Source: Trichosphaerium sp. ATCC 40318 (lineage: Eukaryota; Protista; Tubulinea). Taken from it: a DNA stretch of 64,000 bases. The stretch covers positions 62,001-126,000 of the forward strand of contig JALMLS010000330.1 in NCBI GenBank assembly GCA_038496445.1, read 5' to 3'. Positions within the stretch are counted from its first letter, which is position 1. Each line of letters opens with the position of its first letter. A program made the position numbers and the translations under genes. The notes beneath the pieces were generated by a model. It saw only the letters and a list, made by a program, of their open reading frames with translations. It did not search any database and was not told the origin of the DNA. Below are positions 1 through 64,000 of the stretch, in pieces.

Positions 1-394
1 AGTATGTATGCCAGAAGCTTGTGATGAGAGCTTTCATAGATTGATGATAAACAGACTTACAGTTAAGTGGCTATCAATCGCGACTTAAGTTTTGCGTTTT
101 CCTCATTTTTTGTTGAACTCACGTGATTTCTTTAGCATTACTGTTTGATCGATAATGAACCTTCTGACTGTGTTACCCAAATATCTGAATGTTACTTGGA
201 GGCTAAACGAACCAAACCAGTTTCTTTGAGCGTTACATTTGCGTTTGCTCTTTCTGGTTGCGGTTTGCTACTGTTGACATTATCTATTTTGGTCTATGCC
301 AAGGTACCCCACTTATAATAACCCAACCTTACCTGTGTAATAGGTTCACAGGATGTCCCAAAGAACACAGAACACCATATCTTATGAAATGTAA
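1..394 (+). CDS. 3' end of a membrane protein gene (partial)
   Basis: Spliced reading ...VSLSVTFAFALSGCGLLLLTLSILVYAK|VHRMSQRTQNTISYEM* with a GT-AG intron at ~304-343 and one hydrophobic helix. Confidence 0.5.
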
Positions 395-420
395 CTTGTA
401 CCAATAAACCTTTGGACTCT

Positions 421-1759
421 TTATGCGTTACGTCTCCCACGTATTAGGATCATCTTTTTACGGCGTAAGGTTGCGTTTTAAGATAAATGCACCTTATCTA
501 ATTCTGGTTTGTCCCAAAACGAAGCGAGAGTATTGTCAATATCCTTTGTAGATAGTACATCTAATAGCGGCGAATCCGTGCTTATCAAAAAATTTGTTTC
601 GATTCTGACACTTTAAAGCTAGGGTAGAACCCTCATCATAACTTTGTTGTGATGCCTTGATTACTTATGTCTTCTCCAGACAGAGAATTGTTTTCTGTCT
701 CTGCTACATGTTTTGTTGTTTCAGCCATAACGTTAGCGCGTTTAAATGATAAAAAGAAAAAACCGTTCAGGTAAGTTTGACGGGTATTGACTAGCGAGCA
801 GTAGCACATTCAACCAATTACCTGACTGTTGAGTCCACTAGCGTGAATGTCGTGAAATGAACTACATAATTTGATTTCAAAACTGGTTTCTTCAAGTTAC
901 AATGGATAGCGCTAACGAACAATAAACTAATTTGTTTTTATTGATTGTTTTTTTTCTATTTACTTTGTGCCACGAGATAACAGCATTTTGCGCATTTCGC
1001 TCATCGTTGGATCTATGGGAATGCATGCTGGAAGTGTTGGAGGTGGCGTAGTTGGCACAAGTGTTGTTGGTGGAGGTGTTGGTTCTGGTGTTGTTGGCGG
1101 AGGTGTTGTAGGTGGAGCTGTTGATGGCGGAGGTGTTGTCAACATTATTACGGCATTAAAATTTGGACTGTCGGTTTGAAACAGAGGCAATGGCTGACTT
1201 GTGAGAAGTGTCAACAATAGTTTAACAAGAAGTGAAAGTAATGAAGCGGTACCTGAAAGTATTTGGATTTGGAAAACTGAGTATTCCAGAGAGAGGTATA
1301 CTTGATGAGGCGAGTGTTGAACCTATTTATCAACTTGTTAGATGTTTAGGAACAGATACTAAAGGTGTATTACCGCTGATGATTGTATTATCAAACGTGC
1401 ATTCTAATGTGAGCCAATAAGACTAACTCCATTAAAAACGATATTGATTTCAACTTGTGTCGGGTCAATATCAACTGCAAATTCCCTGGTGGCTGAAACA
1501 TAAAGGTACTCAGAATTTGGTGTTGAATCAGCATCGTTTATAGCGAAGTTTGGATAGTTTGGTCCCGATGTAAACGAGGAAAACAAGTCAAACCCACTGG
1601 AGATTTTTAAGGTACAATGACCAGTTTCACCAACACCTATTTATCAATTAATCTAACCTAACACGTGTTGTAGGTTGTTTAGAACTTACTAACTTGCGCA
1701 AAAGTTGTGCTAATAGATAGTATACATATAAAGGAAACAAGAGTGGTCACTTTTACCAT
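421..1759 (-). CDS. Secreted/surface protein with Pro/Thr-rich mucin-like stalk (multi-exon; 3' end uncertain)
   Basis: Signal peptide MVKVTTLVSFICILSISTTFAQV then a GTAAG donor; later exon contains TTPPPSTAPPTTPPPTTPEPTPPPTT. Confidence 0.55.
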
Positions 1760-2839
1760 GATGGACGATAAGCTGCGTATGCGAAGTGCAATATGAATTT
1801 ATTGCTAAGGTCTAAAAACAAGCTGCAAGTATGCGTCATCATTTTCTGACTTTTGGCGTACACCCATTTAATGACTAACAAGATATTCTTTTCAGTTAGG
1901 ATAAAGAACATAGAGCAAGGTTATTGGTTCATAATGTGAAGAAAGTTGAATGATTTGAATGCAGTTTTCGTGCTAAGAACATAGAACTACTTTTATGTTG
2001 ATGCTTTGTCACGGCACTTGTTTCAATAAAGGTACTACCTTTATGTTGATGTCCATTGTCACGTTTTTTTCAATAAAGGTTCATTGTTGATTAAAACGAG
2101 TTCTAAAGCAAGGAATGTAGCTACATTTACTTAGTTAAACAATTGGCAGGTGTAAAGCATTAGTTTGGAAAAAAAAAGCGCCATCTTTTTCCGAAATTAG
2201 GTGAATAATCAATAGCTCCTTTTAAAGTACCTTTTGAACGAAAAGTTACTAAAACATGTTTAAACGCTTTTAGACTCTATAAAATATTCTTGAGCTAGCC
2301 GTTGACGTTGTATTTTCTGTTGTTCGAACAATTATTTTCTGTATTTTCGCACATTCACTTTTCAGTGTACATTCAGGAGCTTCTGGAATTTCTGCCTTAT
2401 TAATTGCTAAGCCAGGAGACAATGCGAACGCAAATAAGTTTCTTTCGCCTTTTGGGTGTCATGGACATACGTTTGCTCATCACGTGATTAGTACAAAGAA
2501 GCAGAATAGGATTTTGTGTTGATACCAATAAACAGGCTGCTAATTGTAACAAGTACTTGTACCGAGATGTTAACGAAGCGGGTTCGCCTTGCAATTACTG
2601 TTAGGCGAAAAACTACTAGTTTCGATGCTAGTTTTTTGATTGACTCCGAAGTCGTTACAGAAATTCAATCCAAAAACTACATGACGTACGACGTTATTAA
2701 TACTATGATTTTGATGTGGTTTAAAGTAATACATACCAAGCACTCTACTTGTGCATAAAACAAAGATCACGTGACACGCGAATTTGTGTAGTTTTAGTAA
2801 ATCATTTCTTATTTCTTATCTTTTGTTCATATGCTTTCA

Positions 2840-4190
2840 AATGAAGCAACAAGTATCCAATATAGTGAAAATCGCCATAACATTGTCTCTAATATTGACG
2901 TGCATGTCCCAAAGAGATCCTGGGTTCTTATTTGGTACCGACTCAAACGATATTGTACAAGTATTTTCAACTGACTTGGATTTCAATGGTACAACAGATG
3001 CTTGAAAGAACTCTTATAATTTACATGCCTCGGCGATGCTGGCTTGAATCCTGATCTAACTCTTTCTCCAGACGCTATCATGAGAGCTGTACCAGTCAGT
3101 ATGCCGTTTTGTTCTGTTGTAGTCGCCTCAGTTGATGGCGGTTTATTTCACTTAACAAAAGTAGTTCCTTCATTGGATGGTCAGATGCTTGTCATTGCGC
3201 TTAGTGAAGGCTTTGAATTGCTTGGTATTTGTTTTTATCTGCACCCACTTAACAGATACCATTTGCTCGCACGGTTGCCTGATATTCACCCTAAACATCC
3301 TTCGCCACAAGGCGTATACATGCCATACAAAGTGAATCACTTTTTAAGTGTTTTAGTACTTTTCAGTGTGACACGCAGAGCAATGAATTCACGTTTATAA
3401 TTAGGTGATTACCAACCGTATTCTAATGTCTTTTTCCTTTTGTTACAAAACCAGTTTACTACCGTGGTGAGGAGTTAGTTCAACAAAGTAATAAGGTAAT
3501 TATCATTTTTTGGTCTTTTTCTCAACTAGCTTGATTGTACAGATCGCACCTGAGATGAACAATATCAGGATTCAATTATTGACGCAGTAGTATTACTATA
3601 GTCGGGATGGCTTAGCTTATTGTATGTTTCATTCAAGTTTTACTAATATTTTCTAGAAAGTCAGTTTTTAGCACTTTTAGCAGATCTAGCAAGATCTGAC
3701 ACTTCTGTCAAATGGTGTAGATCTATCACAATGTGAACTATTTGTGCTATAATGTTGTCCTTCATTGTATGACTTAGGTACCTTACGGTAAGTGATAGCA
3801 AAATTTTCAATGTAAGTTTCAACATACCAAGGAAGATGATCGCAGTATTTTACCTACGCCAACTGTACACGGTACGATCAAACCACAGAAGTGTTCAATG
3901 CGCTAAAAGCGAATTAAAAAGGTATGATGTCCTACAAAGCTATCGCATTACCGCCAAACACGGTATGAATGCCTCAAACACTGTTTGCTGTATGTTTTGC
4001 TTCAAAAAATCAACGTACGTGTATAACTTACTAGCGCTACGCTAGCGCTACGCTAGCGCCTACCCCACGCTAACAGAAGCGCTATGGTAGCATCTAAGCA
4101 GCAATGAAGGTGTAACAACGTCAAAACCGCCCCAAAACACCACCAGCGTTGCTGTAGGCTTTGTAAACGCCGCTAGGCGTCAAATATGTA
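2840..4190 (+). CDS. Secreted hypothetical protein (multi-exon; 3' end uncertain)
   Basis: Signal-like MKQQVSNIVKIAITLSLILTCMSQ; intron ~2989-3070 (CTAAC branch, CAG acceptor) joins to DAIMRAVPVSMPF; further short exons follow. Confidence 0.45.
4031..4061. repeat. Short tandem repeat (CTAGCGCTACG)x~3
   Basis: ctagcgctacg-ctagcgctacg-ctagcgcct is directly visible. Confidence 0.7.
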
Positions 4191-4809
4191 AATAAAAAAG
4201 TTTGCTCTGGGGTTTGTTAAATCACGTGGGTTTGAAACGGTTGGATTCACTGGACAGGCGTGAGGGTAGATCACATTTAAAAAAATGACAATTTGCAAGA
4301 TCTGTCAGAAGTGTCAAATCCGTCAGATCTGACAGATCGGGCAGAAACTGGATTTTTTTTGCTAAAAGTCAGTCTGTCTCAAAACTTGAATGAAACAGAC
4401 AATATTATTCATTTTGATAAATCGAAGACAATCACCTGAGAAAAACCGCCATTTCTTTGAATGGACCAACTTCTTTGCAGTTTCTCCAAAGATAAAAGCT
4501 CGTGTAATTTTAACTCTAAACTTCAACACAACCCATTCTGTTCTTATCGGACATTTATCCGCCATTTTTAAGCAACCACAACTTTTTTTTCGCGCAAAGA
4601 CGTTGGAACAAATATTGCGTAACGCCAGTCTAACTTTAAGGCAGGTGCTAAGCAAACGCGTTTCATCCCTGTACCGATTGTTCTTATTTCATTACTCTCT
4701 TCAAGTCTTGTTAGAGCAGATACTACACTTAGATATAATGGTTATACATACCTCTACCTACTACTTTACTTCGTATAATGCCACACATTTGGTTGACATG
4801 TGTCACCTC

Positions 4810-4918
4810 ATGTGCTGGTTCGCCTTGCCCTCTTCCTTAGCTGAGGACTATGTGGCTCGCCTTGCCCTATTCTTCTGCTGAAGAATATGTGGCTTGCCTT
4901 GTTCCTTCAGCCGAAGTT
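4810..4918. repeat. Degenerate ~37-bp tandem repeat, about 3 copies
   Basis: Units resembling tatgtggctcgccttgccctattcttctgctgaagaa in intergenic DNA. Confidence 0.55.
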
Positions 4919-5247
4919 GAACCAAACGTGCTGCGCCATCACCTTGCTTTTTTTTTTGGTTTAGCAGAAGAGACAGGTTTTCAGTTTTGACATTGTACAT
5001 TTGCTAGCTTTTATTGGTTTTCCAAACGTTTAAAGGATATTGAATGACTTTCACTAGCTTCAAAAGTTTAATTGGATGCCACAACATTGTCATAGCAAGG
5101 CCGGAGAACTTGAAGGATCAGGCTTAGAAAAATCACTTATTTTTTTAGCCCTTTTTTAATCATTGGCGTTTACAGCTACATACAGACTTACGAGTAATCA
5201 TTTACTAGAAAAAAGAAGTGCTTTTATTGCGTAATGTCGTTCCCTGC

Positions 5248-6287
5248 TTAGAAATAATACGCGAAGTGGGTGACAAGTATCATACTTCTCTCCAAACAAT
5301 TAGCACCCCCTAATGCCAAAAGTAACAGCATCATGAATTGTCGAGCATCAAACAACATCGCCTCATCTTGGTCAAGATGTGGTTTGATGAGGTTAAAGAC
5401 TTGCTTTTGAAGATTCAATATTTTTTGTTTCCAAGCATCATCGATATCATCACGGCGTTCGAAATGGAATACATACTCAAGTTCGGGATGGTTAATAATA
5501 TAAACTGGATGTAACATGTTGTACTTAACCATACTTTCTACTGTGGCATCTTTAGGTTCACGGTATTTAACGAGACTCAGCCAGAAGTTGTCAAGGGACT
5601 CAAGGAAATGAAAACCAAGAGCGAGAGCATTTTGTCCGGTACCAAACTGTATCAATGAGTAAGTTTCTTGAATAGTATCCTTACCCGTCTCGCACACTCT
5701 GGTATCTAAATAAAAAGTATTAGAGTGTATAAAATGAAGAGGTTGGTGTTGACAGATAGGCGCTTACTAAAGCCGATAATCGTGGTACAGTCACCAATCA
5801 TTTCAAGTTGTCTTATTTGACCTTCATTTTCGCACGTGTCATTCGGAAATTTAGGCTGCGTTTCGGGTTGTATTACTTTTATACCCGAAAGGAGTGATTC
5901 TTTCATAGAGGCCATCCACGCAGAAAAATCGCAACGGAACTTTGCCGTATGTTGTTTTGAGGTCAGTTTTTCAACAAGCTGTGAAAGTACTTTATTTTGC
6001 AGAGTGCTGTCGGTTTTGAGGGTCCCTAGGGAAATAGAAGGTAGGACCAAGTCAAATACAGAGTCTGAGAGTGTGTTTACGTAAATCCTGGCCAAGCGAT
6101 CAGAAAATTGCCCGAGAACTTCTGCTGGTATAGTTTCTGTATTGAGATGTGTTTGAAGTTCCTCGTCACTCATATTGTTCAGTACAGAGAATGCTTGTGT
6201 TTTCAATGTCTTTGGAACTTTGTACAACCGTTCATCATAGTCGTTGCCTGTACGCTTACGTTTGTTACCTACAGTAGGTCGCATTCT
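5248..6287 (-). CDS. Hypothetical protein, 2 exons, basic NLS-like N-terminus
   Basis: Long ORFs 5706-6323 and 5248-5697 separated by an intron-like gap; KRKR near the start; no family recognised. Confidence 0.55.
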
Positions 6288-6396
6288 GATGCTGTTCTTC
6301 TTGAAAAAAAATAGATTACACATGAGTAGGTTAAGTCAATTGTTGACATTACTTAATTATTGCTTATGAAATTTCTTTAGAACCTGCAAACACATT

Positions 6397-8200
6397 ATGA
6401 CTCTGGTTGGCGCTACAGTAGAACGAGCGATCATGTACTACTTGAAGAACCATTCGAAAGCTTACACTACAATTACGGCGGGAGATAAACATGCAACATT
6501 CATAAAACAAGTTGAGAACATAATAAGTGTATCAAATATGTCTCTCATACAACAGCTTGATGAAATTATTTTGAAGCAAGCAAACCACAGCAGCGAAGGA
6601 GTCAAACACACTCCTAAGTACATTGATTCGCCAAAAACAACGCGAAGAAAACAGTACGTAACGATTTTCTTTCAATAAACCAATTTCAGCTCTACATCTA
6701 ATGAATTGAGTTATCACGTGTTACAACACGTGTCATATGCCTTCCAAGCTTATTGCATGCTTTTAACTCCGAATTATCCGTTTGTTACTAACTGGCACCT
6801 CAGGACTTACACTGAAACACAAAGAACCAAATATCGTTGATTTTCCACCAGAGATCATTACAACTATTATAACCTTTACAAACAGCAAAGATAGATTTTC
6901 AATAGCTCAATCTTGTTGTATGATGTCTGACATCATTCATGATATCATTGGATATGATAAGGTTGGTCTATCAAACTTCAATGATATTTTAAAGGTTAAC
7001 AAGTATAAGGGTATCATGAACAACTCAGTGATTACTTTGAATGATATAAATATGAGAAGTGCAAGTTTTTATAGAATTTTATCTGGTTGTCGCCACATAA
7101 AAGCAAGGAAGTATGGTAGTATAACCGACTTGGATTTAGAAGCTCTTTGTGGTATTCATACAATTGATCTTTTAGATTGTAAATACATAACAGATAGAGG
7201 ACTTAAAGCACTCGCAGGTGTTCATACTATTGTACTAGCGGGATGTAATATAGGAGATGAAGGTGTTAAAGCACTCAAAGGCGTTCATACTATAAACCTA
7301 TCAAGAACTTCAGTAACAGATAAAGGCATCAATGCACTCAAAGGTGTTCATGAAATTAACCTTAATAATTGCAAAAAAATAAGAGGTTCAGGTATCAAAG
7401 CGCTGAGAGGTGTTCATACCATATACCTGTCTGATACTTCAATAACATCCAAAAGTATTAAACCATTAGCAGGTGTTCATACAATTGATCTTTCAATTTG
7501 TGGGAAAATAACAGATGTATCGATGCTTTCTGGTGTTCATTCTATAAACCTCAGGTACACTTCAGTATCAGATGACAGTATTAAACACCTTGCTGGAGTA
7601 CATACAATTTGTCTTAACTACACATCAGTCACAGATGAAGGTATAAAAGAGCTTGCTGGAGTTCATACAATTAGCCTAGCTAAAACTGAAGTAACAGATG
7701 AAGGGCTCAAAGCATTAAAAGGTGTCCATACAATTAAACTTTATAATTGTAAATACATAACAGATAGAGGACTTAAAGCACTCGGAGGTGTTCATACTAT
7801 TGTACTAGCGGGATGTAAGGTAGGAGATGAAGGTATTAAAGAGCTTGCTGGTGTTCACACCATTGACGTCAGGTATACTAACATAACAGATGACGGTATT
7901 ATGGCACTCAAAGGTGTACATACCATAAACCTATCGGCAGCTCCAGTAACAGATAAAGGCTTGAAAGCTCTCAAAGGTGTTCATGAAATTGACCTCCAAT
8001 ACTGTAAATACATAACAGATACAGGAATCAAAGAACTCAAGGGTGTTCATACCATTAATCTCTCTGGTACTGCTGTAACAGGTGAAGGTGTCAAATCATT
8101 AATAGGTGCTCATCAAATTCGTGCTAGCCGTAGTTCGACATCACACAAAATTGTTGCCGAAATGGCGAAACACAATTGCAAAGTACTTATCTGGAAATAA
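6397..8200 (+). CDS. F-box + leucine-rich repeat protein (GVHTIDL-type ~22-23 aa repeats) with extra N-terminal exon
   Basis: F-box-like IVDFPPEIITTIITF...SIAQSC followed by many TDEGIKALAGVHTIxLxxT repeats; upstream ORF 6397-6678 is homologous to 35344-35667; exact splice join unresolved. Confidence 0.8.
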
Positions 8201-8370
8201 AAAACCAATCAATATGTCAATTTTATATGTCGTTGAAAGAACAGGATAGCAAACACACTAATTGGTGACAAACAAGCGAATAAAAGCCAATACAAGAGTG
8301 AAGTCTTTATTCACGAACAACAGACAATAGAAAGAGTCCACATCTGCTGTGGTGTAAGTTAGAATTTTCT

Positions 8371-10450
8371 TCATTCTTCTAAGGTACGTTCGTCAACAGT
8401 ATGAGCCAAAGCCCCTTGGTGAGCATCATGGCATGATTGAACACGACCAGAAGGGTCAAGGTTATCACACCATGCAGGAATCCAGTTCTTAACTGTCTTC
8501 TTGCACACATCCGTCTTGTACATTTTCTCGAACAAGTTACGGTAGAAGAATGCTTCCTTCGTCTTTGGTGGATCATGAGGGAACAAAGTCGCGCGGTTCT
8601 CCCATTGTTCTTCGGTGATGCTCTTCTCAGCCAACTCGATGAGTCCATCGATCCAGTTGTAGCCTACGCCATCGCTGAATTGTTCCTTTTGACGCCATAA
8701 GCAGTCTTTTGGGAGGTATGGGTCATCAGGGGTGTCGAAAGCCTTACGAAGTACGTCCTTCTCGATTACGCCATTGCCGCACATTTTAGCTTGTGGGTCA
8801 AAGCCGAAAGAAGTGTCTAAGAAGTCACGGTCGAGGAAAGGAACTAAGATAATAAAGTTAGAATTGAACGATTTTTTTTCGATTTTTTTTTGCAGAATTA
8901 GTCTTTTGTTAAAACACGTACCACGTGCTTCAAGACCCCATGCCATTGTTGACTTGTTAGCTCTCAAGCAATCACAAGTGTACAATTGTCCTACTCTGCG
9001 AACAGCTTCATCATGGAACTCTCTTGGGCTTGGAGCACCGTAGAAGTAAAGGTAACCTCCGTAGATCTCATCGGCACCTTCGCCTGAGAGAACCATTTTA
9101 CAGCCAGTTGCCTTGATCTTTCTTGACATCAAGTACATAGGTGTACTAGCACGGATGGTAGTAACATCATATGTTTCGAGATGCCAGATGACGTTCTCAA
9201 GAGCATCAAAACCATCCTGAAAAAAAATCAGAAACAAGAAAAAAATTGAATCGCAACGTCAAAAGAAAAGGTATCGTACCTGAACAGTAAAGGTGAATTC
9301 ATGATGAATAGAACCAATATGGTCAGCAACTTGCTTTGCAAAAGCAAGATCAGGAGAGTGTCCCTTGATACCAACAGAGAAGGTATGCAAGTTGTATCCC
9401 CACCATTGCTTGTCGTGATGGGCCTCTTTTTCTTTCAAGAGTCTGCTAGCAATTGAAGCTACCAAACTACTATCAAGACCTCCAGAAAGGAGTACACCAA
9501 AAGGAACCTCAGACATAAGTCTTCTGCGAACAGCAGTAGTAAGAGATTCTCTAATCTCAGCGTGTACTACTGGCTTCGTAGGGACCCATGTGGTGTCGAG
9601 GTATTGAGGTTTGTAGTAGCGATGGAATTCGCCTGTCTTGGACGAATAATAGTGACCAGGAGGGAAGCTCTAAAACACACAATGAGAAATGAATTTTGAA
9701 AAAAAAAAAAAAAAAAAAGACGTACGATTAACTCTTCAGTACAGTCATCCATGATTGTCTTCATCTCGCTGGTAATCCAGGTAGAACCATCCTTTCCTTT
9801 ACCCAAGTAAAGAGGTACTACACCGATAGGATCGCGAGCAGCAATGAAATGTTCACCATCGTATAAAACGAATCCGAAATCACCGCTTAACATGTCAATC
9901 ATTTTTTCCTTGTGCTCTTCCCAAAGGTACAAGAGTACTTCACAATCGGAACCAGTTTTTAACTCACGTTTGGTTTTAAGTCCCGCAAGTAGTTCGCGAT
10001 AGTTGTAAATCTCTCCGTTTACGAGAAGTACAGTTTTGCCATCTTCACTAGAAAGATAAAGTAAGTCTTAAGGTCGCAAGAATAAAAAAAAATAAAAGTT
10101 GGGAAAACCAAATGTACTCAGAACAGAGCGAGGATAACACGATAAGACGTACCTTATCAATGGCTGTTCGCCAGAGGCTACGCCCATAATGGCTAAGCGC
10201 TCATGCGCGAAGTAGTTGTTACCCACAACATGACTGCCTGTCCAATCAGGACCGCGATGTCTTAGTCTAAGGAATTGTTATTAGGTTGTTACGGAGTGAA
10301 GGGAAGAAAAATTGGGATGCGTTCACGCATTTTGAAAAATGACGAGATGTACCTTGCTGACAACTTCAATACGTATTGTCTGAAGCCGCGGGGGTCTTTA
10401 TCTTTAAATTTGCTTTCGTCTATGCCTAAAATTGCTAGGATGCCACACAT
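8371..10450 (-). CDS. ASNS: Asparagine synthetase (glutamine-hydrolysing), multi-exon
   Basis: Ntn N-terminus MCGILAIL; motifs [66 protein letters not shown]. Confidence 0.97.
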
Positions 10451-11069
10451 TGTTGATTATTGAGCCTAAGTCGTAATGTTAACACTAAATACCGCCGTAT
10501 AAGTGATCGTACTAGGTATTCGTCTGCTGAAACTTTAATTGGTTTTTGATACGGTAAAGGGATGTATCTTGGTGTTGTAGAACAGGTTGGTATCATAAAC
10601 AGATGTTGCTTATGTTTAAACTTGAGGTTTATGTTGATTGTGATAAGTTTATTTCATGGCTTAAAAAAACTTTTCTGCTAAATTTCCGCTTGCGAAATGG
10701 AGGTCAAGTTTGAATGCAATTCATCAGGGTGCGCTATTGAGGTTGTTTTGTAGTGTGCAACAAGGTGTAAATATAGTAGTTCTGTTGACAAATTGGGAAG
10801 TACGCCAAGGTGAGCAGATGTTCCGCTTAAGAGTGAGCTCGTAACGTGAACAACAGGTCAAAATTGCTTTTCCCAAGCACTAAAATTCAACAAACAAGAA
10901 TAAGAGAACGCAACTTGACACTTCACCTCATTGGGCATGAAAAAATTCTTTGGTTATTTACGTTTCTGTGCATGAGATACGTAAACATTTACCTCTGAGC
11001 TTGTTGTGAATGGCCTACTTGTGAGCGAAGGTCAGTTCTTGTCCCGAGCGAAGTGAGAGGCCGAACTGA

Positions 11070-12853
11070 ATGGAGTCCTCTACTCGCTTGCATTCGTTGT
11101 CCCACACTCCCGTATCTTCGAACAAATGCGAACTATTTCAGGATACTGACTGAGCTTTTTTTTTACCGGTGCTATGTTTCTAAGTAGAAGGTAGCCATAG
11201 AGTTGCAGATGTAAGTGCTTTTAGTGTCCTTTTCAAGTTTCGTGAAAAAAGTTGAAAAACAGTATTATTTGCGTCTAGCATGTGGAGATCTCTTCATTGG
11301 TTTGATCCTCCTGAGTACGATGACGAGTGTACATTAGAATTCGTTCAGGTGCGCCGACGAACTGGCCAGCGAGTTATTGACATGAATAGGTCATAACAAG
11401 GTGCGCTATCGTGTAGAGATTGCTTAATTTACGCAAACAATAAAGGCACGGCTTTCGCACGCCTGCTTCGTCCAAACTCCCTTCCTTTGTTACCGGGGCC
11501 AACTGGGAATGCGATAGCGAGCTAGAGGAATACCAGGGCTTAGATGTATCAATAGGTGATGCCAAAACGAGTTATTTTGAACACAAGAGAGCTCTCATTA
11601 CTGGTGGGACCGTAAAATCGCTAATTATTTATTAACGTTACATGTCAACAGACAAACCGCGTTTTATTGGTAGAAATTGCTTTTCTGGCGCGCTTACAAA
11701 GATTGGCGGGCTTCAGATGTCTACTTTAGGATCTCTACTAAGACGACGCTACGTGGACCAGTTACAGTTCCTCCCGCCAGTGCTAAACCCAGCGACTCTA
11801 TTCCTCAGGTATCTATTCAAAAATAAAATACACTAAACGTATCTCAGGTCTACAAATATCGCTAGAACATTTGAAACAACGTACAATGTGATGCTTGGTC
11901 TGTATCCCAGAGATTACCGCGCCCCATCACAAAGATTCACTATACACGCCCTTCGTGAAGAGGATGAGACTATGTACCCACGTAGCTCTTGTGCTAGATA
12001 CGTTCAGATGAGACGTGAATTGAGGCAAACAGAGAAAGGCCGTAACATTGTAAAGCAAACTGCTAAATACAGGCAAAAGTGGTTCTCTGGTTTGTCTGAT
12101 GAAGTAGAAAAAAAGTATTGGCAATCACGCTCTGTCGCTGGTCTTGTTAACACGTACGCCTTACTTTGCACCCAAAAACTCGTTTTTGTAGACGGACAAT
12201 TGACTTGACTGTTTGACTTTGTTAATTTTATTAAAGAGGCTGCTCTATGGTAGAAAACGGCTTATACACGCCATTGTCTGATGATATGCTTACTTTCTGG
12301 GTTAAACTTTCTGGTAAGATGTACGCTACAAACTTCGGAACGCCTGAAGGCAAAAGAATAGGTTCGTTTTTTTACCTTTTTTTTTTGGTTTGTTTGCTCT
12401 TGTTGACGTTTGAAATTTAAGGTATTGGTCGCTTTATCAATGACCTGACAACTAAAATAAAGAGCGCTTCCAGTGCTCCTAGCCCATTGCAAAGATTCCA
12501 AATATACAGCGGTCATGATAACACACTTGGTCCGCTTTTAGTTGCTCTTGGAATATTTAATGATAAACATCCACCAATGGGTTCAGCACTCATTATCGAG
12601 TTGTGGAGACGTGACTCAGACGATAAACAGTTTATTAAGATGCTGTATAATGGCAAGGTACGCCAATCAAAAATGCTAGGAAAGTGATTTGCAAGTATTA
12701 ATTTTTTTTTTAAAGGAGAAGAAACTCCCTGGAGTTGACAGCACCTATTGTCCTCTAGATATATTTTTGGATTATGCAGACGAGTGTATACCTAAAAATT
12801 ACGAAGAGGAATGCAAACCTATCGCTATCGATGAGACAGATAGAGTACATTAA
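11070..12853 (+). CDS. Histidine acid phosphatase (branch 2), multi-exon
   Basis: RHGFRTP across an exon junction (~11445), GALTKIG, RSTNIARTFET and YSGHDNTL catalytic HD motif. Confidence 0.9.
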
Positions 12854-12927
12854 CAAAAAGTCACTTTTTGTTGATAAAAATAAGAAATTTTTTTCTAATT
12901 TACATAGTGTCTTTTGTAGTGTTTCTT

Positions 12928-13874
12928 TCAGCTTGCATGTAATTTTACAAGCTGTGTGCTACTTTTTGATGAAGGTATATTATCATGTAGCCCATAACCA
13001 AGCTCGAAATACCCTTTTTCAGCTAAAAACCTAAGTGGAGTTAACGACGTCTACTGTGGACAAATTTTTGACTTTTTGTTTTGTTTTCTGGCGCTTACCA
13101 TTTTACGTCTCGGTCAAAACCATTGCTTTGTGGGCTTTGTATGTTCTCTAGTTGAGATCCTAAGCTACCAGAGCGTGTTCTTTCTTTGAGTTTATGTTTA
13201 AACCGTCGTGATCTTCTTTTTGGTGCACCTCCTTCGTGTAGCTGTTCATGCACTAAGTATGATTCTTTGCGTTCTTGTAGAATTCGACGTTTTTGTTTTG
13301 ATTTACGCCTTGACCGTCTTCTCGAGCTTGTTTCTTCGTTTACGGGTGGAATTAGTTTTGGCGGTTCGAGCTACAAAGTAGATTAGTACAAAACACGTTG
13401 TAGTGTTGTGCGTACGCTATTGCAAACTGTGTGTAATATTTCTTCCCATATATACCTGTGCTCTTGAGTTTTAGCGTAAAATACATGACGATCGCCTACA
13501 AATATCCCCTTTTGACCTTGAAGAACGCTTTTAGTGCTATGGTTCATTTTTGGCAACACACCTTTAAATTGTATGAATGTATCTCTTTTTAGCGTCACTT
13601 GTCGTAGAATAGTCTTTGACGTCTGATTATTGTAAGAAATCTAAGATTAGAAACAAGAAAAAGACCGTTTACCTTTGATTTGTATATACGCAACCTATTA
13701 CCAATAAGCTCGCCATGGTGCTTAGTTTTATTGTATTCCAGTGACAAATAGCCCGAGTAAATGCCCTAATTAGTCAAAAGTAAATAAACGGCTCTAAAAG
13801 CATCTACGTCTTACCTTTTTCTTTTCATACTGTTTAACACTAACAACTTTGGAATTATGTCGCTTCTTCCACAT
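12928..13874 (-). CDS. Putative PH-domain-like protein
   Basis: Spliced GIYSGYLSLEYNKTKHHGELIGNRLRIYKSK ... HVFYAKTQEHRYIWEEILHTV resembles the first strands and C-terminal Trp helix of a PH domain. Confidence 0.5.
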
Positions 13875-13958
13875 TCTTAGAGCATGTTGATTGCAGCCTG
13901 ACTTAATAAATACTATTTTTATTAAATTTATTTAAATACTAAAAGAGGAATTTTGTGG

Positions 13959-16017
13959 TTAAAATGTTATCCGTTGTGTATGAATTATATTTTTCCCTCT
14001 ATGTATATTAACTTCCATTGTTGGATTCGTACTATCTGTATTTGTAACTACAGTACTAAACATATTACCCTTAACGTCCAAAAAGAGTTGCTACAAAATA
14101 TAAGTAAAATGATTCAGCACATAGTTTGGCTCATTACCTTCTCTCCATTATTAGGATTAGATGCCCCTTCGTCCCCAAAGTCACCAAAAATAACGTCTAC
14201 AGGAGATACACTTATCTCATATAACTTTGGTCGTATCTCCCATACCGCTGAGTAGTGTCTATCAGCAGAAAAGAGAACAACATTTGATATATTATTTGAT
14301 GTTATATAATCCATTATTTCGTCCCTCTCAGTCTTGTAACTAACCCATGTATCACCGCTGTTCCAAAAACTAAAAGGTGGTCCAGAGAAGATAACCTACA
14401 GGTGGTCAAAAACGTTAAATAGCAAATAGTACACGATTTTACCTTAATGGCAGTGTCATTTGTGCTAAGCCATGTAAACAGCGCTGCTTTTTGCACACTA
14501 CCAAGCATTGTCTTTGTTGCACTTTCTGGAGCAGAAACTGGACTTCTGTAGCGTTTTGTATCGAGTACAAAGAATCCAACATTTGATGTAGCAAAAGTGT
14601 AGTAGTACACACTAGCTGCAAAATGTGGTTAGTACGAACTCAGAAAAAAGTGAGAAACAGTATACACGCACATCCAAAACTACTTGGGTTTCCATTGCCA
14701 GCGTACTCATTCCATGCTTTAATAGCTTCAGGATATGCACCTGTCTCCATTTGATCCCAATTATCTTCAATCTCATGATCGTCATCTTAAACAAAAGTTA
14801 AGCGTTAGAACAACCAAAAAATACAACATACACATGTGAAACAAGTGAGTGCTTTCAGCAAGCCCTCTGAATACTTTGTTCTTTAAATATCTTCTATACA
14901 TACGACGATAAGAGTCGACATCAGTTCCTAATAATAAAGGAATATCGGCATAAATGTAATCACCCAATCCAACAAAGAACTCGGGTTTGGAAGCTAATAA
15001 ATCATTTACCCTAAGGTAGTTGTTATTTAAAAGCTTATACAACTATTTATAGTATGCGTACCCTTCGGGACTAGCATATGGTGCTATAAAAAAACAAGAA
15101 CCAAAAGCAAATGTCATATTTCCGTTTTGAGATGGTGACGCTAATGTTGTAAACTGACGATTCACACTTCGGTCTCCATTGTCATACAAGAAATTATATG
15201 TATACGTCGTTCTTGGAGCTAATCCTGATATTGTAAGGGGTACAGTAAAGTCGTTTTCTTCAAGTATATCGACAAAACTCGTATTTCCAGTGTTGTATTC
15301 AATACTCTAGTATAAACGAAGTAAGAAATTAGCTTGAGCAGTGGAAGTTGTTGGTCTTACAACGCTTTTGTGCACTTTACTCCGCACTATAAACTTCGCA
15401 GATGTATCGGAAATAGCTAATAACTAATATCAGAAAACACGTGATAAACACGTGCTAAAGTAAAAAACCGTTGTGTTATGCGTTTGCGTACATCCTCTCA
15501 ATTCTAAATTGAGGTTGTTGTTTGGATATAACGTTGCATTGAACGTATACGAGATTGTCAATGCAAAGCATACTATTACTGTAAAGAATGCAACGCTTAT
15601 CACTGGTAAAACGTATTTTGGACGTAGTTTTGTTGCTACAAAGACAATTAAATGAGCGAAAGAATAAACTCTGAATTTGGCCAAAGTGCTTGTGCGTACA
15701 AATACTCTTATACGAGCCGAACCCGCTTACAGCGCATGTCATAATAAGGAGCAATAGCAGTACACCAGTTAGAGCAAAAATAATGTACGCAAACGGAGCG
15801 AACGGGTAGAACGCCAAGAAAGTGACAGTACTAGTATTTATTAGCGTATATGGATTATTGATGCAGTTTTTGTAAACCGAAGAGAAAAACTGATTTATAC
15901 GTCTTTAGAACGATAGTGTTGTTGTTTTTAATGCGTCACGTACACAGCCCATACTCCTAGTGTGAGTATAGCAAAAACTACAAATAATACGATCAAAGCA
16001 ATGGTTAGTAGCGGCAT
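13959..16017 (-). CDS. PhoD-family alkaline phosphatase with N-terminal transmembrane segments
   Basis: FAFGSCF, VGLGDYIYAD, DDHEIEDNW, FFVLDTKRYRS, MLGSVQKAALFTWL, VLFSADRH; several hydrophobic helices at the N-terminus. Confidence 0.88.
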
Positions 16018-16244
16018 ATTGACGGCAACAGGCCTTGTTTAATTGTATTTAACAATTCCTCAAAAGGAAGGCTGTTTAAAACGCAGAAACTGAAAATAAA
16101 TCAAAATAGTAATTTTAATCTTGTTGACCAAACCATCAACGAATAGTAACTCTTAGCCAAAGATGTCGCGAATCAACCGAAATTTGAGCATTGTAAAAAA
16201 TAATGTAAGTAGTGAGCACGTGATAGGAGATAGTTTTCTTTTAT

Positions 16245-18198
16245 TTAACAACTTTCTGAGCGTTTTGCAAACCCAATCTTGTTGTCCTTCCTGTTGAATA
16301 TAGTATAATAATCAAGCATGACTACATTACCGTGGATAGTTTGCGAATTGGTTCCACCATTTTCTACAAGGAGAAAATAAGTAAACACAACTTCTTGTCA
16401 GTCAATTGACTGTACTACCTCTGTATTTAAAAAACGCGCTGACATGAATAGAGCGCTTTCAAAGATAGTTTTGGAAGTGTTGTATAGAATTACGTACGGA
16501 TGGCCAAACAGTAGTTTGAAGTTGAGTTTGTTGAAAAGTTAAGCAAGTATGAACTTGGTCTAACTGTTAGAGACGCTCCTTGAAGATCAACTTGGATATC
16601 TGGGTAAGCATTTACCTGCTCTTGGGTAAGAGGGAAACACTTTCCTAAGTAGTGCATAAGAAAAACAAACAACAGCTAACAATCAGACAACTTACCTCCA
16701 AAAAGCGAGTCATTAAAATCAATACCACAAACGCCTTCCAATTTTGTTTTGTCGCATATCTTTTCCATAAGGTTGTAAATGACTTTGTATATTGCGTCTT
16801 GGACATATAACTACAAGATGTTCAAGTGAGTATCAAAAAGTCAATACGTTCGCGAATTGCTCAAACGACTTGCAAAAAGTCGCATAGATAGCAAGCGTAA
16901 CGCTGGCTAAGGATATAATCGATTGATTTGTTGCATAGAAGTTGCGAGTAAATGAATGCGTACAGAATAAGTGCCACTATCGAGAAGAGAACCACCATGC
17001 AAGTTATATATCCATGATTGAAGCCCTAAGTCTACACCTCCAACTTTCATACCCAATGTCTCCATACCATAAAACAAATGATCAACTCCATGTGGTGATG
17101 TGATATTAGTATATTGGATATCCCCGGTATACAAGCTTTCGTCAATACCTCCCTTTAATTTCGATAGTTAAGAAAAATGTAAGAATTTTTTTCGAACGTA
17201 CCAGCGTGAATTTACCTCCTACTTGATGTAAACACATTGCAAATATGTCTTCTAGTTGACCAGCCTTAACAAGAGCTTGGAACGGAGGTTCTTCACCGAA
17301 AGAAGTTATCTCTCTAACCCCAGAGTATTAGTTCTTCATGAAGGTTGAATAGGAAAAAAAATGGATTCAACAAAAGAAATAGATACCTGTATGAAAGACC
17401 CCAAATAGCGCTTATACCCTTCTCACCGCCAGGGAATGTAATATTCATTGTTTCAATGGCACCAAAGGCAACAGATGTTGATAAATCAGTACCAACGACG
17501 CCGAATTTATCAGTGTAAATGTGACCTTCCATAACACAAACTTGGTTTGGATCTAACTCAAAATATGTTACTAACATGACTTTGATATCAACCGTTTTCC
17601 TTACCTGGCGCGCACGTGACATACTGATTATAGAACTCACACCTCTTGTTTTCATCACATTTCTTGCACGAAATCTCAGGGCTTGTACATGTCACGAATT
17701 TGACACCTTGAGAATCCAATGGTTCGTATTCAATCTCTTTAACTTTATTACAACCTTTACATTTCTTGGTTGTGACCAAAAAGTCAGCGCTTCTAAAAAG
17801 GGTGATTGTTAACTAAAAAGCTTATTTTCACGAATGAGCTACTTTACCCGCTATCTAACAATGCGTAGACTGTTTGAGGTGGCGTTCCAACAGTAACTGC
17901 GGCATAATACGCGCCCTTAAGAAAAGTCAGTTGACAAAGCAGTGTTGGGGCAAAATCAATGCGAATGAGGCTGTAGTAAGCTAATACAACTTAAATATAC
18001 ATAACATACCGTTGGTGTCCATGTAATCGATCCTCCGGCAGGTACAGTGTGTCCGCTACCTCGTACACCGTAGCTACGTTGTGGGGCTTTCAAGTGCGCT
18101 TGTTCGACGCCCATTCTTACCAATGGAAACGTGACAGGCTTTAAGCTAAAACATATACTTATCAACGCTAATAGAATGACGTAGAGACGAGTTGCCAT
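16245..18198 (-). CDS. Secreted pepsin-like (A1) aspartic protease
   Basis: Signal peptide MATRLYVILLALISICFS; VGTPPQTVYALLDSGS and SLLDSGT catalytic motifs; C-terminal NKIGFA. Confidence 0.9.
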
Positions 18199-18550
18199 AT
18201 CTGTTACAACTATGAATTCGTACAAGTTCTAAAAAAGGAAAATTACAATTGCCACGTGCACGCAAAAGACACGTAACGTACTTATTAAAAACATGAGATA
18301 TTGATAATGCAAGCCAGGCAAATGACATACACGACAATCGTTATCGGCACAGTTTGTAGGCGTTAAATTGTAGTTCACAAAGTGACTTAGCCTTACAGTC
18401 TATTTACTGAAGCCGGGTGTTCACGGCTTCATAAACGTGGTACACCCATTGTGAAAGCGTGACTTATTAGCGTTCATTATTGTCCCACAGTGGGAACAGT
18501 TTTGGAAGAGTCTAAAAGTCAACCTTCAGTCATGTTTACAAGTTTTCGAA

Positions 18551-20393
18551 ATGAGCGCCAAAAGGATGAACGGTGGTTTGAATAGCGATGCCATGAATTC
18601 AGAGCTACTACGCTTACCAATGGAGATTATTGATCATTTTACAACTTGGCTAGCACCACACCATGTCATTTCGCTAACTACTTGCTGTAAAACGCTTACG
18701 CCACTATACGACGATGTTGTGCGTGAATCTTTGACAACCTTTAACGCTTTATGCCCAATATAGCATAAAAAGCACTAAACTAGCATTTTCCCGCTCATGT
18801 TAACTCAAATTCGCAGAATACTTGGAAAAAACTCGCTAGGCGTTATTTTGTTACAGAAGGTCTCGATAAACCCGGTTTGGACGCTAAACAAGCGCGAGCG
18901 ATTGTTAAAACGATAACTTATCGTCATTGCGACCAACATGTCTTGTACATTATTGCTTCAGTCAAGACGTCACCTGCTGTTCTTGGTAACTCAACCCTTT
19001 TGTATTACGATTGACTAAGACTATTAGATCTCATTTTTAAGTCACTTGAACCCATGATGTGGAAGAGACTGATTATGGTTAAAAATGGGTGTACTGTTGA
19101 AGAAAAAAAAGGACAAAGAAGATCAAGGCGTCTTACGCAAGTTGCTGCTTCTAAAAATGCAAAGAGTAGAGAAGATATCATTGCAGACGCAAAGAAAATA
19201 AGCCCTGATATATCAACTCTGTTACTTGATATTAACACTGACGATGGCGATGAAGACACGTATACAATGAAAGTGTCTCTGCTCCATGAGGTTAGGCACT
19301 GCTAATCTTGGTTTTTTCGTATTTTTTTGTTGCTAACTTCCTGATTAGGCACTTCCTCATGTATCACGTGAAAAAATGCTTGTACCTAACTACTGGAATT
19401 TAACCGCTACAATGAAGCTTGAAATTGATGAAAAAGACCGCAACCCAAAAGAGGATCACATTAACGTTTTTAAAGAAAAATTTGGAGTATCTTGGAGAAT
19501 GTCTGATGATACGTGGACAACAGATTCTTGGTTTGGTGGGTTCCACGATGAGTTTACTTCAGAACTTGGAAGACGTGCAGCTTTAGAAGTAGGCGATTCA
19601 GGTGCGTTTGTGGTTAAAGCTACAGCAATACTAATTTAACTACAAGAGAATTTGTTGCGTGAAGGTATCTCGATTGGAATGAGCGAAACACACTTTCAGA
19701 AAACTGATTTTGGGAAGAGTTTCAAAAAAGGATATATGAGCTACTCGAAACCATGTACGTTGTCATGTTTGGTAACATAAAAAGACTGCTTGAGCTTATT
19801 TTCTTTACCTTATAGACGTATTTTTTGGCGTATGTGGTACATACCATGCTGTCTTTAATGGAAAAAGGTTGAATCGTGTGAGATTCCAATGTGAATGCTA
19901 TGATGCCAAAAACATTTCACAGACATTCATTGAGGAGATGCTTAACAAAACAAAGGCCATTGTGCGCTATTCTACCCGGAAATTTCACCAAGCTAATCTT
20001 ATATCAGATTGCATCTGTGAGGAAAGAGAAAGTGAAGAAACCTACAAGTATCAAGGATTCAACTGTGCGAATTTTAGTTTCTTTGTTACGCTGTTCTAAA
20101 GCTCAGCGTAGATTGCTCAAGTAAGATGGGATTTTACCGAAACTATTTCAATGTTCGAGGAAGGTGTTAGAACATATGGATGGGGAATGTTTAAGCATCA
20201 ACCACCTGTTAACCTAGAGAAGGCTGAATGGCCAGGAGTATGTCAAATTTTGTTAACAGCACAAAAGAAATTATGCTATTTTAAGTTACCTTACTTATAC
20301 TCGCTCTAGACTAAAGTAGTGATGTATTTACATGGAAGCAAGTATGGAGGAACTTATCAAATGACTCTCGCTTATGAGAAAGGATCAGCGTAA
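18551..20393 (+). CDS. F-box protein with unrecognised C-terminal region (multi-exon)
   Basis: LLRLPMEIIDHFTTWLAPHHVISLTTCCKTL F-box-like motif; successive short exons with GT-AG introns. Confidence 0.6.
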
Positions 20394-20631
20394 ACATCTC
20401 ATGTATCATCCATAGATAGTAAGTCAGTTTGAAATAAAAACAGCGTCATGAGATGTAACGCCTTTATGTTCTTGCTCGGGTACATATTATTGGGAAAACC
20501 ACACAATACAAGCTCAGCCAACTACCCAATGATATGGCGCATATGTATTAGAGAAGGCTCAACACGTGGCCAAGTTAGAGGGGTTTTTTGGATTAAAAAT
20601 ATTTGATGAAAAAGAGTGGTTAGTTTTTATT

Positions 20632-22912
20632 TTACTCTAATTTGTATAGAATAGCGCTTTCTTTTCTGTCACCCATTATACGTAAGTAATCAAAGTGATT
20701 ACATAACGCATCCCAGTATGTACGCTTATAATTATATGGTACATTATGTTTTTTGCACATCTCCTTTACAATAGGTGCAATTTCAGCGTAGAATCCTTGT
20801 GAAACGCCTGGAAATAGATGGTGCTCAATCTAATGTATATCGTCAGTAACATTCTAGGTTATAGTAGATTGGTAGACCAAAACAAGAAAGAGTAACTGCA
20901 ATAGAAGTGAAGAAACAAGTGCGTACTTGATAGTTTAGAGCGCCTGTAAAGAATGTTGTGATTGGTGAGTCGTGAGCATAGTCCAACGAAGTGGCGCATT
21001 GTGCTTTAGCCCAGTCATGATCAACTACGCCAGTAGAAGGATCAACACGTGGCCAAGATGTCTAACCAAATGTAAGCACAAAACCCGATAAAACAAAAAA
21101 AAAAACACGTGGTACCTCAGGCATCAAGTGATTGACTTGGAAGCTGAACGCCAAGTAATAACTGAGCATGAAATCTAAATAGATTCCTTTAGCGGCAAGA
21201 ACGAATAGAAGCTGTTGCAAAGACACGACGTTACCTGATACTATCCACAACATAAGTACATGAGGTAAACTAATGAAGAAAGAAGGAATAATAAATCGGT
21301 AAATAAACCAAAATAATTTTCCTCCAAGCATAAAGAATGTATCCATTGCATCTGCAGGGTTCATTTCTATAGATCCATTTATTCTTTGGACAAAAAACAT
21401 GAACATATCTGTGAAAAAAAGGGTCAAAAGTGTGTTAAGAGATCATGACGTTGTACCATCAATTCTGAACTTAGTACTTAGAAGCCCATATAGAATTGGA
21501 GCGTAAATGTGTTGGTACTTATATCTGTCAAAAAATCCTTGGTTGTGCTTTATACGCCTTGGTACAATGTGAGTAAAAGCAATAAAGCAGCGCACTTTAC
21601 CTAAAATCGACTGGATGCGCAGTCAAACAATCAGGATCAACAGACTCTCCACAACCTGCACAACTAAATAAGGAATTTACCATAGTATTTCGGCTTGTAC
21701 CGTTTGTGTTGCCAAGGCGCTCATCCAGAGTGTTTGTGTATGGGTGATGTCCAAGTAAGTGCTGGTGATACCAGCTGTAGTGCGAACCTCCAGTTGCTAC
21801 GTAAACGTTAAGAGAAGGCAATCGTTGGCAACGAAGCATAAAAAAGAGTATTGAATGCACACCGTGGGATTTGAACCCACGCGGGACGAATCCCATATGG
21901 ACCTGAACCATACACCTTAACCACTCGGTCAGATGTGCCTTAACAGTTTATGCTAAGGTAATCTGTGTGATGTGGCTGAAAAGTCAACGGTTGGTGGCTT
22001 CCATGAGTGTACAGCTCAAAGAGCACGTGTGTTGATATCGTGTACTTACCAAAGTCAAACTGAGCGCCAATAAGTCGCCAAAGAAGTGGGCTTTTTGTGC
22101 AAGAAGAGTGCCCAGCGTCGTGTAAGTTTACAAGCCCTAGCACAAGGTTACTCAAGTGGCTTTTTTAGAGATCAAATGTTTAAAATTGCCTTACCACAAT
22201 GTGCTTGACAGAACGTTAAAAGTGTCATTGTGCTGTTAAAAAAAAATAAGAAATAACAATTGATTATTGTAACCGTACACCACGTAAGCTAGAACGATGT
22301 TATCGTTCATAATTAGCCATACCTTTGGTTGTGTTAGCAGCTAAATTCGCTTATTAAAGTGTCACTATAACGCACTGATAGATAGAAGAAGGCGAATACA
22401 CCAACGAAGTTGAATAGCATTTTTAACATCGTAAAGTAGTGTACTTTAGGGTCTTGGCCTGTTTTCTTGAAATACTGGTCTACCTTGCGTTTGAGTTCAA
22501 TGTAAAAATTTGACATAGGAGGAAAGACAGGAGTGGCCTTGTATTTGTTAGAAAACGTGTTAGCAGACATATTCTTACACTACTTGCTAGGTTCCCAACG
22601 AATTTACAGCGCTTTTCTACGAGTGGGAAAATTTTTAGCGAGTGATACGCCTCGAACACAGGTGTCGCTTCTCTGCCCTACAATTCGTAACTATTATACG
22701 TTTTTTGTACGAATACACTTACGGCGCACAAACTCAGCAAATATGCTCCTCCAGGATGCTTGTCCATGAAGCCAGTAACGTCGTACACTTTTCCACGCAA
22801 TGCAATCCACGCATCATTCTAAAAAGTATTGTCACAAACGAGAAACCCATTTAAACACCTAGGTTCGTACAATGGTATTGTGTTTTCGCAACTCTTGATA
22901 CGACACGTCCAT
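20632..22912 (-). CDS. Cytochrome-b5-fused front-end fatty acid desaturase (delta-5/6-like)
   Basis: b5 HPGG motif; His boxes HDAGH, HQHLLGHH and QIEHHLFP; DWAKAQCATSLDY. Confidence 0.93.
21856..21938 (-). tRNA. tRNA-Leu(CAG), located in an intron of the desaturase gene
   Basis: GCACATC acceptor stem pairs with GGTGTGC plus discriminator A; D arm ACCGAGTGGTTAAGGT; anticodon stem TATGG/CCATA with loop TT-CAG-GT; long variable arm; T arm GTGGG-TTCAAAT-CCCAC; oligo-T terminator just downstream. Confidence 0.93.
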
Positions 22913-23104
22913 CACAACTCCAGAAAAAACAATCTCAAGTCAATATGAGTCGGTACAATCCACTACTAGCCATCTTCACGCGTGGCATTATGCAAGGGTA
23001 GCTTCCGAACAATAACGTTTTAACAACACAAAGTTATGTCACCAAAACCAAAACTTAACTGTCGAGCGTTTTAAGGCTTTACATCGCGTGTCTGTGTTAG
23101 TACT

Positions 23105-25887
23105 ATGGAAGTGGAAGCAACCAGTGAGCTCTTCGTAGGGTGTTTTGTTGTTTTACAAGATGGCGCCAATTACGACAGGATTAAACTCGCAAAGCATATC
23201 GCTGAACACGGTGGAGTGGTGTCTTTGGGCATAAATAAAAGGGTAAGCACAAATATTAGCACAACTACTTTAAAAACAAACACTTTCGCAGATAACGCAC
23301 TACGTATGTGATACTGTGAATGACCAGGCGAACCTCGCTAAAAAAGCTGGCGCAATGATTGTTAATGAAGATTATTTCTACGAATGCTGTGAGAACGAAA
23401 CCCTATTACCTGCGAAGAACTACGTCACAGTGGGAACAAAAAAAAAGCGAAAATACGTTCAAGAGTCCGATGACGAGTCTGACGACGATGAACCAGTAAA
23501 GAAAAAGGTATGTAAAACTCTAGTGGCATTTGGCGCCTTTTGGAAAGAAGCAAAGTTTAAAAAAAAACCGTTTAGGCAAAAAAATCGAATAAAACAACAA
23601 TGATAAAGAAAGGAAGTGCTGCTGTTGATTCAGCATGTCCAAATGGAAAGAATATGCATGTCTATGAAGAGAATAAAAAGCCTTGGGCTGCTATGTTAAC
23701 ACTGGTATGCGTATCCACTGTACAGTGGCACATGCTATTCGCTAACGAACGTATAGACGTGTATTGGACAAAATAACAACAAATTTTACATTGTACAATT
23801 GTTAGAAGCAGATAAAGCAAAGAAATGGTATTTGTGGACTAGATGGGGTAGAGGTTAGTGAATTACTCGTTGATTTATCTTTACTAATGAGACATAGTTG
23901 GTAATAGTGGTCAATCAAAAATGATTGCTATTGCAAGCTTGGAAGACGGCAAAGACCAATTTTGTAAAAAGTATGTCAACCAAAAATTTTTCTTGTTTGA
24001 CAGCTGTTTGTACTTATGGTTCACGTGTAGGTTCTATACTAAAACTAAAAATGACTGGGGCGATGCTGATTCTTTTGAGCAACAACCAGGTAAATACACC
24101 ATGATTGCATTAGACTATGGATCAGACAGTGAGGAAGAAGTAAAACCTAAAAAGAAAATTATGAAAAAGAAAAAGAAACCAAAATCAGGACTTGAAGAAC
24201 CGTACGTTTGACACGTGTTTGTTCTTTTATTCTCAATATATTCTCATATTGTAGTGTACAAGACCTCGTCAAGTTGATATGTAATAAAGAGCTCATGAAT
24301 AAAACTCTATTGGCAATGAACTACGATCGCAAAAAGATGCCGCTAGGTTCGTGGAACAAACAGAAATATTATTTTATTTATTCAGTCACTTAAACACTTC
24401 GCAGGGAAGCTTCACAAAAAGACGCTCACCAAGGGAACTAAAGTTTTAAAGGACCTTGAAGATGAGTTTACAGCTTGTGGTGGTACACCAGCACGTCATG
24501 TACTCCTTGAGTACTCAAACAGATTCTATACACTCATACCACATGCTTTTGGTATGAAAGTGCCACCTATCATTGATAGTGTTAAAGTCATTCAGCAAAA
24601 AGTAGAGTTCCTTGAGGTACCCTTAAATTCTTTGTGGAATTTTTTGCGCACGTGTGATGAGGATTTTGTGTTAAAGGTTTTTTAGGATCTTGCAGATATC
24701 AAGGTTGCACAACAGATTATTAATGATACTAAAGATGACGAGAATCCAATTGATACACAATACGAAAAATTGGGTATTGACATACAACCTCTTGATGAGG
24801 ATTCAGAAAAGTTCCAGATAATCCAAGAGTATGTCCAAAAGACGCATGCACCAACACACAAGAAGTACAAGTTAAAGATTCAACATATCTACGAAGTAGA
24901 AAGGTTAGTTATTTGATGAATTTAGCTTGCTGATAAGAGCAATCAAACCATTTGATTTACATCAGCTAATATTGTTCTAGAGAACCAGAACAAGAACCAT
25001 ACGAGGAGAATGCAGATATGGAAAACCAAATGTTGCTTTGGCACGGTTCCAGACTCACAAATTGGGTTGGTATTTTATCTCAAGGTAACCATAAAAAGAT
25101 TTTGAGCGTTTTTTTAGATCACTTGATTTTGACTTTTTTTTTTCTTATTAGGGCTTCGTATTGCTCCTCCTTCTGCTCCAGTTACAGGTTATATGTTTGG
25201 TAAAGGTGTATACTTTGCAGATAGTTGCTCCAAATCAGCAAATTATTGTCATGCTAGTAAAGAACAAGACCAAGTAAGTCCAAGTGGTATTTTTGAAAAT
25301 CCTTCCACTGCCGGGTGGTAATCTCGCTATTTGTTGTTTAATTGTACTAAATTACAATAGGGAGTATTGCTTCTATGTCAGGTAGCTCTAGGTACGATAC
25401 TGGGAGATTGTTGAGCAGAGATTTTGAAAGGTTCTTAACTGAATTTTAATTTAGGTAAAATGTTTAACAAGACGCAAGCTGACTCGAGTTTGACTAAAAA
25501 GAAGCTTCAGAAAAAGGTTTGAATTACCTATTATTTGATTTCTTACAAATCTGTAGGCTGGAGGCCCATACAACAGTACATTTGGCCAAGGTAAAAAGGG
25601 ACCATCGAAATTTGCAAAAATGTACGCAGCAAAACTCAAGTACTAAAACCAATTTCTGACAACTTTGTTTAGTGATGGTGACGTACAAGTACCAGTTGGA
25701 AAACTTACTGATACTGGTATAACAAATTCAGCGCTACTATATAATGAGTTTGTTGTTTATGATACATCACAGGTAAGTCATTTCTTGCAAGTTTTTTTTC
25801 TTTTTGATAAATTGAAAAAGTTCGTACTAATTTCTTGTCAAGTGTAAAATGAAATACTTGGTTGTTTTGAAGTTTTTGTGGAAATAA
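23105..25887 (+). CDS. Poly(ADP-ribose) polymerase (BRCT-WGR-regulatory-catalytic)
   Basis: N-terminal BRCT-like segment; WTRWGRVG; [10 protein letters not shown]; [23 protein letters not shown]; [21 protein letters not shown]; [10 protein letters not shown] (H-Y-E triad intact). Confidence 0.96.
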
Positions 25888-26379
25888 ATAAGTAAATATA
25901 AACAAATAAATGCAATTAAAGTGATGTTATTATGATTTGTTGTCACGACTGAGGAATAGAAACTCTGTAGCATTTTTCATCAAGAAAAACTATGACATGT
26001 CACAACTTCACTGTTTCTTCGTGAAAGCCCAGATAGCTAAACAAACCCCCTTATTGCTGTAACAACACCAAGCAGTTCATGTCCGTAACTTATGTAGTCT
26101 TGGTAAGCATCAGGTTCTGTCAAATTACAAAGGTAAGGAAAAGACTGGCTGTATGGAACAACCATTAATTGATCACTCAATGAGATTTGCTAACACTTAA
26201 GAGGACCGCTGGTGCCATGACGCAAGTTGCACCAGTTAGATCTCCTCTAAGCTATCTAGCCGCTGGTTTATTTATTAATAACAATGTGAGAATCTGATGT
26301 TTAACAAAAATACCATGATTGTTAAATTGCACTTCACAATAAAATATTTAGGCACAATTACAGCGATTTATTTACACAT

Positions 26380-29300
26380 TAACAAAAGCTTTTACAATAA
26401 TTTTTATCTTGATACTTGACTCCCTTTTTAAGACAGAGGAATCTGATATTCAAAAAAAAAAGCTTTGACATATTTTTTTAATCTTTTTTCTTTTTTCTCT
26501 TTTTTTTTTCCTTCTAGCTCACATGAGCTATTGCTTCTTTAAACATACGCTGTACACCTGACCCTGTCTCAACGGATGTTTCAATAAATTTTAATGCATT
26601 AATCTGCTTGGAATAACGCAAAATATTCAAATAGTTGTAAAACGATTCACCCTCTTCATTCTGCTGTTTAGTCAGATCCATCTTTGTTGATACCAACAAT
26701 ATTGGTTTTCCAGTATTTGCAATCCATGTGAGACACTACAAAAACAGTTAACAAAACCAAATTCAAAGCCTACAGTACTCCAAGAACGAAGCAATTGAAA
26801 GAAAGAACAAAAGTTAACACTTGTTCGTACTTCTTGTAGTTTGGTGTAAGACTCCTCTGTTCCTGCATCAAAACACGCCATTACAACACCACAAGCAGAC
26901 ACTGCTGTTGAAAGAACAGATTGGGAGAGATCATTTGCCTCCCATATCTCAACAGACGGTTGATTTAGGTCAAAAGCAGCTAAATAACATAATCAGCAAA
27001 ACAATGCAAAAATATCTCAAAAAGAACGTACATGCGTGTCTGTAGACAATGCAATTAATCTCGCGGACATCTGTACCTAAGCTACGACCTGTGTAAGACT
27101 CAATGAGCCTAGATTTTCCAACCCCACTAGTGCCAATAATCTACAAAGAAAAAAAACAATCAATAAAAGTGTCCTTGTGTTGGTTGAGAAAAAGAGTCGT
27201 ACCAAGCAAACTGGAAATTCCGGCGTGTATTCACATTTCTTTATTGCTTTATCAGGTCGCTAATTAAAGCCATTAGAACGGAACATATTTGACAATAGTA
27301 TCTAGAAAGCGTACCATGTCTACTGACTGCGACAGAGGCTTTGTATTGGTTGTACTACGCCAATTATTTCCTGTAGTAGTTTCTTCTAAAGAGAGCCTGC
27401 GTGTATTCTATTTTTTTTTTTTCAGAAATTAGTGAGATGGTCCAAATGAAAGAAAACAATAAATAATTAATATACGTACAGTTTCAGACCCGTTGCTGGT
27501 GTCTGTCTGTTTTGAGTTTATAACATTTGTTTTAAGTGAAGGCGCAGATGATGCAAGGCCAGGACTATCATCCCTTACAAATAATTAGTAACCCATAGTT
27601 TTAAAAAAAAATACAAAAAAGATAAATTGACCCAACAAAATTGGATTAGCTCTTTAAAGAAAACTTACTTCTGTATAGCCCCATTGACAGATGGTGAGGA
27701 TTGACTACGTATTGCCTTTTTATTATCCTTTTCAGACTTTTTCTTTACAAGCACCTACAACAAAGAACTGTGAGCACGTACAAAAATGATATTTTTCAGA
27801 AAAAAACGAGAAAGATAAACAACACGTACCAAGTCTTCCTTTCTTGAAGGTAACTTGAATCCATGATGATCCTTCTTTGAGGACAACAAGGATTTGAGAT
27901 TGCGCTTTGACATCTTAGTGCGAGCCTTTAAATAATTCGAAAGTGTCTGTTTCTTGACTACTGGAATTTTAGGAATGAGCTCGTTCAAAAGCGTTTGATA
28001 AGTGCTTCTAAGTTGTCTCACAAATGATTGTGACTTGTAGGATGCGAGCTCGGCATTAATAACTATAGTAAGTTAGAAAAAACGTCAACTGTGTTAAAAC
28101 CAAAAAAAGAACAAGTCGTACCGCAATACAGAAGCCAGTCGCGGAATTGCGCACCGAGTTTAAACAGCGGTGGGTTTGGTAGATGTGGACCGAAACTAGG
28201 GACATCGGGTTGGTGACACATAGACACCTAAAATTACAATGAGCACCAAAATAACCGCCGCACATCAAGAAAGCTGAAAACAAAGGGCGTACTTGATAGT
28301 ATTGTTCCTTACTGACTGGGTCCGTTACTACCTTCACCACAATAATAACTGTTATATAATTGGATTTTACAGTATCAGGTTGATACGGTTCAGCACCTAA
28401 CGCAAACGTATAAGAAAATGATTGATATAAACAAAAGGAACAAGCACAAATATTTAAACTAGTAATTGAAGAGTCACTTACCTTCTTCTTGAAATACGAG
28501 CAACACAATGTCATTACCAATGTGACGCTTTTTGAATACCTAAGGATAACTTCACGTTAAAATAGTTTCCTAACACAAATACACATGCCTGTTGCTCATT
28601 CTTTTGTTGTTGAGGAAGAAGCGTTGATACATGCCACATTATTTCGTGACCTTTAAATGAGGAGTATACTGATTGCACACCAGTCGTATCCTCTAAACAA
28701 ACATAAACATTGTAACAAATAAAGGTAAACCATAAAAAACTCTAAAACAATGTGTTCACAACAAGTATTCGATTAAAACTTTCCAAAAATGGTTTTAAAC
28801 ATACCCTTAGCATCTAATCCTCCAGTAAAACCCTCGAATCCTTTCAATTGAACGACATCGCCAATAAGTTTTAAAAAACCGTCGTACAAAGCACTACCAG
28901 ACGCTACATAAATTAGCATACACATATAGTGGTTTTTATTTATGTATCAAGCAAAATACTACGTACTGTTTTGGAACATATCCTCCTCACGTGTTTGTCC
29001 TGGCTTGCAAAGCAGTATAGCAAACTTAAATTTATTTGTGACCTGCAGACGAACATTAGATGTTGTTACGTTAAATCAATATTTAGCTAAAAATTACGTA
29101 CCCTCATACCCTTATCCTTATCATCATATGCCATAAGCGTCTTGAAGACATCCAAGTTATTTTCACAAAGCTCGAAACGTTTTTCTTTATGTTCTGGAAC
29201 CAAAGCCTTTAGCAGTGTCAAACCCTGCAACGGTTCTTTCCAGTTTTCTAGAGTAACTCCCGATTCTAAACCACCATCAACAAAACACTAATAATTCCGA

Positions 29301-31014
29301 ACAAAAATAATATCTAACCTGCTAATTGGGACAGAGGTTTAAAATACTTGTTATTACCCTACAAATTCATTAGAATAATTTAACACAAGTTATAAACGTA
29401 CATCCTTAGTGCGCACAATGGCACGAACCATTGGAGAGAACTCGTCCCGGCAAACCATAATTGACGCTACAACAGGGTCTTTGGTGCCTGCACCAGCAAG
29501 ATATGTGATATGGGCTAAAAAATGGTCGTTAGTCCCATTCAAAAAAAAAAAGATACTCAACGCACTGTCTTTAATAAAATAGTTCTTAAACCACATTTTG
29601 TTCTCATGCCAGAAGTCTGTAGCATCGCTCTAAATTAAATAAATGAGCAAACTTTCGTTTTACAAAAAAATTCCAAAAAAAACGAACTTCTGAAGTGACA
29701 TATTTGAACCCTTTATGCTCAGCAATAATTGGAGAAACAAGAGCCGAAAGATGCTCAGGTAAACTCTGTACTGTGCGCAATTTATCTTGAATAGTGCCTT
29801 TAAGCATTGACGGCTTCATTGTAGCATAATGACGCCTTCCAGGAGACATGGAGCTAGATCTACGCTTTTTACGTGTAATAGACGCTAAACATTATTAATA
29901 ACTGTAAATAAACTGGCTGGCGCAATGCGATTGGCGTACTTGGAGGAGAAGCAGGGAAATTTCTTTGTCGTTGAGATTCATGAATTTCTGTTGACGCAGA
30001 GCCCTCTCCTCTTGGTAGTTTACCACGTAAGCTCATAGTATTACCGCGTAAGCTCATGGTATTACCGCGTGAGCTCGCGCCATTACCACGTAACATGTTA
30101 CCACGCAAGCTCATATGCGATGCAGAGCGTTGATGTGGTTTTGGAGGAGGCCGAGGCTTTGGGGGTGGTAACGGTTTATTGTGACGCGTAGGTCGGTCTG
30201 AAGACGCGCGTTTGCGTGGTACTGGAGGTTTATATCCCTAAAACAATTTAAACACTAAACATACAATGGAAATGACAAAAAGACCAAAAATGGAAAACAG
30301 CATTTAAAATCAACTTCTTTTTACGTACCAGTAGCCCAGGGTTACCTTTATCAAGCTTTCCTACACTGCTCGGTCCTCTATTACTAGTGACTCTGGCACT
30401 GTTTGGAGCATCGACAGCATTTCTTCTGAAGCGTCAATTGAAAAAATAGCGTAAAGTGCGCGTACGATCTGTTAGGAGAAGCTTGTCGATTACGTGCAGC
30501 TGAAGCTGGAAGTGGTGGAGTTTTGCTTGTTTGTGCTGGTTGTTGTCGTACTTGTGGGTGTACGGGTTGTTGTTTATACACTGACTGGCTTGGTGTTGGT
30601 GGGATTGGTGCCCTTTTTGTCGGCCGCTTTATGACGCGCACAAACCCTGCTGGAAACCATCCCTGAGCGTATTATGAGAGGGATAACACTTGCACACGCG
30701 TTTTCGTACCTTTGTTCCATCTTGAAACACGCCGTGGTACCAGCCACCATCTTCTTTAGTCACTACAACAGTTTGGCCCTCAGCAATTGAGACTTCTCCT
30801 TCGCCTTCAGCACTAAAATCCTCGATGCAACGAACTGTGAACGGGAACTGTACATTGCCTACATAAGGAAGTAAGATTGATGTCCAGTTAAAGAATAGAT
30901 ATGCTAATACGCGCTCCTACAGTAATTGTAGTTTTGCACTAAATTGGGCTGTTTATTTTAGCTTGTTGTTGCAGTAGTGACATGAAAGCGAAAGAATAAC
31001 GTACTGTGGTCCAT
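26380..31014 (-). CDS. SH3 + Rap/Ran-GAP + C-terminal Ras-superfamily GTPase-like domain (many exons; ends approximate)
   Basis: SH3 (EDFSAEGEGEVSIAEG...GWYHG...GWFPAGFV); RapGAP (KFKFAILL, GFTGGLD, EIMWHVSTLLP, KRHIGND); P-loop GTSGVGKS, TKMD and FIETSV. Confidence 0.8.
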
Positions 31015-31433
31015 GACGATCACTAATTCAATAACAAAGCGCAACCTTTAGGACGTGAGGTTTCTCTTTATCTTCAACAATATTAGTTTATCGAAAAGCG
31101 CTGGAGCATTTATGAAGTTGCGCAATTGGTTTTGGAAATAGTTGTAGCAATTGAACGTTTTTCAAAAAAACTAGCCGTGAAATTGTGAAAAAAAACGCGT
31201 CCTACGCAAGGGTATTGTTTTGGGCGAAGTAGCGGCTCTAATATTTTCATTCAAAACACGCTGCAAAGATCCAATAAAAATAGTGCTGCACCAACCGTAC
31301 CGATACTATGGTGTTGATATCGAGTGAGGCGTCATCACACTACTGGTGCGGTTACCGCTGGAGCGTATGGTCAGAATTGTTCAGCGCTAAGTCACCAATA
31401 AGCCGTAACTTGTTCTAAACCCAGCCTCACTCA

Positions 31434-31893
31434 ATGTTACGTACTCTCTGCTCTGCTGGCAGAGTCCAGGTGGCACGACAACGCTGTTCGACCACTACTG
31501 TAAGTCAGCGCGGATTTCATCAGTCCACATTGGTGCTAGCTGTGCCTAAAAGGAAAATTACAAAATCAAGGAGAAGAAAGCGCTATGCTATGCCTGAATA
31601 CGCAGTAAAGAAAAAAGTTAATGTTTCTGCTTGCTCCTCATGCGGCGCAACGCGTTTCATTGGTAATATATGCACAAATTGCGGCATGTACCACGGTAAG
31701 AAGAAACTCACTTACTACGACGCTTAAACCGATTGTTCTTGTACGATATCGCTAACGAATGTTAGGTGTGCAAGCTCTAGCACCATCAAGGCGCTTTGAA
31801 AAACAACAAATCGCACAGCGTCTCAAGGATGAATCGCTTCTACCACAGCCAGAGGCAAACACAGAATCAAAAGAAGTATCAGCAAACAAATAG
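31434..31893 (+). CDS. MRPL32: Mitochondrial ribosomal protein bL32m
   Basis: Arg-rich presequence, AVPKRKITKSRRRKR, CxxC...CxxC zinc ribbon; second exon after a GTAAG intron (~31696-31765). Confidence 0.85.
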
Positions 31894-32685
31894 GCTCCTT
31901 AACCTTATCAAAATAATTTCTAATTCACCCTTTGCGACGTATATTGGGTACTTGGCGTACAACCAATACATTTTGCTGATTTGTGATGTTTTTGAGGCTT
32001 CACAAGAAAATATATGTACAAACTTCATCTGTATACGCTTGAAATAAACAAGCAAATGCATACTTACAATAAAATGCATGAAAACCTACAACACGTGCAC
32101 TAAATTGTAAACAACAAACCCGAGAAAATAAGAAAAAGAATCAATTTTGTTTTCGTGTCACCTGGATCTAACATTCTTGAGTACTGCTGTATTTCATTTT
32201 GCATCCCTTTTCCGCCAGGAGAAGGAGTTACTAATTTCTCAAATCAATTCGTGGCATTTAAAAAAACATACTAAAAAATGCTTTCATGTGCAAGTAGTTC
32301 TCACCTCTATAGCTGAACACTTGTTTGCAGCTGTACACCAACATAATACTCGGTATTCTCTAAAGGAAGGCTTGACAATTACTCTACGCCTACAAAACCC
32401 ACTGCTGAAACGGACTCATGTACCATTCCATGCAAGTGATATCTCTTTGTTTGTTTTTTGCTATTTCCATTCCAACTTTAACGGAAAGTGAGATGGAATA
32501 AAATACCAGTTCGAACCATGTACTATATGTCATGCAAGTATCATCCAGTCAATTCTATCCAAGTAAACAAAACCCGCTAAACAGATACTATGTTTATACA
32601 ATGTATTCTAAGATACTCTTGGTAATATTGTGGTAGCGATGAATAAACTTGGACAAGTTTTTGTTCAGCGACAAAGGAATATTGA

Positions 32686-34959
32686 ATGATTGAAAACTAG
32701 TAATTCATTGCAAACATTTCTACTCATTCAAAGCACGAGATAATCGAAAGCGATCCCAATCATGAAATCAATCAGATGTGGCCAATTTTTGCAAGTTTAC
32801 AGCCACTAAAACACGATACAACGAGGATCTAGTCAAGCTTGGCATGTGGAAATCTTATTACGATGATGGAAAACTGAAGAGTAGTAAGACATAGAGAACT
32901 TTTTGCTAAGTAGTTGAAAACCAAAAAAAAATTCGTTGTGGTTCACAAATGTTCGCTAGCAACTTCATATTACGGCTACAATTAGACACAGTGCTGTTAA
33001 ATGTACTACAAATGTACTAGTAACCAAAAACTATCACATGGCTGTAAATTCGTAAAAAACTGAAAAACGTGCTTTTGTTGATAATTTTCATTCGAATGGT
33101 AAACAGTTTCTGAAAGCCAAAGTCACTTTTCAATGGCGTCTTACTATACACACAGTATCTTACATTGTGTCACGAAACTCCTGGGTTCAACTACAGATTA
33201 CAACATAAAATATGGCAGACCGCAACCGCCTGTTTCTAAGGCAACGGAAATACATTTCCCTATATCCAGAAAGGGTGGTACCAAAGTTTCAAAACAGGCC
33301 TTGCTGGTCTACCCAATCTTTACACGAAACAAAATAAAAACGTTTTTGGTAAGATACAAATACGCACCAAACTTTAGGACATGCGATTCTATGCGTAGAA
33401 AAGAACAATAAGAAGAACTTACCTCGTTTATTCCAATTAGTCGTATCCACAGTACTCAAATATGTATATTAAATCCACTACAACCTATTTAGTACTATAG
33501 TGACCTGCAAGAGTAAACAAGTGGTAGTGGTTCACGAAAAGTACGTTTTACAGTTTTTTAGCGCAAAAATGTGTCAACAAAGTTCTTGAATTAATTTCGC
33601 AGTTAGGTGCAATTATTGTACACTCTAATTTCGCTCAATGTGTTCTAAACGTATTATACATGCAGGCTATGCTTATCAACTACTTAGCAAAAAGTTCTCT
33701 AATAACGGAGAGTTACACGGGATTAGTAAGTCTTGGTATGAAAACACCAAGTTAAAATCACATATTCAGTATGTAAAAGGGAAAAGAGACGGGCAATTCA
33801 ACCATTGGTACGAAAATGGCCAACAGCACATACAATGCCATTTTGTAAACGATATAAAAAGAAGGCGAGAACAAACACTGGAGCTCTAACGGACAGCTGT
33901 TGCGTCTCTTTCACTACAAGAACAATAAAAGAGCGGGAGAGTACAAAGAGTGGCGAGAAAGCGGACAATTGGAAAAGATATTCCACTATGTGAAGGTTGG
34001 AATGTGCACGTGGTTTAATGAAAATGGCCAAATGCAAAGTTGTTGCCCCTACATCAATGGCAAGAAGGAAGGGACAAGAGTAGAATACTATAATAACGGT
34101 CAAGTAGAAGCACGTACAACCTACATCAATGGCGTAATGCACGGTGAGTTTAAGAATTGGTTTGAAAATGGTCAAGTGGTATCTCAAGGTAGTTATATCA
34201 ATGACAAACGCAACGGAGAGATTAAGCGGTGGTTTCAAAGTGGGCAATTGCGTGACACATGGAACTATGTAGAAGGCAAACTCGAAGGCGAGAGTAAAAG
34301 ATGGCACAATAACGGTCAACTAGCTGAACTTTCAAACTATGAGAATAATAAGCAGGAAGGAGTATATAAAAGGTGGTGCGCTAGTGGTAATTTAGGTATG
34401 TCGTAGTGAAGTCTTTTCCTCTAATAGTAAAGTAGAGCAGCATGGTCATTTCGCCAATGATAAGCCTCTATACACCATTATGTGGAATGACAAAGGCCAA
34501 CTGAAGAGGTACCGTAATTACCGTACTGGCGAGAGGAAGATATGGCATGATAACGGCCAATTGGCAATACAATTATTTATGATTAGCGGTAAGTTCGAAG
34601 GGAAGCACTTGTCATGGCACAAGAATGGTAAAATAAAGAGAATTACCACTTTTGTCAATGGCAAACAAGAAGGAGAGTTCACAATTTGGTATGAAAATGG
34701 CGAAAAGGAGGAACAAGGCCATCATATACGAAATGAGCTCAATGGTGAGATGAGGAGATGGTATGTAGATGGAAAATTGTATCAAGTTTATAACTACAGA
34801 GACGGTAAACTTGATGGAGAGTTCCAAGAATGGCAACAGAATGGTGTTTTGCGCAAAATTTGCAATTATGTCAACAACAAGTGTGAAAGAGAGGATCTAC
34901 GGCAAGAATCTAGCTCCTTTGAACCAGAAGTAATATGCAAGAACGATAAACAGATTTGA
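32686..34959 (+). pseudogene. F-box-like + MORN (YwqK/MORN_2-type) repeat gene, disrupted
   Basis: Many WYENGQ...GKxEG repeats at 33666-34959; frameshift in the A-run at ~33856-33860; degraded 5' part 32686-32883 (in-frame stops and a frameshift) aligns with the TRY...LxKxGxW linker of the paralogs at 50616 and 63609. Confidence 0.65.
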
Positions 34960-35343
34960 TAGCACAAAGGAAAAACGTATCTATTTGCAGAAGGTTGTAT
35001 CGTTGAGATATTACAATAAACAATAAACTATACTAGATTATAGTTATATGCTGACTCTTGTTTCATTGTACAATAGAACTATTTTGAGTTAGCTAGCCTG
35101 ATTTTTCTGGATGGTCTGCAAGCTGTCCAATAGTGCATCCTTATGGATGACTTTACGCGAGCATAAGAGAAAGTCACGTGCGCTACAAATCGGGTGTAGC
35201 CTTCTAAAAAGTAGGCTTAACGTTAAAACAAAATAGCGTTATTTCAGGTCAATCCGTTTAAAATCTTGTGTCCGAACGTCAATTGCAGACCTTAATTGTA
35301 GCAGACTTAACATTTTTACTAGTAAGCTTGAAACGCTTCAAAA

Positions 35344-36900
35344 ATGGACTGCTTGGGCACTTCAATTGAGCAGGCACTCATATACTATTGTGAGAACCAC
35401 AAAGATGAATACAGTAGAATTACTGCAGAACAACGCAAACCATTCCTAAAACAGCTTGAAAGTATCTTAAACAATGCAAACAAGAGACTGATGTTACAAC
35501 TTGACCAATATCTACTCCAAAACACTTGTACGACTAAACAGCGAGCAGAAAAGGTTGCCAAGGATATACATTCACAACGTCATCGTGATACAAACACTGA
35601 AGAGCTAGCATTGCCTCAACATAAGCTAACAAGACAGTGCGCTATTCCTTATTGTTTATATCACTAACAGCTGCAAAAAAGTAGAACACAGACGACTATA
35701 CAACACTCCACCATTCTCGATTTCCCCCCAGAGGTTATTTCAACTATCCTACATCAGGTAGATGCAAAATCAAGATTTATTGTTGTGCAAACTTGTCATA
35801 TGATGGCTGATATTATTCATCATGTTGTTGGTTATGAAAAGATATTCATATATGACATTCCAGATATTCTAAAGGTTAGACAATACCAAGGTGTTATGAA
35901 CAACACAATCGTTGTTTTGAATGTTGAAAACAATACTTTATTCTCATTGCTGTCAGGGTGTAAAAACGTTTCTGCTGAGTTCACAAGAAGTTCTGTAGCA
36001 TTAATTGAGAAGAGTAGTGTTATAAATGACACTGACCTCAAAGCACTTGCAGGAGTTCATTACATTTATCTAAATCGTTGTAAGCATATTACAGATGAAG
36101 GTATACGAGCATTGAGCGGTGTACATACCATAGTTCTTTCTATGACGTCAGTCACAGATGAAGGTATTAAAGCACTTAAAGGTGTTCATAATATTTGCCT
36201 TTGTAGTTGTAAAAACGTGACGGATGAAGGCATCAAATCGCTTGCAGGAGTGCACACGATTGATGTAATGTTATGTCCAAATGTGACGGATGAAGGCATC
36301 AAATGCTTAGCTGGTGTTCACCACATTGATCTTTCACGTACCTCAGTGACAGATAGGGGTGTAAAGTTCCTAGCTGGAGTTCACACAATCTACCTTTCTC
36401 GTACTTCAGTAACTGATGAGGGAATCAAATCACTCAAAGGAGTACACTCCATCTATCTTCAAGATGTACCTGTTTCAGATGAGGGTGTTAAAGCACTTGC
36501 AGGCGTTCATACTATTCATCTTGGAGATACATCAGTGACAGATGAAGGTATAAAATCACTCAAAGGAGTTTATGCTATTGACCTTTCTCGCACATCAGTG
36601 ACTGATGAAGGTGTCAAAGCATTGAAAGGAGTTCATGCAATTAATCTTGATGGCACATCAGTTACAGACGAAGGCATAAAAGCTCTAATAGGAGTCCATA
36701 CTATTGGACTTCTAAATTGTGATCAAGTGACAAATGAAGGTATTAAAGTACTTGCAAGTGTACCAAGCCTGCATGCTATTGAAAAGCCTTGGAGCTATAA
36801 ACGTGACCCTGGACGCCCTAAGCATATTCAAATAGTTGTCTATCATCATTTGTTTATACAACGTGCTTTGAAACTGTATTATAAAGGTCTGCCCTGTTAG
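35344..36900 (+). CDS. F-box + LRR (GVHTIDL-type) protein with N-terminal helical domain
   Basis: ILDFPPEVISTILHQ F-box-like motif, VTDEGIKALxGVHxIxL repeats; first exon paralogous to 6397-6678. Confidence 0.82.
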
Positions 36901-37236
36901 TACATACACTAAAACACGAACCAATAAATAAACAGTTGTCCCTACTTAATTTGCAAACGACTGAAGCTGCAAACTGAAGACGCGACAAATAGAAAAACCA
37001 GAATACAATAGGACTGTTTCTTTGCACCACTAGGTAAAGTTGAGCCAAACAGAAATGTCAAAGTTTTTGCCAGATAATGTTCGTGCAGCTGTTAATTTTT
37101 GACTGCACTAGCCTTTTCGCAAAGGTGTTTAATGATTAGTTAGCTAGTGTGTTGGATGTTTTTTCTAATGTTTTTTGGTTCAGAGAAATTTGCTCCTTTG
37201 TTGTTTGTTTGTTTTTTATTTTGTTTACTATACATT

Positions 37237-38545
37237 TCAATTATTGTGCCCGTCAAGCTCTTCTAGTCTATTATTTTTATGTTGTAACCCAATAATACGT
37301 TCTACTTTTGCATTTCTTTTACGTCTTTCCATTACTTCGCTTTCTGCTTCTTTTCTATGAGACTCTTTGCCGTGGTGTAAATCACGATTTGTTTGTCTGT
37401 ATGTATTTCTAACCATGGTTCCTTCTGGATCCAGTGGAGTTGGTTGTGATACAACTACAAAGAGCGTCAAAAAGAGGAACAATCGATACATTTTTTAGTT
37501 TTTTCAAAAAACCCTGCGCTTCTCACCTTGTTGTACTTCAATTTCCATTGGATCCAATACACCGTCATTATGAGCAAATCTATAACCTATTTGAATACAA
37601 GTGTTAGAGGAAAAGCAATACATGTATGAGTGAGAACACTAACAACAATAAAAAATGAGAGAAAAAAAATGATTAAAATGTTTACCAGTTGTCTCATTTC
37701 CGTTTCGCGAATCAGCTTTAGACACCTCCACGAATTTATCCATCAAACGCTTAAGAGATGTTTCAACTCTATCACGATCACTTTTGGATGATGCAGACTC
37801 CGTAGAAGTCTTTGTTTTGATAGGAGCCTAATTTAAAATTTAATTTTTTTATAATCCGAATATATCGTTACATGTGACGTTTTAAGCGCCTACTATACGT
37901 ACTGGTGTATTACCATATGTCCATCGTTCGGGAAAAGGTAATAAGAATTGTGGAATATGTTTTTGAGGCGTTTTATCTACATCTTCTTCCTTAAGTGTTG
38001 GTTTGTCCACGTTTTCGTCACGAAGTGGGAATTTAGGCACAGCTATTACACAGGTTGGTTAATAACGCTTTGGAATATTGATATAAAGTATTACGCATTG
38101 GAAATGCCAGCTTGGCGCCTTGTTCATGCCATTTGGCAAGTTCAACTGTATCTACCCTCATGTCTTGAAATGCTTGCCTGTGAGAGTAATTTAGCGCGGT
38201 TTATTGAAGATTGTTTTAAAAGTTTGTAATAACGTTAACAATAATGATTTAACACAATGACTTGGCGATTTAATGGCTGCAGAGCTGCGTACAGTACATC
38301 ATTGAAGTTTGCTTCATTTCTGCCCGCCAGTTCCGCGTAACTGTGCGCTGCACGGCCTAGTTCTTCAATATCTACTCTAGATGAGCGTACTGTAATTAAT
38401 ACACGCAATGTAAATACGCACAGCGTTCGCTTACATCTACCAACGTTTCAAAGGCGGATTTCTCTGTAGAGGCGAAATCAAAACTTGTACAAATCTGAGA
38501 GACAGCAATACGAAGCAGCGCTCGCGGAAACGCCTTGTCTGTCAT
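37237..38545 (-). CDS. TAF8: TAF8-like TFIID subunit (histone-fold Bromo_TP domain + TAF8 C motif)
   Basis: RALLRIAVSQICTSFDF...SAFETLVD...IEELGRAAHSYAELAGRNEANFNDV histone fold; LPFPERWTYGNTP resembles the TAF8 LPPFPxxHTY motif. Confidence 0.75.
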
Positions 38546-38608
38546 CTGTGCATCGCCTGGTGAGTGATAAAGTCAACAAAGAACCCAGTTTGACCAAAGT
38601 GGTTATTA

Positions 38609-39517
38609 ATGTCTCACATTAGCAAAGCGAGGAAGAAAAAGCACTTGGTGGACAAAGAAGATCTAACAGTACGTTTTGTAGAAGAGAAAGATGTAGCAGA
38701 AATAAAAATCCTCCAGGTACACCATTTTTCATTAGGTCGCTCTAATAATGTTCCTATAGGATGGGTTGTTCCCTGTAAAATATGATGAGCGTTTCTACAA
38801 GAAACTGACAACAAAAAGTGTCATTTCCCGCACAATGCTATACGACGGCAAAGTAATTGGCGTTGCCACAGCGAAAATTCCAACAGCAAAAATTTTTGAA
38901 ACGTATGACGTAGACAAATACCCCAACCACTTACTATCTCACTATTAATCACTTGGTTAGGATACTAAGTATTTTAACGTGTCATTGTGAAACAGGCAAA
39001 AAAGGCTACATAATGACGTTTGGAATTGATATAACATACCGCAGGCAAGGTTTGGGGCGAATCCTACTTGAGGTAAATTCGTACACGCTAGTAGAAGGGT
39101 GATATTCGCTAATTATGTAAAAAAAAGAGCATCATTTCCCAGCTTGAAGAATTGGGATGCTCAAAAGTATTCTTGCACGTCAAGAGTGATAATACACCAG
39201 CTATAAAGTTCTATAAGAGTACGCCACATACTCTACTTTAATTTAAAGTGTCATTTCAAACAAAATGAAGCGTTGTTGATGCTTACAGACTGTTTGAAAT
39301 TATAGATGTCGGATTTCATTTAGCAACAAAGTTGAAGAACTACTATGAGATTGAGAAGGAACATTATGACGCTTACTCTATGGTTCTTGATCTACGTAGT
39401 GATACAAAAGGTGCTGCACCTGTTGCAGATTTTTCAGATGAGATGAGGCCTCTATGGGTTGTTTTGTTTATAATTGTTGTTATTGTACTTCTTTGTGTTA
39501 GAATAATGATTACGTGA
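38609..39517 (+). CDS. GNAT N-terminal acetyltransferase, Naa60/Naa50-like, with C-terminal hydrophobic anchor
   Basis: LFPVKYDERFY, GYIMTFGIDITYRRQGLGRILL, LHVKSDNTPAIKFY, KNYYEIEKEHYDAY, hydrophobic C-terminal tail. Confidence 0.85.
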
Positions 39518-39596
39518 CAGGAAGAAATAAAAAATGAACAGATTTTTTGAGTTGACTTATTTGACGCTTCCTTGACAACAATAAACGTTAATACTC

Positions 39597-41398
39597 ATGC
39601 TTGGAGCAAGGCTTGTGTGTCGTGCTCATAGAGCCAGTAGAACAGCTTCTAATACGCACTCTAGTAGACAATACGCTAGATGGTCAGTTAAGAAAACACC
39701 AGGTGCACCAGAGCTTTCTACAAAGTGTACGACACGATATTGAGTATGCTTTATGATTTCTAACGACATAAGTCTCTTCCGATGCGCCAAATACCGTATT
39801 GGTTGATGGATCCGCCATTGTACGCCAAAGTTTGATTCTTTCAGTAATAATGTTTTGTATAGCTTCAAAAAGCGTTTTATTCTATCCCACTGATGTCAGC
39901 AGACGGCACACCTGTACACGCTATGTTCGGTTACCTAAAAAGCGTTCTCAACTTTATGAAAGAAGAACCAGACTACCTAGTTGTATGTTTTGATAGGTAT
40001 GTAACACAAGACAACGTACTATGGTACTGAACGTTAAATAAGTTATGGCAAGTCCTGGAGACATGACATACACGAAGAGTATAAAGGAAATAGCCCTCTA
40101 GAAGGCACAAAGCTGGTATGTTTGCATGCTAGGTATTTTGAAGGAGCTGATCGTTCACGTTAAGGCTAAACTGAAAGACCAACTGCCAATGATAAAACAA
40201 GCTAGTATCTCGTTCGATATTAATATTGTAGGCGTAGAAAAGTACGTACAAGCGGTTAAAACCCAAAAAGAAGCGATTTTTTTAGTGTTTTTGTTTTGAC
40301 CTAAAAACTTCGATTGCCTGCTGGGTACTGTCAGCTGCTTTTGTGTTGTTTGTATTTTGTGGTGAAGGAGTTACGTGTATATTATTGAAATAACTGATTT
40401 CTTTTTTTTCAAAATTAGTTATGAAGCTGATGATTTGATTGCATCGTATAAACGTCTTGCAACTGATTTGGGACATAATACAATCATTGCATCAAGTAAT
40501 AAGGACTTGATGCAACTTGTAGATGATAAAGTATGCATGTACAACCCATATCCAACTGTCAAAACACCAAAATGGATACGTACGTGGTTGTAGACTGAAA
40601 AACAAAAAAAAAGTTGGAGCTAATTTTCTTTGAATGCAATTAGATCCTTCAGAAGTTGAAGAGATTCATGGTGTACCTCCTCATCTTGTACCTGATATTC
40701 AAGCTCTCGTTGGAGAAAAGAAAAGTAGGATACCAAAAGTTGAAGGGCTTGGTCCTGGTACCGCAGCTGAGTTGCTTAAGAAATATGGTAAGCAAAACGT
40801 TTTGCTTTTTCTTTTTCTGCCTTTTTTTACTGAGTTTACTCCATCGTAAATTTCTGTACCATATTTCTCTTTAATATATATTTTAGGAAGCGTGGAAGCG
40901 TTAGTAGCAAATGCAGGTGGATTTAGAGAACGTATAGCGTCAGAGTAAGCTTGTGGCTATTTTTTTTTCGAATACTTTTTTTGTGAACAGAAATAAGAAT
41001 AATATTTGTTTTAGGCTTGCAGCAAATGGTATGGATATTATCCGGTATAAATCATTGTTTACCCTACATGATGCTGTACCTGTACCAGCTCTTGAGAAAC
41101 AGGAATATCGCGCTCCTTCACAAGACAAAGCGATGGAGTTTATTAAAGAATACAAACTAGAAAGTGTTAGAAAAACAATGGAGAAGCACTTTGGCTTTAA
41201 AGATACTGAACCTGTCCGAAATAGTACGTTAAATATATTTCCTTTATTGTTTGCTTCCTTGAAGTCCTTGAGTTTGGCATTTTCGATCTAAAGTGTCAAG
41301 CCCACGTGCACTTTTTTTGGACGCAAAACTTTTTTGAATCGTTTTTTTATTCTATCATTCTGGCTCACCTCTTTACAGCCTCTAAACCTGGTGAATGA
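39597..41398 (+). CDS. Organellar PolI-type 5'-3' exonuclease / flap endonuclease-like protein
   Basis: Arg/Ser-rich presequence; LVDGSAIV, WRHDIHEEYKGN, YEADDLIASY, SSNKDLMQLV, H3TH-like IPKVEGLGPGTAAELLKKYGSVE. Confidence 0.85.
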
Positions 41399-41570
41399 TC
41401 TTAGTGGCAGTAATATTGTATAAATAAACAACAAGAAAAACATCAACAATAAAAATATTGTAGGTGATAACGTTCCAGCTCACTCCGATAGCGAGAAGCG
41501 TTGAATGTTAAAAAAACACAATAGAATATGTTGTTTAAAATGTCGCCAAATTTTTCTGTGTTATAACCAA

Positions 41571-42377
41571 CTAACAATAGTATGTAGCTCCTAACGCCTT
41601 CAAACATTCATCTGTTACATGTGTAAATGGTACATCAATAGTATGCACGCCTGCCAACGCCTTGATACCCTCATCTGTAATCAATAAACAAGCACCTAGC
41701 CTAATAGTGTATACACCTGCCAAAGCCTGTATACCTTCATCTGATACCTTTGTACTTGTTAAATCTATAGTATGTACACCTGCCAACTCTTTGATTCCCT
41801 CGTCTGTTATTGATTCACAACCACTTAACGAGATAGTGTGTACACCTGCCAATACCTTCAACCCCTTGTCTGTGACATTTGTAAATGATAAATCAATCTT
41901 GTATACACCTGCTAACGCCTTGATACCATCATCTGTAATCAATTCACAATTACTTAACCTAATGGTGTGTACACCTGCTAAAGCTTTGATTCCTTCATCA
42001 GTCACCATTGTAAATGATAAATCAATCTCATGTACACCTGCTAACGCCTTGACGCCATTGTCTGTTACCTTTGTAAATGGTAGCATAATAGTATGTACAC
42101 CTGCTAATGCTTTGATTCCTTCACAAGTAAAATCAAAATCAAAAGAAATAATTGTATTGTGGAGTAATGGGCTGCCAGAAAGGATCTTAATGCCATCTTC
42201 ACTAGTTATTTTAATATAATTGTATCCAATGTGGTCATGAACAATAGATCGCAAAAAGCGGCATGTTTGGGCTGATTGGAGAGTATAATTCCCTTGTTTG
42301 AGAATATGCACTATAACTTCAATTGGTAGCGCAATAAGGTCAAATATGTATTCGTTTGTATTTTCGTTTTGTTCCAT
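41571..42377 (-). CDS. F-box + LRR (GVHTIDL-type) protein, single exon
   Basis: LIALPIEVIVHILKQ...SAQTCRFL followed by TDEGIKALAGVHTI repeats. Confidence 0.85.
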   Translation of the reverse strand: MEQNENTNEYIFDLIALPIEVIVHILKQGNYTLQSAQTCRFLRSIVHDHIGYNYIKITSEDGIKILSGSPLLHNTIISFDFDFTCEGIKALAGVHTIMLPFTKVTDNGVKALAGVHEIDLSFTMVTDEGIKALAGVHTIRLSNCELITDDGIKALAGVYKIDLSFTNVTDKGLKVLAGVHTISLSGCESITDEGIKELAGVHTIDLTSTKVSDEGIQALAGVYTIRLGACLLITDEGIKALAGVHTIDVPFTHVTDECLKALGATYYC

Positions 42378-42778
42378 TTACAAAGCACTATTAATCAAAA
42401 CACTGAATCCTCTCGTACAAATAGACACCGAAGTTTCTACTTTATTTATTCGCGGTAGGAAAGATCACGTGACTTTTAAAACCGCTTTATTGTAGTTAAT
42501 GCGTTGTGTAACCTAGCCATGCTTGAAAGGCGCTGAAAGCTCACGTATTTACAAGGTTAAGTACGTTTTCTCGGACTTTTCCCGACTGATCACGTGCCTT
42601 TTAATAATATTCACAGCGTTTCCCCAAGGTCAGAAACAGGAAAAAGTACAACGGTTTAGTTAGTAAGTGATTTAATTCAAATGGTCAGTGGAACAAAAAC
42701 AACGAGAGATTCATGTTTGATGTTTTATAAACAGTTTTATGACAGAAAACACGTTAATTGGTAAACAAGATTGCGATC

Positions 42779-43170
42779 TTAGCAGCTTCCACAAGCAGCT
42801 TCGCTCCAGCAACACCATTTGTCACTTCTGATGCGAAAGCATAATGGAGATCCAGGGTAGCAGTATGCAGTTGAACCTATCGTATGTAAGTATTTAAGAA
42901 TTACCAACCTTTGATTTTTCACGTACATTGACCATTCTTTTCACGACCACGTTTACGCCATCCTGGAGGGCACCATCCATTTGTATCACATGTTTCACCA
43001 CACAACAGTGGTCCTTGCTATACAAACGAAAGTTAGAAAAGGAAATGTAAAAGGAGATGTTGACTTACTTCAGTTGCTCGTTTAGCTCTTTCACTGAGCT
43101 CATTAGATTGGACCGCCAAGGCGAAAGTTAAAGCCGCAAGTACAAAGACAATAAGAGTAGTAGTTTTCAT
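42779..43170 (-). CDS. Secreted 10-Cys prepropeptide, copy 1 (leader type A), 3 exons
   Basis: MKTTTLIVFVLAALTFALAVQSNELSERAKRATE|QGPLLCGETCDTNGWCPPGWRKRGREKNGQ|CSTAYCYPGSPLCFRIRSDKWCCWSEAACGSC*; canonical GT-AG introns in phases 0 and 1. Confidence 0.88.
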
Positions 43171-43520
43171 CGGGGGTTATGTTCAATTCGTGAGGTGTTG
43201 TTATGGTTTGAATTTTATGGCTGGAAGGTCAAGATGATTTAAGTCTCACTTCATGTGCAGTTATGGTAACTTCTTTATCTTATCGGAACTTTGCAATTTT
43301 TAGATCACCATACTTTTAGCCCCAAATAGAACAGCGGTAATGATAATAAGAAACCATAGAAAACAAGCATTGGATTTAGCGAAAAAGAAATGTGGTAAAC
43401 ACTTTATGATACTTTTGTTCAGTGAATATGAAGACTTAAATCGATGTCTAAGTACATTCAAACAAAACCAAATTACAAAACCTCAACCAACAACAAAGCT
43501 CATCTTCTAACAAACAACAA

Positions 43521-43930
43521 ATGAACACAACAATATTATTTGTATTGGTGACTTTGGCATTGATACCAATTGCCTTGACGACCCAATCTAAAGACTCTGA
43601 AGAAATGCCAGACATGCATGAAAAGAGATCAACTGAGGTATGTCGACACTTGGTACTTTTACATTGTATTGTTAATTAACACCTCATCTAGCAAGGACCA
43701 CTGTTGTGTGGCGAAACATGTGATACAAATGGATGGTGCCCTCCTGGATGGCGTAAACGTGGTCGTGAAAAGAATGGTCAATGTATGTGAAAAATCAAAG
43801 GTTGGTAATTCTTAAATACTTACATACGATAGGTTCAACTGCATACTGCTACCCTGGATCTCCATTGTGCTTTCGCATCAGAAGTGATAAATGGTGTTGC
43901 TGGAGCGAAGCTGCTTGTGGAAGCTGCTAA
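43521..43930 (+). CDS. Secreted 10-Cys prepropeptide, copy 2 (leader type B), 3 exons
   Basis: Exons 43521-43637, 43692-43782, 43833-43930: MNTTILFVLVTLALIPIALTTQSKDSEEMPDMHEKRSTE followed by the same 62-aa peptide. Confidence 0.88.
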
Positions 43931-44664
43931 GATCCTGCACTCCAATATGAATGTAAAACTAAATAAAGTACCCAAGTTTTACTATTATTCGTTTTCATAG
44001 TTAGGCTGCATTGTCAGCTCCAAGTTCAACAAGAAACACATGTTGTGAGTCAATTGAATACACAGTGTATGTGGCAACGTGTGTGCCTGTAAAAACCAAT
44101 GAGCATAGGCACTACATTATTTTAGCAGAAACTGGTTTATTAAACGTGAAACACACTTGTTCAATCGCTAAAATAATGTTCAACGTAGCGCTAAAATATA
44201 GCAATGCAGACTTGCATTCACTTTTCAAGCAAGTGATACCGCATACAGGCAGGGCATGGCATCCAAATGTTACAGTTACTACAACATATGGTGTTAGAGC
44301 GAATGGTATAGCCATGTTTAATTAGCAAAACAGCACTAAACCAGGATAGAACCAAAGGCAATGTAAACCTTTTTGACTTTGTCCTTATGCCATTGAGTAC
44401 AATCAAATTAGCTCAGTGAGTGAACTATGAGCATAAGAAGTAACTCAACTATTTTTTGCTGGCAAGTATTGAGCCGACCCATTTTTTTGTAGTGATTGCT
44501 GGAGAATGTAATAGTTCATTGGCCGAAGAATTGTGACTGAAATTTATGTTTCATTTTGATACAACGAGCAGTTTAGTTAGTAAACTGTAGTCTGATTCTA
44601 CTTGTTGGCACTTTTATTGATTTCTTACAATGATATATGGCACAACAAGTATGGCTTTGCAATC

Positions 44665-45072
44665 TTAGCAACTTCCACAAGCAGCTTCACTCCAGCAACA
44701 CCATTTGTCACTTCTGATGCGAAAGCATAATGGAGATCCAGGGTAGCAGTATGCAGTTGAACCTAATAAAGGTAAGTATTAAAGAATTACCATCCTTGAT
44801 TTTCACGTACATTGACCATTCTTTTCTCGACCACGTTTACGCCATCCAGGAGGACACCATCCATTTGTATCACATGTTTCACCACACAACAGTGGTCCTT
44901 GCTAAATTGCATGTTAATTAACAATACAATGTAAAAGTACCAAGTGTCGACATACCTCAGTTGATCTCTTTTCATGCATGTCTGGCATTTCTTCAGAGTC
45001 TTTAGATTGGGTCGTCAAGGCAATTGGTATCAATGCCAAAGTCACCAATACAAATAATATTGTTGTGTTCAT
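44665..45072 (-). CDS. Secreted 10-Cys prepropeptide, copy 3 (leader type B), 3 exons
   Basis: Leader exon identical to copy 2; same 62-aa peptide with only synonymous changes. Confidence 0.88.
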
Positions 45073-45423
45073 TTGTTGTTTGTTAGAAGATGAGCTTTGT
45101 TGTTGGTTGAGGTTTTGTAATTTGGTTTTGTTTGAATGTACTTAGACATCGATTTAAGTCTTCATATTCACTGAACAAAAGTATCATAAAATGTTTACCA
45201 CATTTCTTTTTCGCTAAATCCAACGCTTGTAATCCATGATTGTTAGTCATCAATATACTGACACAAATAATGCTATTCTATCTGGGTTTTGCAAAGTAGA
45301 CTTACGATATTGTGAAACAAATATAATTTACCGTAACATTTCACGTGAATGGAGACTTAAACCATAATGACCTTCAAGTCATAAATACAAACCATAACAA
45401 GAACAACTACACCTTATAGAACA

Positions 45424-45817
45424 ATGCAAACAACAACACTTTTCGCTTTTGTACTCATGGCATTGACTGTTGCCTTGGCGGTCCAATCTAATGAGCTCAG
45501 TGAAAGAGCTAAACGAGCAACTGAAGTAAGTAAAGATCTCATTACTTTTCCATCGCATTCTAATATCGATTTAGCAAGGACCACTGTTGTGTGGTGAAAC
45601 ATGTGATACAAATGGATGGTGTCCTCCAGGATGGCGTAAACGAGGTCGAGAAAAGAACGGTCAATGTACGTGAAGATCAAAAGAAGGGTAACAGACTTCT
45701 TTGTACTTACCTTTATTAGGTTCAACTGCATACTGCTACCCTGGATCTCCATTATGCTTTCGCATAAGAAGTGACAAATGGTGTTGCTGGAGCGAAGCTG
45801 CATGTGGAAGCTGTTAG
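45424..45817 (+). CDS. Secreted 10-Cys prepropeptide, copy 4 (leader type A), 3 exons
   Basis: Exons 45424-45525, 45575-45665, 45720-45817: MQTTTLFAFVLMALTVALAVQSNELSERAKRATE followed by the same 62-aa peptide. Confidence 0.88.
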
Positions 45818-45887
45818 TCACTAACTGCTTTACTGTGCTTTAATCAAATAAAGACAACTTAGTTAAAGTACACAATGGCGTTTATTT

Positions 45888-47965
45888 GTTAAACCCTTTC
45901 TTTTGCTCGTATCTGTTTAAGTAGCATTGATACACTCTTGCGATTTTCCTTTTTACTCTTCTGAGCTTGTTTCGGATCCATCGAACTTATCCGTGACTCG
46001 CATGATCGTTCAGTATATTACAATCACAATTGTACTATATGCGTGGCAGTACGCAAGAACCCAAGCTGAGATTATCATCATTTGATCTTTTTTTTCTTTT
46101 GTTCAAAAAGACTCTCTGGTCTTGTTCTCTATACTAGCAAAGTTCTTGTGCTATTTACCAATAACCTGTGTTTTTTCCATCAGTAACATATTATAAATAA
46201 GGGAAAAAAAAGAAACAAGGGAGTTGAGTTATCGAAGGAAGTTGATTACTTCTTTTTTTTTTGTTGACTTTTTTTTATGCGAACCGTTGCTTTGATCTCT
46301 TCTCTCTAACACTTGTCACATTACTAAATCTGCTCCATTCCCAGTTGATTTTTGGATGTAATTTTGATAATATCTGCGGAAATAGGTTTATAGCAATAAA
46401 AGAACCTCCAGTATTCCTTAATGATTTTGTACAAACACGATACCTAAATAACCTATTAATAACGAATAACAAATCATATTTTGGCCAATAAGTAAACATA
46501 ATCACAAGTGTGGCAACAGCGGTTTGAAAAGTAAGAAAAAGTGCCAAACACACTAAAGGCGGAAAAAAACAAGAAAAACTTAAAACAGGTTTTTTTTGAA
46601 GTGTTTTTGGGTTTTGTGATTTGTATTTTATCTTATGATGTTGTCGTACCAAGATTCCGGTTTCTCAATATTTTGCTGAACTTCTAATCTCTTTAAAAAG
46701 TTCATAACATTTTCTTGTTTATGCCAAAAACCAGCAGCTTGTCTAAAACCTGAGCGGTTTAAAAACTGTTTATGGTCCCAATTATAGTCTTTGTAGATAG
46801 ACTCTAGGCAATCTATAAGTCTTCCTTTATATCTAAATAATATCAGAACAAGAAATAAGGGTATCAAAATCAAAGAATAGCGAAGCTCACGAACCGACAA
46901 GTTGACATATTGTAAAAAAAATTTCTTCAAAGTACCTATTTGCGAGTATTCCTGAGCCCTTTTCTTGTACTATGGCTTTACTTTGAACACTGTACCAACT
47001 ATCCATTGTCTTTAGTTTAAGAGTACGGCCAATATCATCGAATTTTTCTCTTTGGTTATCCAAACAATCCCAGTGGTTATGAGGAACATTTCTTTTCAAA
47101 AAAGTGAGAAAAAAAGAACGAAAAAAGTATTTTTTGATTGCTCGTGACAAGTTGTTTCATGAAAGTAAATAATAAACAGGTAATGATAGATAAAGTATTG
47201 TGGTAGTAATTATGAAAGTATTAATGATTTATCTGGGACGTAAAAGGAGGATTGAAACGATAAGAGATGGAAAAAAAAATTGTTCTTTTGTAAAACAACA
47301 CGCACATGAACTGTTGTTTATCCCATTTTTTATCAGGATAGAGATTTTGTAGGCAGTTCACAAGTGAGCCATCATGTCTATTTATTGTATAAGTCTAAAA
47401 AAAACTGTGACAGGCAAGTACTTTAGGAGCGTTGTTCTACATCCTGCGTCGGCCATGTCGTCAAAGGAAATCTCATACCAATCATCGAGAACAAATACAC
47501 CAATTTTTTTAGCAGTTTTCTCTAATAAATCTTTATGATTGCTATCTAAGTTCCAGTAGTGATGTGGCACCCATCTGTTAGGTGTCAGTTATATTTTTTT
47601 TGGGCAGTTCGGTTTCAAACTGTGTTTGGCACGTCATACCTGAACCTGGATGTTACCCAGTCGTATTCTCTGTATAAATCTGCCAATGCGTGAGATAATG
47701 AAGAGTTATAGCTCGAAACTGAGTTAGAAGCGCTTCAGACGCGTAATTATGGTACAGGATACCTATTTAAGCAAACTTTACTCGCACTCAATACATCATT
47801 AACGCGAATGTCATACCAGTCATCGTAGCAATATACCATTAGTCTAGGTGAGACAATGGCATCAAATATACGTCTAACATCATTTCTCGGTTGTTTGGCT
47901 CATTAATATAAGCAAACGCTACAAATACCATATTTACCTTGTAATTTAAACTGTAAAGTTCTCAT
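45888..47965 (-). CDS. Protein with ~70-aa helical repeats (vPxxyW...N...l...l...dWY); ends uncertain
   Basis: VPHHYWNLDSNHKDLLEKTAKKIGVFVLDDWYEI, VPHNHWDCLDNQREKFDDIGRTLKLKTMDSWYSV, AAGFWHKQENVMNFLKRLEVQQNIEKPESWY. Confidence 0.65.
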
Positions 47966-48084
47966 GCGTAACAACAAAAGCCAAACGAATCTAAAAAGCG
48001 CTTATTACGATCAGTTAAGTCAAAGCAAAAATAGCGTTATTTCCTCACAACTACGCGTTACTAAACGGATGTTTATTATGGTTT

Positions 48085-50347
48085 TTAGTATGATCCACGA
48101 CGTCTCATTGCTGCCAGCCTTTCCCTCTCTTTTCTCCTTCTCTCCTCTTCTTCAAGGTACTTCTTTCGTTCATCCAACACTTTTTCGAATTCTCGTATGA
48201 GTAGAATACTGTTCCATGTCCTACACACTTGTCTTGCTCTTCCAATTGTTTTAGAATTGAAATTAGCAAATACAAGAACTACTGCGTCTACTGGCATAAA
48301 AAGAGGTGAAGCAAAGTCTGGCATGCCAAGTTTTGGCCAGAATTTAGCCCAACTGTTTGCAAAATTTGTACTTGGTTGATAGCCAGGAATAACGTTATCA
48401 GTAGGTGCTATCTTATCAAGTATAAAGAGGCGGTAGTGAGAGAATATCATTTCTCTGAACTCTGCATACATTTCTCCAACTTGAATGGCATAATGATCTC
48501 TTACTGGTTGTACAATAATTGAATGAATATTGTCAAGCCTAAAAACAATTACATATCGGAACACATTGATCAATTTTCTTTGTTCAATACACTCCAAATA
48601 AATGAATGCCCGAGCAGTGCAACAATGAAAAAACAAAAAGAAAAACAAGGATTAAGTTTTTCAGTTGCAACAAAGCAATAATAATCACAGTTGTCGTACG
48701 CTTTTCTGGCTTGTGCCTTACTAGAACCAAATTGTGGTGTCTTCGTTTTTTTAATAATGTTAGCTAACCTTCTATCGTCTTCTTCGATAATAGCCTTTAA
48801 AAGATTGGAAAAAGGACCTGACCACATTCCTGTTTGTTTCTGAAAAAAAGAGGTCAGATTTTACCGTTTTTTCAAATGACCAATTATTCGCTGCTACATA
48901 CCTTCCATCTTGAGCATACGAGGTATAATGGGTGGGCTTTATTTGAAGGCATCATTATTATTGCCCATATCCGTTCGAAGGCTTCCTTTTTCATGTCGGG
49001 AACAGAAATCTTATTTTCTTTGATTTCTTGTTGAATATCCATTGGAATATGTGCTATTTTGTCAAGTTTATCATCGACACCGAGAAACTCTCTAAAAGGC
49101 CTTGTGTCTTTTGCAAATGCTGCTTCAAGGTAGGTTTTGTGTTTATCGAATTGAGCTTTGAGTGCGTTGTATATAGCATTGAATTCCGCCAAGTGAATTT
49201 CGTTTTTTATTTTCTTCTTGAACGAGCTAACTTGTTTCATACGCATCAATTGCCAGACATATAGTGGGTATATCTGCATAGCTAACTCGTGTCCATCAAG
49301 CCAAGACTCTCTTATATACTTTAAGCGTAACCCAGTATCAACAACGCGAACAACGTATCCTTAATAAAAAAGTTAAAATGAGAAGATTTCTAAAGTGCTT
49401 GCCTTCGGATCCTGTAGCTCGCCTGAGTTTTATTTTATCGTTCAATTTCTTCAAGCTTTGTACTTTTATAGGTTTGATAGATTTAACGCCAAGAGTATTT
49501 GCAATATCAATAACATCAGGTAAAGTGAGTTCGTATCCTTTATCGTCATAAACAGCCAAAAGAATCGGTTCTTGATGCAAAATGTTAAGTTAGCTTTTTT
49601 TCGTTTTAAGTACTGGTATTAACATGACGTACCCTCGAAGTCATATTCAACAACTACAGTGTTTTCTTTATAAATGATTTCAAAGATATATGTCCAAGAC
49701 TCTTTCATTTTCTCAAGTGCACCATGTTCCGTCAACCAAGCCTAAAATTGTTTGTTGTCAACAATTATTTTTGTTACATTTTTCTTTTAGTTTTACGTAC
49801 AGCAGCCCATTTAGCCTGTGAGGAGTTCATGCGAGATTTCGTTGTGACACAAATCTTCCCTTTCCAAATGAAAGCAACGCCCATTGAGCCTAAAATAACG
49901 TTGACGGTAAGCACTTGATACCCTTTTTTCGTTTTTTGTATTAGTTCAATGATTTGGTCTTACCATCATATTTTTCTGTTACTTCTATTTTAGCGTCTTT
50001 AGCCATCGCAGATGTGAGGTTTTCTTCGATTTCGTTGTACCTAAAGAATTTTGGGAAGCCATGAGCTATCACTTTCCCTTCTTTGTGGTCTATGGTACGT
50101 AAGTTATTTGTTGCATGTATAATTAGGCTAAATATAAGTACATACCTACAACAAGACCTCTGCAGAGGCAACCAACTTGAAAGTCATTTGATGGTGTTAT
50201 TGAGTCAAAAGCGTAGCGATATACAGATAAACCGCAGCCATCGTCGTACTTTACAATCTTTTTTTGCTCTAGTCCCTGTTTTAAAGCCTTTTCTAGATCC
50301 TCCCAAGGCATAGCACGCACAGGATGCTGCTTTAGATCCTTTGCCAT
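48085..50347 (-). CDS. T4 Rnl1-like RNA ligase fused to C-terminal F-box-like motif(s)
   Basis: CRGLVV, HGFPKFF, motif I TEKYDGS (spliced), TYIFEII, SEGYVV, RLK; C-terminal LFMPVDAVVLVFANFNSKTIGRARQVCRTWNSIL. Confidence 0.82.
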
Positions 50348-50615
50348 TTTAGTACAACCAATCTGGTTTTGAGTTGACTTTTGGCATTTTAGCCGAAATT
50401 CGAGTGAACTTTGCAAAACGTTTTATCTTGTTCTTACCAGTGTCACGTGGCTTTTGTTATTGCGTCTTTTACGAAGGCCATGTGGTAGTCCACAAGCCAA
50501 ACACTAAAGAATGTGTAGTGTTCAATGAACGTCAAACGGTTGAAAACGTGAAACATGGTTTTTGGCGATATAACGTATTAAAGAACGTCGTGCTTGATAT
50601 TAATGCTTGTTGGCA

Positions 50616-51737
50616 ATGTCTAAAGACAATTGGCGGGTAGTTCACTTTAAATGGTATAAGAATGCCAAAGACATCACCGAAGTGCGTCTGTGCGGCTCTT
50701 GGGATAACTGGAAAGTAAATCAGCTGATAATGACAAAAGTTGTAAAATATTCAAAATCTGGTGATCTAGTCTCTTGTGTGTTTGGAGCAGGTTTAAACTT
50801 AGCACATGGCACGTACGAATACAAATTTGTTGTAGATGGCGTATGGCAGCATGATGACACCGCACCCACGCGGGTCGACGCCTCAGGTAACATAAACAAC
50901 GTAATAACGATCCTAAAAGACTTTCAACATAAATATTATTTAAACAATCCTAAAACAACTCAAAATGATCCTTGTCGCACTTGTACAGATACAATAGGAA
51001 CAATGGACGTAGTTATAAACTATTTAAAAGACGAGAATAAGTATGCCATTGAAGGCGCGATACCGCCTCTATTAAACCTACCACTTGAACTACAACATAT
51101 GATTATAGACACTTCCAAAGAAGTTTATGTCAAATGGCCTGTACTGTGCTATGGTACAGCAGTAACTTCTCGATTCAATAATAAACTTGAACGACATGGC
51201 ACATGGAAAACAAGCGCACATGTTTGGTTTTATGAAGATGGAAAGGCGTGCAGAAAACATCAAATTTTCAAAAATGGAGTTATTTTTTCATCATGCGATT
51301 ATAACCTTGGTATGAGACATGGCGCTTATCGAAGATGGTACAAGTATACTCCTAAAATACTAGTATCTAATTGTTGCTATAGGTATGATAATGGGCAGCC
51401 TTGGCAGCAGTTGGAGTATAAAAATGGTAAAAAACATGGAAAGTCACAACATTGGTACAAAAATGGACAAATGATGAAATTGAGGTTTTACAATAACGGT
51501 AAAATCATTGATAATACTTTATATTGGTATACTACTGGTGTGCTTAAAAGCTCAAGATGGTATATGAACGGGAAACAGCATGGAGAGGAGAAAAAGTGGT
51601 ACACTAATGGATCTCTTGCTTTTTTAGCTTTGTATCATCATGGAACGGTTACTGCTACTCCACAGTGTTGGACACGTGCTGGAAGACCTACAGCACGAGT
51701 TTTCCTTGTACGTAGGCGTATAAGGAGGAGAAGATGA
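50616..51737 (+). CDS. CBM48 (AMPK-beta-type glycogen-binding) + F-box-like + MORN repeat protein
   Basis: EVRLCGSWDNW...GTYEYKFVVDGVWQHD...GNINNVI; LLNLPLELQHMII; WYxNG/GKKHG repeats; probable 45-nt in-frame intron at ~51338-51382. Confidence 0.85.
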   Translation: MSKDNWRVVHFKWYKNAKDITEVRLCGSWDNWKVNQLIMTKVVKYSKSGDLVSCVFGAGLNLAHGTYEYKFVVDGVWQHDDTAPTRVDASGNINNVITILKDFQHKYYLNNPKTTQNDPCRTCTDTIGTMDVVINYLKDENKYAIEGAIPPLLNLPLELQHMIIDTSKEVYVKWPVLCYGTAVTSRFNNKLERHGTWKTSAHVWFYEDGKACRKHQIFKNGVIFSSCDYNLGMRHGAYRRWYKYTPKILVSNCCYRYDNGQPWQQLEYKNGKKHGKSQHWYKNGQMMKLRFYNNGKIIDNTLYWYTTGVLKSSRWYMNGKQHGEEKKWYTNGSLAFLALYHHGTVTATPQCWTRAGRPTARVFLVRRRIRRRR

Positions 51738-51969
51738 CCTAAACTTATACATGTATAAACCTTGAAAAAAAAACTGTAAAAAAAGCCAAAACTCAAATAA
51801 ACCTGATTGACTCTGTACCAAGTTCACGTGGTCTTTGTAGAAAAATTAGTCCGTGATGGAGAATAAAATTGTTCTGGTTGGAATGATATCATAGTAAGTC
51901 TCAAGACGATATTTGATAAAACGTTTTTTCTTTAATTTTTTCGTTTCATTACAAATACACTAGCACTTT

Positions 51970-53975
51970 TTAATCTGAGGAGTAATCATTTGCTGTAATA
52001 GATTGTGCTTCTTTTTCCATTCGTTGACGCTCCATATCAAGCCTTTTACTCTTGCCACGATAGAATAAATTCAATGCAACTGACAAAGCGAGTACAGCAA
52101 ACACTACAAAGAAAAAAAACCGTTAAGGTTTTGAAGAGAACTCACCGTGTAATCTGCGTACTTAAATACATTCCATGTTTAAAGTCATGTGGTGGTTTAC
52201 TTTCTTTAAGAGCTGTCATAGCAAATATTAAAGCAATAGCAATCACATTACCCATTGCGTTCAGTAGTCCTTAAACCATTAGTAAGATGCTGGTTAACAA
52301 TAATCGTTCTAGCTGTACCTGTGCTCGTTGATTCAGGGATAGGATATGTCACTTCTACGGCACTATCTAATGCTACTGGAGTGAGTGAAAGAGAAGCGAA
52401 ACCAAAGCATATATGACATATAACAACAGCAACATAAACATGAGGACGTAGAACCAACCCTAACCAGATAGCGCACAATACAACTCTACATGGAAAAGTA
52501 TGTACAAAAAAACCAAAATACACTTTTGAGACGTACAGAATGGCACCGATTCTTAGCATGAGTATATACCGTCGGAATATATCAATAAGAACACCAGATA
52601 CTATAATACCTATTAAACCAGAGACAATAAAACTTGCTCCAAGAAGTCCAATGTAAACCTAGTTTTGTTGCTTAGTTTTTGGTTGCCTTTGTAATTATTG
52701 ATTTAGTTCGTACGTCACTAACACCAAATGGTTTCCATACACTATTTATTACTGTCAAATACCCTATTAGTGATCCATAGGCTAAACTATAACCAAAAAG
52801 AAGAATGACATAATTAATTTCTTTAAGACAACCCCACACATCCTGAAAAAAGCTATTTCCCTCAAGCTGTTGTGGCTGAGATGCTGCATAACTTGGTGGA
52901 GTAGGTGGTTTGCTCTGTACTGCACATAAACATAATATACCCGAAAAAGTACCAAGCAAAGCTTCAATGAGAAGAACCAAAGGAATATCAAAGCCTTCGG
53001 AGAGTCAGAAAATTATTACTAAGAAAAATCTAAATACAAATCTACTAAAAAAGATTGCCTGTTTTGACGATCAATGGGACCAATCCAGAACCAGCGGCAT
53101 TGCCTAGAATATTGGATACTACACCTAATGCTAGTGCTATACCACGTTCCTTTTCTCCGAACCAATTAAAAGCCAATAGAGAGATAGTATTCATGCCAAT
53201 AAACGGCTGTACAATGCCGGCTATACTTTGACCTTCAAAAAAACGGATTTAATATTTTCCGAAGATGCACGCGACATACCGACAAAAGAAATCCAAAATT
53301 TTCCTCTCATAGACACAGGAATAAAATCCGGCAAGTAGCGAATCCAACCACTTACAATAAGAGCAATACCACCAATGCGTACCTAAAACAAAAATCATTT
53401 AAATAACATTGCAGTTCAAATCGTTCAATTCTTCACTTTTTTTCGAACTGTGTCACGTGATTGACGAACAGTTGAGTTTGGATTTTTTATGTTTGCGATC
53501 AAATTAGTGCACATACTATTGTTTTAAACCCGTAAAACTTGAGTAGATATGATACAAGCAAAGTTGCAGGGAAAAAGATGATCATCAAGGCTTGATCTAT
53601 AAAATGTCAAAGGTGTTATCGCGTGTCATTTACAAGACAACTTAGTGGCCTCGTGTCCATACGTACTCATCAAATTAACCTCAAATATGCTTATTCTAAG
53701 ATATTTAGATTTAGAAGTTTACTCAAATAAAATAGGCGTACTTGTAGTAGTCTTGTACTATATCTGCGATTGGCGCGTATGTCATTTGGTACATCGACGG
53801 GAGAAATGTAGCTAAGGCGAATATGGCTAACATCACCCAACGACGCTTGTATCGTTTATATTTAGGCGATGGTGTACCTATCAGAGGCATTTGCGCCTCA
53901 ACATTCTCTTCCTATCTTAATTTAGCAAATGCGTAGCCAATGAAAATTTCCTATTGGTACTTGTATTGATGTCAT
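51970..53975 (-). CDS. MFS transporter, FLVCR/SLC49-like
   Basis: YKRRWVMLAIF, NWFGEKERGIA, KPPTPPSYAAS, AVEVTYPIPESTSTG; many TM helices. Confidence 0.88.
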
Positions 53976-54088
53976 TTATGTGCCGTTTAGGTTGTACCGG
54001 CAGTTTAAAATTAAGTTAAAAGACTAGAGTTGACTAACAATATTCAGAACGCATAAGATCAACCAAACGCGATCGCTATGTAGTAGAG

Positions 54089-57000
54089 ATGAGTATTGTC
54101 ACTATCTTAGCGTGTATATGCCTATTTTTAATATACTCTGAGTGTGTTGTAATACATAGACTTCAAATAGCACCAAGAGAGGGTAGTGATGACTTTAACT
54201 ATAACGTACGTCAACTCTCCGTGCTTCAATTTACGACAAACCTTTGTACTTCTTTTTAATAGCGTAATACGCCATATGCCATTAACGCGGCGCCTCTAAT
54301 ACATTGTATTAGTTTAATGACGGCGAAACGGGAACACTTGTGTGTTCAGAAAGGAGCATATCACTAGCCGATCCAATCAATACTACAGTAGCGTAAATCT
54401 CTGGCTTTTTTTGTAATTCTTACCTAATAAAGGTTTTTCCGGTTCGATACGCTTGCTTTATCAGCGAGTGCTATGGTGACTAGTGCACGCATACGTTTCA
54501 CATCAACAAAATACGACAGCAATCCTATTAAGCTCTTTCTTCATGTTAGCGCTGTAGGTACGTTCTAATACCATTATTTACGCGTAAGCAAGTATTCATT
54601 AATCAATATAGGAAAGATATTTCCAAAATCGCTGTTTCAATGCGCTGAGTTGCCAACCCAAGCCGATCCAAAGTCTCATATCCTTGAGCAGCTTTACGAG
54701 TACGTAATCACACGTGGTGAAAAAGTAAGTTGTTACTTTTGAATAGAAATGCGGTTGTGTGGTCTATAGACCAGCCATGGCAACAAAACGGTAAATATGA
54801 TAGCGTTGACTTGTCAATGCGTATAAATGAAGTGATTGGTACTAGTCAAATAAGTTTTTGTATTTTTGTTCTTTGTGATCGTGATGACTTTCTTTTATCC
54901 TGTGCTTCCTACTCGTAAAAGTATGCTAAATATATTAGGAGATATACAAGGCAGCACAGGATTAGATATAGGCGTGATAATGGAGGAATCTTCAAGTACC
55001 ACTTTATTATATTGAAGTTTTCTCGTTTTTTTCTTATGTATTTTTATAGGTGGTTCACGAACAGTTTTTTCGTATGAAGCGTCTGAAGATAATAAAGGAA
55101 ATACGCCTGTACAATTATTTATAGGTTAGCCAACATAACTTACTTACAAACATCACTAACGTATAAAACTTTTCTCTTACTTTGTTTAATCAAGATTACT
55201 ACACTCAAAACGATGTAACAGAACCTCCTACGACGGCCTCTCCTCCTGATTTTCCAAGACCAGTACCTACAGTTCCTGAAATACCTTTGAGTGGCGGTAA
55301 CAGTTGTTTGCTTAAAATATTACGTGTATAACTAAACTCTTTGCTAGGCAAAACAGGAAAACTAACAACATTCCTTGATAGCAGTCTTTCACAGTCTTCT
55401 ACAAAATTTAAAATTGGGCAAACCGTGTATGCCCAGCTAGTCGATACGTCAGTACAGGAATTGAGGGTAGTAGGAGTACGTTTTGTTCATTTCAATCGCT
55501 GGCTAAACTTGCCTGTAAGGTTATCGTTGATGGAAGCTTTTTGTCTGATATGTCTGTTACAATTAACAGGATTTTCAACACCATTGCTTCTCTACAATTT
55601 CCATTAGAAGTTACTGACGTTACGAAACGTCAACTGAGACAACAATGTGATAACATAGTTGTCTCTGTAATCTATAATGATGCTTCGACTTCAAATAAAA
55701 ACTTGATGGCTTCAACAAACCTTACAGATGGTACAAAACCTCACTCACAAGATTAATGAAACTGAAGAAAGTACTAATATTATTGTAGAAGCGTGTAGTG
55801 AGCTACCATCGATAATAGTTGCAACTCCCAGTGGAAGATCTAGCAATTGTGCGATACTGGCTTATTTCGGTTTTTCTTATTTCTTTTCCCAGTTATGGTA
55901 GTGATTATTGGAGCTGTTGCTGGTTTTGTGGTTTTGATACTTGTTATTGGGTCAATCGTTGGTGGTGTCGTTTTGTATAAAAGACGTAGAAATAAATATG
56001 AGAGTGCTCCAGTAATAGACAATGGTACTCTATTGGAGCCTCTTTCCGGAACTCTTTTGTTTCAATTAGAGCAGGTACTTCCTTAATAACATTCTCAATG
56101 TTTAATCAAAACCTTTGGCTAACCACTAAGGCCATGAAAGGACGCATTGTTCTTTTTTGTTTTCTACTATCTGATCGTTTTTTCGCTTGTTCTAATTTTG
56201 CTTGTAGATCATCGTTGAGAACTCTGACTTTGTTGAACGTTTGAGCACTTGCGTTAATAGTAAACTGAACGAGACGTTTGCTAAAGCAATTGTCATAATA
56301 CATGAACATAATCGGTTAACATTTGATATGATTCGTCCTCATATAATAAAGGAAGTATATACTTGTAGTACGCTTTGCTCTCTTATAGCTACCTCATTTG
56401 CTTATAACCTACTACACTAGCTCAAATTACAACGTTCATGCGGGGAAACACCTTTCTAACGAAAGTAATGCAAGCTTTTGCTGCCATTAGTGGTCATAGC
56501 TTTGTAAAGGAGCACTTTGGTCCTCTTATGTGTGAAATATTCGACGAAAACGCTTGCTATGAAGTACGTGTTTTATCACGTGATTAGAAACTAACTGTTA
56601 TCTAATAGGTAGACCCTGAAAGGCTTCGAAAAGGAGAAAATCTTGAAGATAATAAACGTCGTTTACGACGGCGTACAAATCAGTTTATTGAAATTATCAT
56701 AAAGTCAGTAGATGAGATACCGGAGTAAGTAGTAACATACAGCTACTTTCTTCCGGAATAGCGGAGAAGATTACGACGAAAAACTTTTTTTTCAGAATAT
56801 AACTCATTTTCTCTTTTTCTATCGTGGAACTTAAGAAAGATTTAAGAAACTAATTAAGTGCCACTATGCGTTACATTGTTAATATTTTTTGATAATCATG
56901 TTTATTTTAAGGTCTATCCGTCGAATGTGTTATATGCTTGTACAGGAAGTATCTACAAAATTCCCTAAAGAAAGTATACAACCTACACTAGCAGGATTTA

Positions 57001-57949
57001 TATTTTTAAGATGGATTCTTCCTGTGCTATCTAGACCTCATGTTATATTATTTGATGTGGCCCCTGAGTCTATATCATATCACCAAGGTACTAAACTACA
57101 AATGTAAACGTTGGTAGTGCCAGAAAAGCATAAAGACAAAATTATTTACTGGGTTTTTTTTTAGAGGAGTCAACTCCAAACGCTGATCGTGCATGTTTGC
57201 TTATTGCAAAGATAATGCAAAATATGGCTACAGGGCGTAAGTTTCTAGAACCTTACATGATTACTTTCAATGATATGATTGATAATCAAGCTCAAAGGTT
57301 AACGACGTTCTTCAAGTTGTTACCATTATCAGTAAGTTCTTGTTTGTGTCAGTTCTTGTTTTACTGACTTTGGTTTTCAAGGGCCCAAGGGCGTCTTTCA
57401 TGACTATAGATAAACACGTTGTCATTGCTTGTACAGAGATTATACATCACGTCACTAATGAAGTCTGCTATGACGTATGTTTGAATTTTTGTGATTTTTT
57501 GAAAAAAGTTGTGTTTATCCTTACTGAGTACAACCCTATAAACACGTTTATGGCACTAATACTTTTAAAAAACATTATTGCCAAGCAGGTCTATATATTT
57601 AACTTATAATATGCCGCCCTTTACTTCATAGCGTAGTTTCGTTGGCTAAAAGTTATTGTTTTTCTGAATCTTTTTTTTGTTGAAATATCTTCATCTGAAC
57701 GCTAATTCTCTTCTTTCTTAGGCGAAACTTGACGAACAAACTTACTGGAGGGATTTAAGAAATATACTTGCTCAGCTTGGACCACCAAAATGTAGCTTTG
57801 ACAAGCTTGCTAAGATATCAAAAATGAATATTGTCTCAGAAGAAGCAAAGGAAATATTGAGATTGACAAAAAAAAAAGAATTTAGGAATTTGACCTACAG
57901 TAAGCCTCAATACTCAACTCCACCCGGTTCATTGTATGTATTGAACTAA
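54089..57949 (+). CDS. Single-pass membrane protein with cytoplasmic RasGAP domain
   Basis: Signal peptide MSIVTILACICLFLIYSEC; TM VVIIGAVAGFVVLILVIGSIVGGVVLY followed by KRRRNK; RasGAP motifs FMRGNTFLTK, YEVDPERL, GFIFLRWILP, LLIAKIMQNMA. Confidence 0.8.
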
Positions 57950-58029
57950 TGAGTAAAGAAATGTACAACGTAAAAAGACTTCCACTTGAAAACATAAGAA
58001 GAATTACCTCATAAAGTGTAAACTAAAAA

Positions 58030-58599
58030 AAAATGTATCAAACAAACAATTGACTCTTTTCTCACTTTACTTCAAACTGCATTCTTTACATTGAGGCGAC
58101 ATAATCTTACATAAGAGAGTTATTTTAATATTTCAGCCAAAACAGACTAGTCGGATACATGCCAGGAAGCTCTACTAGTCAAAACTGTAAGGCCACATAT
58201 CTATTTTTGAGCCCTGTTGTTTAGTGTACTACACATACATTTACCATGGATTTCGTAGTGTTATTCAGGGATCCGTGAAAAGAACATGCAGAGGGATTAC
58301 GTTTTTTAGAGATAACACGTGAATGATGGTTCACAGAAATTCCGCAAACGCATTTTCTCCCGAAGACAAATCAGAAACGCCACGTATGTTAATTCTTTAC
58401 TCTAACGTGTTAGGCTACCGTTGAGTTTGAAGTACTTCCACAAGTACTCCTCTTCCCTATCAGTGTGAGTGCCATCTGGATACATGGCTGAAATTAGCAC
58501 ATCGTGTACTGAATACAACATTTTAACTACAAAATAGACTCGCAGTAGGGTTAAAGTAATACGCCTAGCCTCTTTGAAAATAAGTATTACATCCCCCAT
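58030..58599 (-). CDS. Small hypothetical protein (weak TerB-like DG...E motif); structure uncertain
   Basis: ORF 58402-58599 with ISAMYPDGTHTDREEEYLWKY, followed by intron-like segments. Confidence 0.3.
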
Positions 58600-58689
58600 G
58601 GTGCTTTTGGTATTACTCTAATAGCTCCGTGGATTTGGGAGAATCGTAGTACTTGTGAACAATGAACATTCAGCTCAAACCATTAAACC

Positions 58690-59934
58690 ATGAAGCAGCT
58701 CTTCTCCGTCTTTGTAATTCTGTTTGTTTCCTTCTTTACGACTTTCTCAAGCTACACCACACGCGATACAGAAGTACTTGAATGCTCTCGTGTTCCTTTC
58801 CCTTATAATCCTTCCGGAGTTAAACATATAGCCGCATCACCAAATGGCACGTGGGCTATAGCAAACGACAATACAATACACTTGTTAAAAGACGATGGAA
58901 CTTGGATGATTGTTTACGGAGGCCTGCAAAACATTAATGTGTCGCCTTTTGGAAATGACATATATGTTATTGGCATCAACAAATTCAGTCATATCTGGCA
59001 AAGACATGGTGTTACGGTACGCTACATTTTTATTTGTGACTATTGTTTGTTTTCTCACTTTCTTCTCTTAGCCACAACTACCTCAGGGTTCGTCTTGGTC
59101 GAAAATTGAAGGAGGACTTCGTTCATTATCTCTGAGGAACGATGGCAAATTTTGGGGTGTAAATCCATCCGATATTGTGTATTTTCATGATGGTACTCGC
59201 TGGATTCAGGTATGTCTTTGTAGAAACTGTTCTTACTTACTTGAACCTAGCACCCCGAACGTAACATGCTTGAGGTTACTGTAGATAAAAGCAATGAAGT
59301 TTATGGCCTTACAAGGAATGGAGACTTATATCGTCGTCAGGATTACGTTGGAAGTTGGGATCTTGTTAAATCACAGCTAGAAGCTCGAGGTATACGAATT
59401 TGTAACGATGTTATTTGGGGTGTAGGAAATACCGGAGCTCTTTCTAGAATTAACACAAGCCAAGACCCTCAGCACATAACATCGTTTTCATTTACAACGA
59501 AAGGTGTAAGCGGAGCACCAAGCACTGTTATTTCTCAGGTCAGCTGTAACCAAGCAGAAGAATTTCCTTGGTTCGTTTCTGGAGGCGTAATTTATAATCA
59601 ATGTACAGTAGTACCACAACCAACGGTATCGCCAACGCTACCACCGACAACTACAGCACCAACACCTTCGCCTACAACAACTCCGACAGCAAGTAGCCCA
59701 ATATCGTTGCCAGTAGTCAAACCGGTGACACCAAAGAATCCACCTTCATATAAAGCAGTGAAGCCAGTGCATCCACAAATTCCTCCTTCATACAAAGCAG
59801 TGAAACCAGTACACCCAATACTTCCACCTTCGTATAAAGCAGTGAAGCCAGTGCATCCTCAAATTCCTCCTTCATACAAAGCAGTGAAACCAGTGCACCC
59901 GCCACCATCAAAACTGGTTTACCCAAGGCCATAA
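58690..59934 (+). CDS. Secreted tectonin-like beta-propeller lectin with Pro/Thr linker and C-terminal PPSYK repeats
   Basis: Signal peptide; blades such as KHIAASPNGTWAIANDNTIH, WMIVYGGLQNINVS, WSKIEGGLRSLS..GKFWGVN; tail of PPSYKAVKPVHP repeats. Confidence 0.75.
59740..59907 (+). repeat. Coding tandem repeat, 42 bp x4 (PPSYKAVKPVHPxx)
   Basis: Four directly visible units ccWccttcRtaYaaagcagtgaaRccagtRcaYcc... Confidence 0.9.
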
Positions 59935-59986
59935 TTGTCCAAAATAAAACTCAATTAGATAAGACACCAAGTTAAACTTTTGCCTT

Positions 59987-62622
59987 TTACTGATACTGTT
60001 TTTCGTCTGATGCAGTCAATTTGATCTCAAACAGCAGGAAATTTTCCAGTCTGTACGCATGTTGATTCAACCTAAACAGTGCTTTGGAATACCTTGAAAT
60101 CATTGCTGTGCAATTATATTGGTGGGAAATAAAAGGTACTAATTGTGAAATAAAAACAACAAACAGGTACAATTTAAGTAGTAGGTAAACAACTGTCACT
60201 TTTTATGCCTAATTCAACTTCACTATTGTTGTAGCCAGTATTGAGACTGCCGACTAAAGTAATTTGTTTTACGTACGCATGTAGTCATAGTTTAATAGTA
60301 CAGAAATAGTGTGCTTTGAAGTAGTATTTAATTACTTGGCACGTGCTAATTAGCTTAGTGTACAGTAACAATTCTACGCTTTTACATAAGACTGAAATTC
60401 GCTACCAGCTTCCTCGTATACTATGTTATCTATTTTCCCAGAGAAACTTACGTTATCGCCAACAACTTGTCCATGTACCTCCAATGCTTTTGGTAAATGA
60501 AATCCCAAATCTCCAAAAATACCTTCAACCTCAGAACAAAGCTCCTCTATTTTACTGATCGTATCAACTGTTTTCTTTTGTGTTTGTTCACCCTCATTAT
60601 CGGCTAAGTCCTCCTTTTGGTTTTCTGTCAAAGGAGTATATTTCAAAGCCCTCATAGTCGTGTGTTTCTTGTCATTTTTTCTAAGTTCCATTGCAACCTT
60701 TTTACCGAATGCTATTGAATCATGAACAATAGAATCAGTTACCTTAACATAGTAGGATTAGTAACACAGCTACTTGTTTGATGCACGTACTCTTAGCACT
60801 GGAATAAGGTCACCTCCGACCATCTTTCTGTTTGATTTTCTTTCTAAAGATAAAACGTGCTTCATCATATCTTCGTTTGTTGAAAAAAGCATCTGTCTTC
60901 CAGCTGAAGAATACATAAAGCCAATGTAAAATACACCAGCCTGCTTAAAATCAAAAGTGTACATATCCACAAAACCTAATTGTGAAACAAAATTAGTACT
61001 CAATCATAATCTTTTTTAAGTTCCTGCCTCACTCACGTGATAAAATTGATTGATCATCTTCTTGAATAAGCTTTCGGGTAATTGAAGCTCCCATTTTACC
61101 AACGTAGTTAGCTAACCGCGCAATATTTAATGCTCCTTTCGCTAAAGCGGCATGCTTTAAATTAACAGTTACTATAGCTGGGATACCCTATGAAGAAGGT
61201 AAGTTAAATGATATGTTCAATTCAAAGTAAAGCTACAAGAAAAGAGCCATTTAAATTGCAAAAGCATTGTACCTTCAACGCTGCAATCCCAAATTTGTTG
61301 TCAGAAAACTGCGGGCTCATAAAATCAAATAAGTTTAGTAACCGTCTCTCTTTTTCTTTACTCATCCCACAATCACCATATACTCCAACTGTTGCATGGC
61401 TACCAATACCAAGAAGACTCAATAACATCTGAGCCTTGAACCATCTTGAAATATGCCAAAAAGGCTTATCCTTAAAAGAGGACTTAAGAACTGCGTTTAA
61501 TCCATCATACACTAAGAACCACGGTAGCGTCAAGAACAATGACGAACCATAGAATATCTAAACAAGGTTAGTAGCTATAAAGAGTTGTAAAAGGAGTATA
61601 AGACAACGAACCTTGTCAGGTACTTTCATATTAATTTGTGTACACTTAAACTGCACGTTTAAGTCTCCTTCAAAATCTGTTTTACCATTGTACCTAAGAG
61701 ACCCATTTGCTTTCACAGGTCCTTCGACATTGAAAGAAAATAAATCTACACTGTCTAAAGATTTTGTCGCTCTTGACTTTGTTTCTGTAGTGTCCAACTC
61801 TTCAGCTGGAATTTTCTCTGAGTGTGGGATTCGAAGTCTAACAAAAGTAAGAACACGTGTTTTTCGAGGTTGACGCACAATATCTTGCCGTTTTCTGTTG
61901 CGATTTTACTCTTTACTGCATTCTCTATTATCTCCCATCTCTTTTTATCCCCTTCAGATGGACCACCTTGAGGATGTTGCCATATTGTCGTGTAACTTTT
62001 TGCAGGCTTTTTTTGAAAATACGCAAATACACCTGTTTCACCACGTGACATTATAGAGAGTGTATTGTCCACCCATTCCTGCACTATATTTATACCTGTT
62101 GAAACATCTTTTTCTCTCTTTTCTACAAGTTCTTTTTGTTTCTCTGTTGATTCTTCTTTGTTCCAACCAAAATCTACAACAGAAGAAAATTCAGTGTTTT
62201 TTGCAAATATTTGAAGAAAAAAAATGAAGTTCGCTGGCTCTTACAGTCCTCCAAAGCACTGATATTAATAATAAACGCTTTAACACGCTTCCAAAACTCA
62301 TTTTTTGACAGTGCAAGTTGTAAATAGCCTGTACATCGTGGATGCGGTCCATTTACAGCTATTTTTAAGTGGTTACCGAAATCTTTACCAACAGCGTTCC
62401 TACGTTGATTATTACTCGTGTTTTCTTCCAAATCGTACCTTTTTTTAATGTCTTCCACTGTCAGTTGTGTTGCATATTGTTTGTACCGTCTTCGGGCAAC
62501 TGTAGTAGTTTTGCGTCGGTTCTATGGTTTTGATTAGTGTTTTCGTTAATTAGCGTAAAATAACACTAAATAGCTATATTTACGCGTACAGCGAACGTTT
62601 TTAGGCCTCTTGACCTTATCAT
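59987..62622 (-). CDS. Large hypothetical protein, possible mitochondrial presequence (multi-exon; ends approximate)
   Basis: Run of minus-strand ORF fragments separated by GT-AG introns; Arg/Thr-rich start MIRSRGLKTFA..RRKTTTVARRRY; no family recognised. Confidence 0.55.
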
Positions 62623-62926
62623 TGTTTATTACTACTTTTGTATTAAACTGAGTTTATCTTGGCCTGACTTAACCTAGTTTTACGTGAAGGCATGAGTTCA
62701 CGTGTAAATTAGAACTCGGTTTTACTCAGTGTAAAATAGAATTATATAGGAGAGTAATTCTTTTTGGAAGGTTTCGTTATTGTGTTAACAGAAGCAGAGA
62801 ACAACTTCAAATACAAAGTTGGTAAGTTTGTACACATTGTGCTTGTTGACCACATACTCTAACTTTGTTTATTGCTGATAGTAAGTATTACTTTGCAGCA
62901 AATGGACTGTCTTAGTTATTATTGTT

Positions 62927-63609
62927 TCAAAGTTTCCTATCGTTGATATAAATTCCCTCATCGAGTAATGTACCATCACTGCTCCATTCCTTGTAAACAC
63001 CCTCTCGCTTATCGTTGATATAATGGCACTGCTCCTTCATATTGCCGTTTTGATGCCAAGACCTGTGTTCTCCTTCTATTTTATCTTTGAGATAATAATA
63101 CTTCTCAAACAACACACCGTGTTGGTACCAGTACCTAGCTTCGCCCTCTTTCTTACCATTGACATAAAAGAAATGCTTCCATATTTGATCCGTGTTGTAA
63201 TACCATTGCTTGAACTCTCCTTCTCGCTTACCCCTTACATAGTGACAGTGCTCAAGCAAATAGCCGTTTTTATTCCACTGTTTTCGCTCTCCTTCAAGCT
63301 TACCTTTTGAATAATAGCTCTTCAGCCAAAGAACACCATTTTTGTGATAACTCTTTCGCTCTCCATCAAGTTTACCATCAATAGACATTGCTGCTGAAGT
63401 TTACCAAACTTGTGTTTAACCCATTTTCCTCGTTTGTCAAGCTTAGAATCATATCTTGTGTTGGTTGCTGCGTATTTAGATACAAGTGGTAGTTTTAATT
63501 GCGCTTCAAAGTCCAAATCAATTAATTCAAAGAGAAGCTCAACTGGAAGGTGTAGAAGAAGACAGTCATCTACTGTTACGGTATCACTCTGTTTTTCATC
63601 CTTGTTCAT
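62927..63609 (-). pseudogene. F-box-like + MORN repeat gene with a single frameshift (~63385)
   Basis: LLLHLPVELLFELID F-box-like ORF 63322-63609 overlaps the MORN ORF 62927-63388 in a different frame; no intron of plausible length restores the frame. Confidence 0.65.
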
Positions 63610-64000
63610 TGTATGTTAAAACCAAGGCTTTTGTCTATTGAAGAGTAGTTTTACAATGGTTTTGGAAAGTTATTTGACCGTCTGATTGTTTGTGACTTAT
63701 TTGTCACGTGTTCACGGAACTTAAAGTAATCAATCTCTTGCCTTTTTACTGGGCGCCTATTCTCTCTGTGTTCTACATCAAAAGTAGTGTTAACTCAGTC
63801 ACTACTGTCACGTACGTATGTTTAATCTTTTGTTCCGTGATAGCCGTTAAACGCCACTGGACCTTGCATAGATAGCCTACAGCTGCTCTTTTACCAAGTT
63901 GTTATATCTCCCTAAGTATGATGTTTCCATTGGAGCACAGAGTGCTGTGAAGAATATATAAATAGCATTATTGTCTTTCTTTAAAAGACGACTGGATCGT

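Follow-up and report, generated by a model that had tools for sequence, protein, structure and literature searches.

A 3-kb locus of Trichosphaerium sp. ATCC 40318 carries four short genes that appear to encode the same Cys-rich peptide, which raises the question of what kind of peptide this is and on what it might act. We followed this question through gene models, spliced contigs of related strains, homologue and fold searches, and comparison with known peptide systems. The whole stretch of DNA analysed, hereafter the window, is 64 kb long (64,000 nucleotides).

The window uses the standard code, with 37% GC and 50-nt introns. Neighbouring genes, as found by scanning 77 of the 186 ORFs, encode PARP, RasGAP, an aspartyl protease, tectonin, F-box-LRR, and MORN_2 proteins. 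Taken together, these features are those of a eukaryote and probably of a protist. An asparagine synthetase was also present, with best matches (52-58% identity) to fungi, amoebozoans, and holozoans, among others; in a quick tree of 74 of the 121 rows, from which unnamed rows ranking below the top 55 hits had been omitted, it lay on a long unsupported branch.

Gene models and locus architecture

Gene models built on the window sequence comprised four genes, each consisting of three exons and two introns, as a sequence-only reading had proposed and as the spliced joints found in two of two runs (see below) bear out. Intron ends were GT-AG in eight out of eight cases, with lengths of 48-54 nt. 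A degenerate exon-2 pattern gave four matches in the 64 kb, corresponding to g1-g4, with none expected (100 shuffles), and no fifth copy was found within the window by tblastn. The features are as follows, based on the gene models unless stated otherwise.

43170-42779, minus strand: g1
43069-43170, minus strand: g1 exon 1, 34 codons encoding a leader of type A (signal peptide, pro-region, KR, 3-residue spacer)
42927-43017, minus strand: g1 exon 2, core residues 1-30 and first base of Cys31
42779-42876, minus strand: g1 exon 3, remainder of Cys31, residues 32-62, TAA
43171-43520, no strand: upstream region common to divergent g1 and g2, 351 nt from ATG to ATG
43521-43930, plus strand: g2
43521-43637, plus strand: g2 exon 1, type-B leader with acidic pro-region, 39 codons
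43638-43691, plus strand: g2 intron 1, 54 nt, phase 0 (skipped by X1 and X2 contigs)
43692-43782, plus strand: g2 exon 2 (gene model and contigs)
43783-43832, plus strand: g2 intron 2, 50 nt, phase 1, interrupting the Cys31 codon (skipped by contigs)
43833-43930, plus strand: g2 exon 3, TAA (gene model and contigs)
43931-44664, no strand: unique spacer separating the convergent genes g2 and g3, containing the symmetry centre at ~44297 (arm-pair analysis)
45072-44665, minus strand: g3
44665-44762, minus strand: g3 exon 3, TAA
44811-44901, minus strand: g3 exon 2
44956-45072, minus strand: g3 exon 1, type-B leader
45073-45423, no strand: upstream region common to divergent g3 and g4, 352 nt from ATG to ATG
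45424-45817, plus strand: g4
45424-45525, plus strand: g4 exon 1, type-A leader (gene model and comparison with g1)
45575-45665, plus strand: g4 exon 2
45720-45817, plus strand: g4 exon 3, TAG

Two divergent gene pairs thus form a quasi-palindrome of 3 kb, with the leaders in the order A, B, B, A. An AATAAA-like signal was present ~32 nt 3' of g2 exon 3. The four pairs of inverted-repeat arms that were checked all had a common centre, at 44296.5-44298, within a spacer of 734 nt; the locus therefore represents an A/B pair together with its inverted duplicate.

Identity between the copies formed a mosaic. Genes g2 and g3 shared 100% of exon 1 (117/117 nt), 91% of intron 1, 76% of intron 2, and 90% of the 200 nt upstream, whereas g1 and g2 shared 98% of intron 2 and 54% of exon 1 and intron 1. 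Leaders and introns had been described as diverging between copies; they do so in part, the identical exon 1 of g2 and g3 and the near-identical intron 2 of g1 and g2 being the exceptions. A simple duplication tree is therefore insufficient, and the mosaic was likely produced by gene conversion (or inversion) between the repeats.

The 3' flanks of the copies were unrelated, with 30-41% identity, and pairwise differences between copies amounted to 4-12 of 189 nt (stop codon counted). Both observations are in line with the earlier claim of a true amplification and argue against an assembly duplicate, for which it can be said that no run matching at least half of the window, and hence no DNA run of this strain spanning the locus, was found. 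That the copies are dead is contradicted by the core changes, all of which are synonymous, and by the splicing of both leader types in two of two runs. That the cluster reflects duplication during assembly, or consists of dead copies, is scarcely credible, and this reading is already largely refuted.

Transcription and splicing in related strains

Splicing was assessed in two public runs (X1 and X2), neither of which is recorded as RNA, using contigs only; each run matched only a small share of the window. The contigs were mostly 90-99% alike to the window and, judging from their sequences, the runs are from related strains other than that of this genome, representing at most two studies.

Alignment onto g2 alone involved 36 contigs from X1 and 16 from X2. 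Intron 1 was bypassed at GT..AG ends in both runs, with shorter sides of 44 and 49 nt. Intron 2 was likewise bypassed at GT..AG ends, by two X1 and three X2 contigs, with a shorter side of only 22 nt. Checking the predicted junctions thus showed both g2 introns to be joined at the expected GT-AG ends in two of two runs; moreover, both leader types were seen in spliced form in X1 and X2. Some alignments had exhibited "skips" of ~1,935 nt, which were rejected as introns: the halves of spliced contigs had landed on different copies, and the g2-only alignment resolved them into the two introns.

Contig cover corresponded to the exons, including g1 exon 1 in both runs, and to a 5' untranslated stretch; the spacer and upstream regions, without contig cover, were counted as no evidence. 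One X1 contig started at 43470 after 19 non-genomic letters, which we take to be a cDNA template-switch adapter. The g2 transcript would accordingly have its 5' end near 43470, 51 nt before the ATG and with no ATG in between, and we infer that the region upstream of g1 and g2 is a bidirectional promoter. Close relatives, then, transcribe and splice genes of this cluster; the contigs support the gene models and transcription, and give no expression level.

Leaders and predicted processing

Exon 1 encodes the entire leader, which finishes with KR and three further residues. A hydrophobic stretch of the signal-peptide type was present in the first 20 residues of all three distinct leaders (best 11-residue Kyte-Doolittle mean of 2.78-3.32, with 2.98 for g1), and a dibasic KR closed the pro-region in four of four genes as well as in the loose ends of contigs from both runs. 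The layout originally read from the DNA, namely signal peptide, pro-region, KR, and Cys-rich part, therefore stands for all four genes. An acidic propeptide had been assigned to each of them: this was confirmed for the type-B pro-region of g2 and g3 (6 D/E, 3 K/R), but that of type A, in g1 and g4, was charge-neutral (3 D/E, 3 K/R from residue 22 on).

Leader types A and B shared 44% amino-acid identity and are diverged homologues. Exon 1 of g1 and g4 was the same at 87 of 102 nt, with five amino-acid changes, all within the signal peptide. Among the copies, nucleotide identity was 54-100% in the leaders and 93-98% in the core exons, and the core protein was 100% identical.

The first residue of exon 2 is a Gln, for which N-terminal cyclisation had been suggested. 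Such cyclisation would not be automatic: predicted cleavage at KR leaves (S/A)-T-E ahead of the Gln, and pyroglutamate formation would therefore require an additional trimming step.

A second KR lies within the core. If the peptide were cut at this site, one piece would have 3 Cys and the other 7, so that complete pairing of the Cys would entail an interchain bond. Because a dibasic site was present in 46% of shuffled cores, the internal KR is no evidence on its own, and cleavage there is only a possibility. A more far-reaching proposal, which we regard as rather improbable, is that the core has a new five-disulfide fold and would be nicked at the internal KR by a kexin-type protease into 3-Cys and 7-Cys chains joined by an interchain disulfide, giving a free-living protist an insulin- or killer-toxin-like two-chain effector. 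Leaders A and B would then serve two destinations (food vacuole and outside), with conversion within the palindrome keeping the copies alike.

Core peptide, selection, and a second form

The core, encoded by exons 2 and 3, is 62 residues long and identical in four of four genes. Its Cys residues occupy positions 6, 10, 16, 31, 36, 43, 52, 53, 59, and 62, with spacings of 3, 5, 14, 4, 6, 8, 0, 5, and 2. The peptide has a mass of 6.9 kDa, a net charge of +3, and a pI of 8.4, and is hydrophilic (GRAVY -0.65). It contains 4 Trp, 5 Pro, 8 Gly, 0 His, and 16% Cys, with W/Y aromatics accounting for 6 of the 62 residues; five of its eight K/R are clustered in residues 21-27.

Among the four copies, 13 of the 186 core nucleotide sites varied, and every one of these was a third-position, synonymous change. 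Set against the 38 synonymous and 148 non-synonymous sites of the core, the 13:0 ratio gave a Fisher p of 1.6e-10. The identical core with only synonymous changes that had been noted at the outset thus held at 13 out of 13 sites. Purifying selection, then given as the reason for this sameness, is supported, but gene conversion, which had not been considered, probably also contributes: it would account for the likeness of the copies, and selection for the silence of every difference that survives.

The peptide had also been called invariant, which is true of these four copies; a second form, however, was detected in the related runs. Thirteen core codons were listed as differing in X1 and X2, of which 10 were synonymous and 3 non-synonymous (T12E, N28R, and D49S), and no Cys was lost through any listed change. 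A loose end from X2 exhibited a final loop longer by one residue and a TGA stop. T12E made up 41 of a depth of 166 in X1 and 12 of 127 in X2, and second-form changes were in the minority wherever both forms were covered. The similar depths suggest one further paralogue; the full set of changes was not seen together on any single contig. The family is strongly conserved, without being invariant.

Strict conservation, gene dose, and the content of Cys (16%), Gly (8 residues), and Pro (5 residues) might also fit a structural secreted unit, for instance of a cyst wall, cell coat, adhesive, or extrusome matrix, in which Cys would be cross-linked after removal of the pro-peptide. Greater length and repetition are usual in structural proteins, whereas the core is one short, non-repetitive unit bearing a basic patch; we therefore hold this role to be quite improbable.

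Homologue and fold searches

Homology and structure searches were carried out with exon-sized halves of the core, which limits their reach, and the results apply to these halves and not to the whole peptide. Neither half matched any Pfam family, at the lowered sensitivity of halves. In a set of 5.8 billion proteins, a 40-residue query containing exon 3 yielded no candidate among proteins of 22-70 and 71-2000 residues. Against PDB sequences, the exon 3 query gave no match at E up to 10, and the 12 rows obtained with exon 2 (E 0.67-1.2) were rejected. Three matches of exon 3 in 1.84 billion representatives were likewise rejected, all being long tandem-repeat proteins (one RCC1-like and two others). 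In the Atlas search, the best scores, 0.84 and 0.85, were at chance level.

Contig scans gave few matches: 1 of 64 candidates passed in metagenome contigs (exon 3 query), 3 of 29 in prokaryote genomes (exon 2 query), and 2 of 17 and 1 of 18 in two scans of viral contigs. These seven were rejected as short, without the Cys frame, and in most cases out of frame with a longer ORF or antisense to it. A loose Cys pattern also retrieved 59 loci from viral contigs, which were rejected, as the similarity never went past the pattern.

Models of the two 31-residue halves were of low confidence (pLDDT 62 and 74, pTM <0.3) and displayed a short hairpin and no helix. With these half-models, Foldseek gave no matches and VIA-align none out of 48,161 chains at Z of at least 2; given how weak the models are, these empty searches carry no evidence of fold novelty. 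A description of the peptide was not found in open-access titles and abstract starts, a literature that is not sequence-searchable. Overall, the Cys framework, searched as halves, is one that matched no family tested.

Comparison with known peptide systems

According to excerpts of the published description (PMC4558851), MgCRP-I peptides of Mytilus possess a signal peptide, a pro-region of ~15 residues ending in KR, and a basic mature part (pI 8-9.5), and form a clustered gene family; the layout of signal peptide, short pro-region, KR, and Cys-rich part is shared with many antimicrobial peptides and toxins. The Trichosphaerium genes resemble MgCRP-I in their signal peptide, KR-ended pro-region, basic mature part, and clustering, and exon 3 includes a C-C-CC-C-C array. 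The core differs, however, from the MgCRP-I consensus, C(X3-6)C(X1-7)CC(X3-4)C(X3-5)C, and has 10 Cys instead of 6. In addition, MgCRP-I has a pre-pro region that is conserved and a mature region that is hypervariable in the same account (PMC4558851), whereas here the mature part is constant and the leader variable. Synthetic MgCRP-I peptides are reported in those excerpts as lacking antimicrobial or toxic activity (PMC4558851), which cautions against deducing function from such a layout.

Amoebae are known, from portions of two reports, to make Cys-stabilised antibacterial peptides, the amoebapores and acanthaporin, which are His-switched pore formers (PMC5198042, PMC6723116). The peptide described here is likewise a small, Cys-stabilised product of a unicellular eukaryote. 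Acanthaporin itself has ~60 residues and ten Cys. In contrast to these peptides, the core, with its 5 Pro and 8 Gly, is devoid of His, and its halves lack any PDB sequence match; since there is no His, the acanthaporin His switch is inapplicable. As to the helical fold of acanthaporin and the amoebapores, the half-models, in which no helix was seen, are of too low confidence to speak for or against it.

Euplotes pheromones are, in the portion of the literature drawn on here, small disulfide-rich helical bundles made from pre-pro precursors, in which the mature part is variable and the pre-pro part conserved, and they form an allelic series at one locus; one of them, Er-23, is a 51-residue peptide with 10 Cys (PMC9542385). 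A protist pre-pro precursor, a small disulfide-rich mature peptide and, for Er-23, the number of Cys are common to both systems. Unlike these pheromones, the cluster uses the standard code, is arranged as a four-gene palindrome, and has a constant core.

Fungal AFP-type proteins, as outlined in parts of PMC6170789, derive from a ~94-residue precursor with leader and prosequence, and the mature protein is small, cationic, and Cys-rich, AFP itself carrying 8 Cys and nine Lys, and has the gamma-core motif of host-defence peptides, GXC(X3-9)C, which forms a beta-hairpin. The precursor layout and approximate length, the small Cys-rich mature part, and the motif itself recur here, the latter at core residues 29-36, across the exon 2/3 joint; the motif was found in 58% of 10,000 shuffles and is thus at chance level. 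The core differs from AFP in its 10 Cys and net charge of +3, as well as in its halves being without Pfam or PDB match.

Knottins, defensins, WAP, hevein, and three-finger proteins share with the peptide its predicted secretion, richness in disulfides, and size below 70 residues. CS-alpha-beta defensins are defined by CxxxC, GxC, and CxC in that order, and the core has the first two but not CxC. In the knottin (ICK) pattern, the C-C-CC-C-C spacing has a last loop of at least 4 residues, whereas the loops of the exon 3 array are 6, 8, 0, 5, and 2; knottin-like family rows in the Atlas scored at most 0.81, i.e., chance level. The hevein-like motif CCSxxGxCG and the Cys pattern of three-finger proteins were both absent from the core. 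The WAP four-disulfide core, an eight-Cys spacing with CC, was also absent, and Pfam returned no such family for the halves.

The C-terminal part of the core did show a loose likeness to a WAP tail (CC, a short loop, CG, and Cys), which 1.65% of shuffles match for a pattern picked post hoc. Together with the six W/Y residues, this likeness would be consistent with a binding mini-protein, whether an inhibitor of proteases or a lectin-like binder of glycans, which would protect the cell or opsonise prey without killing, and a fixed enzyme or glycan target would explain the constancy of the core. Such a role appears doubtful, considering that the full WAP and hevein patterns are missing and that both halves are without a Pfam family.

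The Cys spacing had been unfamiliar from the start, and it has remained so: the family patterns compared here fail, and the halves have no relative in Pfam or the PDB. By its sequence, and with searches made on halves, the peptide is another prepro disulfide-rich peptide, of familiar design and with a new Cys framework.

Proposed function

The function that we place first, as quite possible though somewhat short of probable, is that of a secreted peptide, processed by kexin and locked by disulfides, with a fixed target on microbes. The signal peptide would route the precursor into the secretory pathway, and a kexin-type protease would free the core at the KR site. Five disulfides would lock a small beta-type fold, in which the basic, Trp-flanked loop of 14 residues between Cys16 and Cys31 would contact an anionic microbial surface. 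The peptide would act in the food vacuole or outside the cell, on prey or competing microbes, and its near-constant core would point to a fixed molecular target rather than to an arms race. As for its history, inverted duplication of a divergent A/B pair would have raised the dose; arm-to-arm gene conversion would now exchange cores and introns, while selection would purge amino-acid changes.

We ranked this antimicrobial reading first because of the gene dose, the basic Trp-flanked loop, the acidic type-B pro-region, and the precedent in amoebae; it assumes that the host has a phagotrophic lifestyle. The modest charge and the hydrophilic nature of the core count against it. So does the combination of a varying leader with a constant mature part, the reverse of the tendency in known toxin and antimicrobial prepro families, in MgCRP-I, and in Euplotes pheromones; a hormone-like ligand would account for this pattern no less well.

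The main rival is accordingly a secreted self-signal, such as a pheromone or a cue for autocrine growth, aggregation, or encystment, recognised by a receptor of the same species. We consider it unlikely, although a serious contender. Receptor binding would hold the mature sequence while leaders vary, the modest core charge would suit it, and the second form, with few residue changes and from the same runs, would agree with receptor-specific variants. Disulfide-rich pre-pro pheromones with up to the same number of Cys (Er-23) exist in ciliates, but those of Euplotes, in the sections cited, are helical and vary in the mature part while keeping the pre-pro part (PMC9542385), and the low-confidence half-models are without helix. 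Moreover, a receptor is not in evidence, and the fourfold dose would probably exceed the need of most signals.

Significance

Few disulfide-rich secreted peptides have been described from protists, those in the literature consulted being amoebapores, naegleriapores, acanthaporin, and Euplotes pheromones. The present cluster adds another Cys framework, with splicing evidence from two runs, a natural variant, and a core that is under strong purifying selection and is possibly a new scaffold. It also illustrates how abundant short-exon genes escape protein databases, as no protein of the cluster was present among 5.8 billion (exon-3 query). If the two-chain proposal were true, the peptide would be the founding member of a class of protist peptide weapons or hormones unrelated to amoebapores and ciliate pheromones. 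At 62-65 residues, direct synthesis and assay are feasible, and would provide a test of defensin-like weapons versus peptide hormones in bacteria-eating protists.

The second peptide form and the palindrome spacer

A second form of the ten-cysteine peptide, differing by three substitutions (T12E, N28R and D49S) and by a last loop one residue longer, was observed in both X1 and X2, two public sequencing runs from related strains, in contigs aligned over 43690-43920. The gene for this form was absent from the 64-kb window. The spacer between the two convergent inner peptide genes contains a stop-free frame, which matched no family in a Pfam search and is probably not a gene.

Neighbouring genes

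Other features of the window
6767-8200, +, long single-ORF leucine-rich-repeat gene
8371-10067, -, asparagine synthetase; best matches 52-58% identical
33858-34959, +, long ORF with MORN-variant repeats; MORN_2 confirmed (Pfam)
35668-36900, +, long single-ORF leucine-rich-repeat gene
41571-42377, -, long single-ORF leucine-rich-repeat gene adjoining the peptide cluster
44005-44322, +, stop-free spacer frame, 106 codons; probably not a gene
49944-50183, -, exon weakly resembling T4 RNA ligase 1 (match at E 1.7e-4, short of the family cut-off)
50604-51737, +, long ORF with MORN-variant repeats; MORN_2 confirmed (Pfam)
58687-59934, +, secreted-type tectonin-domain protein; C-terminal Pro-rich, extensin-like tandem repeat
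62927-63400, -, long ORF with MORN-variant repeats

The three leucine-rich-repeat genes share an 'AGVH' repeat, of a kind reminiscent of giant-virus genes, and each is one ORF in an otherwise intron-rich genome. Both of those scanned (two of the three) carried F-box and LRR_6 domains (Pfam). In viral contigs, none of six candidates proved to be a close relative of the cluster-adjoining gene.

The asparagine synthetase was placed on a long, unsupported branch in a quick tree; judged from this gene, the protein collection appears to contain no close relative of the host. At 50604-51737, an AMPK-type glycogen-binding domain is joined to the MORN_2 repeats in one protein.

Follow-up and report, generated by a model that had tools for sequence, protein, structure and literature searches.

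A gene on the minus strand of the window (the whole 64-kb stretch of DNA analysed here) is predicted to encode one protein of 581 amino acids, in which a remodelled Rnl1-type RNA ligase is joined to an F-box. Our leading reading, tentative and held with somewhat less than even confidence, is that this protein serves as a targeting arm of an SCF complex: it would recognise broken RNA ends and seal them poorly, or seal only those that are pre-adenylated. The fusion may be new, as a literature search (titles and abstracts) returned no published Rnl1/F-box fusion and the relatives fetched contained no second copy of the architecture. With this single copy in hand and no relative of the same architecture found, conservation offers no evidence that the fusion matters.

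Gene structure

The boundaries assigned to the gene by a first-pass annotation proved exact, with an ATG at 50347, a stop codon ending at 48085 and eight exons joined in a single frame (Table 1). The seven introns measure, in order, 56, 74, 59, 62, 43, 62 and 161 nt; six of them are bounded by GT-AG and intron 5 by GC-AG. The same annotation had described them as spliceosomal. Introns 5-7 are indeed skipped in spliced contigs, while introns 1-4 lie outside the contig cover and are predicted. Among the latter, only one nearby solution preserves the frame for each of introns 2 and 4; for introns 1 and 3 alternative solutions exist, and consensus donors were taken. The host is a eukaryote, probably a protist, whose introns are short and whose genes are densely packed.

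Table 1 Positions of the gene, its exons and its protein features in the window
Feature	Position	Strand	Remarks
Whole gene	48085..50347	-	8 exons, 581 aa, one open frame
Exons 1-4	50347-50146, 50089-49964, 49889-49801, 49741-49633	-	
Exons 5-8	49570-49403, 49359-48902, 48839-48700, 48538-48085	-	
aa 5-315: Rnl1-type adenylyltransferase domain plus first part of helical C-domain; includes N-terminal H-P-x-R signature	49109..50335	-	221 bits against subfamily profile
Motif I, Lys107-Tyr-Asp109 (lysine nucleophile); Gly110 split by intron 2	49965..49973	-	Lys107 in 172/172 relatives
Intron 5	49360..49402	-	43 nt, GC-AG, splits motif IV (E231-G232); skipped in one X1 contig
Altered motif V, aa 243-251	49301..49327	-	Lys245 kept; Ile247 (49315-49313), Trp251 (49303-49301)
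aa 316-463, holding an insertion of ~110 aa (edges approximate)	48444..49108	-	Spacing compared with relatives
Natural C-terminal ligase motif P-T-D-N-x-I-x-G-Y-x-P-S (aa 476-487)	48370..48405	-	Profile match
F-box, aa 511-548, predicted Skp1 dock	48187..48300	-	Pfam profile and complex model
Glu/Arg/Lys-rich charged tail, aa 549-581, predicted helix	48088..48186	-	Helix 111-147 of exon-8 model, pLDDT 75-91

The spliced contigs come from two public runs, X1 and X2, of one sample in one study; the skipping of introns in them leads us to regard the runs as RNA-derived. In each run one 370-nt contig spans 48997-48405 and crosses the exon 6-7-8 junctions (introns 6 and 7), and a 173-nt contig of X1 crosses the exon 5-6 junction (intron 5); between the two X1 contigs, exon 6 is a single open stretch. 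These contigs confirm the link between the ligase exons and the exon that bears the F-box. The bridging contig ends at 48405, that is 105 nt short of the F-box start at 48300 in the same exon; contig cover stops there, before the F-box, and the stretch 48405-48300 is open and in frame. The single reading frame first proposed for ligase and F-box is therefore seen in contigs at the joins of exons 5-6 and 6-7-8, up to that point. Of the four differences that the contig shows in exon 7, three are synonymous, the expectation per change being 0.22 (p ~0.03; a single contig with a depth of 5-7). This is a weak sign of selection, and it does not separate an impaired ligase from a competent one.

An Rnl1-type ligase with subfamily signatures at both ends

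The 581-aa model matched an 80-row profile of relatives with 221 bits over aa 5-315 and gave a second match at 464-491. Exons 2 and 4 match PF09511 (below cutoff) and PHROG 562, and annotated phage RNA ligases align with the spliced model. An NCBIfam scan gave no match. All motifs named in the first-pass annotation are present: CRG starts at aa 62, FPKFF at 79, KYDG at 107, FEII at 159, EGYVV at 231 and RLK at 243. It was also right that no healing domain accompanies the ligase, as neither the 581-aa model nor the exon family scans revealed a kinase, phosphatase or cyclic phosphodiesterase domain.

A degenerate pattern built from aa 476-487 retrieved nine viral stretches, seven of which lie at the end of an RNA ligase; the viral ligases found in this way carry an N-terminal H-P-x-R and outscore those found earlier. 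Sets of relatives were gathered through a six-ligase alignment (best 80 of 341 genome, 80 of 340 viral and 80 of 521 metagenome matches). The subfamily, a grouping defined here, comprises bacterial and phage RnlA proteins of ~375 aa that start with H-P-x-R and end with P-T-G-N-x-L-x-G-Y-x-P-S; among the matches listed, its hosts are Planctomycetota, Alphaproteobacteria, Cyanobacteriota, Melainabacteria, large phage contigs and others. The window protein scores up to 149 bits against its members, with 33-34% identity among the matches listed.

Both subfamily signatures are present in the window protein, H-P-x-R at aa 8-11 and a C-terminal P-x-x-N-x-L-x-G-Y-type motif at 476-487. Among the 74 genome-set relatives that other patterns retrieved, the N-terminal signature has its H in 71, its P in 59 and its R in 64. 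Conversely, the C-terminal motif keeps P in 74, N in 71, G in 73 and Y in 74 of the 74 genome-set relatives collected with N-terminal patterns, so it is not an artefact of the pattern. A profile of the C-terminal end scores 18.2 bits on the window protein, against 9.3 for the best of 500 shuffles. We base the subfamily assignment on these two terminal signatures and on the scores.

As far as the fetched flanks extend, a Pnkp-like gene is near only 7 of the 106 subfamily loci, so that for a protein of this subfamily it is nothing unusual to lack a healing domain. Some large-phage relatives adjoin Ro60/TROVE and metallophosphoesterase genes and one adjoins Pnkp, neighbours that fit RNA repair in jumbo phages as presented in PMC7824862. 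Among the ORFs of the window no Pnkp-, metallophosphoesterase- or Ro-like match appeared at E<=0.5, in a scan weakened by the short exons.

T4 Rnl1 is the best PDB profile match of the subfamily (E 1e-23), with Trl1 at E 9e-4. The predicted fold of one relative, L111 (pLDDT 95), likewise has T4 Rnl1 as best match (Z 24.4-24.9), with Trl1 behind it (~21). In the same pose the helical C-domain of L111 fits poorly onto that of T4 Rnl1 (rmsd 5.0 over 258 residues, 13.9 over 328). In the Atlas, exon 6 matches a cluster with T4_Rnl1_C in 11% of its members, which we note as a lead only.

A catalytic core with an altered motif V

We compared twelve catalytic sites, which we take to be T4 R54, K75, K99, D101, G102, K119, E159, E227, G228, K240, K242 and Y246, both the list and most of the numbering being presumed. 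Ten are kept in the window protein: R63, K81, K107, D109, G110, K127, E160, E231, G232 and K245. Motif I KxDG, the basic residue of motif Ia, the motif III Glu and the motif IV EG of Rnl1 are thus all present. R63 and K81, the equivalents of T4 R54 and K75, are invariant in 172/172 relatives; in T4 Rnl1 these two contact the gamma-phosphate according to PMC6379707, and the numbering of T4 K99 is that of PMC3514331.

The two remaining sites are changed. Motif V reads R-L-K-Y-I-R, with Ile247 in place of the second lysine and Trp251 in place of the tyrosine that follows. Both the lysine and the tyrosine are present in 244/244 full-length fetched relatives, among them rows with 23% identity to the reference. 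A motif V pattern had been used to gather some of the viral set; in the sets gathered without it, the pair is found in 74/74 and 76/76 relatives (3 more being short of the site). All twelve sites are kept by 232 of the 244, while 11 lack the motif Ia residue and one lacks the Asp; the 11 indicate that variation at a catalytic site is tolerated elsewhere, which counts against reading the window protein as impaired. More broadly, 7 of the 29 positions invariant in the subfamily within aa 1-300 are changed, and five of these seven are common to the subfamily and T4 (W, N, G, K and Y in T4 Rnl1; D55, R84, S128, I247 and W251 here).

Both altered codons lie inside a spliced contig (X1 record 2) with no difference listed there; differences were listed away from contig ends, and one differing letter in the X1 piece is unlisted. 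We infer that the contig codons agree with Ile247 and Trp251. Judged by its residues, the protein is classed as Rnl1-derived and not as an intact Rnl1: the motifs that had been called intact are present, but two sites invariant in 244/244 relatives are not.

K242 and Y246 of T4 Rnl1 are each reported to be essential. For Trl1, PMC6379707 describes contacts of the alpha phosphate with the two lysines of motif V. The T4 Rnl2 mutant K227Q is described in PMC3149579 as losing enzyme adenylation and keeping step 3, the sealing of pre-adenylated ends; PMC7261155 reports NgrRnl K326A to behave alike and cites similar results for motif V mutants of T4 Rnl1. These two mutants offer a model for the window protein: without one of its motif V lysines, the enzyme is blocked in adenylation yet still seals pre-adenylated ends. 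They are, however, laboratory mutants of other ligase families. On the other side, archaeal Rnl3 ligases are reported as active with Thr or Val at the position of the second motif V lysine (PMC3514331), which counts against an impaired enzyme, and motif V is said to have 'one or two lysines' in PMC1807946. Arg248 could compensate for the lost lysine.

An insertion and a C-terminal F-box

From the first motif V lysine to the C-terminal motif there are 231 aa in the window protein, compared with 115-136 in 105 relatives, so within aa 316-463 there appears to be an insertion of ~110 aa, in which scans revealed neither an internal repeat nor a known family. By pattern, 106 of 257 distinct ligases carry the C-terminal motif; 105 of them end 10-18 aa after it and one ends after 79 aa. 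The window protein extends ~95 aa beyond, through the F-box and a charged tail, and by this comparison the predicted F-box is appended just past the natural end of the subfamily.

The C-terminal F-box of the first-pass annotation is borne out by Pfam: PF00646 scores 28.6 bits when the segment is scanned alone (26-29 across scans; E 1.2e-6; cutoff 20.5; profile positions 4-40 of 43) and PF12937 scores 26.5 bits (cutoff 24.3). Its second, weaker F-box, at aa 333-383 inside the insertion (49057-48905), is not: four of four scans of the whole segment or parts of it gave no Pfam F-box match (at E<=1, at E<=0.05 and, for two segments, at E<=10, with HMMER filters dropping most matches above E 0.1). 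By eye, aa 353-390 offer another F-box-like reading in a shifted position, which we rejected because it lacks the proline and matches no profile. Atlas feature matches 1-4 are F-box clusters (0.90-0.91) with low shared counts, a lead only.

A complex model of the F-box with a stand-in Skp1 reached an ipSAE of 0.62, against 0.01 for the best of three controls; this mark is reached by 51 of 78 solved pairs and 2 of 108 mismatched pairs. The runs share at least 88% of contacts, the partner has a pLDDT of at least 72, and the modelled interface joins F-box residues 511-540 to Skp1 residues 99-158. The partner, L286, is a Pfam-confirmed Skp1 from a viral contig and not the host Skp1. F-box and Skp1 form a textbook pair. 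Given this pairing and the stand-in partner, the docking model shows likeness to F-box/Skp1, not binding. C-terminal F-boxes of Orientia Ank proteins bind SKP1, as reported in PMC5957444.

The same 64 kb holds three F-box-like/LRR genes, two with weak F-box matches (E 9e-4 and 3e-3, below cutoff) and one with none. A profile of the window's three F-box-like motifs gave no match to the ligase-linked F-box at E<=10, so the latter is not a recent copy of its neighbours. Finally, the charged tail could hold a nuclear localisation signal. The single-sequence model of exon 8 is poor overall (pLDDT 46.6), and a Foldseek search with it was uninformative.

Origin of the ligase

Queries with single exons, which are weaker probes than the spliced protein, retrieved no homologs: exon 8 gave 0/767 candidates and 0/29, exon 6 gave 0/135, and a further search with exon 6 returned chance matches only. 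A single exon 6 match among 1.84 billion was a tandem-repeat protein and was rejected, and PDB sequence matches of exon 8 were set aside as chance Hsp70 tails. With the part of exon 8 that precedes the F-box, tblastn found nothing in phages or plasmids. A profile search for longer ligases yielded no F-box family among the 120 matches listed, mostly actinophage-like (124 more lie beyond the list).

In four trees the window branch is 1.9-3.1 changes per site long, ~4x the medians of 0.45-0.73. Two trees place the window sequence, on this long branch, on the subfamily side of a branch with 99-100 support. Its sister differs between trees, being large phage contigs in one and bacteria or unresolved in the others. 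Moving the window sequence to the other group is not rejected by an AU test (p 0.43). The trees hold no giant-virus or other eukaryotic Rnl1 sequences; among the fetched loci no ligase was giant-viral by name, with fold matches only. The kinship with phage and bacterial homologs raised in the first-pass annotation thus holds for the nearest relatives found, which in these trees without giant-virus ligases are bacterial and phage, and the placement itself is unstable. From the sequence comparisons we infer a prokaryotic or phage source of the ligase gene.

Discussion

Under the reading that we tentatively favour, the ligase gene would have come from a bacterium or phage and then gained introns. 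The ten kept catalytic residues would bind ATP/AMP together with 5'-phosphate or 5'-adenylated RNA ends. Loss of the second motif V lysine would slow or block self-adenylation and AMP transfer, so that at most pre-adenylated ends would be sealed, as by T4 Rnl2 K227Q. The F-box would recruit Skp1-Cul1, leading to ubiquitination of the ligase-F-box protein itself or of other proteins retained where the RNA is broken. The earlier suggestion of a domesticated RNA-repair enzyme coupled to SCF has the docking model in its favour as regards Skp1; its picture of an intact enzyme is weakened by the change of two invariant residues and of three more common to T4 Rnl1 and the subfamily. Its idea of a defence against ribotoxins from prey or viruses is conjectural. 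A bolder form of the proposal, which we think improbable though worth stating, is a natural partial-chemistry ligase that acts as an RNA-break sensor: it would hold 5'-phosphate or 5'-adenylated ends unrepaired, and SCF would then target whatever is attached, be it a ribosome, a nuclease or a viral protein, for degradation.

The protein might instead be an ATP-dependent RNA ligase that is competent with a single lysine in motif V and repairs cut tRNA or other RNA together with a separate kinase/phosphatase, the F-box setting its turnover or its location in the cell. Ten of twelve catalytic residues, the nucleophile included, persist despite a branch length of 1.9-3.1 changes per site, which fits retained chemistry and counts against impairment. 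The Rnl3 ligases work with one motif V lysine as far as PMC3514331 reports, most subfamily loci do without a Pnkp-like neighbour in the fetched flanks (7/106 have one), and the synonymous excess in exon 7 (3/4, p ~0.03) is as expected of a gene under selection. Yet the lysine and tyrosine lost here are invariant in all 244 fetched relatives, 7 of 29 invariant positions have changed, and the ~110-aa insertion interrupts the C-domain, the part that sets tRNA specificity in T4 Rnl1 according to PMC6379707. We consider full competence possible but rather doubtful. The length of the branch, ~4x the median, would also suit a lineage-specific chimera that is drifting, made by F-box shuffling in an F-box-rich genome, with the ligase fold serving SCF as a generic protein-binding surface or with no selected role at all. 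Three F-box-like/LRR genes in the same 64 kb and the failure of single-exon queries to find exon 6 or exon 8 homologs speak for it; a frame open over eight exons, splicing of the gene, the kept catalytic core and an F-box unmatched by the profile of the window's F-box-like motifs (E<=10) speak against it, and we judge it unlikely.

That the fusion is an artefact, with ligase and F-box belonging to two genes or the F-box matching by chance, seems to us very improbable. In its favour, each contig covers part of the gene and all of them stop before the F-box, the RNA evidence comes from one sample and the F-box score is modest. Against this, one and the same exon holds the ligase's C-terminal motif and, 24 codons further on, the F-box; neither a stop nor a listed GT donor candidate separates the two, and the F-box passes both the curated cutoff and the docking model.

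Among known systems, T4 Rnl1 (RnlA; PDB 2C5U, 5TT6, 9DO4; PF09511, PHROG 562) shares with the window protein the Rnl1-type N-subdomain, the R54/K75 equivalents and motifs I, Ia, III and IV. In contrast to T4 Rnl1, the window protein lacks the second motif V lysine, the next tyrosine and the W, N and G common to T4 and the subfamily, and it adds seven introns, the ~110-aa insertion and a C-terminal F-box. The bacterial and phage RnlA subfamily has the same terminal signatures and likewise no fused healing domain; its members differ in being compact, ending 10-18 aa past the motif (105/106), and in all keeping K-x-K and Y. Trl1, the fungal and plant tRNA ligase of the Rnl6 clade, is also eukaryotic and has an Rnl1-like adenylyltransferase domain (Z ~21 for the relative L111), but the window protein has neither its kinase nor its cyclic phosphodiesterase domain, and Trl1 is a far weaker match than T4 Rnl1.

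The usual partner domains of F-boxes are ankyrin, LRR and WD40 repeats. With the F-box receptors of SCF, including the C-terminal F-box/PRANC proteins of Orientia and poxviruses, the window protein shares the canonical F-box profile and the modelled Skp1 interface; unlike them, it attaches an RNA ligase fold in place of such repeats, and it is encoded by a spliced host gene.

If the F-box works, the protein would tie a captured anti-ribotoxin enzyme to the ubiquitin system. Its natural change from Lys to Ile parallels the engineered step-3-only ligases used for small-RNA cloning, which would make this protein a simple test of motif V rewiring. And should the reading as an RNA-break sensor be true, RNA damage would be coupled directly to cullin-RING ubiquitination by way of an enzyme captured from a bacterium or phage.

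Genes surrounding the ligase gene

The gene divergent from the ligase gene encodes AMPK1_CBM, a glycogen-binding domain, together with MORN_2 repeats, and is partly covered by one contig. An F-box-like L-P-x-E-L stretch is placed between the two domains; a Pfam scan gave no match for it. On the other side, a spliced gene likely starts only ~120 nt past the ligase stop. Its contig-derived splice joints are 47091/47306 and 47377/47422, and D-D-W-Y-type units recur in it. None of the four segments scanned had a Pfam match.

Three LRR genes of the window score 73-100 bits with LRR_6. The Pfam F-box is weak and under cutoff in two of them and unmatched in the third. At 43800-45840, short ORF pieces are repeated near-identically (e.g. 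44625-44921 and 45414-45839), a pattern that suggests a small tandem gene family.

Other features of the window
Feature	Position	Strand	Basis
Asparagine synthetase gene, with introns	8371-10067	-	domain match
Exon with PARP regulatory domain	24347-24685	+	domain match
MORN_2 repeat ORF	33858-34959	+	domain match
MORN_2 repeat ORF	62927-63400	-	domain match
AMPK1_CBM and MORN_2 gene, divergent from ligase gene	50604-51737	+	domain matches
Spliced gene downstream of ligase gene	about 47965-46100	-	contig joints
LRR gene, single ORF	6767-8197	+	LRR_6 match; F-box-like motif at start
LRR gene, single ORF	35668-36897	+	LRR_6 match; F-box-like motif at start
LRR gene, single ORF	41574-42377	-	LRR_6 match; F-box-like motif at start

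Sequence variation in the ligase gene and its relatives

All four contig differences listed for the ligase gene fall within 48 nt of exon 7 (window 48738-48785), and the flanking exons on that contig (229 nt) have none listed; the cluster may represent another allele, strain or conversion tract.

Among the matches listed, PF03161, a LAGLIDADG family, is found in many RnlA ligases of the actinophage type that are 700-770 aa long (e.g. proteins P0015, P0022 and P0026), and some of these additionally carry PF14890, an intein-splicing family. RnlA sequence is split directly after motif I, the site of the lysine nucleophile, in P0079, P0097 and P0101; this is apparently where PF03161/PF14890 are inserted in such ligases.

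Finally, the Lys/Arg of motif Ia (K127 in the window protein) is replaced by Ala, Cys, Val or Gly in 11 phage or metagenome ligases (loci L128, L132, L165, L220, L227 and six more), several of which group in one well-supported clade. The neighbourhood of the L165 and L128 ligases includes genes for Ro60/TROVE, metallophosphoesterase and ADP-ribosylglycohydrolase.
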